DNA from: Leucoraja ocellata
Lineage: Eukaryota
Assembly: GCA_036785375.1 (NCBI GenBank)
Contig: JAWMAR010000006.1
Location: 992,001-1,056,000, forward strand
DNA length: 64,000 bases
Reading direction: 5' to 3'
A program made the translations under genes and the position numbers. Below are positions 1 to 64,000 of this stretch, piece after piece. The notes beneath the pieces were generated by a model that did no database searches, was not told where the DNA came from, and saw nothing but the letters and a program-made list of their open reading frames with translations. Each line of letters opens with the position of its first letter. Positions within the stretch are counted from its first letter, which is position 1.

Positions 1-69
1 ATTCTGTTCACAGACTTAAAGACGAGCCACGGGTGTCGGGAAAGATCAAGGACATGATTAACAGTCACA

Positions 70-365
70 AAATAGAAATGCGTTAAAGATCTTAACATGA
101 GGGGAGCAAAGATTAAAGAACTAAACTGCAGGCTAACCTTTTACAGAGGTGGGGGCCTGGAACCCACTATCAGGGGAGATCGCAGTGGAGGCAGATATGA
201 TAGTGGTGTTCAAGAGGCGTTTGGATAGGCACATGGATATGCAGGGAATGGAGGAATATGGATCATGTGCAGCCAGATAAGGGTTTGCCTTGGCATCATG
301 TTAAGCACAGACATTGTGAGGTGAAGGGCCTGTTCCTGGGCTCTACTGTTCTAAGTTCTGTGTTC
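70..365 (+). mobile_element. CR1 (HER1-like) LINE 3' fragment
   Basis: tggaac..ct...gtggaggcagat...tttaag...ttggataggcacatg...gaagggcctgt CR1 tail. Confidence 0.75.
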
Positions 366-425
366 TAAAATGCACAAATAACTTGATAGAATTCTTGGTA
401 AAGGAACAGACAGGTTATTGAAGGA

Positions 426-610
426 AGGTACTCAAAAATGCTGGAGAAACTCAGCGGGTGCAGCAGCATCTATGGAGCGAAGGAAATAGGTAACGTTTCG
501 GGCCGAAACCCTTCTTCAGACCTTCGCTCCATAGATGCTGCTGCACCCACTGAGATTCTCCAGCATTTTTGTGTACCTTCGATTTTCCAGCATCTGCAGT
601 TCCTTCTTGA
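426..610. mobile_element. Short palindromic Penelope-derived unit with 16-bp TSD
   Basis: acaggttattgaagga at 410-425 and 611-626. Contains an inverted copy followed by a direct copy of the PLE terminal unit. Confidence 0.88.
492..519 (-). ncRNA. Minimal hammerhead ribozyme motif (PLE type)
   Basis: CUGAAGA-A-GGGU(UUCG)GCCC-GAAAC-GUU, with a possible AGGU/ACCU stem I. Confidence 0.65.
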
Positions 611-807
611 ACAGGTTATTGAAGGACATGTCATTGATGGAGTATATATTAAGCATTTGATATATAGCAACAAGGATAGAAAATTAGCCAGGACGGGACG
701 AATAGTAGTCAAAGGTTGCTTTTCACGTCCAAGGAAAATGTACAGTGGAGTTTCAATTGCATTGGATCACTGGCTCAAAGGTGCTTTATTGTCACATGTG
801 CATAGCT

Positions 808-1116
808 TTTTATTTATTTATTTATTTATTTATTAGAAGTAAGTACAATACAGTGGTACCTTTTTTCAGGTGCCAAATATATGTTAACATGATACATTCT
901 CTGTACAACTTAATTTTTTTTATTTTTTTAAAGAGAGAAATAAGAAAGAAAGAGATAGTAGAGAGTAGAAAAACATGTAATGTGTATAAACAAAGAGAGA
1001 GATAGTGAGGAAGAGAAATAAGGAAGAAGAGAGTGCAAGAGAGAGATTAGCAAATAGACAATAGGAGATGAGTTTTTATATTGTTGATCATCTTTCACCC
1101 AGTACATGTGCCCAGT
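808..1116 (-). mobile_element. L1/Tx1-like 3' UTR insertion with 14-bp TSD
   Basis: acatgtgcatagct at 794-807 and 1117-1130. A-rich tail (acttctaataaataaa) on the minus strand. Confidence 0.6.
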
Positions 1117-1552
1117 ACATGTGCATAGCTACAGAAAAAAATCTTTCTTTTACATGCAATCCAATACAATCTTATTCATGAGCAGAATCATTCCTTAGTA
1201 CATGGGTGCAACGATTATGACGTAATTTTTTCTCATGACCATTTTCTCAATGCCTTGCCTATTTAATGTCTCTCTGAACACTACTTAAGTATCGTAATTA
1301 TATTTCATTCCACCACCTATTCTCGCGGTACTTTCCAGACATCAACCACTTTCTATGTTAAATCGTTGTCCTCAAATACCCTTCAAAGCTCTTGCCTTTT
1401 GGCACAGCGCTTGTGATGCACTGGGCAGTGTCGACCATTCTCAGTAATCTCCTTTTTCCCTGGACATTCGTGTTGCTAAAGCAACCAGTCAGTATGTTCT
1501 CTACCATACACCTGCAGACGTTAAGGTTCTGAGAGAAAAATCTATTTGAGCT

Positions 1553-1856
1553 GCACGGTAGCACAGCGATAGAGGTGCTGCCTTGCAGCGCCAGAGACCC
1601 GGGTTCGATCCTGACTGCGGGTGCTGCCTTTATGGAGCTTGCACGTTCTCCCTGTGATTGCGTGGGTTTTCTCCGGATGCTCTGGTTTTCTCCCACAATC
1701 CAAAGACGTACAGGTTTGAAGGTTGATTGGGTTAAGTAAAAAATTGTAAATTGAACCTAATGTTTAGGATAGTGCTAGGGTAGGGGATGATCGCTGGTCA
1801 CCACGGACTCGGGCGGCCGAATGGCCAGTTTCCACGCTCCATCTCCAAAGTCTAAG
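1553..1856 (+). mobile_element. HE1/V-SINE (tRNA-derived)
   Basis: A box (tagcacagcgatag), B box (ggttcgatcc), V-domain core and CR1-like tail. Confidence 0.9.
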
Positions 1857-3324
1857 GAATTCGGCGATACAATATGAAGGAGATTGGCAAAAAAAAAGAT
1901 GCATTCTGTAGGGGTAGTTGTGGAGACAGAATCACTTGATGCATTTTAAAAAATGTATCTGAAAGGAAAGATATTTATAAGGGAGGAGCAAGGGTGGAAG
2001 AATGGGACCAACTGATAGCTATTAGACTTGATGAGCCAAATGGTTGATTTTGTGCTGTAAACACTCTGAGATGTTTTGATTCTTTGCTGAAATAAGCAGA
2101 CACTGAGGCAGAGGGCTGGAGAATGAAACCATAGACCTGAATTTAAATCCCATCAGATTTAAATTCATGTCAGTATATAATCCTGAAATGTATTTAGTTT
2201 TAAATTGATAATATCGGTAACTATAACACCACCAGATTGCTGTAAAAACCCATCTGGTCCATTAATCACTTGAATGGAAGGAATTTGTCCATGCTTACTT
2301 GTTCTGGTCTCCAGAACCTTAACTGCCTTGTTTTCAGGGGCAATTTGGGTTAGCAATCAAAGACCTCCTTGCGATGTAAAGGAACAAATAAAACAAGATG
2401 GGTTTTCCCACGGGAGTGACCAAATTGTTTGGGAGGTGCTTCCCACACACAAATGGACGCAGCACTTGGTGGGTCAATTTAGAAGGAACATTCTTGGTAA
2501 ACAATGGAGCTGAAACTGACTTTAATGTGTGGGGAGAATGGGGTGTAGAACAGAATGTGTCAACAATCATGAGTCAAGAATCAAAAGTCAAGAGTGTTTA
2601 ATTGCCATCTGTACTGACAACAGAACAATGACATTCTCTTATTTGCTGCAGCTTTACAAGCCCATTAATACATTAATACACAAATAAATATACAATGATC
2701 AGTAATACAATAAATTAACAATCAGTAATACGTGGTAACCAGACCGTCATAGTGGAAAACTAAAGTGTCAAGTCAGGTCGTGCATTCTTAAATTAATCTG
2801 CATATAGCGTTTGAATACTGTTGACTCGAATTAATTGTAAAGTTACACAAAATAAAAATGCCATAGCCTATACAATCCTAATTAAATGTGAATATTGGTA
2901 AGCATACAATTAAGCAAATAGCTAGAAGTGTCTTCGGGAGAGGATAAAATTATTAAAAACATGAACTTTTTACACTCTGCTAAACAAGTGAATAAAATTT
3001 AAAACCTTAGAGATTGGTGAAACAAGTTGTTTGTAATACGAGTCATTACCACCTAGTAGTAGGATGCATTAGTTGTGCTAAACAGTCATGGAAGAAAGAA
3101 GAAGCAAAGAATACAAGTTAAACTTGTTTACTTTTATTCACATTGATTCTACTTATTTCAAATGTTGGAATAGAACATAGGCTGAATCATGCATATTCGC
3201 ACATATGTTTAAAAGTTGCCAGCCTTCATGTGGTTTAAATAAATGCATTATTATAGTTTATCTCTACGGTATTAACTCCTTCACTCATTCCATCAAATAT
3301 TCTTAGTGCAAAAGTCCAGCAACT

Positions 3325-3630
3325 GGGTGCGGTGGTAGAGTTGCTGCCTGACAGCGCCAGAGACCTGGGTTTGATTCTGACTATGGGTGCTATCTGTATG
3401 GAGTTTGTGCATTCTCCCTGTGACTATGTGGGTTTTCTCCTGGTGCTACCATTTCCTCCCAGACTCCAAAGACGTACAGGTTTGTAGGTTAATTGGCTTC
3501 GGTTAAAAAATAAGTACATTTAGCCCTAGTGTGTATGATAGTGCAAGTGTATGAGGTGATCGCTGGTCGGCGTAGACCCGGTGGATCGAAGGGTCTATTT
3601 CGGTGCTGTATCTCTGAAGTCTAAAGTCCA
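3325..3630 (+). mobile_element. HE1/V-SINE
   Basis: Same head/core/tail. Confidence 0.88.
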
Positions 3631-5288
3631 AACTGGTTCAAAGTTACATCAGGTAAAAATGATATTGGCGTTTGTCAGTTGATGAAATTTGCTTTAAGGT
3701 GATTGAAACTTGAAAAATATAATGTTTATGAAACAAGAGTAGATTCTTGTAGAGTAGAATCAAATTAAGTTGCAAATGTGCATTGAATCCATTCATTCTG
3801 ATCCGCTTTGGGTTGCTACCAGAGAGACCAATGACTATTAGAAGTCCAACTGGCTTATTAATACTATTCAGAGTCTGCAATCCATCGCCCCATGTTGGAG
3901 TGACCTAAACGACTACTGTACAACGCTAATTGGCGGACTTTTAACACCCTCTGAGGTGGTCTTGCAGTTACCCAGTGGTCAGGGCAACCAGAGGAAGACA
4001 ATGCAAGTGCTTTATCTGATGTGTTCCTATCCTGTGTGCAGCCAACACTACAATGTTTCAGGCTGTTTTCACCTCCGGAGACAAATTGTTTTCTAATGTC
4101 TTTGACCGATTTAAATGGCTCGATTGTAAACTTAGATGGCTTGATTGTAATCATGTATTGTCTTTTCTGATGACTGGATAGCACGCACAAAAGCTTTTCA
4201 CTGTACCTCGGTACATATAACAGTAAACTAAACTAACTAATCTTAGCCACAGAAGTGGGATGCAACATTGCTGGATCACTACGTTTTACTCCCTTATCAT
4301 GTATCTATACACTGTAAATGGCTCGACTGTAATCATGTATCGTCTTTCCGCTGACTGGCTAGCATGCAACAAAAGCTTTTCAACGTACACATGACAATAA
4401 ACCAAACTAATTAACATTGAGGGAGCATTACAAGCCAAGTAATAATCAAAGCCTATTTTTGAGCAGCTCATGACAGAAGGGGTTAAAATCGAGGCCAAGT
4501 CTCAGCAATGGCTTTTGCCGTTACCTGTTGTGAAACTGAACACCATTGCAGCTGTTCTGAATAAAGATACATCATAGCACGGTGGATTTGGACCAACTGA
4601 AAGCCCTTTTCCTGTGAAGCTGTTCCAAGGACCCTTTTGGTTTATGCATTTCCAATTCTCGCTTCCATGATATCTGCTGAAGAAGTCGCCATTATTTTGA
4701 CTGGAAGTCGAAGATATCTCGAATCACATCAAAGGTGCGATTATTTTAGATAATTCTTTGGGAGGTCTTCCCTTTTACATTCTCCAACAATTAGTCCCAC
4801 AGAGCGTTAGTCTTATAAGTAACTGATGCACTTTAAAGAAAGAAAGATTTGCCTTCGCAAAACAGCTTTCATTTCATTTCCTACAGTGAACTTTACTTCC
4901 CCATTGTAGTCTCTGCTGTAACATAGGAACACAGCAGGTTACAAATGCGTTGCAAGCTCCCATAAGAACAACATGATAATGGCCATAGACAATGATGTTG
5001 GTTGCAGTATAGGCAGAGGACACCCGAGTGTATTTAACGTCCCACTTGTCAGATTGGTGCCCTAGACGTGCTGCACTCCCTCAATACTTCACTGTCACAT
5101 TTTATTAGCCTTGTTCTTTTGTTGTCAAGCCACTGGCATGGAACTTCAACCTATCTCCTTTTGACTCTGAAATGCCACCAACAGTCACAGCTAATGCCAC
5201 TGGTAAAGGTGTAGCCTTTAATTGTTGATATAATTTTGCACTACAATCTCATAACATCATTGGATCAAACAGAGTTGTCATAGAGTCT

Positions 5289-5650
5289 TAGTTTAGTTTA
5301 GTTTAAAGATACAGTACGGAAACAGGCCCTTCAGCCAAACGAATCCATGCCGAGCAGTGGTCCCCGCACATTAAAACTATCCTACACACACTAGGGGCAA
5401 TTTATAATGTTACCAAGCCAATTAGCCTACAAATTGACCTCATGGGTTTCTTCTGGGTGTCCAGTTTCCTCCCATATCCCAAAGACGTGCGGTTTTGTAC
5501 GTTAATTGGCTTCTGTAACATTGCCCCTAATGTACAGGCAGTGGGATAACTGAACTAGTGTTGACGGCTGATCAAAGGTTGGCATTCACTCGGTGGGCCG
5601 ATTCTATCCAGTTTCTATGCTGTATCTCTAAACGAAACTAGACTAAACCA
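5289..5650. mobile_element. Two V-SINE 3' halves fused in inverted orientation
   Basis: Minus half 5289-5435 and plus half 5436-5650. Confidence 0.85.
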
Positions 5651-5754
5651 AATGATTAGCTATTTCTCTGAGGGACAGTTGTCATCATTGTCTGTGGCAT
5701 CACATTTTGGTCTCTCTAGCTGGACTCATACAAGTCTGCATCTGGTAGCAAGGA

Positions 5755-6175
5755 GAGTCAAGTCAAGTCAAGTTTATTCGTCACATCCACAAACGAGATG
5801 TGCAGTGAAATGAAAAGTGGCAATGCTCGCGGACTTTGTGCAAAAAGACAAACAACAAACTACAAACAGAATGTAACAGAACCACATATTCTTTTCCATA
5901 TTAAATATTGTGGGCGGAAGAAAAAAGGGAAAAAACAGCTATTTAAAAAAAAGCAGTAGAGTGGTACAGTACAGTTAGTCCCTGGTGAGATAGGAGTTTG
6001 AGTCCGAATGGCCTCTGGGGAAAAAACTCCTTCTCAACCTCTCCGTTCTCACAGCATGGCAACGGAGGCGTTTGCCTGACCGTAGCAGCTGGAACAGTCC
6101 GTTGCATGGGGTGGAAGGGGTCTCCCATGATTTTATTGGCTCTGGAGTTGCACCTCCTGATGTATAGTTCCTGCA

Positions 6176-6176
<1 letters not shown>
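5755..6176 (-). mobile_element. Rex1/Babar-like LINE 3' fragment
   Basis: LQELYIRRC..RANKIMGDPFHP...LL.SGKRLR....RTERLRRSFFP with a (cttga)n tail. Confidence 0.75.
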
Positions 6177-6209
<33 letters not shown>

Positions 6210-6375
6210 GGATGATAGAGATGATAGGGTTTTGTATTCGGGTGGATTACAGAGAGTTTTCACATAATTCCATGCAAGGGCCTGGTGGCTTGTCTCTTTG
6301 TGCTTCTGCTATTCCACGATTAGTTTCACTTCCATCACCGTCTCTCCCCCCCCTCCCCCCCCCCCCTCCCCCGCC
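6176..6375. repeat. Poly-G tract and opposing poly-C tract
   Basis: G run at 6176-6208 and C-rich run at 6345-6377. Confidence 0.85.
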
Positions 6376-6879
6376 CTCAGCTCCAACCTGGCTCCCAGTC
6401 CATTTGGTGCTTGGCAGCAAAGGGCCAGCTCTTAGATTCATCTTTCTAAACTGTTTGGAGAGCTATGGCCTTCTCCGTGGGAAATGAACCTTAAACCCAT
6501 AAAAAAAACCAAAGTTACATTATTACTTTATTTCATTTCATTGCTCCCCCCCCCCCCCCTCCCTAGTTGGCAAGGAAGCGTGGCTTGAGCTTCATATTAT
6601 TTTGAAAACCCTTAGTGTGAAGCCAGCATTGAGATGAGTGCTGATTTGAAAAGGCATAGTTTTGATGGAGAATTGCCAGCAAAGAAATATAGGCATTCTG
6701 GGCAAATATATATATTTCTGCTCCCTACTGACTATGTCAATGGTACAAGATGTTTATGAAATAGTTATGAATACATGACAGCAACAATATCATGTTATTT
6801 TCCCGTAATGGAGGGACCCCTCCTCTTGGTGCTTTGCACAATGATGCATCCAACACTTTGTAAATGTATCATATTAATT

Positions 6880-7032
6880 TAATTTAGTTTAGAGATACAG
6901 AGCGGGAAACAGGCCCCTGCAGTCCACCGAGTCTACCCCGACAAGCGATCCATGCACATTCAAACCATCCTCCGCACACTAGGGATAATTAGCAATTTTA
7001 TCAAGCCAATTAGCCTACAAGCCCGTGTGTCT
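6880..7032 (-). mobile_element. V-SINE 3' half
   Basis: tttagagatacag...gaaacaggccc...caattagcctacaa. Confidence 0.8.
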
Positions 7033-7449
7033 ATTTTGGAACAGCAAAAGCATAGAGAGGAAAGCCAGCATGTTCAAGGTGAGACCTATTGTACTCATGT
7101 AGCCCACTAAAGAAGCTTTTCACTGTACCCCTGTACACATGACAATGTGTAAACCAAACCAAACCAAGGGAAGAATGAATGGCAATCTTATAGAATGATA
7201 AAATATTCTGAGGGGCCTTGATTCTGCATGGATATACCCCCTTGTGGAGATATATAGAACTAGGAGGTCATAGAACAAGGGTAAAAGGCTTCTGATTAAG
7301 ACTGGGATGAAGATGAATTTTGTTTTGAGGAGGGTTGTGAATCTTTGGAATACATCCTGTGGGAATTTGTGAACAAAACCTGGGCACATTTGGTAAAAAA
7401 ACATAAAACAATAAGTGGTGGATTGTTTTGCATTGAAAGGAAATAAATT

Positions 7450-7757
7450 AAAAGATACAGCATGGAAACAGGCTCATCGGCCCACTAAGTTCACGCTGTC
7501 CATCGAATATCATTTACACATTTGCATCCACTCCCTACACATTTGGGGAAATTTAGAGGCCAATTTACCTATAAAACCGCACGTCTTTGGGATGTGCTTT
7601 AAAACTGGATCACCTGGGGAAAGAGCGGACTTAGGGAAAGAGCGGACTCAGGCGATCTCAGGGAAAATGTGCAAACTCCACACAGACAACACCCGAGGTC
7701 AGACTCAAACTCGGATCTCTGGTGCTTTGTGGCAATAGCTGCACGACTGTACTGCCC
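7450..7757 (-). mobile_element. HE1/V-SINE
   Basis: Full reverse-complement match. Confidence 0.82.
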
Positions 7758-9199
7758 ATTATTATGGTTACTTAGTATTAGGGTTGTTGATTTATTCTAT
7801 CTTTAATTATTATATATTTATCTGTGTGACTACTGCTTTAACGGGCCTGTTAGGCTGCAACAAGTAAGAACTTAATTGCCCCGTTGCCGGTACATATGAC
7901 AACGAAACGCTCATGGCGTCTCTCATGACTCTTGAATAATTACACAATGCGGCATTTCCCCATTTCCCGTTAGAAACAACTCTAACCATCCTGATTCACA
8001 ATGCCATTGTGCCAAGATTCAGCTGTAGGCCCATGACCCCAGAAAAAAGACTGGGTCTTTCCAAATTCCTTCTATGTGACACATTTAAAGCTGTATGCAG
8101 AAGAATTTTGCCTAATCAGTCTGTGCTGGAGCGAATTCAAGACCAGAAAGTTCACTCTGTAAACTTCATAAATTCTTCATCTGTTTAGTTCTGGGTACTT
8201 ACCATTTATAAGAAAGCTCTTCATCTGTATAAGTTTATATGTTGAATTTTTCCCAAACTGCAGATATTAAACAGGCAACAAACACTGTGCTGGGATGAAG
8301 ATGTAGAATTATACCATGTACTCAAGTCAATTGGGATACAATGCTTGTCTTTAAATGTTACTCAGTCATCCATAAGATGGAAAGCAAAATCATCTTAGCA
8401 GTAGATCAGACGTTGACTATCAAATGCTTTACACAGTATTTATTCAATAGGTTTATATCACTGAGTGAATATTTTCAGCATTACGAAGACATTTGTTTCT
8501 ATGAAACAAAAACAGAAAATGCAGCATCTGTGAAAGGAAAAAACAGTTTAGTATTTCAGGTCAATGCAATTACTCTACCTGTTTTAACAAAAATGGTAAG
8601 ATTCAATGATTCAATGATACTTTATTGTCATCATATGAACCTAGGTAAAGTGATTTTTTTTTGTTTTTGCATACAATACACAAAGTACACAAATGGGTCG
8701 CTATGTTTCCAGTGACAACAAAGTTACAAAAGGGCTTCTCACTAGAGTCATGTGGGTCCTTCTTTATTCTCACCACCCACCCCCCCCCCCCTCCCCCCCC
8801 CCTCCCCACCCCCGGCTCCCTATTTGTATAAGGTGGCTGCCCCTCACCACTTACCTCTTTGTTCTTGTCGGCGGGTCCAACCGACTCAGAACGGCCACCG
8901 GAACTTCAATGCTATTGAGTTCAGCTCAGTAACATGACAAATAGAAAGAATATCCATTGATATTATCTATTGACAGGGACTGAGTGAATGTGTAGAGAGA
9001 TAGGGGCAAATGGAGTTAGCGTAGATTGGTAAAAAACAAAGTGCTGGGGGAATGCAACAGGCTTGGCTGCATCTGTGGAGGGAGATGGATGGATGATGTT
9101 TCGGGTGGGGATATAGACGCAAGGAACTGCAGATGCTGGATTATAAGGGAAGGCATAAAATGCTGGAGCAATTCAGTGGGTCAGGCAGCATGGATAGGA

Positions 9200-9484
9200 C
9201 AGCACAGTGACACAGCGGTAGAGCTGCTGCCTTACAGTGCCAGAGACCTGGGTTCGATCCTGACTACAGATGCTGTCTGCACAGAGTTTGTACATTCTCC
9301 CTATGGGTTTCTTTGGTTTCCTCCTACACTCCAAAGACGTACAGGTTTGCAGGTTAATTGGCTTGGTATAATTGTAAGTTGCCCCTGGTGTGTGCAGAAT
9401 AGTTAATGTGTGGGGATCTGTGGTCAGCGCAGACTCAGTGGGCTGAAGGGCCTGTTTCCGCAATGTAGCTCTCAACTAAACTAA
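9200..9484 (+). mobile_element. HE1/V-SINE nested in Penelope terminal units
   Basis: Full SINE. Penelope-unit sequence at 9050-9199, resuming at 9485. Confidence 0.88.
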
Positions 9485-9485
9485 G

Positions 9486-10260
9486 GTGATGTTTCGAGTT
9501 GGGTTCCTTCGCCAAACTGATTGTGGTATGGGGAGGAAGCTGGAAGAGGGATGAGGATGGGACAAAGCCAGAGGAAGAGATGTGAGTGGGAATTGATGGA
9601 GGGAGATATAGGAAAAGGGGAGAGAAGGGATAAATAAGGGGGAGAAAGGGGGGGTTAGTTACCTAAAATTTTGAGAGTCCAATGTTCATATCATTGGGTT
9701 GTAAGTTACCCAGATGAAATATAAAGTGCTATTCCTCCAGTTTCCATGTGACCTCACTCTGGCAATAGAGGAGGCCCAGGACAGAAAGGTTAGTATGGGA
9801 GTGAGAAGGGTCGTTAAAAACATTAGCTACTGGGAGATGGTCGACAAGCGGTTGATGGTCAGTGAAATGGTCGACGATTCTACATTTGATCTAGCTGATG
9901 TAAAGGAGGACGCATCGACAGCACCTGATGCAGTAGATGCAGGAATAGTTTCTTCCCCGCTGTTATCAGGCAACTGAATCATCCTACTACAACTAGAGAG
10001 CAGCCCTGAACTATCTACCTCATTGGTGACCCTCAGACTACCTTTGATCGGACTTTACTGGCTTTACCTGCACAAAACATCCCTGCCCTTATAACCTGCC
10101 CTTATCATGTATCTACACGCTGTAAATGGCTTGATTGTAATCATGTATTGTTTTTCTGCTGACTGTGTAGCACACAAAAAAAGCTTTTCACTGTGCCTCA
10201 GTACACGTGACAATAAACTAAACTGAACTGGTAGATGATGTTAGCGGAGGTGCACGTGAA
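9486..10260 (-). mobile_element. Penelope-like element 3' part (GIY-YIG endonuclease remnant and terminal region)
   Basis: The minus strand reads FTCTSANIIY / IYCIRCCRCVLLYI / LSVLGLLYCQSE..KLEE.HFIFHLGNLQPNDMNI. It is interrupted by a LINE tail at 9940-10230. Confidence 0.85.
9940..10230 (+). mobile_element. Rex1/Babar-like LINE 3' end with 7-bp TSD
   Basis: RNSFFPAVIRQLN then 3' UTR ending caataaactaaac. gtagatg at 9933-9939 and 10231-10237. Confidence 0.8.
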
Positions 10261-10566
10261 GGGGGTATAAAAGGATAAGCAAAACGCGTAAAAAAAAGAT
10301 CATGGCCAGAATGGATGAGATGGGCCGAAAGGGCCTGGTTCCGTGCCGTATGTTTATGATTCAACACTTTCTGCATTAGTGTTATACAGGATTAGGTGCA
10401 ATCAATTGCCTACTCCAAAGCGCCCCAGACCACAAATAAATGACAAGATAATCTTTCTATTAAATAAGTATTAGCCTTTTGTAAGAATTCCCCATCGCGG
10501 TTCACATCCTCCAGGCAACACATCTCCTCCAAATGACATTTCAGTGATTTTCTGATTTTCGGTATA

Positions 10567-10848
10567 TAGTTTAGTTAGATACAGCGTGGAAACAGGCCCT
10601 CTGAGCCCACACTAGCCATCGATCACCTGTACACTAGTTCTATTCTACACAAATTATGGACAGTTTACAGAAGCCAATTAACCTACAAGCCTTTTTGGAG
10701 TGAGGGAGCAAAAACTGGAGCACCCGGAGAAAACCCACGCAGTCACAGGAAGAATGTACAAACTCCATACAAAGAGCACCCATAGTCAGGATCAAACTGG
10801 GTCTCTGGTGCTGTAATGCTGCAACTCTACAACCACTGTGCCACTGTA
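10567..10848 (-). mobile_element. HE1/V-SINE
   Basis: Full reverse-complement match. Confidence 0.85.
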
Positions 10849-10915
10849 ACGTCCCCACAGTTTCTAGATAGCGAGAAGTGATTGTAGCAAGTAACCGAAC
10901 CAACGGTGATATTAA

Positions 10916-11197
10916 AGGGCCTGTCCCACTTGGGCGTCATTTGCACGTCATTTATGCGATATCATTTACGCGTCACAACGTGCGCATCGTGACGCGCACG
11001 TGATGTGAGCACAGTGCGCATTACGCACGCATGGTGCACATTACATGCGCTTGCTGTGCATTACGCGCGCATGGTGCGTGGTGACGTAGGCAGTGATGCG
11101 CGGTGGCACGCGGCGGCGTCCCAGGATTTAGGGATGTACAAAATCTTTGCGCGCTATCTGCGTGACGTGCAGATGACGCACAAGTGGGACAGGCCCT
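10916..11197. mobile_element. PIF/Harbinger-type MITE, internal type A
   Basis: TIR agggcctgtcccact extended to ~35 bp. TAA/TTA flanks. Internal ~20-bp gtgcgcattacgcgcgcatg repeats. Confidence 0.85.
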
Positions 11198-11734
11198 TTA
11201 GAGAGTATCCGCGCATAAAGTGCCCATTAGGCCATTGCATTTCAGGGACATCAGGAAGAGATAGCTCTATCGACAACTGGCAGTTAACTCCGATGTGTAA
11301 ACTAACTGAGCCGCCAGGGAAATACACAAACTGCCTTGGAACTCAGATTACATCCAGAGGGAAATCATGGCCGGAAGGACGGAAGACTACAGCTGTAATT
11401 GGGATGGTGAACATGAGAGATAAAGTGGCTGCCATCTCCCTGACACTGATCTCCTTACAGCCGCTGAAGAGAAACACTTATGAAATGGGTCAGTGGCTGT
11501 ACATTCCCCACATGGTGATTAAAATAAAATAACTTCATGAAAATAACATAAGTACTTAAACTCTGGTGTTTGTAATCTGGCTGAGAACGATATTTAGAAA
11601 AGGGCAATAAACAAAGACAAAGACAAAGATCGCGGCATTTTAGCTATTTCCTACCTAAGGTATAACAGTCAATTAGAGCATTGCATCCTGGACTCCAGAG
11701 ACTGTACACAATGACAAAGGAAGCAACATTGGCT

Positions 11735-12075
11735 TCTCTGGAGCTTCGAAGGCTAAGATCCTAATAATGGTTTTGAAAGTTATGGGAGGCATTGAAACAG
11801 TAGACAGTCAGAGTCTTTTTTTACAGGATGGAATTTTTGAATGTTATAGCTTTAAGGTCAGAGAGGGATAAGTTAAAGGAAATGTGCAGGGCAGTTTTTT
11901 AACACAAAGAGTGATGAGCGGCTGGAATTCACTGCTTGAGGTGGAGGTGTAGGCAGATATGATAGTGGTGTTAAATAGGCTTTTATATAGGTAAATGAAT
12001 ATGCAGGGAATGGAGGGGTATGGATCACATGCAGGCAGAGGAGACATTGTGGGCTGAAGGGCCTTGTCTTTGTAG
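11735..12075 (+). mobile_element. CR1 LINE 3' fragment
   Basis: tttaaggtcagagagg...ttttttaacacaaagagtg...tggaattcactgc...gggctgaagggcc. Confidence 0.75.
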
Positions 12076-12501
12076 CACAGGCCTGTAATAGAACAGCACA
12101 GCACAGTCTCAGTTGTTTAACTTGTCCCTCAGTTCCTGGATTTCAGAGATAGTTGCCATTTTTGAAAATAGGCTTCACCAAACCACGAGCCCTCAGTTTG
12201 GACTATTTGAGAATTTCCACCAAGATGGTGGGTTTGACTTGATAAAGTCATTTTAACATTTAATGAAGGCACAAGAAACTGCAGATGCTGGAATCTTGAG
12301 CAAAATGCAATGTACTAGAGGAACACAACGGGTCAGGCAGCATCGCTGGAGGACGTGATTAGGTGAAGTTTTGGGTTGGGACCCATCTTCAGACTGATTT
12401 TAGTAGAGGGGGGGGGGGAGGGGGTGAGCGGGATTAAGTCTGGCAAGTGATAAGTGAATCTTCCTTGGTTTCCTGACTTCTGGGGAAATAAATATTAACA
12501 A

Positions 12502-12812
12502 AGGGCCTGTCCCACTATACGAGTTTTCCCAAGAGCTCTCCCGAGTTTAAAAAAAAATCTAACTAACTCGTGGTAAGTAAGTAGAATGTACGTAGCGGGT
12601 ACGTCGGAGTTCGGGACGTCTCTTATCGGCTCGTAATGCTAAAGGCAGGTACTCGGGAAACGTGGTAAGCTCGTGAAGTTTTTTCAACATGTTGAAAAAT
12701 GTCCACGAGAGCCCCGAGTACCGACGAGAGGCTATTACCGCAAATCTCCGAGTTTGAATCAGGGGAAACTCGGGAGAACTCTTGAATTACCTCGTACAGT
12801 GGGACAGGCCCT
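12502..12812. mobile_element. PIF/Harbinger-type MITE, internal type B
   Basis: Same TIR, CTCG/CGAG-rich interior, and ttttcaacatgttgaaaa palindrome. Confidence 0.85.
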
Positions 12813-13072
12813 TTAAGCATTTTATTTTTTCCTGTAGACACAAGGAGCCTTGCCTGTCCATGTCCTCCAGAGAAGCTGCCTGACCCATTGGGTTAATGCA
12901 GCACTTTGTATGTTTTTATTTTTTTCTTCTGTATCCTGTATTGCTCAGTGACAAATGGTAAAATGATTGCCAATAAAAATCACAACCAGACGGCAGTAAA
13001 ATATATAGCTGATAAACTAATTGCATTTTGATCAGCAATAAGAATTAGAATAACCTTCCCAGTAGCTCAGTT

Positions 13073-13355
13073 CCCAGGGAGGGGAATCAAGAACTAGAGG
13101 GCATAGGTTTTAAGGTGAGATGTGAAAAAATTAATGGGGTCCTGAGGGGCAGTTTTTTCACATGGAGGGTATATTGAACGACCTGTTGGAGGAAGTAGCA
13201 GAGGCAGGTACAATAACGACACTTAGAAGACATTTGGACAGGTACATGGATAGGAAAGGTATGGAGGAAATGGGTCAAATACAAGCAATGGGGCTTTCTG
13301 GTCAGCATGGACGTGTTTGGCAGAAGGACCCGCTCTTATGTTGTATAACTATGAC
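13073..13355 (+). mobile_element. CR1 LINE 3' fragment
   Basis: RTRGHRF KV...FF...LLEEVAEAGTITT.RRHLDRYMD. Confidence 0.8.
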
Positions 13356-13880
13356 CATGCAATTACTGTTAATGCAGACTCCACCCAATATTGTGTTTGA
13401 ATGTTTGCTCTGCATTTATTACAGTGCAGTCATAATTCATCTAAGTATTTCTTGTACCAATTATATCATCATTTCATTTTTTAAATTACCAGAACATAAT
13501 TAATTGAATCTGGAGCAACATTTTATCAGTTAATTCAGAGTTGATGGGTAGATTATCAAATCATCGATGTAGCTGACTAACGATCACAGATTAATAGTTA
13601 ATTAACCACCAACACATTTTGTAGCAGCCAAACACAAACCGGAAATAGTACAAGTTTACAATTATATTACTGATCTCTGCCTTCATTGAAAGTATAATTA
13701 AGTTTCCAGCAAGTACCAATGTTTCATGGACCAATGTACCTCTGGAAATTATTGAGACATGCCACGTTTGAACAGAATGTACTCCTAGCAAATTCTTCTC
13801 TTTTTTATTATTCATCTTTTCTTTAAAATGTAATCTTGCACGACTGGAATAGGAGAGAGAGCAACATGGACATATCAGGG

Positions 13881-14001
13881 TGGCATTTCTAGAACATTAG
13901 TCCCACTGGCCTGGAAGCAATCATTACTGGTCTCTCCCAAGCCAACTGTGCAGCCCAGTGAATGCCTCACCAGCTTCAGTGCCCCCTGTTCAATCCTGAC
14001 C
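13881..14001. repeat. Inverted local duplicate of 15115-15235
   Basis: 121 bp with 9 mismatches by manual alignment. Flanked by 14-bp direct repeat acatatcagggtgg. Confidence 0.92.
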
Positions 14002-14116
14002 ATCCAGAACTGCACATATCAGGGTGGAGATTAAATGGAGGAATCCAAGTTTAATGCATCCTGCACTAAACCAGAGACATTGATGCCAATGTTCCCAGTT
14101 GAAATCAACCACTTTC

Positions 14117-14422
14117 GTTTAGTTTAGAGATTCAGTACAGAAACAGGCCCTTCGGACCACCGAGTCCGTGCCAACCAGCGACCCCCACACACGAGCACTA
14201 TCCTACACACTCGGGACAATCTACTATCTTTACCAAGGCAATTAACCAACAATCCTGTACTTCTTTAGAGTGTGGGTGGAAACCGGACTACCTGGGGAAA
14301 ACCCACGCTGTCACGTGGAGAACGTACAAACTTCATATAGGCGGCACCTGTAGACAGGATTAAACCCGGATCTATGGCGCTGCAAAGGCAGCAACTCTAC
14401 CGCTGTGCCACCGTGCCGCCCC
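14117..14422 (-). mobile_element. HE1/V-SINE
   Basis: Full reverse-complement match. Confidence 0.9.
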
Positions 14423-14871
14423 TATTAACTAACACGGTGTGCGTCAGGTTTCTTCCAAATCTGCAATGTTCTCCGGCTCATCACCAAACTACCAATGAGC
14501 TCAGGGGAAAGCTTTGCCGCTGTATACTTGCATTAGTTAGAGAAGCATAGTAAACCTGTTCGTATCAGTACAGTAAAGGGGTCACCATCTCCAGCAGACT
14601 GGCCTAGAATTGTGGGCTAGATTGTAGCTCAAGAGGATTATAGGCCATACTAGTGGAGCATGTTAGGGGACATGGTGAAAACCAAGAGCCAGTGGGTCAT
14701 GCTGGTGATATGGGGCCTGGCTGAGATGTAGGTGGGGTTGGGAGGCAGGTGGCTTGGGTGATGGGGAGGTGGATTTGATTTACTGTGGTGATGAGGGCTC
14801 GCTAGGTAAGCAGGCCTTAATGGGATCTTCAGTCCAGTGCGAACACAGTTAAAATCATCGAGTGTTGGGGA

Positions 14872-15160
14872 GATGCAGCATGGAAACTGGCCCATCAAGT
14901 CCCTCAAACACCTATTTTGACCCACATCCCACCCTAATGTATTTCATTCACCACACATTCCCATCAATGTCCCTCCAGTATCTATCACTCGCTGCACACC
15001 AAGAACAACCAGTTGCCAATTACCCTACCAGTCCGCTGGTCTTTGGGAGGTAGGAGAAAATTGGAACATGCAGCCTAAGGGAGGAAGTGTGAAGTCCACA
15101 TAGACAGCACCAGAGGTCAGGATTGATCTGGGGGTACTGGAGCTGGTGAGGCAACCACTG
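14872..15160 (-). mobile_element. Old, degenerate V-SINE
   Basis: gatgcagcatggaaactggccc...ccacatagacagcaccagaggtcaggattga. Confidence 0.7.
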
Positions 15161-15329
15161 GGCTGCACAGTTGGCTTGGGAGAGACCAGTGATGGTTGCT
15201 TCCAGGCCAATGGGACTAATGTTCTAGAAATGCCATTGTTGCTGGATGTGCATCTGACACGAAAATCATCTCAGATGTGCAATCACAACTTACACCAGGA
15301 GGTGCCCTGTTGAATGTTCAGAATGGAGC

Positions 15330-15535
15330 TTATACACGTGCACACAACCATGCACACACATACAAATGCACACATATACACGCACAGAGAAACATACACA
15401 CATTCATGCATACACGCACATACACACATAAACACACATGCACTTACACACGTACATGCACAACACACATATTCATACATGCACACACACAAACGCACAC
15501 AAACATGCATACACATACGCGTGCGCACACATGCA
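15330..15535. repeat. Degenerate (CA)n-rich microsatellite
   Basis: Alternating purine-pyrimidine tract of ~200 bp. Confidence 0.9.
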
Positions 15536-15536
15536 C

Positions 15537-15806
15537 GGCTGTTCTTCGGCCCACTGAGTCCTCGGCGACCAATGATCCCCGCACATTAACAGTATCCTAC
15601 ACACACTTGGGACAATTCACATTTTTTTTTAACCGAAGTCAAGTAACCTACAAACCTGTACATCTTTGGAGTGTGGGAGGAAACCAGAGCACCAGGTCAC
15701 AGGGAGAACGTACAAACTCCATAAAACAGCACCCATAGTCAGGATCGAACCCGGGCCTCTGCCGCTGCAAGGCAGTAACTCTACCGCTGCATCACAATGC
15801 TGCCCA
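15537..15806 (-). mobile_element. HE1/V-SINE
   Basis: Reverse-complement match. Confidence 0.88.
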
Positions 15807-16321
15807 TTGCCCATTTAGTATAAAATACTTGCAGATTACATTGTAACTGGTTTGCCTCTCCTGATCTTCACTATCTGAACTATGGGAATCTCACTGAACC
15901 TTTGGGTCTGGCAGCAATGCTGAGAACAAACGGACTATGGTTGGGGAAAGTAAAGACACATCATGCCCACAAACCTGCAGTCAACCTAACAACAGCATGC
16001 GTTTGTTCCTCCGACCCTCTCTTCCCCAGTTTATCTTCACCATCAAAGGAGAATTTTAACTGCTCTCTTCCTCCACTTTAATTTCAGGACTTGATTTTCA
16101 CTGCTTAACTTTGTGCCTGCCCCACTTCCAGTAAAGTGAGGCTATTTGCTGAGTCAATTTGTGCCTTCAATTGTTCCAGCAGACAAGGAACATAGAAAGC
16201 ACCAGAATCAAACAGTGCACCAACTTCTAAACAGAATCAAGACTGTATCAGCCAACGGTTCCATGCTTTTTCGAGAAAGTATGCAATTAAAAAGCCAATT
16301 GTAATCCTTCCCCAGGCTTAA

Positions 16322-16638
16322 ACCCCTGTCCCATGGTACGAGTTCATTCCAAGAGTTCTCCCGAGTTTGCCCCGATTCGAACTCGGAGATTTACGGTAAT
16401 GGCCGCTCGTAGGTACTCGGGGCTCTCGTGGACATTTTTCAACATGTTGAAAAATCTTCACGAGTGTTCCCGAGCTTACCGTGTTTCCCGAGTACCTGCC
16501 GTTAGCATTACGAGCCGCTAAGAGACGTCCCTGAGCTCCGACGTACCTGCTACTTACATTCCACGTGCTTCCACGAGTTTGATTTTTTTTTAAACTCAGG
16601 AGAGCTCTTGGGTAAACTCATGGAGTGGGTCAGAGCTT
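16322..16638. mobile_element. PIF/Harbinger-type MITE, type B (opposite orientation)
   Basis: Reverse-complement match to 12502-12812 with degenerate TIRs. Confidence 0.85.
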
Positions 16639-16746
16639 TTTCTCCAGCACTTTTTGTCGATCATTTGTATTTTTCTATGTTATATACTCAGTGCTTTTTG
16701 TAGACAAAACGGAACCTATATGCAAATTGACCCTTGCTGTTGATAT

Positions 16747-17084
16747 TTAGTTTAGTCTCAAGATGCAGCATAGAAACAGCTCCTTCGACCCACTGAGGCC
16801 ACGCCGACCATTGATCACCCGTTCACACTAGTTCTGTGTTATCCCATTTTCTCATCCACTACCTACACACTGAGGTAAATTTTACAGAGACCGATTATCC
16901 CACAAACACGCACGTCTTTGGGATGCGGGAGGAAACCGGAGCAGGCGGAGGAAACCGGAGCAGGCGGAGGAAACCCGTGTGGTCACAGGAAGAACGTGCA
17001 AACTCCACACAGACAGCACTCAAAGTCAGGATCAAATCCGGGTCTCTGGTGTTGTGAGATGGCAGATCTATCAGCTGTGCCACT
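16747..17084 (-). mobile_element. HE1/V-SINE with internal 19-bp tandem duplication
   Basis: ggaggaaaccggagcaggc repeated at ~16929-16975. Confidence 0.88.
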
Positions 17085-17689
17085 TTACCTATGGCGGATA
17101 ATCATCCTATATGTTGCTTAAGCTATTTAAGGACCAGACCATCAAAGTTAATTAACATATTTTAATGTTCAAACTTTAGTAGTTTTTTGTAATATCAAAA
17201 ATCTAGTGTATAACTTTTTGGATGTGTTGGCAGCTACCATCACATAAAAAGCACAGGTTCAATTGAGATGGAAGTTATTGCACTTGATCTTGGTCTATCC
17301 TTGATTTGGAAGGCTTGAAATAGAACAAGTAACCAGTGTTTCTGATAATTTCAATTGTGGCTCAGTTGCAGGAACTCTTACCTCTGGATGACTGAAATAT
17401 TAAGCATCCTAAACACCAACATTTAGATGAAGTTTCATGGAGGCACTGAGAGAATGATGTAATATCAATGGTGAGGCATTAAAGACAGACTCCATCTGCT
17501 CTCTCAGGCCAATGTTGTAGATCCTTAGACACAACCACAAAGAAGAGCAAGGTTCTTCCTAGAATCCTGTCCAATGTTTCTCCTCAAACCAACATAACCA
17601 CTGGAGTTTACCTGGTCACCATCAGGTCTGGTGCAGATTCCTAGATGTATTCCCATAATTGCACCTTTAGCTACACTTCAAAAGTTCTT

Positions 17690-17931
17690 GTGTAGGAAGG
17701 AACTGCAGATGCTGGTTTGTTAACAATGGCTTGCTTCCTTTATCATCGTTGTTTATTTTGCATATCTTTCATTCATTTGTTCTATAGCTCTCTACATCAC
17801 CATCTATATATTTAGTTTCATTTTCCCCTGACTCTCGGTCTGAAGAAAGGTCTCGACCTGAAACATCATCTATTCCTTTACTCCAGAGATGCTGTCTGAC
17901 CCACTGAGTTACTCCAGCTTTTTGTGTCTAT
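17690..17931 (+). mobile_element. Short Penelope-derived unit with 14-bp TSD
   Basis: cttcaaaagttctt at 17676-17689 and 17932-17945. Short inverted 5' piece, and hammerhead motif at 17840-17867. Confidence 0.85.
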
Positions 17932-18194
17932 CTTCAAAAGTTCTTCATTGGTTGTACTGTACTTTGAGATGTTCTAAAAATGTGATATAAATGCAACTTT
18001 TCCTTTTCAACTGTGCAAGTTATACAAGCACTGATGGTGACTTAGAAAACTTTAATTAATCTATCTCAGATGAAGACGGATTGTTTTTGATGCCCTTTCA
18101 GACCAACAAGGCTGTTGGATGCAAAGTCAAAGGCTCGCACATGAATAATTCTCACTTTGCAGATCTACCAGAAGCTGTTTTTATGACTCCATAT

Positions 18195-18582
18195 ATACCT
18201 CACGCTGCCTCGGCAAGGTTAGCAGCATAATCAAGAATGGGTCGCACCATGGCCACTTCTTCTCCTCTCTCCTGTCGGGCAAAAGGTATAGATGTGAAAA
18301 CACACACCTCCAGATTCAGGGACAGTTTATTCCCAGCTGTTATCAGGCAACTGAATACAAGACAACCAGGGAGCAGTCCTACCATCTACCTCGTTTGTGA
18401 CGCTCGGACTATCTTTGATCGGACTTTACTGGCTTCACCTTGCACCAAACGTTATTCCCTTATCATGTATCTGTACACTGCAAATGGCTAGATTGCAATC
18501 AAATATTGTCTTTCCGCTGACTGGTTAGCAAGCAACAGAAGCTTTTCACTGCACCGCCGTACACATGACAGTGAAATAAACT
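18195..18582 (+). mobile_element. Rex1/Babar-like LINE 3' fragment
   Basis: SPLS..GKRYR.VKTHTSRFRDSLFPAVIRQLN plus the same 3' UTR as 9940-10230. Confidence 0.8.
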
Positions 18583-18727
18583 GTTTAAATCAGACTTTAC
18601 GTATAAGAATGGAGGAAGAAAACAGCCGAAGAAGGAGATAGCGTATTAACTAAACACATTTTTACTCCAGAATGAATGATAAGATCGCCTCAGACCAATT
18701 CTGTGTGATCTGACCACATACTGCTGC

Positions 18728-19172
18728 ATATAGTAGTATAGTATATCGTTATTGTCATTTTCCTGAGTACTCACCTACCCAGAGGAAACAAAAAAACGTT
18801 GCTCAACCAGTGTCCATTCAGTGCGCAGTAAAAAATAAATAGAAATAAAAATATATATATCATGATCAAATTAAACACTCTACTCTCTACTAAACATCAA
18901 CAGGCGTTCCGATCGGCAGCGGCACGACAGTGGCTCTGCTGCAGTGTGTCCAGGTTGGTGGTTGGTGCGCGATACTTTGGCAGGGGGCAAAGTCCGTTTA
19001 TCAGTCTTATAGCCTGCGGGAAGAAGCTGAGGAGCATCCTGCTGGTTTTGCAGCTAATGCTCCTGTACCTCTTCCCAGATGGCAGGATGGAGAATATGTG
19101 ATGTGATGGGTGGTAGCGGTCTTTGACGATGGAGATGGCTCTGCTGAAACATCTCTTCCTGTATATTTGCTG
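18728..19172 (-). mobile_element. Rex1/Babar-like LINE 3' fragment (different family)
   Basis: RAISIVKDRYHPSHHIFSILPSGKRYRSI...SFFPQAIRLIN. Confidence 0.8.
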
Positions 19173-20873
19173 ACATGTGGCATCCACACACAAACACAAA
19201 ACACATCTGGGCCAATAGAATTTAACAATAAAACAAATGCAAAAATTCTGCTTGAGGGTCAAAGTTGACATTTTAAAAGTGATTGGGGGCTCTTTAAATG
19301 AAGGCTGTGGCCTGAGTCTACATTAAGAAACAAGCGCACGTGGTGAGTTTGTGTAGTTTACAGCATCTGAGATAGAATAAGGCACAATTATAAAGTTGCA
19401 ACAGCTCTTTGATGTGTAAACAGATACAGCTGAAGTTTTTTTTGACAGAAAATGCCTTTTAACAAAAAGAGTAATTGTTATCATAGGCACAAATGTTTTC
19501 TGTTTTGGCAAGCTCTTAAGCCAACCACATGCCAAATTAGATGGGTGGATTTTTCTCAGCCGATTTGGTAGCTGTATTGCAACTATCTTTCCTCACCTTT
19601 CCTTCTTGTTGGTAACCCGATCTCTGATTTATCTACAACGTTGACAGCTGATGATGCACTCTTGAGAGAATTACCAGTGAGCGAAGGGTAGCTTTTATCC
19701 TTTTCTCCCCCTCTCAGTCCTTACAAGAATAAAGCTCAGTTGCAATGAACGTGAATGATATTTTAACCGGCTGACTGAATAGTTTCCAATTCATCATTCC
19801 GCAGAGTGTCTCACTAAGCCTATACTAGTCCATTGTCAGTTTTTGACAACAGTCTAGAATGAGGTAACATGTTTTATAAATGGGCCGTGCTTCATTTTTT
19901 ATGTCATGAGACATTTTGAAGATATGCTTAGCGTTCAAACAAAAAGTCGTTTTAAATGGACAGAGAAAAAAAGAAAGCATCTTGTAGTATTCCCAGCATC
20001 GTGAAATGCACAATTATTCTGTGATTTCTTAGCAATACTTCGAGTTTTTATATAATCAAACCAGCAATTGAGCATTTAACAAGAAAATATCAACCTTTAA
20101 TCAGGCATTTGATAAAGTCCCACGCAGTAGGCCGATCCAGAAGATGCATGTTGACTTGATCATATGGATTCAGAACTGACTTCCTGAAAGAAGATAGAGG
20201 GATGTGGTGGAAGGTTATTGTTCTGGCTGGAGGTCGGTCACCAGTGGAGTCCCACATGGCTCTTTGCTAGAACCTCTGTTGTTGATAACGTACATACATG
20301 GCTTTGACGTAAATGTAGATGGGTTGGCTAGTAAGTTTGGAAAAAGCACAAAAATTGCTGGAGTTATGGACTGTGAGGAAGGGTGTCAAAGTGTATAGCC
20401 AGATATTGATCAACCACAGACATGGGCGGAGAATTGGCAGATGGAGTTTAATCCGAGTAGGTGTGAGGTGTTTCACTTTGGGAGGTTGAATGTAAGAGGA
20501 AGGTGTACGGTCGATGGCAAGATCCTTAAAAGCACCGACCATAATATCTCCTTGAAAGTGGCTACATCGAGTAGATAAAGTGATAAAGAAGGCGTATGTC
20601 ACCCTTGCCTTCATTGTTCAGGGCATTGAGTATTAGTTTCAGAGCGTCATGAAGCAGCTCTGTAAGATAGGTTAGACTGCACTTGGTCTATTGCATGCAG
20701 TTCTGGTCATCCCATTACAAGGAAGATGTGGGGGCTTTGGAGAGGTTGCAAAAGAGGTTGACAAGACTGCTGCCCGGTTAGGGTGGAGTAGCTACAAAGA
20801 AATGTTGGACAAACTTGGAGTGTTTATTCTGGAATGCCAGAGTTAAGAGGAGACTTTATAAAAGTATATATGA

Positions 20874-22460
20874 CTAGACTAAGTGGGACCTGTCGGGTAC
20901 CATGTTCACACGGGAGGGTTGGTCCTCCAACGCAATATTCCACATCTCCACCAATTCCAATATTGGTGGCCAGTGGGGGGTGGGGGGGGGGGGGGGGCTT
21001 TCTGGAGTGTTTGTATGGGTGTTGTGGGCTGAAGGGACTGGTTTCCAGAGGGGTAGTATGGACATTGTGGGCCAAATGGATTCTTGGGGTGGCAGCTCAG
21101 TCACTCAAGCCTGATGTGCTGGCAGCTCACTCACGGCTGATGGGCTGGCAGTTGACTCACGGCTATTCCTTGAAATTCCATTTCAAGCAGGGTGCAAGGC
21201 CACCAAATTCAAATGCAGTTTCCTACCACTTCCAGCAGGGTGCAAGGCCACAAAATTCAAGTGCAGTGTCCGACCACTTCAAGTAGGGTGCAAGGCCACT
21301 GAATTCAAGTGCAGTTTCATACCACTTCAAGCAGGGTGCAAGGCCACCAAATCCAAGTGCAGTTTCATACCACTTCAAACAAGGTACAAGTCCACCAAAC
21401 TCAAGTGCAGTTACATACAATTTCAAGCAGGGTGCAAGGCCACCAAACTCAAGTGCAGTTTCCTCCCACTTCAAGCAGGGTGCAAGGCCACCAAATTCAA
21501 ATGCAGTTTCATACCATTTCATGCAGGGTGCAAGGCCACCACATTAAAATGCATTTCAAGCAGGGTGAAAACACCATATAACCACCATAAAATCACACAA
21601 AACACCACACTCACAGTGCAGTAGACATTCAGTGTGTTCAGTTGATTCACAGCTCAGACAGAGTCGTGACCTTTCCCTCCCCCATCTTACAGAGACTGAG
21701 CCACACCCACACTTCGGGGTTTTATAATCCCTCCCCCCTCCCACCGGAAGAGGCGTGGCCTTCATGGCGTGATTGACAGGAGTGAGATTCTCAACATTTT
21801 TTAAACACTAATAACAATTTTATTTTTCATTGATGGGAAGAATCCTCTGCACCTAATGAGTGGAGGGGGACTTAGTAAGATGGTCAACAATCACAGCCGT
21901 AAGTGGTAGCATGTTATCTAAAATCAATATACAGTGCAAACCGGAAGTTGTCAAGTTTAGACTTTATCATTTGCCATTTCAAACAAACCACCACCAACCA
22001 TTTGGTGTGCTTCATTTCAAGTCAACCACCACCAACCATTTGCTGTGCTTTATTTCAAACCAACCACATTTTCATTTTCAAACCACATTAAGGGCACTCA
22101 AGGTCAGTAAAACCACACTCACAGTTTAGTAGACATGTGTTCAGTGTTACTCACAGCTCAGGCTGAGAGACGTGGCCCTCTCGTTCCCCCATCTTGCAGA
22201 GACTGACCGAGGCACTCAACACTTCCGGGTTTTATAGTCCCTCCCAATGGGGCGTGGCCTTCAGGAGAGAGAATATCAACATTTTTTAAACACTAATAGC
22301 TCTTATGTTTCATCGATGGGAACAATCCTCTTGTCCTGCACAGCGGAGGGGGACTCTGAGTAAAATAGCAAAAATCACGGCCATAAGTGGCAGCGTTTTT
22401 TCAAAAATCAATATACAGAACAACGGGAAGTGGTCAAAATCAGGCTTTTAGTAATATAGA
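20874..22460 (-). mobile_element. Non-autonomous Helitron inserted in a CR1 LINE
   Basis: On the minus strand it starts TC(TATATTACTAAAAG) and ends CTAG, between host A and T with no TSD. Imperfect hairpin gggacctgtcgggtacc lies ~11 bp from the 3' end. CR1 sequence resumes on both sides. Confidence 0.85.
21181..21567. repeat. 48-bp minisatellite (~8 copies) inside the Helitron
   Basis: Unit ttcaagcagggtgcaaggccaccaaattcaagtgcagtttcataccac repeated in tandem. Confidence 0.95.
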
Positions 22461-22596
22461 TAGATTATGAGAGGCATAGATAGGGTAGAAGGTCAGAATC
22501 TTTCTCCCAGGGTGGAAATGTTGAAAACTAGAATCCATAGCTTTAAGGTGAGAAAAGTAATGTAAAAGGACTTTGGAGTTTAGACTTAATATTTTA

Positions 22597-22843
22597 AACT
22601 TTAGAGATACAGTGCGGAAAAAGACCCTTCGGCCCATTGTGTCTGCACTGACCAGCGATCACTACACTAGGGATAATTTACAATTTTTATACTGAAGCGT
22701 CTTTGGCGTGTGGGAGGAAACCGGAGCACCCGGAGAAAACTCACACAGTTACAGGGAGAACGTACAAACTCCCTACAGACAGTACCTGTTGTCAGGTCTC
22801 TACCGCTGTATGGCTGCCATTCTCCGGCTATGCCATCGTGCCG
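22597..22843 (-). mobile_element. HE1/V-SINE (internal deletions)
   Basis: Reverse-complement match. Another partial copy at 23357-23512. Confidence 0.82.
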
Positions 22844-23809
22844 CATTGGAAAAGATTGTCAAGAAATGTAATTTGAAAGGTAAAGTCTGTCTGATATTCC
22901 TTGACGTGAGCAGATCTGTCATTTGCCACTTTGCATGGAATGGAGTTGCAGGTCCTCCTTGTCATTCACTCACAGATACAAACCGTTATTGATTTCAGTG
23001 CTTAAAACCTGATTCTTCCGTCCTTGAAAGCTGCATAATGTAATGGGCAGTTGCATCAATTTCATCTCTGAGAAATATGATCATTTTCAAATCTGCTCTG
23101 AGCCCTGGATCAATAGAACAGGTAGGCTAAATGGTAACGGCTGGCTCAATAGCTGCATTGCGTGGTCTGCACTATCCAGGGACTGCTCTTACCGACATTA
23201 ACCTAGATTGAAACGTTTTCCCATTGTCTTTAATACATTATTGAGCTAAAAAGACAAAGTTTCCTATTCATAGTCTCCCTCCCTTTACATTCCACTTCCT
23301 AAAGATTCATTTTCATGCCTTCTGTGGTAGCAGCAATGCATTAGGTACAATTAAGACTTTAGAAATACAAAGTGGAAACAGGCCCTTCAGCCCACCGGGT
23401 CCATGCCAACCAGTGATCACCCCCTACACTAGCATTATTGTACAACCACAGAAGCCAATTAACCTAAAACCTGGACGCCTTTGGAATGTGGGCGGAAACC
23501 GAAGCACCTGGAGGACCTCAACGGGTCAGGCAGCGTCTGTGGAGGGAATGGAACACTCTGAAGAAGGTCCCAAACTGTTGTCTGTCCATTCCCTCTACAG
23601 ATGCTGCCAGATAAGTTGAGTTCCGTCAATGCTTTTGTGGTCTCCAGAGTATTAAGTCACAGATAAAGAGGAGACACATTCTTATCTACCGTGTTAGATG
23701 GGAAGACAGAGTTAAGGAAAACATTTCTTAAAGCCACGAGTGTAGAAAGTTTTGTTATAAAAGCAGATACACTGGATTAAAAGGAATTGGCAGAATGAGA
23801 TGGAGTCCT

Positions 23810-24660
23810 TAAGGAAAGCAGGTGTGGTCAGGCAGCAGTGGGAATCTGCGGACTTGTAACTGTGTTTGTGACTGAGACAGAGAAGTCAAGAAAGGGAAGG
23901 ATAGCATCAGAGAGGACGATATGAAGGTGAGAGCAGGGTGTAAATTGGCAACAAAGGTAATGTATGTGCTGCCTCCATGGTAATCGGTAAACAGTCGAAG
24001 GAGGGGGGCTGAATAGAATTGAAACAAGGACTGTCTCGTGTACCTAACACAGAAACAAACATACTGTAAACTTGGGCCCGTGCAGGTTCCCATTGTACAC
24101 CTTCAACTAAGGAAAGTGAGTTTAGTTTAGTTTAGTTTAGAGATACCGAGCATGGAAACAGGCCCAATGAGTCCACACCGACCAGCGATCCCCGTACACT
24201 AGTACTATCCTACACACTAGGGACAATTTCCCATTTTTACTGAAGCCAAATTAACCAACAAACCTCTACGTCTTTGGAGAGTGGGAGGAAACCAGAGCTC
24301 CCGGGGGAAACACATGTGGTCGTACATGAACTCCGTACAGACAGCGCCTGTAGTCAGGATCGAACCCGGGTCTCTGGCACTATAAGGCAGCAACTCTACC
24401 CCTGCGCCACTGTGCTGCTCAATGAAGGCTTGAATGAAAAGTCTTGAATGAAATGTAGCTGAAGGTAAGAGGCAAGTGATAGCAAATGTTGGTAGAGTGA
24501 TCTAGTTGGATGAAGTGGCGTTCCCTCAAACGTTGCTGGCATGGAATGGGGGTGGAAGGGGGTGATGTCCAAAATGAAGATGGTCCTGCTGGGACTAAGA
24601 AATTGGAAACTGTGCAATTAAAGAGGGCATCAGATGCAAGTGAGTAGGGAATGGACAAGT
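23810..24660 (-). mobile_element. Degenerate Penelope-like RT fragment, split by a V-SINE
   Basis: MGTCTGPS...SLFQ...ANLHPALTF...PFL resembles the PLE RT pattern MGTRMGPSYA...FHPALKFT...LPFLD. Confidence 0.7.
24120..24417 (-). mobile_element. HE1/V-SINE
   Basis: Full match, inserted in the PLE RT remnant. Confidence 0.9.
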
Positions 24661-25054
24661 GGAGAAAGAACAGCGACAAGGTGCTCCAAGCAAGCTTACC
24701 TGACATTAGCACATAGTCTTCAGATCCTGTGATCCTCCTTCATTAATCAGCAAACGTCCACAAGTTCCAACACAGCCCTCAGATGTAATCGGTGTCTGTA
24801 ATATGACAGCAGATTTAGCATTAGTCTGAAATTTAACCCCATAAAAGATCAAAGTAGGACCGGCCAAATATAAGACTGAAAAGCAATAGTGTGCATGCGC
24901 TACCAACCAATAAAGATATCTACTGAAAAATAGCTCCAGTACCTGAGTATACATATCCTGTCATGGTTTTAATGTGAGTTCCAGATCAAATCAGAGCTTC
25001 TTCTCTCATGGGGTAACCAGTTTCCCACTCCTCAGCCAGACATCCGAAAATTAT

Positions 25055-25187
25055 TGTGTGGGAAGGAACAGCGGATGCTGGTTTACACCAAAGACTGGCA
25101 GAAAATGCTGGAGTAACTCTACAGGTGAGACAGCATCTCTGGACAAAAGGAAAAGGTGACATTTCGGGTCGAGACCTTTCTTCAGAC
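25055..25187 (-). mobile_element. Penelope-derived terminal unit with near-intact hammerhead motif
   Basis: Minus strand reads gtctgaagaaaggtctcgacccgaaatgtc. Confidence 0.75.
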
Positions 25188-25589
25188 CCTTCAAGTCAAG
25201 AGTCAAGAGTCAATTTAATTGTCATTTGGACCCCTTGAGGTCCAAACGAAATGCCGTTTCTGCAGCCATACATTACAAACAAATAGACCCCAGACACAAC
25301 ATAATTTACATTTTACATAAACATGCATCACATTGCTGTGATGGAAGGCCAAAAAAAACTTATCTCTCCACTTTATGGGTTAACTTGGTTTGAATGAATG
25401 AATAAGTTTATTGGCCAAGTATGTACACATACAAGGAATTTGCCTTGGTGCTCCGCTCGCAAATAACAGCACGACATACAGTAACAATTAAGAATGACAC
25501 ATAAAACATTAAACATTAACAATAAAACATTACAGTTTTGCATGGTGTTTGCAATAACAAACTAGTTCTATTTTATTTCATTCCTGTTT

Positions 25590-25820
25590 TCAGTTCAATT
25601 TAGTTTAGTCTATTGTCATGTGTACCGAGGTACAGTGAACAGCTTTTGCTGCGTGCTATCCAGTCAGCAGAAAGACAATACATGATTACAATCGAGCCAT
25701 TTATAGTGCATAAGGGAATGACGTTTAGTGCAAAGTAAAGCCAGCAAAGTCCGATCAAGGATAGTCCCAGGGTCACCAAAGAGTTTTAGATAGTAGTTCA
25801 GAACTGCTCTCTGGTTGTGC
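25590..25820 (-). mobile_element. Rex1/Babar-like LINE 3' UTR
   Basis: Reverse complement of the UTR at 9980-10230. Similar pieces at 4110-4410 and 40755-41015. Confidence 0.7.
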
Positions 25821-28319
25821 TCTCTGTCTCTGTTTTTGCTCTTTATCTTAGGGGCTTTAATGCATTGATCCATCATCAGGCAGCAAACTGTCTTGCTGAG
25901 CTAACTGATGGCAGATGCAAGGCCAAAACCATGTCATAATGACCTGAGAAATGTACTTTACCTTGTCCGGTCCACTCCAAATTTTCACCGGGGTTTTGCA
26001 TTGTGTCACTATCCTCTGCTGTTGCTGCGTACGATCATTATAATGTGTAAGATGCTTAGAATATTGATCACAGTGACATCAAGAAGTAAGACTCTGTCCC
26101 TGATGTGATGCTGAGGATCGATGGACATTCAGCAGCAAAAGAGTATGCACTTACATGAAACAACCTTGGGTGCTCCAGGCTCCTGTCCTTCCTGATAACA
26201 CTCTATAATGTTACTACATTATAAAACAACAGTTGCAAAGGACACAGCCCCTTTTACTCGGCAGACAAGGTTATCTTTTTAAAAGGTTCTCTTTTTAAAA
26301 TGAGAGCACATACAACATATTGAGAATGCTTCGCTGACTGTCTCTAAGAAGCTGTGCCGATCGATTCAAGTCTCTATTTCAGATTGATCTCCTGCAGTCT
26401 GGAATGGATTCATATCACTAAATGTAGCTGTTAGGCTTTTACTGGATGTAGCTGAATTGACCCACTGTTCACAAAGAGAGAGAATGGATTTGGTTCAAAA
26501 AACCTCTTTGTTCTTACAGAAATGAAAGAGCGAGTGATGGGGCTTTTGCGATCCTCAAGAAAGGCATTCCTTTCATATAATCTCATCTGGACTTGTCACT
26601 GTTAAACTCAGAGTGGTTTTTAGTTAACAAGCGATGTGTCTGATACAACTAAGATATTTCAATTGCGTTGTTTGTAGTCGGGTACGTTTGTGAAATTGAC
26701 CTTTAATGTTACTCAGGTGGATATCTGAGTCAAGCAACTCATGGGCCAATGTTAACAAGAACATTGCATCTTACTGTTGGAAACTTAAATCTACCCAGAT
26801 CATAGGAATAACCATAAATGCAGCATTTCCTCAAACGATGCTCTTGATCTTCATATACATTGTATACTGTATGAAAATATAAAAATTAATATACATGATA
26901 TCTTTCCGGCAGCATTTCAATAAAAGGTTGTTTCTAAACCAGTAATTTAATATTTTATGCACATATAGCGACAAATTAAAAATGGCTGAAGCATTTGGCG
27001 AAGCACATCTTTGCAATGGTGTAATGCCACCAAAATGACAAAAAAATGTCCATGTTAACCAAAAATATAAGAAATACACAAGATATGAATTAATATTTAT
27101 CACAGCAAAAATATTTCAAATGGAGAGGGTAGACAACTGGGGGGGAGGGTGAGGGGGGGGGTTGCTAATTTAAGTCAGGAGGGTGGGGTTCTGGTCAATT
27201 CAGAGAGAGAGGGAAAGAGAGAGAGAGAGAGGGAAAAAGGGAGAGAGAGAGTTATATGTAGAAACAAGTAACTGCAGATGCTGGTTTACACAGAAGGGCA
27301 CAAAGAGTTGGAGTAACAATGGGTCAGGCAGCATCTCTGGTGAATATGGATAGGGACATTTCAGGTCGGGACCCTTCTTTGTTTGTGTACAAAGCATACA
27401 TATGAGCTTGTATGCTTTTATGTGTATGTGTGTGTGCGTAGAGGAGGTGAGGAGGGGCAGCATTTAGTGGCGGATTCCTTAAGGAAGGGGCCTGACGTAG
27501 AGGAAGTAAGTAATTGGACTTAACTGAATGACTGAATGAGGCCTCAGGCCAGACTGGCAATATTCAACCCTGGTTGTTCCCGGAACTGTCAATGACGATT
27601 GGTTCTGAGAGCGGGGCGCACTAACTTCACAGGCATTGCTCAGCATGGGAATGATATCACCCCATCTATTAGTAATGCAGAAACTGCAAGGATGACTAAT
27701 AAGTGGAAATGGCCCTTTCGATTTCCAGAATGACAAGGTCTGGGTTAGAACTGAACATCCCACACTGGAATAACTGACATCAGTTGCATAGTGCAGTCAA
27801 AACATTCTGCTCACAATGCAATGAATATTTCAGGCACCATTCTGTCAGATACAGTATATTCTTAACCCAAGGTTTCTTTATTTCCTTAGTGTCAAATAAA
27901 GCAGTCCAGTTTTGAAAGGGAGCAGGAGATTTTCATTGTTGCCCTTGCCAAGATTGTCTGAATTGTTACCAGATAAATTACTAGATAATTGTTACTAGAT
28001 GGAGTTACTAGATAATGTTCTGTGGAATCATGTACGTCAAAGTTTAGAACGGCATCAAGCACAGTCAGTGTGGTTTGTTAAGAGAAGGTCACACTAACTA
28101 ACTTGACTAAGTTTTTTGGACCGATTAATAATGTTAATGAGGACCAGCCATTTGGTGCTGGTGCCACTTTTTGCAAAGTATTTGACAAACATCAGATCAG
28201 AAAAATAAAAGCTTGTGGAACCCAAGGACAGGTTGGGTCCAAATTAAATGCAGTGGAGGAAGTAAAGTTCTTTTAACAATATCTCCAATGCTGTTTTGAA
28301 AAAACTCTATAAAGGTCAA

Positions 28320-28875
28320 GAATATTGTACACTCTGGGCTTGTACACTCTGGAGTTTAGAAGGATGAGAGGATATCTCATTGAAACATATAAGATTGTTA
28401 AGCGCTTGGACATGCTTTGTACACAAACAAAGAAGGTCCCAACCCGAAATGTCCCTATCCATATTCACAAGAGATGCTGCCTGACCCATTGTTACTCCAG
28501 CTCTCTGTGCCCTTTTGTGTAAACCAGCATCTGCAGTTAAGAGGCAGGAAACATGTTCCCGATGTTGGGGGAGTCCAGAACCAGAGGCCACAGTTTGAGA
28601 AAGCTATTTAGAACGGAGACAAGGAAACACTTTTTCTCAAAGAGAGTTGTGAGTCTGTGGAATTCTCTGCCTCAGAGGGCGGTGGAGGCAGGTTCTCTGG
28701 ATGCTTTCAAGAGAGAGCTAGATAGGGCTCTTAAAAATAGCGGAGTCAGGGGATATGGGGTGAAGGCAGGAACTGATTGGGGATGATCAGCCATGATCAC
28801 ATTGAATGGCGGTGCTGGCTCGAAGGGCCAATTGGCCTGCTCCAGCACCTATTGTCTATTGTCTATTATCTATTG
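28320..28875 (+). mobile_element. CR1 LINE 3' fragment, interrupted at 28412-28539
   Basis: LGLYTLEFRRMRGYLIETYKI and SRTRGHSL...FFSKRVVSLWNSLPQRAVEAGSLDAFKRELD. An older RT fragment lies at 28020-28200. Confidence 0.9.
28412..28539. repeat. Inverted local duplicate of 27269-27397
   Basis: Shares a private repeat/flank junction and private mutations with the donor. Confidence 0.9.
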
Positions 28876-28929
28876 TCTATTGTAATATGCTAGTGTACAT
28901 TCAAAAAGAGTTGTGTTGACTTTAAACTT

Positions 28930-29278
28930 CCCTCTTTGACCTCAATCTATGCCCTCTGGACATTTTCTCCAAAAAAAACCTTTTGACTGTCTACCCTATC
29001 TACGCCTCTCATAATTGTATATACTGGCAAGTCTTCCCTAGTCTCCAACACTCCAGAGAAACCAATCCAAGTTTATTCAACCTGTCCTGGGAACTAATAC
29101 TCTCACATCCAGGCTGCTCACATCCTGGTAAACCTCTTCTGCACCCTATCCAAAGTCTCCAAGTCCTTCCTGTAATGGGGTGACCAGAACTGCACACAAT
29201 GTTCCAAATGCAGCCTGACCAAAAGTCTTATAAAACTGCAACAGGACTTACTGATTCTTATATTCAATGCCCCGACTT
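28930..29278 (-). mobile_element. CR1 LINE fragment
   Basis: LVRLHLEHCVQFWSPHYRKDLETLDRVQKRFTRM. Confidence 0.88.
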
Positions 29279-30357
29279 GGATCACAATTTGGATCCCAAC
29301 GAGCAGATTTCTAGAGATTTGTGTTACAGGGTTTTGCGCTCTCTGTGAATGAGGCAAAAATACTTATAGCTTTAAAAACCCCCTCCAGTTTCAGCCTTTG
29401 ATCTTATCAATAGCTAGCCTCTCTATGAATGACAGTAGCCATCCTATTTACAGAAACATTGTAGGAAATCTTGCTGGTGGCAAATCTTAGGTTTTGCATG
29501 TTTGTTGATATTATTTGGACACCCTATAGTCAAACAGCAGCAACATTCCTGATCTTTCACACTAATGGAGGGGAAAAAAAAATCATTTTTTGACCAGCAT
29601 TGAATCGTATGGGGGGAAAAAAAGGCAGATATTGTTAATACAAATGTATCTTTGCAAGTTTGTTTGTTTTTTGCATTGGATTAATTATTTTTTAGGCCAT
29701 TACGTTTGTATCTTGAGTATGGTGATGAACCCTTGCTGCCAAATGAAAATAAAGTTATATTTCCAAAGGCATAGTTTAGACAGTGATCAGTGCATCTCAT
29801 GCCAATAGCGATGGATGCTGGCACCGTTAACAACTAACATTCTCCATACATGATCTTCTCTTGTCAAAATAATGTAATAAACCATAATTTACTTGAGATG
29901 AGAGACTTTTCTTTGGATTAAAACAAAAACTGAGAACAACAGCTCAGTGTGTTTTAAATCTGGAACTTTCCGCTGAGCAGTAAAAATAGCCAGTGTTTCA
30001 TTCGCTATAGTAGCTGTCTTGCTAAATGTGATATTAACCACAGCTTCTTCTGAATTTTAAATATAGATAACAGAACTGTTTATTTTTGTCACATTGTTTT
30101 ATTTAGTTCCCAGTCCAATAAAATGAGTAAATGTTTACAAAATTCATCGGCCAATCTGGAAAGATAGAACATAAAACAGCACAGCACACGGACAGGCTTT
30201 TTGGCTCAGTATATCTGTGCTGAACATGATGCTAAGTTGAACTAATCTCCTCTGCCAGCACATGATACATATTCCTCCATTCCCAGCATATCTATGAGCC
30301 TATCTCAAATCCCCGTAAATACCGCTATCGTATTCTATTTTGTGAACAAAATACAGA

Positions 30358-30590
30358 CAGCCCTGTGGCGCAGCTGGTTGAGTCGCTGCCTCAAAGCACC
30401 AGAGATCCAGGTTCGATCCCGATATCCTATGCTGCCTGTGTGGAGTTTGCACATCCCTCTGTGACAACTTGGGTGCTCCAATTTCCTCCCACATCCCAGA
30501 GACGCGCAAGTTTGTAGGTTAATTGGTCTCTGTAAATTGACCCTGGCGTGTAGTCAGTCGACGTGAAGGTGGAATTACACAGAACTGGTC
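30358..30590 (+). mobile_element. V-SINE (3' truncated)
   Basis: tggcgcagctgg A box, ggttcgatcc B box and V core. Confidence 0.82.
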
Positions 30591-30997
30591 TGCGCAATTC
30601 TTCGGGGCCGAAAATTCCAGAGATTAGATGTTTTCAAAGCAATAACCTCTGAATCTCCATTGACTGCCTGAGGGAAAGGTTTTCATGGGCTTCCATGGCT
30701 CTGACAATGTTTACCGCAACAAAAATGCTATGTGTTCTTGAAATAATTCAGAATGGGAACCGCATAGTTGATGAAAAATGCAATAATATTGGGGTTGACA
30801 AATTGCAATGCCAGGGAATGATGCCAACAGCACAGTCCTAGGCAACATGTTCACTTTCAGCTGCCAGAGCTATAAAAGTATCAGGCAAATTATAGTGATT
30901 CGGAACTGAACATTAAATGAATAAAGGCACACTTGACATGAAAGGTATTATGGATTGATTTTTTTTCTACCGAGCATTGCAAACTACATTACAATTA

Positions 30998-31300
30998 ATA
31001 GAAGTTAAGGATAAGGGGGAAATCTTTTAGGACTGAGATGAGAAAATCATTTTTCACACAGAGAGTGGTGAATCTGTGGAATTTTCTGCCACAGAAGGTA
31101 CTTGAGGCCGGTTCATTGGCTATATTTAAGAGGGAATTAGGTGTTGCCCTTGTGGCTAAAGGGATCAGGGGGTATGGAGAGAAGGCAGGTACGGGATACT
31201 AAGTTGGATGATCAGCCATGATCATATTGAATGGCGTTGCAGGCTCGAAGGGCTGAATGGCCTACTTCTGCACCTAATTTCTATGTTTCTATGTTTCTAT
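30998..31300 (+). mobile_element. CR1 LINE 3' end
   Basis: FFTQRVVNLWN tract and (tttctatg)n tail. Confidence 0.85.
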
Positions 31301-31993
31301 AGAAACAAGTTTGAAAAATCTTTCCATTGATTCAGGTGTTTCAATATTTTATTTCATTCATAAACCATCAGGGCCTTAGTCAATACTAACCTCAGCATCT
31401 ATGATCTTCTACGGACTATGTCTTTGGTTGCATTATGGACTTTGGTTTTTGGGCTATTATGAGTACCCACTATTACAGTTATTAATTTGTTGTAATATTA
31501 TTATATGTTTATCACTGTGTTATTGCATTAATGGGCCTGTTGAGCTGCAGCTAATAATAATGCAATTATTCCATTGTTAGTACATATGACGATTAATGAT
31601 TATTGACTCTTTAAACTTTTCTGGCCAGCCTTCTGTGTTTGCTTGACTTCTTATTACTTTACCTTTATAATTCCCTTACTGCATGTCTCACTTTTGTTTT
31701 GGTTGATTCATTTCTCTTCACCTAGTTTTCTATTATTTACCTCTTCTTCCTTACCCTCAGCCTAGTTTTATCTCTCCCAATCATGGGGAAAAAGTCCCTG
31801 CCTTTCATTACCTTTCATCAATTTTTATACCTCAGTTATGTCCCATCTTAGCATCCTCTGCTCCAGGGAGAACAGACCTAGACTCTCCAGAGTTACTTGT
31901 AGGATCGGTCCGAAGGAGGATCCCAACTCGAAACGTTGCCTATCCATTCCCTCCACAGAAGCTGCCTGACCCGCTGAGTACCTCCAACATTTT

Positions 31994-32289
31994 TTAGTTT
32001 AGTTTATTTAGTTTAGTTCAAAGATACAGCGCGGAAACAGACCATGTCCACACCGACCAGCGATCCCCGCACATTAACACAACCCTACACACAAGAGGGA
32101 CAATTTTTACACATACACCAAGCCAATTAACCTACAAATCTGAAGATCTTGGAGAAAACCCATAAGGTCACAGAGAGAGCGTATAAACTCTGTACAGTTA
32201 GCACTCGTAATCGGCATTGAATTTGGGTCTCTGGTGCCGCAAGCGCTGTAAGGCAGCAACTCTACCGCTGCGTCACCATGGCCACCCAC
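31994..32289 (-). mobile_element. HE1/V-SINE
   Basis: Reverse-complement match. Confidence 0.85.
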
Positions 32290-33159
32290 GGTTTGATATT
32301 TTTTCCTCAAGACTCCTGTTTCCTATGACTCCTCTTTACTTGTATGTTTTGCGTGTGAGCTTTAAAAACTCTTGCAACAAATTCTTGAATAAGCAGAACA
32401 AAATAAATAAGCAGGATGGTAATCCCCAAAACATTAAAGGCGGTCAAAAGCAAATTACCACTTTGGATTCTAACTTCAAATTCGTTACATATTTGGCTGC
32501 TGATTGCTAACATCATTGGAGAATTTGCTGATCTCTTGTCTCACAAAGCATTCAAGTTATTTGCAGCACATTATAATTACAGCATTGGATCAGAAAATCT
32601 GCTGAGATGATGGCCAGATAAAGCCTACCTAATTCAGCAAAGCACATGCAAAAAATGCCTTCAATTCATTTTTCTTTCAGTAATGAGGACGAGGCTGACT
32701 AAAAGATGCTACATTCAAATATTGAATGATAAAATGTTTTAAACTTGGCTGGTTCAATCCAATAACTGCAGTGGGGGAGCAGGAATTTTATGCTTGGATG
32801 TATTTCAAAATGTCGATAGTTTCTGCTGATAGATTTAGCACACCAAACATCTGTAAATATGTCACAACATGGGTCTAGCAGGGTTGGGGGAGGGGGTTTG
32901 GGAGAGGGTGGAAGAAGGAAATGGCCTAATTACCAGACACTAATGAGGTGGGATGATAATATAGGGTTAGACATAAGAGCAGATAGCCTCTGGGTACAAC
33001 TGTCTAACACCAGCAGTTCAGGCCGGTTAACATATCTACCACAGTCAGAGGATACATCGATCTATCTCCGTCCTATTTAGCACGCACTTCACTTCTGCGA
33101 ACTCACTTTTTGCAAAAGTGTTTCAAAGGACAAGTAACCAAAGATTGGCAGATATCAGT

Positions 33160-33251
33160 GTCTGAAGAAGGGTTTTATCCCGAAACGTTACCTATTTCCT
33201 TCGCTCCATAGATGCTGCTGCACCCGCTGAGTTTCTCCAGCATTTTTGTGT
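33160..33251 (+). mobile_element. 92-bp Penelope-derived hammerhead unit with ~10-bp TSD
   Basis: Flanks agatatcagt / agataccagt (1 mismatch). Starts exactly at gt-CTGAAGA. Confidence 0.78.
33162..33189 (+). ncRNA. Minimal hammerhead ribozyme motif (PLE type)
   Basis: CUGAAGA-A-GGG(UUUUAU)CCC-GAAAC-GUU. Confidence 0.6.
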
Positions 33252-33519
33252 AGATACCAGTTTGATGCCTATTCGCAATTGGACCTCTAGTCCGCTGAAA
33301 TAAAAGTACTGCTGGTAAAGCAGCAAAGAAACACATTCTTTTGCACAGTTTGGAGCAAGACCAAGCAAGAGAAGGAAGCAAATCATACAAACCTGAAGAT
33401 AAGCTGAACTTGAAAACAAAAGAAACTGCAGATGCTGGGAGTTTGAGAAAACCCTAAAGTGCTGGAGGAACTTTGAGGGGTCAGGCAGCATTTGGGGATG
33501 GATTGAACAGATGACATTT

Positions 33520-34125
33520 CAAGTCAAGTCAAGTCAAGTCACATTTATTTATATAGCACATTTAAAAAACAACTCTCGTTGGCCAAAGTCCTTTACATTT
33601 GTTATAAGAATAGTATAGACAAACATACTACATACATATATACATATAGCCTTCGCTCAGTGGACGTTAGGAAAGGCTTGGGAGTATAGATAAGATTTTA
33701 GTCTTGACTTAAAGGAGTCGATGGAGGGGGCAGTTCTGATGGGAAGGGGGATGCTGTTCCATGGTCTAGGAGCTGCAACCGCAAAGGCTCGGTCGCCCCT
33801 AAGCTTTTGCCTAGACCGCGGGATATTCAGCAGCCCCAAGTCGGCTGATCTGTGGGACCTGGAGGTGGAGTGGTGGGTGAGAAGACTTTTAATGTAGGAG
33901 GGGGAAAGCCCATTGAGGGCTTTGTAGACATAGAGGAGGGTCTTGAAATGTATACGGAACCGCACAGGGAGCCAGTGGAGAGAGGTCAGGATCGGGTGCT
34001 GTGGCCCCTTATTCGGGTGCCCGTCAGGAGTCTCGCTGCGGCATTTTGGACCAGTTGCAGGTGGGATAGGGATGATTGGCTGATGCCAGTGTAAAGGGAG
34101 TTGCAGTAATCTAGGCGGGAGGAGA
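33520..34125 (-). mobile_element. L2-clade LINE 3' fragment
   Basis: PILTSLHWLPVRFRIHFK...GDRAFAVAAP..WNSIP..IR....FKSRLKSYL with a (cttga)n tail. Inserted into a hammerhead unit. Confidence 0.9.
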
Positions 34126-36327
34126 TAAATGTCAGAACGAGACCCGTCTTCAGAGTGATTCACAGATGCTGCCGGACCTACTGAGACCCTCCAGCACTAT
34201 ATTTATTTTGCTGGAAGGCTGAACGCCTTAGCTCTGGCTGACTAAGGAACAAACTTGTAGTTGCTGATCTTTCTCATTGTTATTTTACCGATGGAATTAA
34301 GTGTTGGTCTTGTCGATGGAGACACTTAAAAATCCATCTTCAGGATTACGCACCTGTTTCTTTTGCAAAATTATCTCTTGAATTACAATTAAAACACAAA
34401 GTACTTGTGCTATAACACCAGGATAAGCACTCAACCAAGAAAACCAAGCCCAAAGCCAAAGTATTATCTAAACTGATTATACCAACTTATGTTAAGGACA
34501 ATAACCAACTCCATATGCAATAACCAGCTACCTACATGTTAACAAGCTCTTTAAAACAAACTGATCGTGTAGATACAGGTATATCATTGGGGTTAACAAG
34601 TGGTCACCTCCCTTCACTGCTGTTTCATCGAGGTAGGCCCTCGAAACCTCGGGAAGGCTCAACAGTTAGTTCTGGCGTCCAAGAACACCAATAAAGTATT
34701 TTGCAGGAATGTGAAAACGAAAACATAAATGCTGGAAAACTCAGCAGATCAGGCAGCATCTGTGGAAAGTGATACTGAATTAATGTTTCAGTTGATGGCT
34801 CTGTAGAACTCTGCTTCTCACTCCACAGATGTGGGCTGACCCGCTGAGTGTTTCCAGCATTTTTCTCTCTGTTTTGGGTTTTCCAACCTCAACAGTTTTT
34901 TTTACAAATTTTACTTGTAATTCTGCATAGATCTATGAGCTAGACTGTGGATCATCAGTAAAAATGGTTTGATCAGTATCTTTTCTCCGAATGCATAAAC
35001 CAAATGATATCTTTAAAATCTGTAGTTGGAGCTGTGCATGAATGAAGAAGGGTTTTACAGGTTGGAATCGGAGTGTGATTCCATTCAGAAAGGATGCGGT
35101 CATAGTCAAACAGCACGAAAACAGGCCCTTCGGCCCACCATGCCCATGCCTTCCAAGGTGCCCCATCTACACTAGTCTGACCTGCCCGTGTTTGACCTAT
35201 ATCCCTCTAAACCTATCCCATCCATGTACCTGCCCAAATGTCTCTTAAAGACATCTCAAGGAAGTGGGGAATGATTTTCCTTAAATTAGAGACACAAAGA
35301 GTCTGTGAGTTTTTACATGCAGTCTGAAAGTGCCAGAACTGGTCAGGACATCCTTGCTTATTATAAAATAAATGTTCCGTGAATTAAGGTCATAATGAGT
35401 AAATAATAAGCCATTCCAGCTGCAGATGCTTGATTATATTGCTTGGAGCAGACAGAATATCAACAAACAGTTTTAATTAGACGATGGTACTTAAAGGAAC
35501 AATGTCAGGCTGTAGGCTGTCCTTGATCCACTTTCCCCCAAGCTATAATGCAGCAGATATAAAGAGGAAGCTTACCTTAATGTCCTTTAGGGCTCAGGCG
35601 AGTTTAATTTGATGCCTGGCCAATTTTACTGTCTGTTGAAGTCCATCCCAGGGACTTCCCTTGCAGTGAGTTAGGCTAATGTTAGCAAAAGTGCTGAAGC
35701 AACTCAGTGGGTCAGTGCCATGATGGAACGGTCTGGAGAAGGAGTGCACCCCAAAATGTTATCTGTCCAATCCCTCCACAGATTCCGCCTGACCCGCTGA
35801 GTTTGTGTTTTGTACAAGATTGCTGCATCTGTAGCTCATTGCTTCTCCATTGGGCTAACGTTAGGAAATCCATAACCATATTGTGATCATTATTATGGAG
35901 TATCTGGGTCAGCATGGATGAGTTGGGCTGAAGGGCCTGTTTTCATGCTGTATGACTATGACTCTATGACCACTGAAGTACTTGGCTCCACTGCTACTGT
36001 GTAGGAAAGACTACAGCCAATTTGTGCGCTGTAAGTTCCCTGAAATCAACAAAGTGATGATGGGTTGGACTGAGACATGATGTTATGCAGACCACCTCCC
36101 ATCCATCCCAGTGGATTAAACATCTGATTACTCCAATGCAGAGATTGGAAGCAGACTGAAGATTAAATGCTTGTGCAAGTAACATCCAACTTTGCTGAGA
36201 GGCCTACCGCTCGGGACTCTGAGCTGTCGGCTCATGTGTACCAGATTCTCTCCCCATCCAGCTACTGGTGAATAAAACAACAAGCTTATTCATTCAAGTA
36301 GAGTCCTCAGCCTTCAAGAGAAGGATA

Positions 36328-37165
36328 AGTCATAGAGCAACTGAGCTGTTCAGCATGGATACAGGCCCATCTGCCAATGTTGTCTTTGGCCACTCTCTCA
36401 CATTGGAATCATCTCATTTGCTTGCATTGAGCCCAGAGCCCTCTAAACCTTTCCTATCCATCTATCTGTCCAATTGCCTATAAAAAGTCATAATTGTATC
36501 TGCTTCTATAGCTTCCTTTGGCAGCTCACTTCAAATACAAACTTCCCTTTGAGTGAAAAATTTGCCCCTGAGGTTCCTCTTAAATCTCTCCCACCTCACC
36601 TTAAAGGGGCTGTCCCACTGCGGGGATCTAATTTGCGAGTTTAGAAGTGTTTGCGCTCGACTCAAACTCGCAGCATGGTCGGCACGTGGACCTAGGAGGT
36701 CTATGTAACTCTCCTTCATGTTCGGGATAAGTTCCTGCGTACTCAAGGCCTCAGTTTGGTTGAGGAGTATTTTTTAGCATGCTGAAAATTGTCCGCAAAC
36801 GGTAGTCGTAGATAGTGTTAGTATAGTCGAAGGTAGTCGAAGGTGGTCATCTTCACTCTCCACTATTCGATGTCCAATTTTCCCGAAGCTAGTCGAAGCT
36901 AGTCTTCAACATAGTCAAAGGAGGTCGAAGGAGTTCTTCTACATGGTTGAAGGAGGTCTTCTACATATTCATAGGAGGTTCTCCACATAGTCGAAGGAGG
37001 TCGTAGGAGGTGTTCTACTTTGGCGATACAACAAGACCATGACACTTTTTTAAACTCTCCTAAACCCTTCTAAGCTTGCAAATTAGGTCCCCGCAGTGGG
37101 ACAGGCCCATAAGCTTGTGCCCTCTCGTGTTTGAATCCTCTACCCTGGGAAAAATAATATGAGTT
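36328..37165 (-). mobile_element. CR1 LINE 3' fragment, split by MITE C
   Basis: FKVRWERFKRNLRGKFFTQR. Confidence 0.8.
36605..37109. mobile_element. PIF/Harbinger-type MITE, type C, inside CR1
   Basis: TIRs ggctgtcccactgcgggga/tccccgcagtgggacagg. Perfect TAA TSD (36602-36604, 37110-37112). The host CR1 is contiguous across it. Confidence 0.9.
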
Positions 37166-37380
37166 TCACTTGATTGATTAATTGATTCATTATATACATG
37201 GATTTATATTTAAAAGGTTGGAATAATTTACATGGCCTTTCTTTTAATTTAGAGATATAGCATGGAGGCAGGTCCTTCAGCTCACCGACTCTATGCCAAA
37301 CATTGATCACCCGTTCACACTAGTTCCATGTAATTCCACTTTCCTGCACACTCCTTACACACTAGGGCACCACAAACAGA

Positions 37381-37930
37381 GTGGCACAGTGGCACAGCGG
37401 TAGAGTTGCTGCCTTAAAGCCCTGCCCACGGTACGAGTTCATTCCAAGAGCTCTCCCGAGTTAGCCCTGATTCGAACTTGGAGATTTACGGTAATGGCTA
37501 CTCGTCGGTACTCGCGGCTCTTGTGGACATTTTTCAACATGTTGAAAAATCTTCACGAGTCTTCCCGTGCTTACCTGCCGTTAGCGAGTCTTCCCGTTAG
37601 CGCTGAGAAACGTCCCCGAGCTCCGACGTACCCGCTACGTTCATTCTCCGTGCTTATCACGAGTTTGATTTTTTTTTTTAACACGGGAGAGCTCTTGGAA
37701 TGAACTAAGGGTGCTGTCTGTACAGAGTTTGCACGCTCTCCCTGTGACCGCGTGGGTTATCTCCATGTTCTCAGGTTTCCACCCCACGCCAAAGACATAC
37801 AGGTTTGTTGGATAATTGGCTTCTGTAAATTATTCCTAGTGAGTTGGATAGAACTAGTGTATGGGGATCGCTGGTCGGCATGGACTCAGTGGGCTGAAGG
37901 GTCTGTTTTGCATGCTGTGTCTCTAAATTT
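37381..37930 (+). mobile_element. HE1/V-SINE interrupted by MITE B
   Basis: Head 37381-37416 and remainder 37704-37930. A minus-strand SINE half precedes it (37248-37370). Confidence 0.85.
37417..37706. mobile_element. PIF/Harbinger-type MITE, type B, inside a V-SINE head, right end deleted
   Basis: Begins after gcctta of the SINE and matches 16322-16638. The right TIR and the SINE B-box are missing. Confidence 0.85.
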
Positions 37931-38896
37931 AAATTGGTTGATGTATTTCCTATATTACAACTCTGACTAAATTTCAAAAATGCGACCTTGCTTTTTTGTT
38001 AGAGATATCACACCTGTTGTCAGGTTTGGACCCGGGTCTCCGGTGCTGTAAGGCAGCAACTCTACCGCTGTGTCACAATGCCTCCCTAATTATACACAGT
38101 TTGTAAAATATAAAGGCAAGCTTCTTTATTGAATATTGTTTCCTTTTAAATTTAAAACTAAATCGAATCATCTTGAGGACTAATTCAGCTTCTTTATAAC
38201 CCTTGAGGAACTCATACCTAACTGATGAGACTAGCTGAAGTCATATTGAAACCTTCTCCTGAACAGTTAGCAGCTGGGTTGGTTGAGACATATTTTCAAT
38301 TAACTCCCAAGTAATGGTCAGGCCTCGGAGAGTATTTGACGTGGATCCAGATGTCTCATCCTATTGCTGTTCTGTGCTGTGACTCTGGTTAATTTTGTGG
38401 TGAGCAATGTAAACTATGATCTGCAAAGTTGTTTTTCAATAATGTCCCCTGTCGTGCCAACCTACAAACCCAAGAAGCAAACACAGGATGTGGGAGACAC
38501 AAGTAACACGCAACCTGATCTGCATGATTTGTGAGTACAGTGTCATCTGTAAATGCAGTGAGCAATCCTTCTTGTTAATCGCAATGGTGGCGAACTAACT
38601 TACACTCGACAAGTGGCAGGGTGCAGCTCAGCACTGAGATGCCTCCACTGGTGCAGTACATGTGGTTCACTGTGCAGTGGACAGAGAGGTGGACTAGTGG
38701 TTTTTAGTATCTGTCACTAAAAGAGACATTGAATGCTATGGATCACATTCTGGATGGTGACAATACAAATAGCAATCCATAACTGAAATAGAAAAAAAAA
38801 ACTCTCAATATAATAGAAATATGTTTATTGTACGTTTCTGGCCACAAGGAGTTGAAGATACTGGTTTACAAAAGTATCTCACAAATGTTGGAGTGG

Positions 38897-39070
38897 TTTT
38901 AGTTTAGAGATACAGCATGGAAACAGGTCCTTCGGCCAAACCAGTCAATGCCAACCATCGATCACATGTATAAGAATGTGCAAACTCTACACAGACAGCA
39001 CCCAAGGTTAGGATCAAACCTGGATTTCTGGTGCTGTAAGATAGCAGCTCTGCCACTGTGCCAGTGTGTT
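38897..39070 (-). mobile_element. V-SINE with internal deletion, nested in a Penelope unit
   Basis: Tail and head present, core missing. Confidence 0.8.
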
Positions 39071-39233
39071 ACCCAACTGAGTGGGTCAGGCTGAATCTCT
39101 GGAGAACATGGATATGTGATGTTTGGGTTGGGACCCTTAATCAGACTGAAGAAGTGTCCCTACCCAAAATGTCACCTATGCACATCCTCCAGCGATGCTA
39201 CCTGTCCTGCTGAGTTACTCCAGCACTTATTAT

Positions 39234-39405
39234 AAGAAGGCAGACAAAAATGCTGGAGAAACTCAGCGGGTGAGGCAGCATCCATGGAGCGAAGGATCCG
39301 AAACATCACCTATTCCTTCGCTCCATAGATGCTGCCTCACCCGCTGAGTTTCTCCAGCATTTTTGTCTGCCTTCGATTTTTCCAGCATCTGCAGTTCTTT
39401 CTGAA
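39234..39405. mobile_element. Palindromic Penelope-derived unit with 14-bp TSD, nested in an older one (39077-39233)
   Basis: ccagcacttattat at 39220-39233 and 39406-39419. Confidence 0.85.
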
Positions 39406-41046
39406 CCAGCACTTATTATTGTAAGTTTCTAAACTGATTTAGCTGACTGATCAGTTATGATCTTATTGAAGGGCATTGCACGCAAGGGACAAAATAGGCT
39501 ACTTCCTCATCTATTTCTTAAAATCGAAATATAAACAGAAAATGCTGGAAATGCTCATCAGATCAGACAGGATCTGTGGAGAGGGAAACAGTCAACATTG
39601 CAAAATATTAAATCAATTGTTCCACGATGTGAAACCGTTTAAATTAAAGCAATGTCTAACCTAAATTAAAATAGTCTAATCCTGGTCCGTGTGAAATTCC
39701 GCACATTCTTGCTTTGCTTTAGAAAGGTCTTACCTGGTGCTTTTCTTAGATATGTGATGTGATAACTTAACCAAAGTATCCGTTTGAAGCAATTCACATC
39801 ACGCATTGTGGTTTAATGGTTCGATGGTGCTTTACTGTCACATTTACCTCGGTGCAGTGAAATTCATTTTTTTGCATATAGTGATATTTGCTAGCCGTTC
39901 AATAGTGAGAATTCCAAAATGTGAAATAAAAAAACATATATATATATAGAAGACTGAAAAAGGGTCCTGACTAAACCATCACCTATCCATGTTCTCCAGA
40001 GGTATTGCCTGAACAACTGAGTTATTCCAGCACCGTGTGTATATTTTTTATGTAGGTTTCTCAATGATTTAGCATGGAGATTTAAGCATGATGACAAATT
40101 TTTGATTCAATACCCTTTTTTTAAGAACTACCTAATTAAAGCATTACATTTGGCTTTATTTAAGGCATGTTACATTTGAATTAGTCAAACACAAAAACTT
40201 AAAATACTTGAGAATCCTTAAAAAAAAAAGCTGTTCAAAAAAAGCTGGGGAAAATGATTTTGCATAAGCCATGTTGTTTTTGCCATCTGCCACAAGATCA
40301 TTAACTCTAAATTTATAACAAAGTGTGCAAATAAATGGAATTATTCAAAATAAAATCTCAACAAGTATCCATCCAATCTTTCAATAGTACAACATTCCCC
40401 AATGGTTATCTCTTCCCTATTCAAGTTTAAATTTATCTGATCGCTTATTCCATTATCTGACATCGTCCTCTGGATCTTTGGTCCTAAGACCTCACTGCCT
40501 CTGATTGCAGTTAACCATATGACTTTTCTCTGGATTCTGGTGTGCGTACAGTCTGCTTGGGCATAGTTTAGCCTTATTATTGTCACATCTACCAAAGTAG
40601 AATGAAAAGCATTGGTTTGTGTGCCATCCGAATAAATCAGTTACATGTATACCAAACACAAGTACAAAGAGAAAAGTATCAGTGTGCAGGTTATAATTTC
40701 TCAGCATTGTCACAGAACAGTTCCAGAGAAAAGGTCCAATGTGTGTGTGTAGTTTAATCAGTTTAGTTATTATCACGTGGTACAGTTAAAGGATTTTGTT
40801 GTGTGCTAACCAGTCAGCAGAAAAACATGATTACAATCGAGCCATCCACAGTGTACAGATACATGATAAAGGAAATTATGTTTAGTGCAAGATAAAGTCC
40901 AGGTATCCTGGCCTTACAGAAGGGCTGTTTAGAAGTCTAATCACAGAGGGGAAGAAGCTGTTACTCAGTCTAGTAGTATGTGCTTTCAAACTTCTGCCTG
41001 ATGGGAGCGGGGAGAAGGTTTTATCAGGATGGGACCTGTTGAAACA

Positions 41047-41278
41047 AGGCACAAAATGCTGGAGTAACTCAGCGGGTCAGGCAGCATCTCTGGAGAATAT
41101 GGATAGGTAATGTTTTGTGTCAGGACCCTTCTTCAGACTAAAGAGTCTGAAGAAAGTTCCTAACCTGAAATGTCACCCATCCAGAGAGGTTCTCCAGAGA
41201 TGCTGCCTGACCTGCTGTTATTCCAGCACTTTGTGGCTTTTTTGAAAGCCAGTATCTGCAGTTCTTTGTTTCTACATC
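41047..41278. mobile_element. Head-to-head palindromic Penelope-derived unit
   Basis: Two degenerate hammerhead cores on opposite strands around 41140. Confidence 0.8.
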
Positions 41279-41824
41279 TCCTTGATTATGTTGCCTGCTT
41301 TCCCGAGGGAGCACAAAGTACAGATGGGGTCAATGGTGGGGAGTCTAGTCTGTGATGGACTGGGCTGCATCCACTATTCACTGCAACTTGGGCAACAGAT
41401 GTACCCTGATGTGTGGGATGCAATAAAAAGATTCTTCAAAATATTTAAAGCAATTACACAACAATTGATCTAAATAGTGTCATTCAATAGGCTTGTAATG
41501 TAATAAAAGTCGTAAAAGACCATTTTTACAGCATGTTTAATCATTATAAAAATTAAAATGTTTGCCAGTGTATTTATTTTTTTGTTTCTATTTATAAACA
41601 ACTGGTGCCAGATATTGGTGCTTATTCCTGTAATGAATAAACACAACTAAACTAAACATATTTTTAAAAGATTTTGCATACTCCAGTAAAAACAAACGTT
41701 GGCTTTAAAAAATAAACAGTTATGTCCTAAATTTTAAATCAGACATCGATGGATTTTCAACTTTTTGGTACATTCAGTTTCTTGCATTACACTTTCTTGC
41801 CACATTTTTAAGTAATGGTGTTTT

Positions 41825-42126
41825 TTAGTTTAGTTTAGTTTAGAGATACAGCATAGAAATGGGCCCTTTGGCCTACCGTGTCCGCATGACCAGCGATCCA
41901 CGCACATTAACACTATCCTACACACACTAGGGACACTTTACATTCATACCAAGCCATTTTACCTACAAACCTGTGTGTCTTTGGAGTCTGCGAGCAAACT
42001 GAAGATCTTGGAGAAAACCCATGCGGTCACGGGGAGAACGTACTAGCTCTGTACAGACAGCATCAGTATGGAACGCGGGTCTCTGGAGATGCATGCGCTG
42101 TAAGGCAGCAACTCTACCACTGCACC
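41825..42126 (-). mobile_element. HE1/V-SINE
   Basis: Full reverse-complement match. Confidence 0.88.
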
Positions 42127-42481
42127 TGTTTTTATTAAACATTAAAAAATTATCACACTTATGGAAAAAATCTTTCTAAAATCCATGCAAGCAGTGCCAT
42201 GGAACATACTGATCGAGTACAATAGAATCAAATGTGTACTGGCAATAGAACAATTAAATTCTTACTTGCAGCAGCATAACAAGTCTATCACTCAATATAC
42301 TGGGATAATAGATAATAAACAACATGAAAACAATCAATAATTCCACCAGCAGTGCAAAAAAAAAAAGCTTGAAATCCTTAAGTGTAACCAAAGACCGTCC
42401 ATAGTTTATAGCTCAGTGTTATGGAGTGTTGAATCTGGTGGTTGTTTGGAAGAAGCTGTTCTTGAACATAGTGGTCATGGT

Positions 42482-42584
42482 AGAGGGTCCGAAGAAGGAC
42501 CTCGACCTGAAACGTCACCTATCCGTGTTCTCCAGAGAAGCAGTCTGACCTGCTGAGTGTTGACCTCCAACACTTTGTGTCCTG
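42482..42584 (+). mobile_element. Short Penelope-derived unit with 11-bp TSD
   Basis: gtggtcatggt at 42471-42481 and 42585-42595. Confidence 0.8.
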
Positions 42585-42899
42585 GTGGTCATGGTCTTCA
42601 TATTCCTATACCTTCTTCCCAATGCAGAGGAGGTACAGTTTACAAGAGGAACTTAAGGTGCCCCCGAACTTTGTCGACATCCATAATGGACAACTTGAGG
42701 GTCATGGGCTAATAAATGAATTTACATGAGCTTCGCGGGTGTCCTCTGGCAATATGTTGGCTGCTGAAGATTAGCGGTGGGGAGCCAAGGAGTTCCGCAA
42801 ACATCGGTCGATCGTTGGGTAATTTTGCTCAGAACCCATAAATGGAACTGATGTGTACAATTAAGCTGAAAGGCCAGATCTGTTGATCAGTCTGGGTGT

Positions 42900-43147
42900 C
42901 ACAAAGTGCTGGAGTAACTCTGCAGGTCAAGCAACTTCTCTGGAGAAAAAGGATGGGTGATGTTTCGGGTCAGGACCCTTCTTTGGACTGAAAGTAGAAG
43001 GAGGAAATTGGAGGTAAGATTTCTTCCCCTCTTAACTTTTCTTACTCTTTTTCTCCAGAGATGCTGCCTAACCCGCTGAGTTACTCCAACACTTTGTGTC
43101 TATCTTCGGTACAGTATATACCAGTATCTGCCGTTCATTTCTACACA
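42900..43147. mobile_element. Palindromic Penelope-derived unit
   Basis: Inverted then direct copy of the gatgctgcctgacccgctgagttactcca unit. Confidence 0.75.
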
Positions 43148-43463
43148 TTGGTGTTGGTCGTGGGTGGGGTTCAGTAGTCTGGGGGCAGGGCAGGGCAGTC
43201 AATTGAAGGAAGCGGATGCCTTCTTTTTAAAAAAGGGAGGAAATTGGCAGGTCAGGCAGCATCTGTGGAAGGAAATGGGCAGATGACGTGTTGGATTGGG
43301 ATCATTCTCAAACTGAAGGAGTAAGGTCCCAACACCATTTGTGTTGCCTGCCCATGTCTCCTCCGGCAGTTTGTCTTTTGCTCAGGGTTCCAGCATCTGC
43401 AGTTTCTTGTGCCCCCGTTTGCCTGATCTAGTGTTCATTGGATCAGGGTTGAGAAGATCCTGA

Positions 43464-43963
43464 GCGGCACGGTGGTGCAGCGGTGGAGTTGGTGCCTTAC
43501 TGCGCTAGACACCTGGGTTCAATCATGACTACGGGTGCTGTCTGTATGGAGTTTGCACGTTCCCTGGGATTTCCGGTATCCTCCCACACTCCAAAGATGT
43601 ACTGGTATAATTAGCTTGGTATAATTGTAAATTGTCCCTATTGTGTGCAAATAGTGTTAGTGTGCGGGGATCACTGGTCAGTGCGGACTCGGTACAAAGT
43701 ACAAACCAGCGATCGCTGCATATTAACACTATCCTACACACACTAGGGACAATTTTTTTTTACATTTACCAAGCCAATTTACCTACATATCTTTACGTCT
43801 TTGGAGTGTGGGAGGAAGCCGAAGATCTCGGAGAAAACCCACATGGCCACAGGAAGAACATACAAACTCCGTACAGACACTACCTGTAGTCAGGGTCGAA
43901 GCCGGCTCTCTGGCGCTGCAAGCGCTGTAAGGCAGCAAAACTACCGCTGCGCCACCGTGCCGC
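43464..43963. mobile_element. Two V-SINEs fused tail to tail
   Basis: Plus copy 43464-43693, filler, then minus copy 43704-43963. Confidence 0.88.
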
Positions 43964-44306
43964 ACAGTTCTTGTACAAACTGATTATTTTTATCTGCAAC
44001 TTTTATGACTCATAATTGCCAACTAACTCAGGTTTATCAGGTTCTGTTGTGCAAAGTTTCATAACGTGTAATTAGAATCACATTTAATAAATGTAATGAT
44101 TTCAAATTATCTCAAGGTAATCATTCTGGTGGCAATATTCCCAAATTAGCATAAGCAGACCCTATAATGTTGTCGACTTCATTTCAATCTTCATTTCTGC
44201 TTTTCAATCCAAAGATGGTTATAGACACCAATGTAGCCAAAGTATCAATGATAAATTAAGTCATCAATTGGCGGAAGTGTAGAACGTGCGACATTAGGCT
44301 AGGAGG

Positions 44307-44622
44307 GGTGGCATGGTGGCGCAGCGGTAAAGTTGCTGCCTTACAGTACCAGAGACCCGGGTTCGATCCTGGCTATGGGTGCTGTGTGTACGGACTTTGT
44401 ACGTTCACCCTATGACTACATGGATTTCCCGGGTGCTCCTGTTTCCTCCCACACTCCAAAGGCGTAGAGGTTTGTAGGTTAATTGTAAATTGTCGGTAAA
44501 GATTGTAAATTGTACCTAGTGTGTAGGATAGTGCTAGTGTACGGAGATCGCTGGTTGGCACGGGCTCAGTGGGCCGAAGTCCCTGTTTCCACCCTGTATC
44601 TCTAAATTAAACCAAACTAAAC
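44307..44622 (+). mobile_element. HE1/V-SINE
   Basis: Full match with (ctaaa)n tail. Confidence 0.92.
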
Positions 44623-45071
44623 CTGTTGAAGTGTGGGAGTAGGATTACAAAATTAAGGTCTCTGCTGTGGACTGCATCTTCTGCATTTGGGCTCAGCACT
44701 CGGAAACCATCAACTACAGTAATTGGCTAAAGGTAAGAAACTAATTCACACCATAGGTATGAAAGTGTCTTCTCTGAACCTGTTGTTAGATCTTCCATAA
44801 AAGAACAGGTAAATAAAACTGTGAAGGATGTGAAAATACAAAACTATTTTATCCATAATCCATCAAACTAAATGGTTGAGCAGACTGGGGCATGGAGAAA
44901 TTGATTGATCACAGTGTTTTTTCCCAGGGTAGAGGATTCTAAAACTAGAGGGCATAGGCCTAAAGTGAGAGGGAAAACATTTACGAGGAAGACAAGGACA
45001 ATTTTTTAACACAGAGGGCAGTTCGTATCGAGAATGAGATGCTAGAGAAGCAGATGCAGATGCAATTATGG

Positions 45072-45461
45072 AGGGAAGGAATGGGCGATGATTCTTCTTC
45101 CGACTGAAAGTCATGGGAAAGGGAAATGAGAGATATAGACGATGATGTAGAGAGATATAGAATAATGAATGAAAGATATGCAAAAAGTAACGATGATAAA
45201 GGAAACAGGCCATTGTTAGCTGTTTGTTGGGTGAAAACGAGAAGCTGGTGTGACTTGGGTGGGGGAGGGATGGAGAGAAAGGGAATGCCGGGGTTATTTG
45301 AAGTTAGAGAAAGCAATATTCATACCACTGGGCTGTAAGCTACCCAAGCGAAAAATGACCTGCTGTTCCTCCAATATGCATTTAGCCTCACTCTGATAAT
45401 GGAGGAGACCTAGGACAGATAGGTCAATGTGGGAATGGGCAGGAGAATTAAAGTGTTTAGC
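45072..45461 (-). mobile_element. Penelope-like element: endonuclease C-terminus + 3' terminal region
   Basis: AKHFNSPAHSHIDLSVLGLLHYQSEAKCILEEQQVIFRLGSLQPSGMNIAFSNFK-stop, followed by a 3' region ending in a partly deleted hammerhead motif. Confidence 0.88.
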
Positions 45462-45474
45462 AGCGGACACATTT

Positions 45475-46000
45475 GAATCATAGAATCATATAGTGTGGAA
45501 ACAGGCCCTTTGGCCCAATTTGCCCACACCGCTCAAAATGTCCCAGCAACACCAATCCCACCTGCCTGCATTTGGTCCATATCCCTCCAAACCTGTCCAT
45601 GTACCATGTATCCATGTACCTGTCTAACTGTTTCTTAAATGTTGGCAGAGACCCTGCCTCAACTACCTAATAGAAGGAGATCTAATAGAAGCACATAAAC
45701 TTATGATTGGCATTGATATAGACCTTTTTCCCCAGGATGGAAATATCAAGGGCTAGACGACATCGCTTTAAGGTGAGAGGGGATTTGCAGGGCAAGCTTT
45801 TTATATTGAGAGTGGCGGATGCCTGGAACAGTGGTCATGTACGTAGTTACAATAATGGCATTTAAAAGGATTTTAGACTGGCGTTCAGATATGCTGTGAA
45901 TGGGGGGATATGGGGCATGTGCAAGCAACTAAGATTGGTTTACCTTGGCATCATATTTGACACAGCATTATGGGCCGAAGGGTCTGTACTTTACGCTCCA
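45475..46000. mobile_element. Two CR1 3' fragments joined back to back (minus 45475-45668, plus 45669-46000)
   Basis: CR1 tail motifs on both strands. Another piece lies at 44880-45060. Confidence 0.75.
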
Positions 46001-47640
46001 TGTACCTTTAATTGCAGATACAGCAGTAGATAAAAGGTAATTCAGGAGATGAAAAACTATATTGTCTAATAACTATTATTGGAAACATATCTCTTGCCTG
46101 TAGAGATGAAATAGCAGAACAAGAGAGTTACAGTGTAAAGCAAAATCAGCACTCACTATTTGATGAGCAGAGCCAATTTTGCTGTCGGTCTCAATTCTAT
46201 TGCTTGAAATGTCAAGCAGTTGGTACAGCAGATGAATGATCCAGTTAGAAGGTCGAAGGTCTTGACCAAATTGAATCAATTACATGGTGACACTGTTGCA
46301 AGAAACCTACCTGACTGATTCTGAAAAGTCTACATTATAGCAAGGGTAGTCGAGGCAAAGGAGTCGTCCCTCGTGTCTGAAAGCAACTCCCAATGAAAGC
46401 TTCAGGGAAAGTTATATTTTAAAACATATTAATGCCGGACACATTATAAAGAGTGAAAATTCTCAATGTGTCATCCAACATTTAATCTTCATGAGAAGCA
46501 GGTTCAAACGAAAAGTTCCCAAAGCATTGAACTATCTTTTCTGAATTTAAATTCAAACCTGTTTATTTCTGCTGCTTCAGTTCCAGCTGCGAAGAAAGTC
46601 ATTGCTATTTTGACATCATGAGTAATCAGCTTTGCAATTTCAATTCGACCATGCGAGGAATTTTACAGCAGTTTTGCGGGAAATATTTACCTCATATTTA
46701 AACACAGCCAATTGCAAGCACAAGTCTTTCCAGTTAAGTCGTAATATATATTTATTGATATTTTTGGTGTGGCTGTATATATGCGGTAAATCTGAATGTC
46801 AGCGTATTTGTGGGTAAAGTGAAAAAGATGCTTATCCGTCCCTTCATATGTTTTAGAGTTATTTTTTGAAAATCCTCTGCATCTGACTTTGCAGGGTGTG
46901 TTGGACCCATCGTAATGAAGGTAATCCCAGGATTGCTGGCAGATCAGAGAGCACAATGCATCTCCGTATAGAAGCTTCCATTCTGTTTTACAACAAAGCA
47001 CATGCTTCACTTCACAGACCCCAAGTTCTGGGCCATTTTCTTTCAGTTTCGGTCTCTCAGTAATGAGACTGCCCTGTAATTTGTGGAAATAGTATAATTG
47101 GAGACCTTTGACTCTGCTCTATGGTCACACTCCTTTTATCAGCTTCCCATCAGTAATTGCCTAATTAAATGTTTCCTTCTGGTGAACAGATCTGTTTTAC
47201 GTTGCAGTCATATTTAATAACAACAGGTATACGAAAATAAAAAATTACAGATACGCTCAAGTGAAAATAAGTGGAGGATTTTATTGTTTGAATATAAAAA
47301 AAAAATAGGGAATATGTGCACTAAACTCATCATTTGGAGATTATCGCTGTTGCTATACTTTTATTTTACGACGTTATTTAAAAATTGCACCGCAAATTAC
47401 AATCCAAAGTGCAGTTCACTCCCACAGTCTTCATTTGAAGAATAATATTGTAAAAGTAAGCATCATTTAGGTAGAAAAGGAGAATAAAATATAATTCATC
47501 TTTTGTAGCTAGTATGTAAACCCGGGAAGCAATTATGTTCATATTAGGTTTACTTATTCATCACTATTTTACAAATAAACCCACACATGCAAAGGCATCC
47601 TTAGAACAGTGAACCAAGGAAGGTTGTTCAAGCTTAATAG

Positions 47641-48452
47641 TGGGCCTGTCCCACTTAGGCGATTTTACAGGCGACTGCCGGTGACTGTCAAGTTGCCGGC
47701 AATCGCCTGAAAAACCGGCAACTGGAACGGCGACTGTCAGTGGAACACACACACAAACACATCGCTTCCTTCACCAGTTCGTTATGCAGGTGGGGGACAG
47801 GGCAAGCGGGGAGAGCCCTGTCTGAGTGAAATTCACATGGTGCAAAGCCAATGTGATACAGACACACACCGCGATGAACAGGAAGGTTGTCACTGTAATT
47901 AAGAAGCTAAAAAGCACAGTGTACCGCAAGTCCTTTAAAAGAGGGGGGGGGGGGGGGGGTGGGAGGGTGAGGGGGAAGAGGGGGGAGAAGGGGGAGAGAA
48001 GGAGTGGAGACAACCTTTAAGAAGCCAGAGATACACGGATGTGAAGCTCGGCGAACAATAACATTACTGGTCAGTTATCCTTGGTTCTGAAAACTACTGC
48101 TTACGTTTTTTTTCTCCCAATGAGCCAATGAAATTCACCGGTCAGCACCAGCTACAACATATGAGAACCTAAGAGAACCGTCGACCTTCTTGCAACCCAC
48201 TAGGACCTCCTGGTGAGCCACCTACGGCACGAAAATTCTCGCTACTCTCCATTCTAGTCGCTGCTAATTTTTCAACATGTTAAAAAATTTGTGGCGACCA
48301 TAATGAAGCCGCGACTAGTTCCCAGAATGCAGGAACTCCTCACTACCATGAAGGCGACTCCCCGGCAACCACCCGCGAACATGAGGCGACCATATGGCGA
48401 CCGCATTGTCTCCTGCAGTCGCCTAAAAAGTCGCCTAAGTGGGACAGGCCCA
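47641..48452. mobile_element. PIF/Harbinger-type MITE, type D (~810 bp)
   Basis: TIR tgggcctgtcccacttaggcga at both ends, TAG/TAA flanks, GGCGAC/GTCGCC repeats. Confidence 0.88.
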
Positions 48453-49877
48453 TAAGTATTCATTCATTGAGAAGTATCATAATTAACATAAAACCTTCAT
48501 TTGGAGGAGGGGCTGTAGGAGGGAGATCATTATGGGTTAGTGATGAATAATTAAGTTCATGACACAGATGTTTTTGCTTTGCCATGATTAATACTACTGT
48601 ACATCTTGCAATATTACACTCTTGGTATTTTGATGCCCTCTCTTATAAACAAGTGGAATGGAGGAATCAGAATTCTGCAGCAGTGAGGAAAACCATTCTC
48701 GTTCTCGTCTTGATGCTGAGTCAGCAAATAGGCACGGCGGCGCAGCGGTAGAGTTGCTGCCTTACAGCGCAAGAGACCAGGGATCGATCCTGGCCTGCAG
48801 AGGCCAAATCAATAGGCCTCTACAGGCAGACATTGATCAAATCTTGATTAGTACGGGTGTCAGGTGTTTATGTGAAGAAGGAAGGAGAATGGGATTGAGA
48901 GGGAATGATAGATCAGCCATGATTGAATGGTGGAGTAGACATGATGGGCCAAATGGCCTAACTCTGCTCCTATCGCTTATGAACTTATGAAATCAGTGGA
49001 ACTAAGTGATCCAGAAGAAGAGAATAAGATACTGTTGCTAATAAATCATTTTTGAAAGTGTTCATGTATGAGTGTGTAAACAGTCTACTTCACCAAGAAC
49101 ATGAACTCCAATAACACAGGCATTTGCACAAAGAAAATATAAAACCCACTGTGCATAATCAAGGTTACTCAAGAGTATTTTAATGTCTTATGTACCAATG
49201 ATGGAACAACGAGATTCTTACTTGCTGCAGCTGAACAGGAACATTAACACAATATCCCGCAGATAAATAGATAATAATCAATGATAAAATAACTTAATAA
49301 CAGTAATACGAGGTAATCATAATAGTACAACCAAAGACACAGTGCATAGAATAGCATAGTTGCTAAAGTTAGTGTTGTGAAGTATTCAAGAGCCAATGGT
49401 TACTGGGAAGAAGTTGCTCATGAACCTGGTCCTCAAGGTTTTCAGGCTCAAGTAACTTTATCCCAATGATATTGGCGAAATGTGAGCATGGCCAGGGTTT
49501 GATAATATTGGCTGCCTTTTAGAGGTGATGGCAATGGTGAGACAGATTGATAATATACAACCATGCCTGGGAATTAAGGTTTGACTTGAAAAACAACCAA
49601 TTGCTCTGTCACCTCTACAGCCCCAGCCGCTAATTTGACACTGAGATGCTGCTGGATTGTTCAAAATGCTGTATTTCTGAAATGCTGAATTAATGCCTCA
49701 TCAGCACACTAAAATGAACTTTGTAGAAGAATCAAAGATTTCTCCCATTACTAAGGTAAATATTTGCCCGTTAATTCCAACCAAGGAGAACAGATCACCA
49801 AGTCATCACTATCTATGGGACCAGCAATCTATAAGTTCCGTGCCTGAATTAATTAGATCCATCCAACCAGTTATCAA

Positions 49878-50278
49878 TTTAGTTTAGTTTAGAGATACAG
49901 TGTGAAACAGGCCCTTCGACCCACTGAGTCCGCACCAACCAGTTCTACACCATATACCTGTTCTATCCTACACAATGGGGACAATTTACAGAAGCCAATT
50001 AAGTTTACAAGTTATAGGAGCAGATTTAGGCCATTTAGCTAATCAAGTCTATCAAGTCTACCCAAGTCAGGCCCATCAAGTCTACTCTGCCATTCAATCA
50101 TGGCTGATCTATCTTTCCCTCTCAAACCCAATTAACTTACAAACCTGCATGTTTTTGAGATGCTGGAGGAAACCAGAGCACCCAGAAGGAAACCCATGTG
50201 GTAACAGGGAGAACATGCAAACTCTGCACAGACAGCACCCAAGGTCAGGATCGAACCCTCTCTGGCACTGTGAGGCAG
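49878..50278 (-). mobile_element. HE1/V-SINE interrupted by a CR1 tail (~50008-50126)
   Basis: ccaattaa occurs on both sides of the insert. Confidence 0.82.
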
Positions 50279-50567
50279 AAATCCTAAATTGCTCACATAA
50301 GCAACTTGGCTAAAAATAAAGTTGTACAATATGGTAAACGTGGAAAATGCCATTAAAATATTTCCATAAATGGGAAAGTAAAATCCTTGAGTCAGCTGAG
50401 CCCCATCTATGGCCTCTTCCATGAAACTGAGGAGTGGTTGTTTGCAGTTTCTGTGTACTAACAATGTTCAAGGAGGTTTTAAATCTTTTGTAGCTGCTCC
50501 ACATTCTTTGTTTCCTCTGCATGTGGGGAAAGATAGTGTATTTGAACTGTTCACAACTAAGAATAAG

Positions 50568-50853
50568 GGGCGGCACAGTGGCGCAACAGTAGAGTTGTGG
50601 CCTCACAGCGGCAGAGACCCGGGTTTGATCCTGGCTATGGGTGCTCTCTGTACGGAGTTTGTATGTTCTCCCTGTGTCCGCGTGGGTTTTCTCCAGGTGC
50701 TCCGGTTTTCTCCCACACTCCAAAGACATACAGGTTTGTAGGTTCATTGACTTTAGTAAGTTGTAAAAATTGTCCCTAGTGTGTGGGTTAGCGCATGGGG
50801 TGATCGCTGGTCGACGTGGACACAGTGGGCTGAAGGGCCTGTTTCTGTGTTGT
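50568..50853 (+). mobile_element. HE1/V-SINE
   Basis: Full match. Confidence 0.9.
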
Positions 50854-51367
50854 TTCCACCTATAGGACTTGAGTATTGCAAGGGTAGTTTAATAATGTAT
50901 TTCATGATAGAATTCTAAAACATATTAGTATAGAAACGTGGGATAGGTCTCATAAACTCAAATGCAATTTGGTGGAAAATAGGTTTTGTGTAGATTTTTC
51001 AAACTTCAGTACCAATTAGCGTATGCTATCAAGATGAGGTTTCTTCCCCATGTTGTCTGATAAATACCATTCTCTTTCCACCAAATTCCAAATATTCATT
51101 GAGGCAGGAGAATCTTCGGCTGCTGGAATTTTGAGCAAAAAAATAGTAAGATTAAACGAGAACTTACCAGTTTGAAGTTTGATCTGTATTTTATGAGGAG
51201 TTACGATGATGGATTACGTGAAGTGCCCGCTCAGCATGCATGCGCGGCATACTTCAAAGCAGCGGTGTGGAATCACAGATAGACACAGTTATTGAAATAA
51301 ACATAGTAAAGAAAAGGAGACATCAGTTATCAGTTTGACCCATATTATTGAGGGTGGGAGCGGAGGG

Positions 51368-51480
51368 CACGTAATCCCTCATCGGAACTCCTCATAAAAT
51401 ACAAATCAAACTTCAAACTGGTAAGTTCTCGTTTAATCTTACTAATTTACTTCGGAGTCACGTGAGTGACTACGTGAAGA
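51368..51480. repeat. DIRS internal complementary region (circle junction)
   Basis: 51368-51444 is the reverse complement of 51144-51220, and 51446-51480 is the reverse complement of 54917-54951. Confidence 0.93.
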
Positions 51481-51679
51481 TTTTAAAGTTATTACTTCAC
51501 TCACTGCCGAAGTCCTTGAGGGAGGAAGTGTGTTATCGTAATCAACCAATGAATCTGTTTGTAGAAAAACACAATGGTATTTTTTAACAATAACAACAAA
51601 GAAATTAAATTGCTCCCCTGGGCTTAAACTAAATATTTGCAGTCTGTAAAAATGTTTCTGCAAATAAAGCAGGTTTTGC

Positions 51680-52616
51680 CAACGGCTTATTATAAAAAGT
51701 TATGAACGTTCTTTCCCCCCGACCATCCTGCTGTAGCCAGGATGTGGTCTATAGGCACGTCCATTCTTTTGGCCATCGACGTGGATGCTGCCCTGGTGGA
51801 GTGAGATTTGTACATGTTAGTGTTTATCCCAGCAGCTTTTAGCACCTGCTTGAGCCATCTCGAAATGGTTTGGCTCATCACCCGACGATAAGGTTTTTTT
51901 ATGACTGACCCATAAGGCTTTTTCACTCCCTTGAATATTTTTGGTTGTGTCTATGTAGGACAGTAGGTGGGTCATGGCACATAACCGTGGTTCTGGCGGG
52001 TAAGCCCGGAATTCCACGACTGGATTAGGTGTTCCTGGTCTGCTCTGTTTGATCAGTCCCTGGATAATGACAGAGATCTGGTCTGGAACTGTGAGCATGT
52101 TGTCCAGTCACAATAGGTGTAGTGACTGGACCCTCTGTGCAGATACAAGTGCCATCAACATGAGTGTTTTGAGCATAGATTGTTCCAGGTTGAGGGATCT
52201 GGCTGGTGGCCATCCCCTGAGGTATGTCAGGACCACACTGACATCCCATATATTGGTGTACCTTGGTCTAGGGGGTTAGAGTTGTAAATACCCTTCATTA
52301 GTTTGACCACCAGCGGGTGGGACCCCATGGCCTGTTGTCCTGGAGCTTGTTTTAAATAGACAGACAGGGCACTTCTAGCTGTGTTGATGGCACTGTAGCT
52401 GAGTCCTTCATCGTGGTGAAGGTTCGCCAGGAATTCCAGTACGTTGGTAACTTTAGCGGTTGAGTAGGTGGTCCCTGTATCCAAGCAGTACTTCTCCCAT
52501 TTTTTGATGCTGGACAAGTGCTGTTTTTTAGTGGATGTTCGGAGGGATGCTGACATGGTATCGTCGGTTTGTTCTGATAATCCCAGCCCCAGAAGTGGTC
52601 TGTTCAGAATCTGCAA
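51680..52616 (-). pseudogene. DIRS tyrosine recombinase (several frameshifts)
   Basis: N-terminal domain (VLEFLANL...GLSYSAINTARSALS...HPLVVKLMKGI) and catalytic part (TISRWLKQVLKAAGI, HSTRAASTS, AGWS). After a frameshift in a G run it reads TFITFYNKP, which carries the catalytic Tyr. Confidence 0.92.
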
Positions 52617-53015
52617 CCCAGCAGTTTGATTTTTTCATGGCTTATGCCTGACACTGGGTGTGTTAATAACTCTGGGTCACTGGGGAATACCATCGGAGTT
52701 TCAACAACCATGTCATGGAGTATTGGGAACCATGGCTGCGTAGGCCAGTCGGGTACTATCAAAATACCTGAAGCAGAGTCCATTTGTATTTTGCGTAGTA
52801 CCCGACTGATGAGGCAGAAGGGAGGATTGCATAGAAGACGAAATGTCCCCAATCCAGCGCGAACGCAACTACCGCTGCTGCCTCAGGGTCTGGTTCCCAA
52901 GCGACATACATAGGTACCTGGTGATTTAGCCTTGATGCAAATAAATCGATATCTGGCGTGCCATATTGCTTGATAACTTTTGCAAATATTTTGGGGTTTA
53001 ACATCCATTCGATGT
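52617..53015 (-). pseudogene. DIRS DNA N6-adenine methyltransferase-like domain (frameshifted)
   Basis: EWMLN...PDIDLFASRLNHQ...AFALDW...YA/x/PPF..I.RVLRKI...ILIVPDWPTQPWFP is the MT domain typical of DIRS1 pol. Frame change near 52825. Confidence 0.85.
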
Positions 53016-54530
53016 TGTCATTAAATTTACGTGACCTGGTGTCTGCCACTGTATTTAGCTTACCTTGCATGTAAGTTGCTGATAGCCAAATATGTCTTTC
53101 GACACACCATTGCCAAATTGTGTTGACCAACTTGTCGCATGATAACAATTTAATGCCGCCCATATGGTTAATGTAGGCCACCACCGTAGTATTATGTATT
53201 TGTAACCGTACATGCAAGTGATGCATATTTGTTGCATATGCTTTTAAATCATAAAAGGCACCCAACATCTCTAGATAATTAATGCCCAGTGTAAGTAGTA
53301 ATGATGACTCTGGGTTAGTCCATTTACCACCTGTGCTGGATATGGAGTTAGTTGCTCCCCAGCCTTGAGCACTGGCATCTGTTTGGATAACTAACGTAGG
53401 GTTAGTGATGATAATAGGGCTGAAACTATGCCGAACGTTTTTTGCCCACCACTGTAGTTCTGATATTGCTTCAGTGGGTAACTTCATGACACAATCATAG
53501 TGACCTGCATGTTGTTTTAGTGCCTGTACCTTTGCTCTTTGTAAGTTTTGATAGTGCAAAGGTCCGAATTGTGTAGCCGGAAATGCTGCTACCATTTTCC
53601 CAATTACTCTTGCTACTTGTCGAATAGTTGGTCGTTCGTTGACCATTGAATTGTTGCATGATTGTGCCAATTCAACTGTTTTGTCTCTTGGCAATGTTAC
53701 AGTGATGTGGACTGAATTAATTGTGAAGCCCAAGTGGTCCATGGTTGTGGATGGCTTCAACTTAGATTTATCTGGATGTAAGACAAATCCCAGGGGTTCG
53801 AACAACTGTTTGGTAGCTGATACAGCTGACATAGTCAATTCCATGGTCTTGCCTACTATTAAGATATCATCAAGATATGCCATGACAATATGTTTTTGTC
53901 TTCTTAATATTGCCAGAGCTGGTTTTAGTATCTTGGTGAATAATCTTGGGGCTGATGTTAACTCATTGGGTAATGCTTTAAACTGCCATAGCTGCCCCAT
54001 CCAGGTAAATTTCAGGTATCTGCTATGATCCTTGTGAATGGGTACTGAATAGTAAGCATCTTTAAGATCAATGCTTGCCATGAAGTATCCTTTGGAAATT
54101 AGTTGTTTGGCAGTAACAAAGTTTCCATTTTGAAATGTATATACTTAACAAACATATTTAGTGAAGTTAAGTCAATGATGATGCGACATCCACCATATTT
54201 TTTGGTTTTAGTAAATATATTTGATACAAATTCCAAGGGTTCATGTTTTGTTTTTTCAATGATACCCTTTGTAATTAGTCTCACCAGTTCAGCTTGTCCC
54301 TCTCGTTTTTCTTTAACTGAGAGGGAAAATACCCTCTGGGGTGAATGTTGAACTGGTGGCAATTTTTCTAGTATGAATTGTATTTTGTATCCACGAATGC
54401 CATTGAGTATATACTGATCAATCGTGATAGACTCCCATGCTTCTTTAAACAGGTGTAATCTACCCCCTGTTAGTATTAAGCCCCTACTTTCTATATGCTG
54501 GTAGGAACCAGACCCACCTACCTCCATGGT
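52853..54530 (-). pseudogene. DIRS pol: reverse transcriptase + RNase H (frameshift near 54100)
   Basis: GGRLHLFKEAW, GCRIIIDLTSLN, FKMET, SIDLKDAYYSVPI and YLDD (RT). TDASAQGWG, INYLEMLGA and NTVADTRSR (RNase H). The expected DN motif reads HN. Confidence 0.93.
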
Positions 54531-54891
54531 TATGGGTATTTCTTCTGTTTCCTCCCGGTCCAACGAGTCTTGCGCGTTGTCTGACGTGGCAGTGATGTTG
54601 GGGGGTGGCCCATTTTCCATGGGATCCGCTCTGAGCCCTGGTCTAAAAAAGACTTCCGGTGACCCCGAGCTGGTAGACATCGACTGGTGGACGCGATGGG
54701 GTGCTGCCGCTTGGGAATTATTGTTTTTGGTTTGCTCGTCCCGGGGCCTGCCCTCATGAGACCGAAAGTTTTTGAGGCCTCTTCCATATCCTTCATTTGC
54801 TTTGTGAGGTCTTTGCCAAAGAGCAGTGTGTCTGGCTCAGTGGCTAGGGTTTTGCACAAGCCCGCAAATTTAGGATTTATGGCAGGTCTTA
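54530..54891 (-). pseudogene. DIRS gag C-terminal remnant
   Basis: IRPAINPKFAGLC...LLFGKDLTKQMKDMEE resembles the DIRS1 gag C-terminus (LFG motif). It is joined directly to the left ITR. Confidence 0.75.
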
Positions 54892-54958
54892 TGTCGCGCA
54901 TGCGTGCTGAGCGGGCTCTTCACGTAGTCACTCGCGTGACTCCGAAGTAAAACAAAGT

Positions 54959-54986
54959 CTGAAGAAGGGTTTCGGCCCGAAACGTC
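54959..54986 (+). ncRNA. Minimal hammerhead ribozyme motif (PLE type)
   Basis: CUGAAGA-A-GGGU(UUCG)GCCC-GAAAC-GUC. Confidence 0.7.
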
Positions 54987-55157
54987 GCCTATTTCCTTCG
55001 CTCCATAGATGCTGCTGCACTCGCTGAGTTTCTCCAGCAATTTTGTGTACCTGCTGAAGGAACTCAGTAGGTTAGGCATTTGTGGCAAGAATGAACTTAA
55101 AGCATTTCAGATCAGGTGATATCATTAAATGTAATGGTTAATTGTTTGCATTTTCTC

Positions 55158-55533
55158 TCATAGAATCATACAGCACAGAAATAGCCCCTTCGGCCCAACT
55201 GGTTCATGCCAACCAAAATGCCCAATCCATGCTAGTCCCAATTGTCTGCATTTGGCCTATATTCTTCTAAATATTTCCTATCCATGTACCTGTCCAAATG
55301 GCTTTTAGATATTGTGATAGTACTTCCCTCAACTGCTTCCTCTGGCAGCTCATTCCAAATACCCACCCCCCTCTGAGTGACGAGGTTTCCCCTCAGGTTC
55401 CTATTAAATCATCCTCCTCTCACCTTAAACTATGCTCTTGATTCCCTAACCCTGGGAAAATGATTTTATGCATCAACCCTATCTATTCCCCTCATGATTT
55501 TATACGCATCTATATGATCACCTTCAGCCTCCT
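55158..55533 (-). mobile_element. CR1 LINE 3' fragment
   Basis: Reverse complement of the CR1 tail and ORF2 end. Confidence 0.8.
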
Positions 55534-55699
55534 GCGGTTCCGGGAGGTTGCAGGTGGTTGCCGGAGGTTGCAGGTAGTGGAAGCAATTAGGGAGACTGAC
55601 AAAAACCTCAGGGAACCTCCGGGAACCGCACGGAAGCCTTGGGTGGGGGGCAAAGTCTGCAGAGGTTTCCGTTCAGGTTTCCTAAGTGGGACAGGGGCA
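55534..55699. mobile_element. PIF/Harbinger-type MITE, type F, right half only
   Basis: Ends aagtgggacaggggca+TTA. GGAACC/GGAGGTTGC repeats. Fused to a CR1 fragment. Confidence 0.7.
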
Positions 55700-56765
55700 T
55701 TATTGACTTATTCAGATGGGATATCTTGCTCAGAATGGACAAGATGGGACAACGACACTGTTTCCATGCTGTATGACACTATGACTTTATTTTGGGCCTT
55801 TAATATTGAATTGATTTGAAACAGTCGAATGAGAAATATTCCAAGTACCTTTAGCTCCTATGTACATTTGGAGATTGTGACTGTGCCATACTTCATTAGA
55901 CTTTTTCTTAACCTCCTTTAACAAATGAAGCAATGAGCAAGAGGTTTAAAAAATAAAATCAATTCTTATGATTCAAAGTGGCTCCCTTATATTACCTGCT
56001 TCAATAACAACAGCATCTTTAGAATAAAACCAGAATTAGCGACATTCTCAAGAATCAAAAATGGTCAATAATGAGGACATTTTGTTTATGAGAGGAAAAT
56101 GCTATTAACTATCCGATATAAAGATCCATGTGGCTTTCCCTAGTGGCAGGTGTTAATAAAGATAAGTTTCCCGTTACACATGGAGTTCCTGCTCGCTTTT
56201 TAAATAATGTATTAATGTAAGGACAGGCTGAAATCTTACTTATTTGTGCTAAATGTTAAGCAGAACAAATTTTGAGATCCTGAATTTGATAGAGCTGTTA
56301 AAATGTTATGATGGGGAAAACAAACTAAAATCGCCAGATCAGTGCTTTTGTTTGCAGACAAAAAGATACCACGTACGCATTTCAATTTAAAATGAAGTGA
56401 CATTTAGCAACAATTTTTTTCCATTACTGTACCCAACGTTGGGGACATTTTAATGTAATATAATAACTGAAGTCTAATGTCCAAGGAAATAAATGTTCTA
56501 ATCCATTCACCTACACTATCCATTAGCTAAGCAAGGTTAATATATACATGCCATGGTAAAGGTGCCGGTAGACCATCACAAAAGAAGCACTGGGACAGGA
56601 TATGATAGAGTAAAGTGCTTAGTCCTGGGCATAAGTTGGATACATGGGCGTTGTTGGCAGAGTTGCCATTTACTCCCCATCCCTACCACCAGTGAATAAT
56701 TTGCTGGGTCACATCAAAGGGTAGTTAGGAATCCAATGTATTGATGCGGGGCTTTTGTCACTTTA

Positions 56766-57088
56766 ATTTAGTTTAGTTTAGTTTAGTTTAGAGATACAAC
56801 ATGGAAACAGGCCCTTCGGCCCAAGGAGTCCTCCCAGACCAGCAATCCACGCACATTAACACTATCCAACACACACGAGGGACAATTTTGCATTTACGCC
56901 AAGCCAATGAACCTACAAACCTGTGCGTCTTTGGAGCATGGGAGGAAACCGAAGATCTCGGAGAAAACCCACGCAGGGCAAGGGGAGAATGTACAAACTC
57001 CATACAGATAAGCACCCGTAGTCAGGATCAAACCCGGGTCTCTGGCTCTGTAAGACAGTAGCTCTACCACTGCACCACAATGCCGCAC
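56766..57088 (-). mobile_element. HE1/V-SINE
   Basis: Full reverse-complement match. Confidence 0.9.
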
Positions 57089-57587
57089 TTGTAGACTAAA
57101 TGATTAGCTTTCTGTCCTAGATGTCATCAGCAAGCTTGCTGAGTTTATTTGACTTTTATCAGAACCTGTACTTTTCATTGCATTTAGTATTTTGTGGTGA
57201 TACTGGATTCAAATTCTCAAGTTACAGTAGTGTTTCTAGAATTCATTCCTACTGAATTATTGACGTGGGCTTCTAGATTACTAGCAATGCAAACACCATG
57301 TTGCTGTGCTTGATTAAGGAATGAAGGGCTGCATGTTTTTCGGAGTTGTTTTGCATCACTCCTGAAATTTGATCCCTTGCACTCTCCATCAGTGCTTTTT
57401 TTTGTGATGGGACATGCCAGTGTGGAGTACCAGCATCTCTAAAAAGGTTAAATGTCATTAAGCCTGGCAAGTAACCAGAGGAAATGTGCATGAAGGAACT
57501 GCAGATGCCGGTTTAAACTGAGGATAGACACAAAATGCTGGAGTATCTCAGCGGGACGGGCAACATCTCCGAAGAGAAGGAATGGGT

Positions 57588-57615
57588 GACGTTTCGGGTC
57601 GAGACCCTTCTTCAG
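57588..57615 (-). ncRNA. Minimal hammerhead ribozyme motif (PLE type)
   Basis: CUGAAGA-A-GGGU(CUCG)ACCC-GAAAC-GUC. Confidence 0.7.
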
Positions 57616-57768
57616 ACTGACGTCAGACAGGACGGAGATACAATGATAAGGAATTGTGAAGGTGTGAAAACAGGGCCAAGGGAATGGAGATCAAGGAAAA
57701 TGATCAGTGTTAGCTGGGAGAAGGAAACAACAAAGCAAACAGAGATAAAATGTAGTCGGAGACATTAA

Positions 57769-58014
57769 AGGGCCTGTCCCACTTTCACGACCTAATTCAC
57801 AACCTTTTTTACTCGTGGACATTTTTCAACAGGCTAGAAAAATGCCCTGACCTACTTGATGCTACGAGTCCCTACGACTAGCATCACAGCCTGCTACGAC
57901 CTACCCACACCTCCTATGACCTCCTACGACCTTGTGACGACCATGCTGCGAGTATGAGTCAAGGGCAAACTCGGCAGAGGTTGTGAATTAGGTCATGAAA
58001 GTGGGACAGGCCCT
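57769..58014. mobile_element. PIF/Harbinger-type MITE, type E, inside a Penelope 3' region
   Basis: ~35-bp TIRs, perfect TAA TSD (57766-57768, 58015-58017), CTACGAC repeats. Confidence 0.9.
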
Positions 58015-58658
58015 TAAGACTGGTCGGAGAACTGGAGAGAGGGATGGAGAGAGAGGGAAATCAAGGGTTACTTGAAGTTAGAGAAGTCAATACAGTTGAG
58101 GGGAGGTTTTTTAATAGATAGATAGTTGGACAAAGGGCAGAGATGAAAAGACAGAAGGTGCGAGACAAAAAGATTGAAGAGTAGCAAATTGTGACCATTT
58201 GAACCATTAAATTGTGAAGCTAGATGAAGGAATGTTGGCAGAACAGGAGGGAGAAGGGGAGATAACAATGTGTGTCCTGGTGGGGTATAGGAGAGTAGGG
58301 GAACCAAGAACCAGAGATCATAGGTTTAAACTGGGAGGGGAAAGATTTAATAAGAACCTGAGGGGCAATTTTTGGTGGGTATATGGAATGAGCTGCCAAA
58401 GGAGGTAGTTCAGCGAGATACAATAACAGCTACTTGAATTTGGCTTGATTACATTCATGTATGTAACATCTGATTTAATCGGATAGCATGCTAAACAAAT
58501 CTTTTCACTGTACTTCGATACACGTCACAATACTAAATCTGTATTTTAATTTTAATTGCTATTTATTTTGTAACGAAAACTGAATGGACACTGGTTGAGA
58601 AATGTTTTTTTGTTTCCTCTGAGTATGCGAATACTCAGGAAATGACAATAAAGATTTA

Positions 58659-58701
58659 CAATTACAATTACAATTACAATTACAATTACAATTACAATTA
58701 C
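58659..58701. repeat. (ACAATT)n LINE tail microsatellite
   Basis: About 7 tandem units after atgacaataaag. Confidence 0.9.
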
Positions 58702-58872
58702 TTAATGGTCAGGAAAACACAAAGTGCTAGAGGAACTCAGTGGGTCAGGCAGCATCTGTGGAGGGAAATGGACAGATAGCATTTCAGGTTAGGTCCCTTC
58801 TTCAAACTGATGGAGTAAGGGGGGAAAGAAAGCTAGAAAATTAAGGTCAGCATAGACATAGACAGCATAGAC

Positions 58873-59046
58873 AGGTCTTTTTTTGATCCCTTTCACACAC
58901 TCACTATCCTAGCTCACTTTCTTTACTTTTCTCCTTTTTAAAGTCTAAAATATGAAGTGGTACAGGAAATGTATTGTGTTATTTTTGGCTTATATTATTG
59001 TAATGTACACTACTTCTAATAAATAAAATTATAAAAAAAAAAAAAA
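58873..59046 (+). mobile_element. L1/Tx1-like 3' UTR with poly(A)
   Basis: acttctaataaataaa + poly(A), flanked by agcatagaca repeats. Confidence 0.6.
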
Positions 59047-59334
59047 AGCATAGACATAATGGGCAGAAGGGCCTATCAAAATACTTTATGACCCATGACT
59101 ATGTCTTAGCCACAGACTAACTGCAGAAAAGACTGCCAAAGAGATGATGGAAAATGCTGGAGAACTTGGATCCAGTGATCTCCTGCATCAATGTCCAGAC
59201 CCATTTACTAATTTGCCCTGATGAAGTCCCCTGACACAAAAGGTCACAACCTCAACTGCAAGGTGAGGGGAGGAGTGTGAGGCAGAGATTGCACCATGTT
59301 GCACAGAGGTGCATTAATTAAAACAGCTACAGCA

Positions 59335-59770
59335 CATGCAAAAGTACAGCACAAGAACAGCCCTTCAGCCCCCAATGTCTGTGATGAACAAGATGCCGAC
59401 ATCTTATCTTATCTACCTGCATATCCTTCCACTCCCTGAATATCCATGCGTCTATCTAAAAGCCACTTAAATGTCGCTATTATATCTACTTCAACCACCA
59501 ACCCTGACAGTGTGTTCTAGGCATCCACCACCCTCTGTAAACAAGCGTTGCCCTGCACATCTCCTTTAAACTTTGCCCCTCTCACCATAAAGCTATGCCC
59601 TCTAGTTTTAATTTTTCCATCCTGGGGGAAAAGGTACTGACCGTCTACCCCATTCATGCCGCTCATTGTTTTATGTTATTCTATCAGGTCTTCCACAACT
59701 TCCGGCATTCCTGAGAAAACAATCCAAGTCTGTCCATCCTCTCCCCATAGCTAATACCTCTTAATCCAGG
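59335..59770 (-). mobile_element. CR1 LINE 3' fragment
   Basis: Reverse complement of the CR1 ORF2 end and tail. Smaller pieces at 35095-35250, 60188-60330, 60942-61045 and 61375-61520. Confidence 0.8.
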
Positions 59771-61072
59771 TTATGATCATTGAAGAACGGAATAGATGTT
59801 TACAGATAATTGGACAGTTGCAGAAGGAGAGAGGCAGGCCCTCTGCATAACACATCCATAATCAAATGGTATTTCTTATTTCATGTTTCAAAGGCCATTT
59901 TGGTGTGCTTTGCTCTCTGATGTCAAATGAGAGCCATTTTCTCAGTATGGGAAGTGCAATTTCACAGTCAGGGGAAACTTGTGTTGTCCTTCTATGAAAA
60001 CCTGACACCGTGCACAGGTCAAACCCTTCCATTTGTATCCTGACTGGAAGTACTTGGATCAAATTTGCGGTTTTGCAGTTTCACCCAAGAAAGAAAGCCA
60101 GTGTGACACTGCGGGCAAAATCAATCCTTGTGCATTTAGTGCCGGATGAGCTAAACGATGTGAGACTGGATAGGCTTGAGTTTGTTTCATAGAGTCACAG
60201 ATGTCATACAGCCCATGCTGAACAACATGCTCCATCTACACGAGTCCCACCTGCCTGTACTTGGCCCACAACCCTCTAAACCTACACTATCCATGTACCT
60301 GTCCAAATGTCTCTTAAACATTATGATAGTTTCTTCTAAGCAGAAGATAGATACAAAATGCTGGAGTAACTCAGCGGGTCAGGCAGCATCACTGGAGAAA
60401 TTAAATAGGTATTTAATAGCTCACTGCTTTATTAATATATTCTTAGAGGGATCTAGAAGTGTAAGTGCATTGTGTCTTGAAAGTGTTGTCACAGGTGGAT
60501 AGGGTGGTGAAGAAGACTTTCGGCACATTGGCCTTCATCATTCAGAATTGAGTATAGAAATTGGGAGGTTATGTTAGTTATATAAGACATTAGAAATTAA
60601 TATTTTCAATATTGGCATATGGGCATTCTAGTGTGAGGTGCATGACGAAAAGTGCTAAAAATTGTCATAATCATAATCATACTTTATTAGCCAATTATGT
60701 TTTGCAACATACGAGGAATTTGATTTGCCACACATCACAAAAGCAACAAAACACACAAAATACATTTTAACATAAGTATCCACTACAGTGACTTCACATT
60801 CCTCACTGTGATGGAAGGTGAAAAAAAAAGTTCAATCTCTTCCCTTCTTTGTCCTCACTTCCGTTGACGGGACGATCTTGGCTCCCGTAGTTGGCGGTTG
60901 AGCCCTACGCGTCGGGGCGATCAAGTTCCCGCATTGAACAATAGCCAGCACCGCCATTCATTGTAATCATGGCTGATCGTCCCCTATCAATAAGCCTTCT
61001 CCCCATATCCCTTGACTCCACTAGCCCCTAGAGCTCTATCTAACATTAATCTACAGGATCTATTAACCTCTG

Positions 61073-61261
61073 CTTGGCCAGCCTTCACAAATGGGGCAGC
61101 AGCCCAACCCCACGGTGTGCTTGTGGAGAGCAGCAAACAATGCAACACATCATTGAAGCATGCCCTCAACAAAGACTCAAAGGAGGACTTGTCACCCTTC
61201 ATACAGCAGATCAAGAGGCAACTGCTTGGCTAAAGGACTTTGCATTCGATAAATAAATAAA
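61073..61261 (+). mobile_element. Ingi/Vingi-like LINE 3' end with 11-bp TSD
   Basis: LHKWG...CACGEQQTMQHIIEACP...GGL..LH.A...A.AWL (CCHC zinc knuckle) and an (aaat)n tail. attaacctctg at 61062-61072 and 61262-61272. Clade assignment is from motif recall. Confidence 0.75.
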
Positions 61262-62247
61262 ATTAACCTCTGTAGCTCACTTAAAAATAACCACAAAGGG
61301 ATTTCATTAAGCAATCATAGGCCAATATGATGAATGGTATGCTTAAGGATATTTTTATTCGAGTCATGGATTCATTGAGCTGTGCAGCACGGAAACAGGC
61401 ACGTTGGCTCATCTTGTCCATGCCGCCCAAGTTGGCATTCTGGGCGAGTTCTATTTGCATGCAATTGGCCCATTCCCCTCTTTATCCTTCCAATACACAT
61501 ATTCGTCCAAATGTCTTTAACATTAAAGTCCACATTGGCATTGTAAGTGTCTTACGCTTCGTCGAGTACAGATTTTATTGTATGAATTACCCTGGGAGGA
61601 CATATTATATAATTTGAATATTAGTTGCCTTTCCCCGTAATACAAAATAATTAAACTAGGTATCCACTACCAATGAAAAAGCTCTGTACAGATACTGTAG
61701 GAAACAGGTGAAACAGTATACACTTACGGCAATCTAATTACAGGCATCTCAGGTTCTCGCCTAAGTGAAATCTTTTGCATTATTAAGCCAGTAAATTAGA
61801 TTATTGAATGAGATAGGCAGCAAGGTAATCAGCATTAAAGAATCATTAGCTCTTTATTCTGCATCCAACAGCTAATAATATCAGCGTCATTATTTTGGAA
61901 GCCAATGATTCTGTGGGCAAACACTGTGCTCATTAGCAAAGCCTTTGGATTGTTGTGCGATGCATTTTCTGGTACAGTGGCAAAATATTTTAGTTGAACA
62001 GCTAAACGCAGATTGAATTCCAGCGCATGATTTATATTTCAGGCTCTGCATTACGAGTTGTGCTTCTTTCTGGTGAGATAGCGGTTACAAATGGATGTTC
62101 CGAATGGATTAGCAAGGATTGAGAGCCGATCTTATTTTAGAAAACAATTGGATACATATTAGAGTCAGTTGCACTGGAGGGTAAAGAGGTGAATAATTGT
62201 ATTAGTTGTGCAGCACAGCATTCTTAACTGCATGAATGCCACAACAG

Positions 62248-62461
62248 GGGCGGCACGGTGGCGCAGTGGTAGAGTTGCTGCCTTACAGCACCAGAGACCC
62301 GTACAAGTTTGCAGGTTAATTACCTTTGGTTAACAATTGTGAATTGTCCATAGTGTGCAGGAAAGTATAAGTGTGCGGGGATCGCTGGTCAGCGCGGAAT
62401 CGGTGGGCCAAAGGGCCTGTTTTCATGCTGTATTTCTAAACTAAACTAAACTGAACTAAAC
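62248..62461 (+). mobile_element. V-SINE with internal deletion
   Basis: Head joined to the 3' half at gagaccc|gtac. Confidence 0.85.
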
Positions 62462-62481
62462 CGATCAACAGTATTCAGATA

Positions 62482-62687
62482 AACAAAAAAGCTGGTGAAA
62501 CTCAGCGGGTGAGGCTGCATCTAAGGAATAGACGATGTTTCGGGTCAAGACCCTTCTTCAGACTGAAGAAGCATCTCGACCCGAAACGTCGCCTATTCCT
62601 TTGCTCCATAGATGCTGCCTCACCCGCTGAGTTTCTCCAGCTTTTTTGTCTACCTTAAATTTTTCCATCATCTGCAGTTCTTTCTTA
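62482..62687. mobile_element. Head-to-head palindromic Penelope-derived unit with ~15-bp TSD
   Basis: Cores at 62534-62561 (-) and 62563-62590 (+). Flanks aacagtattcagata / aacagtacttagata. Confidence 0.85.
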
Positions 62688-63759
62688 AACAGTACTTAGA
62701 TAGTGACTGATACAAAACTGACAGCGTTCTCCTCCCTGAGACTATTTTGAAGGATTTAAGCAACAGCAATAAAAAAATCTGCATTAATCTGCGGCTACCT
62801 GTCCCATAAATGGATGATAAATGTTTATGTCTCACCTGAAACTGAATTTTAAAATGTTAGTGAGGTTCAACACTAAAGTACAGCCACGACTATAGTCTTT
62901 CTAAGTATCACTTGTTTTGAAAACAGAATGATTCTCTGATGGTTTCTATGGCAATGTGCTCTTTCAAGTGTTTAGTCTTCCAATCCATGCACCCATTCTC
63001 CCTTTGTAAGTAAAATTCTCCTTTAATCATTCATCTGGTAGAGTCTAGCCAGTGCAACCATTATACTTGGAGCTATTGTCAACTGCCCTAATATTGCAAA
63101 TATATTGAAGTAAATATTTCCCAGGTATTTTGCCCCAGACTCCACATCCTTTAGTGCATGCCTTGAAAAGATCCATTTGTAGCAGATACATAATGTGAGA
63201 CAATCCACAGGAAATGTGTTCACTTGATATATTAATGTGTTAGAGTCTGCATAGAACACATCAGTTCTTTACAAAATGTTATTTTGCAAAGTTGCTATAT
63301 TTGGTAAATCAGGCATCATTTCTCTATGTCTCATGTTTATGGCACGTTTTTTTTTTAAATTAAATACATATTTGGCAAAATCATCATTAAATGCCCTCAC
63401 AGAGATATTGGCGAGATATCTTTTTTATTGTTGCAACCCTTTTGCTGTGGAATTTTGCACGTTGCTGTTGGGCAGGATAGTTAGATATGGTGAAGATGAA
63501 GGAATGGTCTTGTGTTCCTCAGGCAGGATGATGTGTGTTTTGGAGGGATTAGTGTTCCCATGCATTTACTCTGCTTGTTTCTAGTTTCAAGCATGGAGGA
63601 TGCTGTTAAAATAGCCAAGGCAATTGATTACAGTGCATTTTGCAGATGGGACACTGAAGCCATGGTATGGTTATTGGAGAGGCGGAAATAATTCATGTCC
63701 AGGATGATGGAAAGGGATGCCAATTAAGTAAGTTGTATCATCCTAAATAGTGTTGAGTG

Positions 63760-63973
63760 GTAGAAAACAAGGAACTGCCAGATGCTGGTTAGGAAATGAA
63801 GTCCCAAAGTGTTGGAGTAACTCAACGGGTGGGACAGCATCTCTGGAGAACATGGATAGCCAATGAATGCAGGTAAATGCGGGTCTGAAGAAGGGTCCTG
63901 ACTCAAAATATCACCTGTTACCTTTATCAACAGATACTACCTGACCTGCTGAGTTACTCCACTATTTTGTGTG
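63760..63973. mobile_element. Palindromic Penelope-derived unit
   Basis: Inverted + direct terminal unit, with a degenerate hammerhead core near 63885. Confidence 0.75.
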
Positions 63974-64000
63974 CCTAATGTATAGTATGATTATCACTGA

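What the first reader, a model, noticed from the sequence alone, without database searches (positions are those of the whole stretch)
57586..57620. Very abundant minimal hammerhead ribozyme motif in the termini of Penelope-like elements
Seen: the motif GU-CUGAAGA-A-[stem II]-GAAAC-GUH-RC recurs about 25-30 times in 64 kb. The best copies are 492-519 (-), 17840-17867 (+), 25158-25185 (-), 33162-33189 (+), 54959-54986 (+), 57588-57615 (-) and 62534-62561 (-). Stem II varies while keeping pairing: GGGU-CUCG-ACCC, GGGU-UUCG-GCCC, GGGU-CUUG-ACCC and AGGU-CUCG-ACCU. Stem III is the loopless palindrome ACGU. Where PLE coding remnants are attached (9486-10260, 45072-45461, 57486-58092) the motif is on the coding strand, downstream of the GIY-YIG stop codon. 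Established: CUGANGA...GAAA...UH is the hammerhead core, and PLE terminal repeats carry minimal hammerheads with a palindromic stem III thought to cleave as dimers. Inference: at this density (about one per 2-3 kb) the genome would hold a very large number of such motifs, so any long transcript would carry many potential dimer partners. Caveat: stem I is only ~2 bp in most copies.
Basis: partly seen in the sequence, partly recalled or inferred. Interest (0 to 1): 0.8.

Follow-up and report, generated by a model that had tools for sequence, protein, structure and literature searches.

The report
Penelope retrotransposon ends carrying minimal hammerheads
These repeats are the very numerous, mostly decayed end pieces of a known kind of jumping gene that carries a tiny RNA motif predicted to cut itself, and the sharp way the copies start and repeat likely records how this poorly understood gene copies itself.

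Summary
The motif is real: it is the minimal hammerhead in the terminal repeat of a likely Neptune-type Penelope-like retrotransposon, a known arrangement (PMC4209133). A 92-nt terminus occurs 41 times in the window and 458 times per sampled Mb (about 1.6 million genome-wide, extrapolated). Only 4-6 window copies and 44-51 per Mb keep the whole motif. Stem II differences between copies fit CpG decay, not covariation (p=0.44). Master lineages do keep the core, and an old subfamily swaps a stem I pair on both sides. A young full-length parent (1221-aa RT plus GIY-YIG, two hammerheads 3946 bp apart) exists. 23 insertions are tandem copies with their own junctions, pointing to rolling or end-to-end reverse transcription. 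The hammerhead fold is predicted to be outcompeted, and RNA of a related species shows no ends at the cut site, so wide cleavage of host transcripts is unsupported. This scan noted the family and the sharp start before, on other DNA of this genome.

The parts
57586..57617 (-). Minimal type I hammerhead motif: stem I GU/AC, core CUGAAGA at 57615-57609, stem II GGGU-CUCG-ACCC, GAAA, stem III ACGU, predicted cut after 57588
   Evidence: Sequence; core and all stems intact
57485..57587 (-). 3' part of the terminal repeat with tail; family 3' ends cluster about 95-105 and 129-136 nt after the core start, likely the two reverse-transcription start sites
   Evidence: two internal starts and the tail shown for the anole element in PMC11167929
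57618..57765 (-). Pyrimidine-rich upstream part of the terminal repeat, ending in an Inr-like TCAGT inside a 10-nt palindrome
   Evidence: Sequence; the Inr reading is an inference from a recalled consensus
57769..58014 (.). Unrelated 246-bp element with terminal inverted repeats and TTA duplication inserted in the Penelope remnant (MITE-like)
   Evidence: Read by eye
58068..58094 (-). Last codons and stop of the GIY-YIG endonuclease
   Evidence: Translation, compared by eye with the C-terminus of the L164 protein; too short for tblastn
435..569 (.). Head-to-head pair of termini; the minus copy (492-521) keeps the motif
54956..55043 (+). Short copy of the young subfamily with intact motif, starting at the motif's 5' edge
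33160..33246 (+). Short copy with intact core, starting at the motif's 5' edge
62486..62646 (.). Head-to-head pair sharing the base before the two cores; both motifs damaged
41050..41235 (.). Head-to-head pair of older termini
9666..9905 (-). GIY-YIG endonuclease remnant; downstream motif decayed
   Evidence: tblastn E=1e-15
45300..45476 (-). GIY-YIG endonuclease remnant; downstream motif has lost stem II and GAAA
   Evidence: tblastn E=2e-16 and sequence
23736..24093 (-). Penelope reverse-transcriptase remnant
   Evidence: tblastn E=7e-12

Best explanation
The motif is the minimal hammerhead in the terminal repeat of a likely Neptune-type Penelope-like retrotransposon, the scattered copies are mostly decayed insertion products, and the ribozyme likely acts only inside the element's own RNA-protein complex rather than in host transcripts. 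Shown: family identity, abundance, decay pattern, 3' ends at two sites, a 5' hot spot 2 nt before the core, seamless longer-than-unit copies and tandem arrays with private junctions. Inferred: (1) the element protein starts reverse transcription inside the RNA about 95 or 130 nt after the core; (2) many templates have a real 5' end at the motif's edge, most likely a start site of an internal promoter, so run-off gives 100-135-bp copies; (3) priming on both target strands gives the head-to-head pairs; (4) the enzyme recopies circularised or end-to-end-jumped RNA, giving the arrays; (5) in full-length RNA the two hammerheads likely pair with protein help, cut and are ligated into a unit-length circle, which would explain why long copies pass the edge without stopping.
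For: Parent element: 1221-aa ORF with RVT_1 (E=1.4e-6) and GIY-YIG (E=8e-4 on the C-terminal part), both below Pfam's cut-offs, between two termini 3946 bp apart; C-x4-C-x2-C linker as in Neptune/Nematis (PMC8557442 passages). Decay: core columns about 0.9 identity like other constant columns, CpG columns about 0.67-0.73. Constraint on masters: core constant in 6 subfamily consensuses apart from CpG calls; an old subfamily has U2.2-A1.2 for G2.2-C1.2 (7 of 10 against 22 of 208, p=3e-5, one event). 5' hot spot: 4,425 of 25,986 young copies are preceded by non-A plus GT, 2,468 by non-C plus AGT, 12,079 run on upstream; estimate 24% end at -2; 30 of 30 checked are true truncations, 14 with a target duplication near the edge. 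0 of 21 long multi-pass copies begin there (p=0.002 at 25%). 23 arrays or partial tandems, 12 with two or more identical junctions. Head-to-head 80 pairs against tail-to-tail 7. Internal promoter, internal initiation, two-strand extension and protein-assisted cleavage are shown for other Penelope elements (PMC2377424, PMC11167929).
Against: No cleavage, start site or circle was measured for this family. No 5'-end peak at the cut site (695 against 633 at a control position), and circle-type junctions at the cut site are not significantly enriched (5 of 28 against 1 of 18, p=0.38). Array junctions mostly lie far from the cut site and one array (L253) lacks the core, so circularisation or jumping does not need the ribozyme. 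Most array 5' sides lie at -32 to -194, so many templates start upstream of the proposed start site. The hammerhead dimer is about 26-31 kcal/mol above the best predicted fold. Several junctions share GT with the target, so microhomology shapes the hot spot. Four old copies have A9 replaced by C. In the anole element cleavage was not needed for insertion in vitro (PMC11167929). Conserved bases could serve a promoter or protein binding instead of catalysis.
Confidence: 0.6

Rival explanations
1. The -2 hot spot comes from a reverse-transcriptase stop or microhomology joining on ordinary long RNA (for example at the upstream palindrome or a protein-bound fold), with no RNA 5' end there; long copies come from tandem read-through transcripts and the hammerhead plays no part.
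For: Upstream palindromes ending at -2 give the best predicted RNA dimer. Target duplications often include the GT. Tandem full-length loci exist. Cleavage was dispensable in vitro for the anole element (PMC11167929).
Against: Long copies and arrays pass -2 repeatedly without ending there. Short -2 copies are common in lineages whose long copies have only a 4-nt palindrome (small and selected sample). Both 3' starts give the same 5' end. Some junctions abut -2 with no shared bases (L202).
Confidence: 0.25
2. One reading: dispersed motifs in long host transcripts pair up and cleave them.
For: About 150,000-230,000 intact motifs by extrapolation; the terminus is common in poly(A) RNA of a related species (16,148 of 12.9 million reads laid).
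Against: Intact copies only about once per 20 kb over both strands; neutral decay; competing hairpin; no begin or end pile-up reaching a fifth of depth at the cut site (other species); weak or absent activity of such dimers in vitro (PMC4209133; 8 of 9 Xenopus dimers inactive in 10.64898/2026.07.22.740005).
Confidence: 0.08
3. The -2 end is the 5' end of an excised intron (GU) that holds the hammerhead.
For: The end starts with GU; AG acceptor-like sites lie downstream; Penelope elements have an intron near the hammerhead (PMC4209133, PMC2377424).
Against: The donor match is very weak by recalled consensus; no such RNA joint among those shown (332 further joints not shown); copies include sequence past the nearer acceptors.
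Confidence: 0.07

Closest known systems
Minimal hammerheads in terminal repeats of metazoan Penelope-like elements (Cervera and De la Pena 2014, PMC4209133)
   Same: Type I core, extra base before stem II, G10.1-C11.1 pair, palindromic loopless stem III, position in both terminal repeats, most motifs dispersed as single truncated copies.
   Different: Stem II of 4 bp and stem I of 2 bp, shorter than in the schistosome motifs; about 150,000-310,000 intact motifs or cores by extrapolation against about 4,000 (coelacanth) and 9,000 (Xenopus) reported, by different methods.
Neptune-clade endonuclease-bearing Penelope-like elements (PMC8557442)
   Same: RT then GIY-YIG, C-x4-C-x2-C linker, partial tandems, inverted 5' copies, optional 30-40-bp tail.
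   Different: No tree was built, so Nematis is not formally excluded; the ORF is long (1221 aa) with a proline-rich insert; the sharp 5' end was not seen in the passages read.
Poseidon element of the anole (Frangieh et al. 2024, PMC11167929)
   Same: Two internal 3' start sites about 35-40 nt apart downstream of the hammerhead; copies span the cut site uncut.
   Different: There the ORF starts in stem II; here the first ATG of the long ORF lies about 165 nt after the core start.
Animal non-LTR retrozymes (10.64898/2026.07.22.740005)
   Same: Tandem 200-370-bp units that contain a Penelope terminal-repeat hammerhead.
   Different: Arrays here each have a private junction and appear to arise in one insertion from the autonomous element's RNA; they are not shown to be spreading families, and some lack the core.

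Membership tests
Minimal type I hammerhead | Core CUGANGA, GAAA, UH | tested here: met
   Focal copy intact; 91 of 251 spanning sample copies intact; constant in subfamily consensuses apart from CpG calls
Minimal type I hammerhead | Stem II closed by G10.1-C11.1 with one extra base before it | tested here: met
   no two-sided change found in stem II
Minimal type I hammerhead | Palindromic minimal stem III | tested here: met
   ACGU in all consensuses but the oldest, CpG-decayed one
Minimal type I hammerhead | Stem I | tested here: met
   2 bp only; two-sided change in one old subfamily
Minimal type I hammerhead | Hammerhead fold accessible | tested here: inconclusive
   Not the predicted fold as monomer or dimer; the model ignores tertiary contacts and protein
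Minimal type I hammerhead | Self-cleavage as a dimer | not testable with these tools
   Needs an assay; genomic and RNA traces are inconclusive
Endonuclease-bearing Penelope-like element | Single ORF with RT and C-terminal GIY-YIG | tested here: met
   both Pfam hits below curated cut-offs, motifs visible in the sequence
Endonuclease-bearing Penelope-like element | Terminal repeats, partial tandems, inverted copies, tail | tested here: met
Neptune clade | CX2-5CxxC linker before the endonuclease | tested here: met
   Seen in L144 and L164 proteins; shared with Nematis
Neptune clade | Placement in an RT tree | not tested
   No reference proteins at hand
Non-LTR retrozyme | Two or more tandem units each with a whole hammerhead | tested here: not met
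   Not for the focal copy; met only by some arrays elsewhere in the genome

The most novel reading that the evidence does not exclude
The 100-135-bp terminus is a self-contained mini-retroelement, with an internal promoter overlapping the hammerhead and its own reverse-transcription start, amplified to Alu-like numbers; the same enzyme rolls on circularised RNA, so retrozyme-like arrays are born in single insertions and hammerhead-made unit circles give the longer-than-unit copies.
Probability: 0.3. Interest if true: 0.7.

Novelty: new member of a known kind. Interest (0 to 1): 0.38.

Why it matters
The role of the hammerhead and the origin of tandem and inverted copies in Penelope elements are open (PMC8557442, PMC11167929). 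This genome holds a young intact parent and over a million insertion records, which makes the circle, internal-promoter and two-strand-priming models directly testable and offers a route from Penelope RNA to retrozyme-like arrays. The motif itself is known, and nothing here shows an effect on host RNA.

Tried and rejected
Rfam scan at E up to 10 gave no hammerhead family among 29 matches; minimal motifs may escape those models. Copy-level stem II covariation rejected for all four pairs. 5' ends at the cut site: no peak; two spurious matches (L286, L296) were dropped from the 7 of 28 before the test. A splice acceptor at -1 with host exons was rejected because upstream flanks are unrelated, carry target duplications and show no AG bias. 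An HDV-like fold at the 5' edge was looked for by eye only and not found. The A or T at the centre of head-to-head junctions (21 against 2) does not separate twin priming from fold-back, since both spellings are one motif on two strands. No RNA holder on record was listed for the stretch; a closer look at splice joints stayed open. No solved-structure match for the RT-endonuclease part; no Atlas result. Lunse et al. 2017 was not held and is cited only through the review PMC6765202. Searches for this family in print found no paper on it; subscription papers, Repbase/Dfam entries and all supplements were not seen and may describe it.

Full report
Observation. The minus strand at 57617-57586 reads GU, CUGAAGA, A, GGGU-CUCG-ACCC, GAAA, CG, UC, AC: a minimal type I hammerhead with a 2-bp stem I. 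The loose core pattern occurs 9 times against 0.89 expected. A profile of the surrounding 92-nt repeat finds 41 hits in the window, 458 in 100 arbitrarily placed 10-kb stretches of the own genome and none in reversed sequence. That extrapolates to about 1.6 million in 3.44 Gb; the sample came from the 300 largest contigs. Exact motifs of two subfamilies occur 21,383 and 25,986 times. Positions below count from the C of CUGA as 0.

How many are intact. Of 458 sample hits 251 span the motif, 91 keep all core bases and 51 also keep the stems; a stricter descriptor gives 44 against 0-1 in three shuffles, all from this one family. In the window the numbers are 22, 9, 6 and 4. Core columns decay like other constant columns and CpG columns decay fastest, including the CG of stem III. 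Six subfamily consensuses from 343 copies keep the core. Seven changes inside the motif fall on tolerated positions (rough, post hoc p=0.002); this count sets aside two CpG calls and a stem I change in the oldest cluster. That stem I change is matched on the other side (U-A for G-C; 7 of 10 against 22 of 208), one event in one old subfamily; four of those old copies have A9 replaced by C. So master elements were likely constrained and single copies were not.

What it belongs to. Upstream of long copies lies a GIY-YIG C-terminus. A young family has a 1221-aa ORF with RT and GIY-YIG between two termini 3946 bp apart and a C-x4-C-x2-C linker, typical of Neptune and Nematis (PMC8557442, passages). 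The 2026 preprint found only Neptune and Poseidon in vertebrates (10.64898/2026.07.22.740005, parts 1-3 of 5), hence likely Neptune. That the host is a skate or ray is recalled from this repeat and echoed by earlier scan notes; no call determined it. The focal copy is a 3' remnant interrupted by a MITE-like insert.

3' ends. Copies end at about +95 to +105 or +129 to +136. This matches the two internal starts and tail shown for the anole element (PMC11167929, parts 1-2 of 4).

5' ends. In the sample 92 of 276 motif-bearing copies had no shared sequence beyond 12 nt upstream. Among the 25,986 young copies, 4,425 are preceded by non-A plus GT, 2,468 by non-C plus AGT and 12,079 run on upstream; 7,014 are in other classes. 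About 24% end at -2 and about 4% at -3. All 30 checked were true truncations, 8 inverted and 14 with a duplication near the edge, often sharing the GT. The focal subfamily gives 3,493 of 21,383 (not checked for point variants). Reads and contigs of two related organisms also have loose ends at -2 and -3. At the predicted cut site there is no peak: 695 against 633 at +31. Head-to-head pairs (80) far outnumber tail-to-tail pairs (7) among 499 hits.

Multi-pass copies. A pattern just past the 3' starts gave 149 places; 30 came as loci and 18 more stretches were fetched, 6 of them chosen because they looked like arrays. With loci, 21 long copies run seamlessly through the upper terminus or begin elsewhere, and none begins at -2. 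For 5 the stretch ended near +270 to +306, for 9 the start lay beyond it, and they may not all be independent. Another 23 insertions (one) are tandems of a fragment with a private junction, 12 with two to four identical junctions, several bounded by target duplications read by eye. Their 3' sides lie at +201 to +586 (8 at +265 to +267) and their 5' sides mostly at -32 to -194, three at -3 to 0. One lacks the core. This points to repeated copying of a circularised RNA or exact end-to-end jumps, independent of the cut site. Two further arrays have a 61-bp unit starting at the cut site, but such junctions are not significantly enriched (5 of 28 against 1 of 18).

Folding and RNA. In the two subfamilies folded, the purine-rich core pairs with the pyrimidine tract after the cut site or stem II forms out of register; stem II probability is 0.01 or less, and the hammerhead dimer scores -6 to -7 against -33 to -38 kcal/mol. 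In two poly(A) runs of a related species the terminus has depth near 5,000 against about 1-15 in the 5' part of the ORF, 85-87% of reads run on into unlike sequence, and no pile-up of ends is listed at the cut site. It is thus carried mostly as an uncut passenger, as far as another species can show.

Mechanism. Shown: identity, abundance, decay, both end distributions, arrays. Inferred: internal initiation at two sites; a template 5' end at the motif's edge, most likely from an internal promoter (TCAGT resembles a recalled initiator consensus; Drosophila Penelope has an internal promoter, PMC2377424 passages); two-strand priming for inverted pairs; rolling or jumping for arrays; protein-assisted dimer cleavage and ligation for seamless long copies. 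The last was proposed before (PMC4209133, parts 1-2 of 4; review PMC6765202, passages). Tandem read-through RNA with an enzyme stop at -2 remains the main rival. PMC3846280 (passages) explains head-to-head palindromes by self-priming on an antisense template, a further alternative not tested here.

Verdict. A new, very abundant member of a known kind. The motif is known; the end and array patterns are the informative part, were not found in the literature searches made, and the sharp start was noted earlier by this scan elsewhere in this genome, after I had found it here. Interest 0.38.

Noticed in passing
window 57769-58014: 246-bp element with terminal inverted repeats and TTA duplication inside the Penelope remnant; PIF/Harbinger-type MITE by recall. 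Similar ends seem to occur near 11000-11500 (translation).
   Followed up: no
window 52762-54144 (-): 461-codon open frame with an RVT_1 match (E=3e-15), DIRS-like by recall, with a 245-codon frame just upstream.
   Followed up: partly
L249, L257, L338, L341, L344, L347, L348, L349 (position +265 to +267 of the young element): 8 of 23 array junctions share this 3' side with different 5' partners; no splice signal seen; unexplained.
   Followed up: partly
L333 and L334: Two unlinked arrays with a 61-bp unit that starts at the predicted cut site.
   Followed up: partly
window 57617-57626 (-) and L164 just upstream of the core: 8-10-nt palindromes end at -2 in some subfamilies; the window one contains a CRE-like octamer (recalled); absent in others.
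   Followed up: partly
L143, L145, L147: Partial tandems of about 700-730 bp with the same junction and similar flanks at three loci; possibly carried inside a larger duplicated unit.
   Followed up: no
L164:2459-2492: A 34-nt duplication inside the hammerhead appears in RNA reads and in contigs of related organisms.
   Followed up: no
window 21115-21620 (+): Short tandem repeat giving a repetitive open frame.
   Followed up: no
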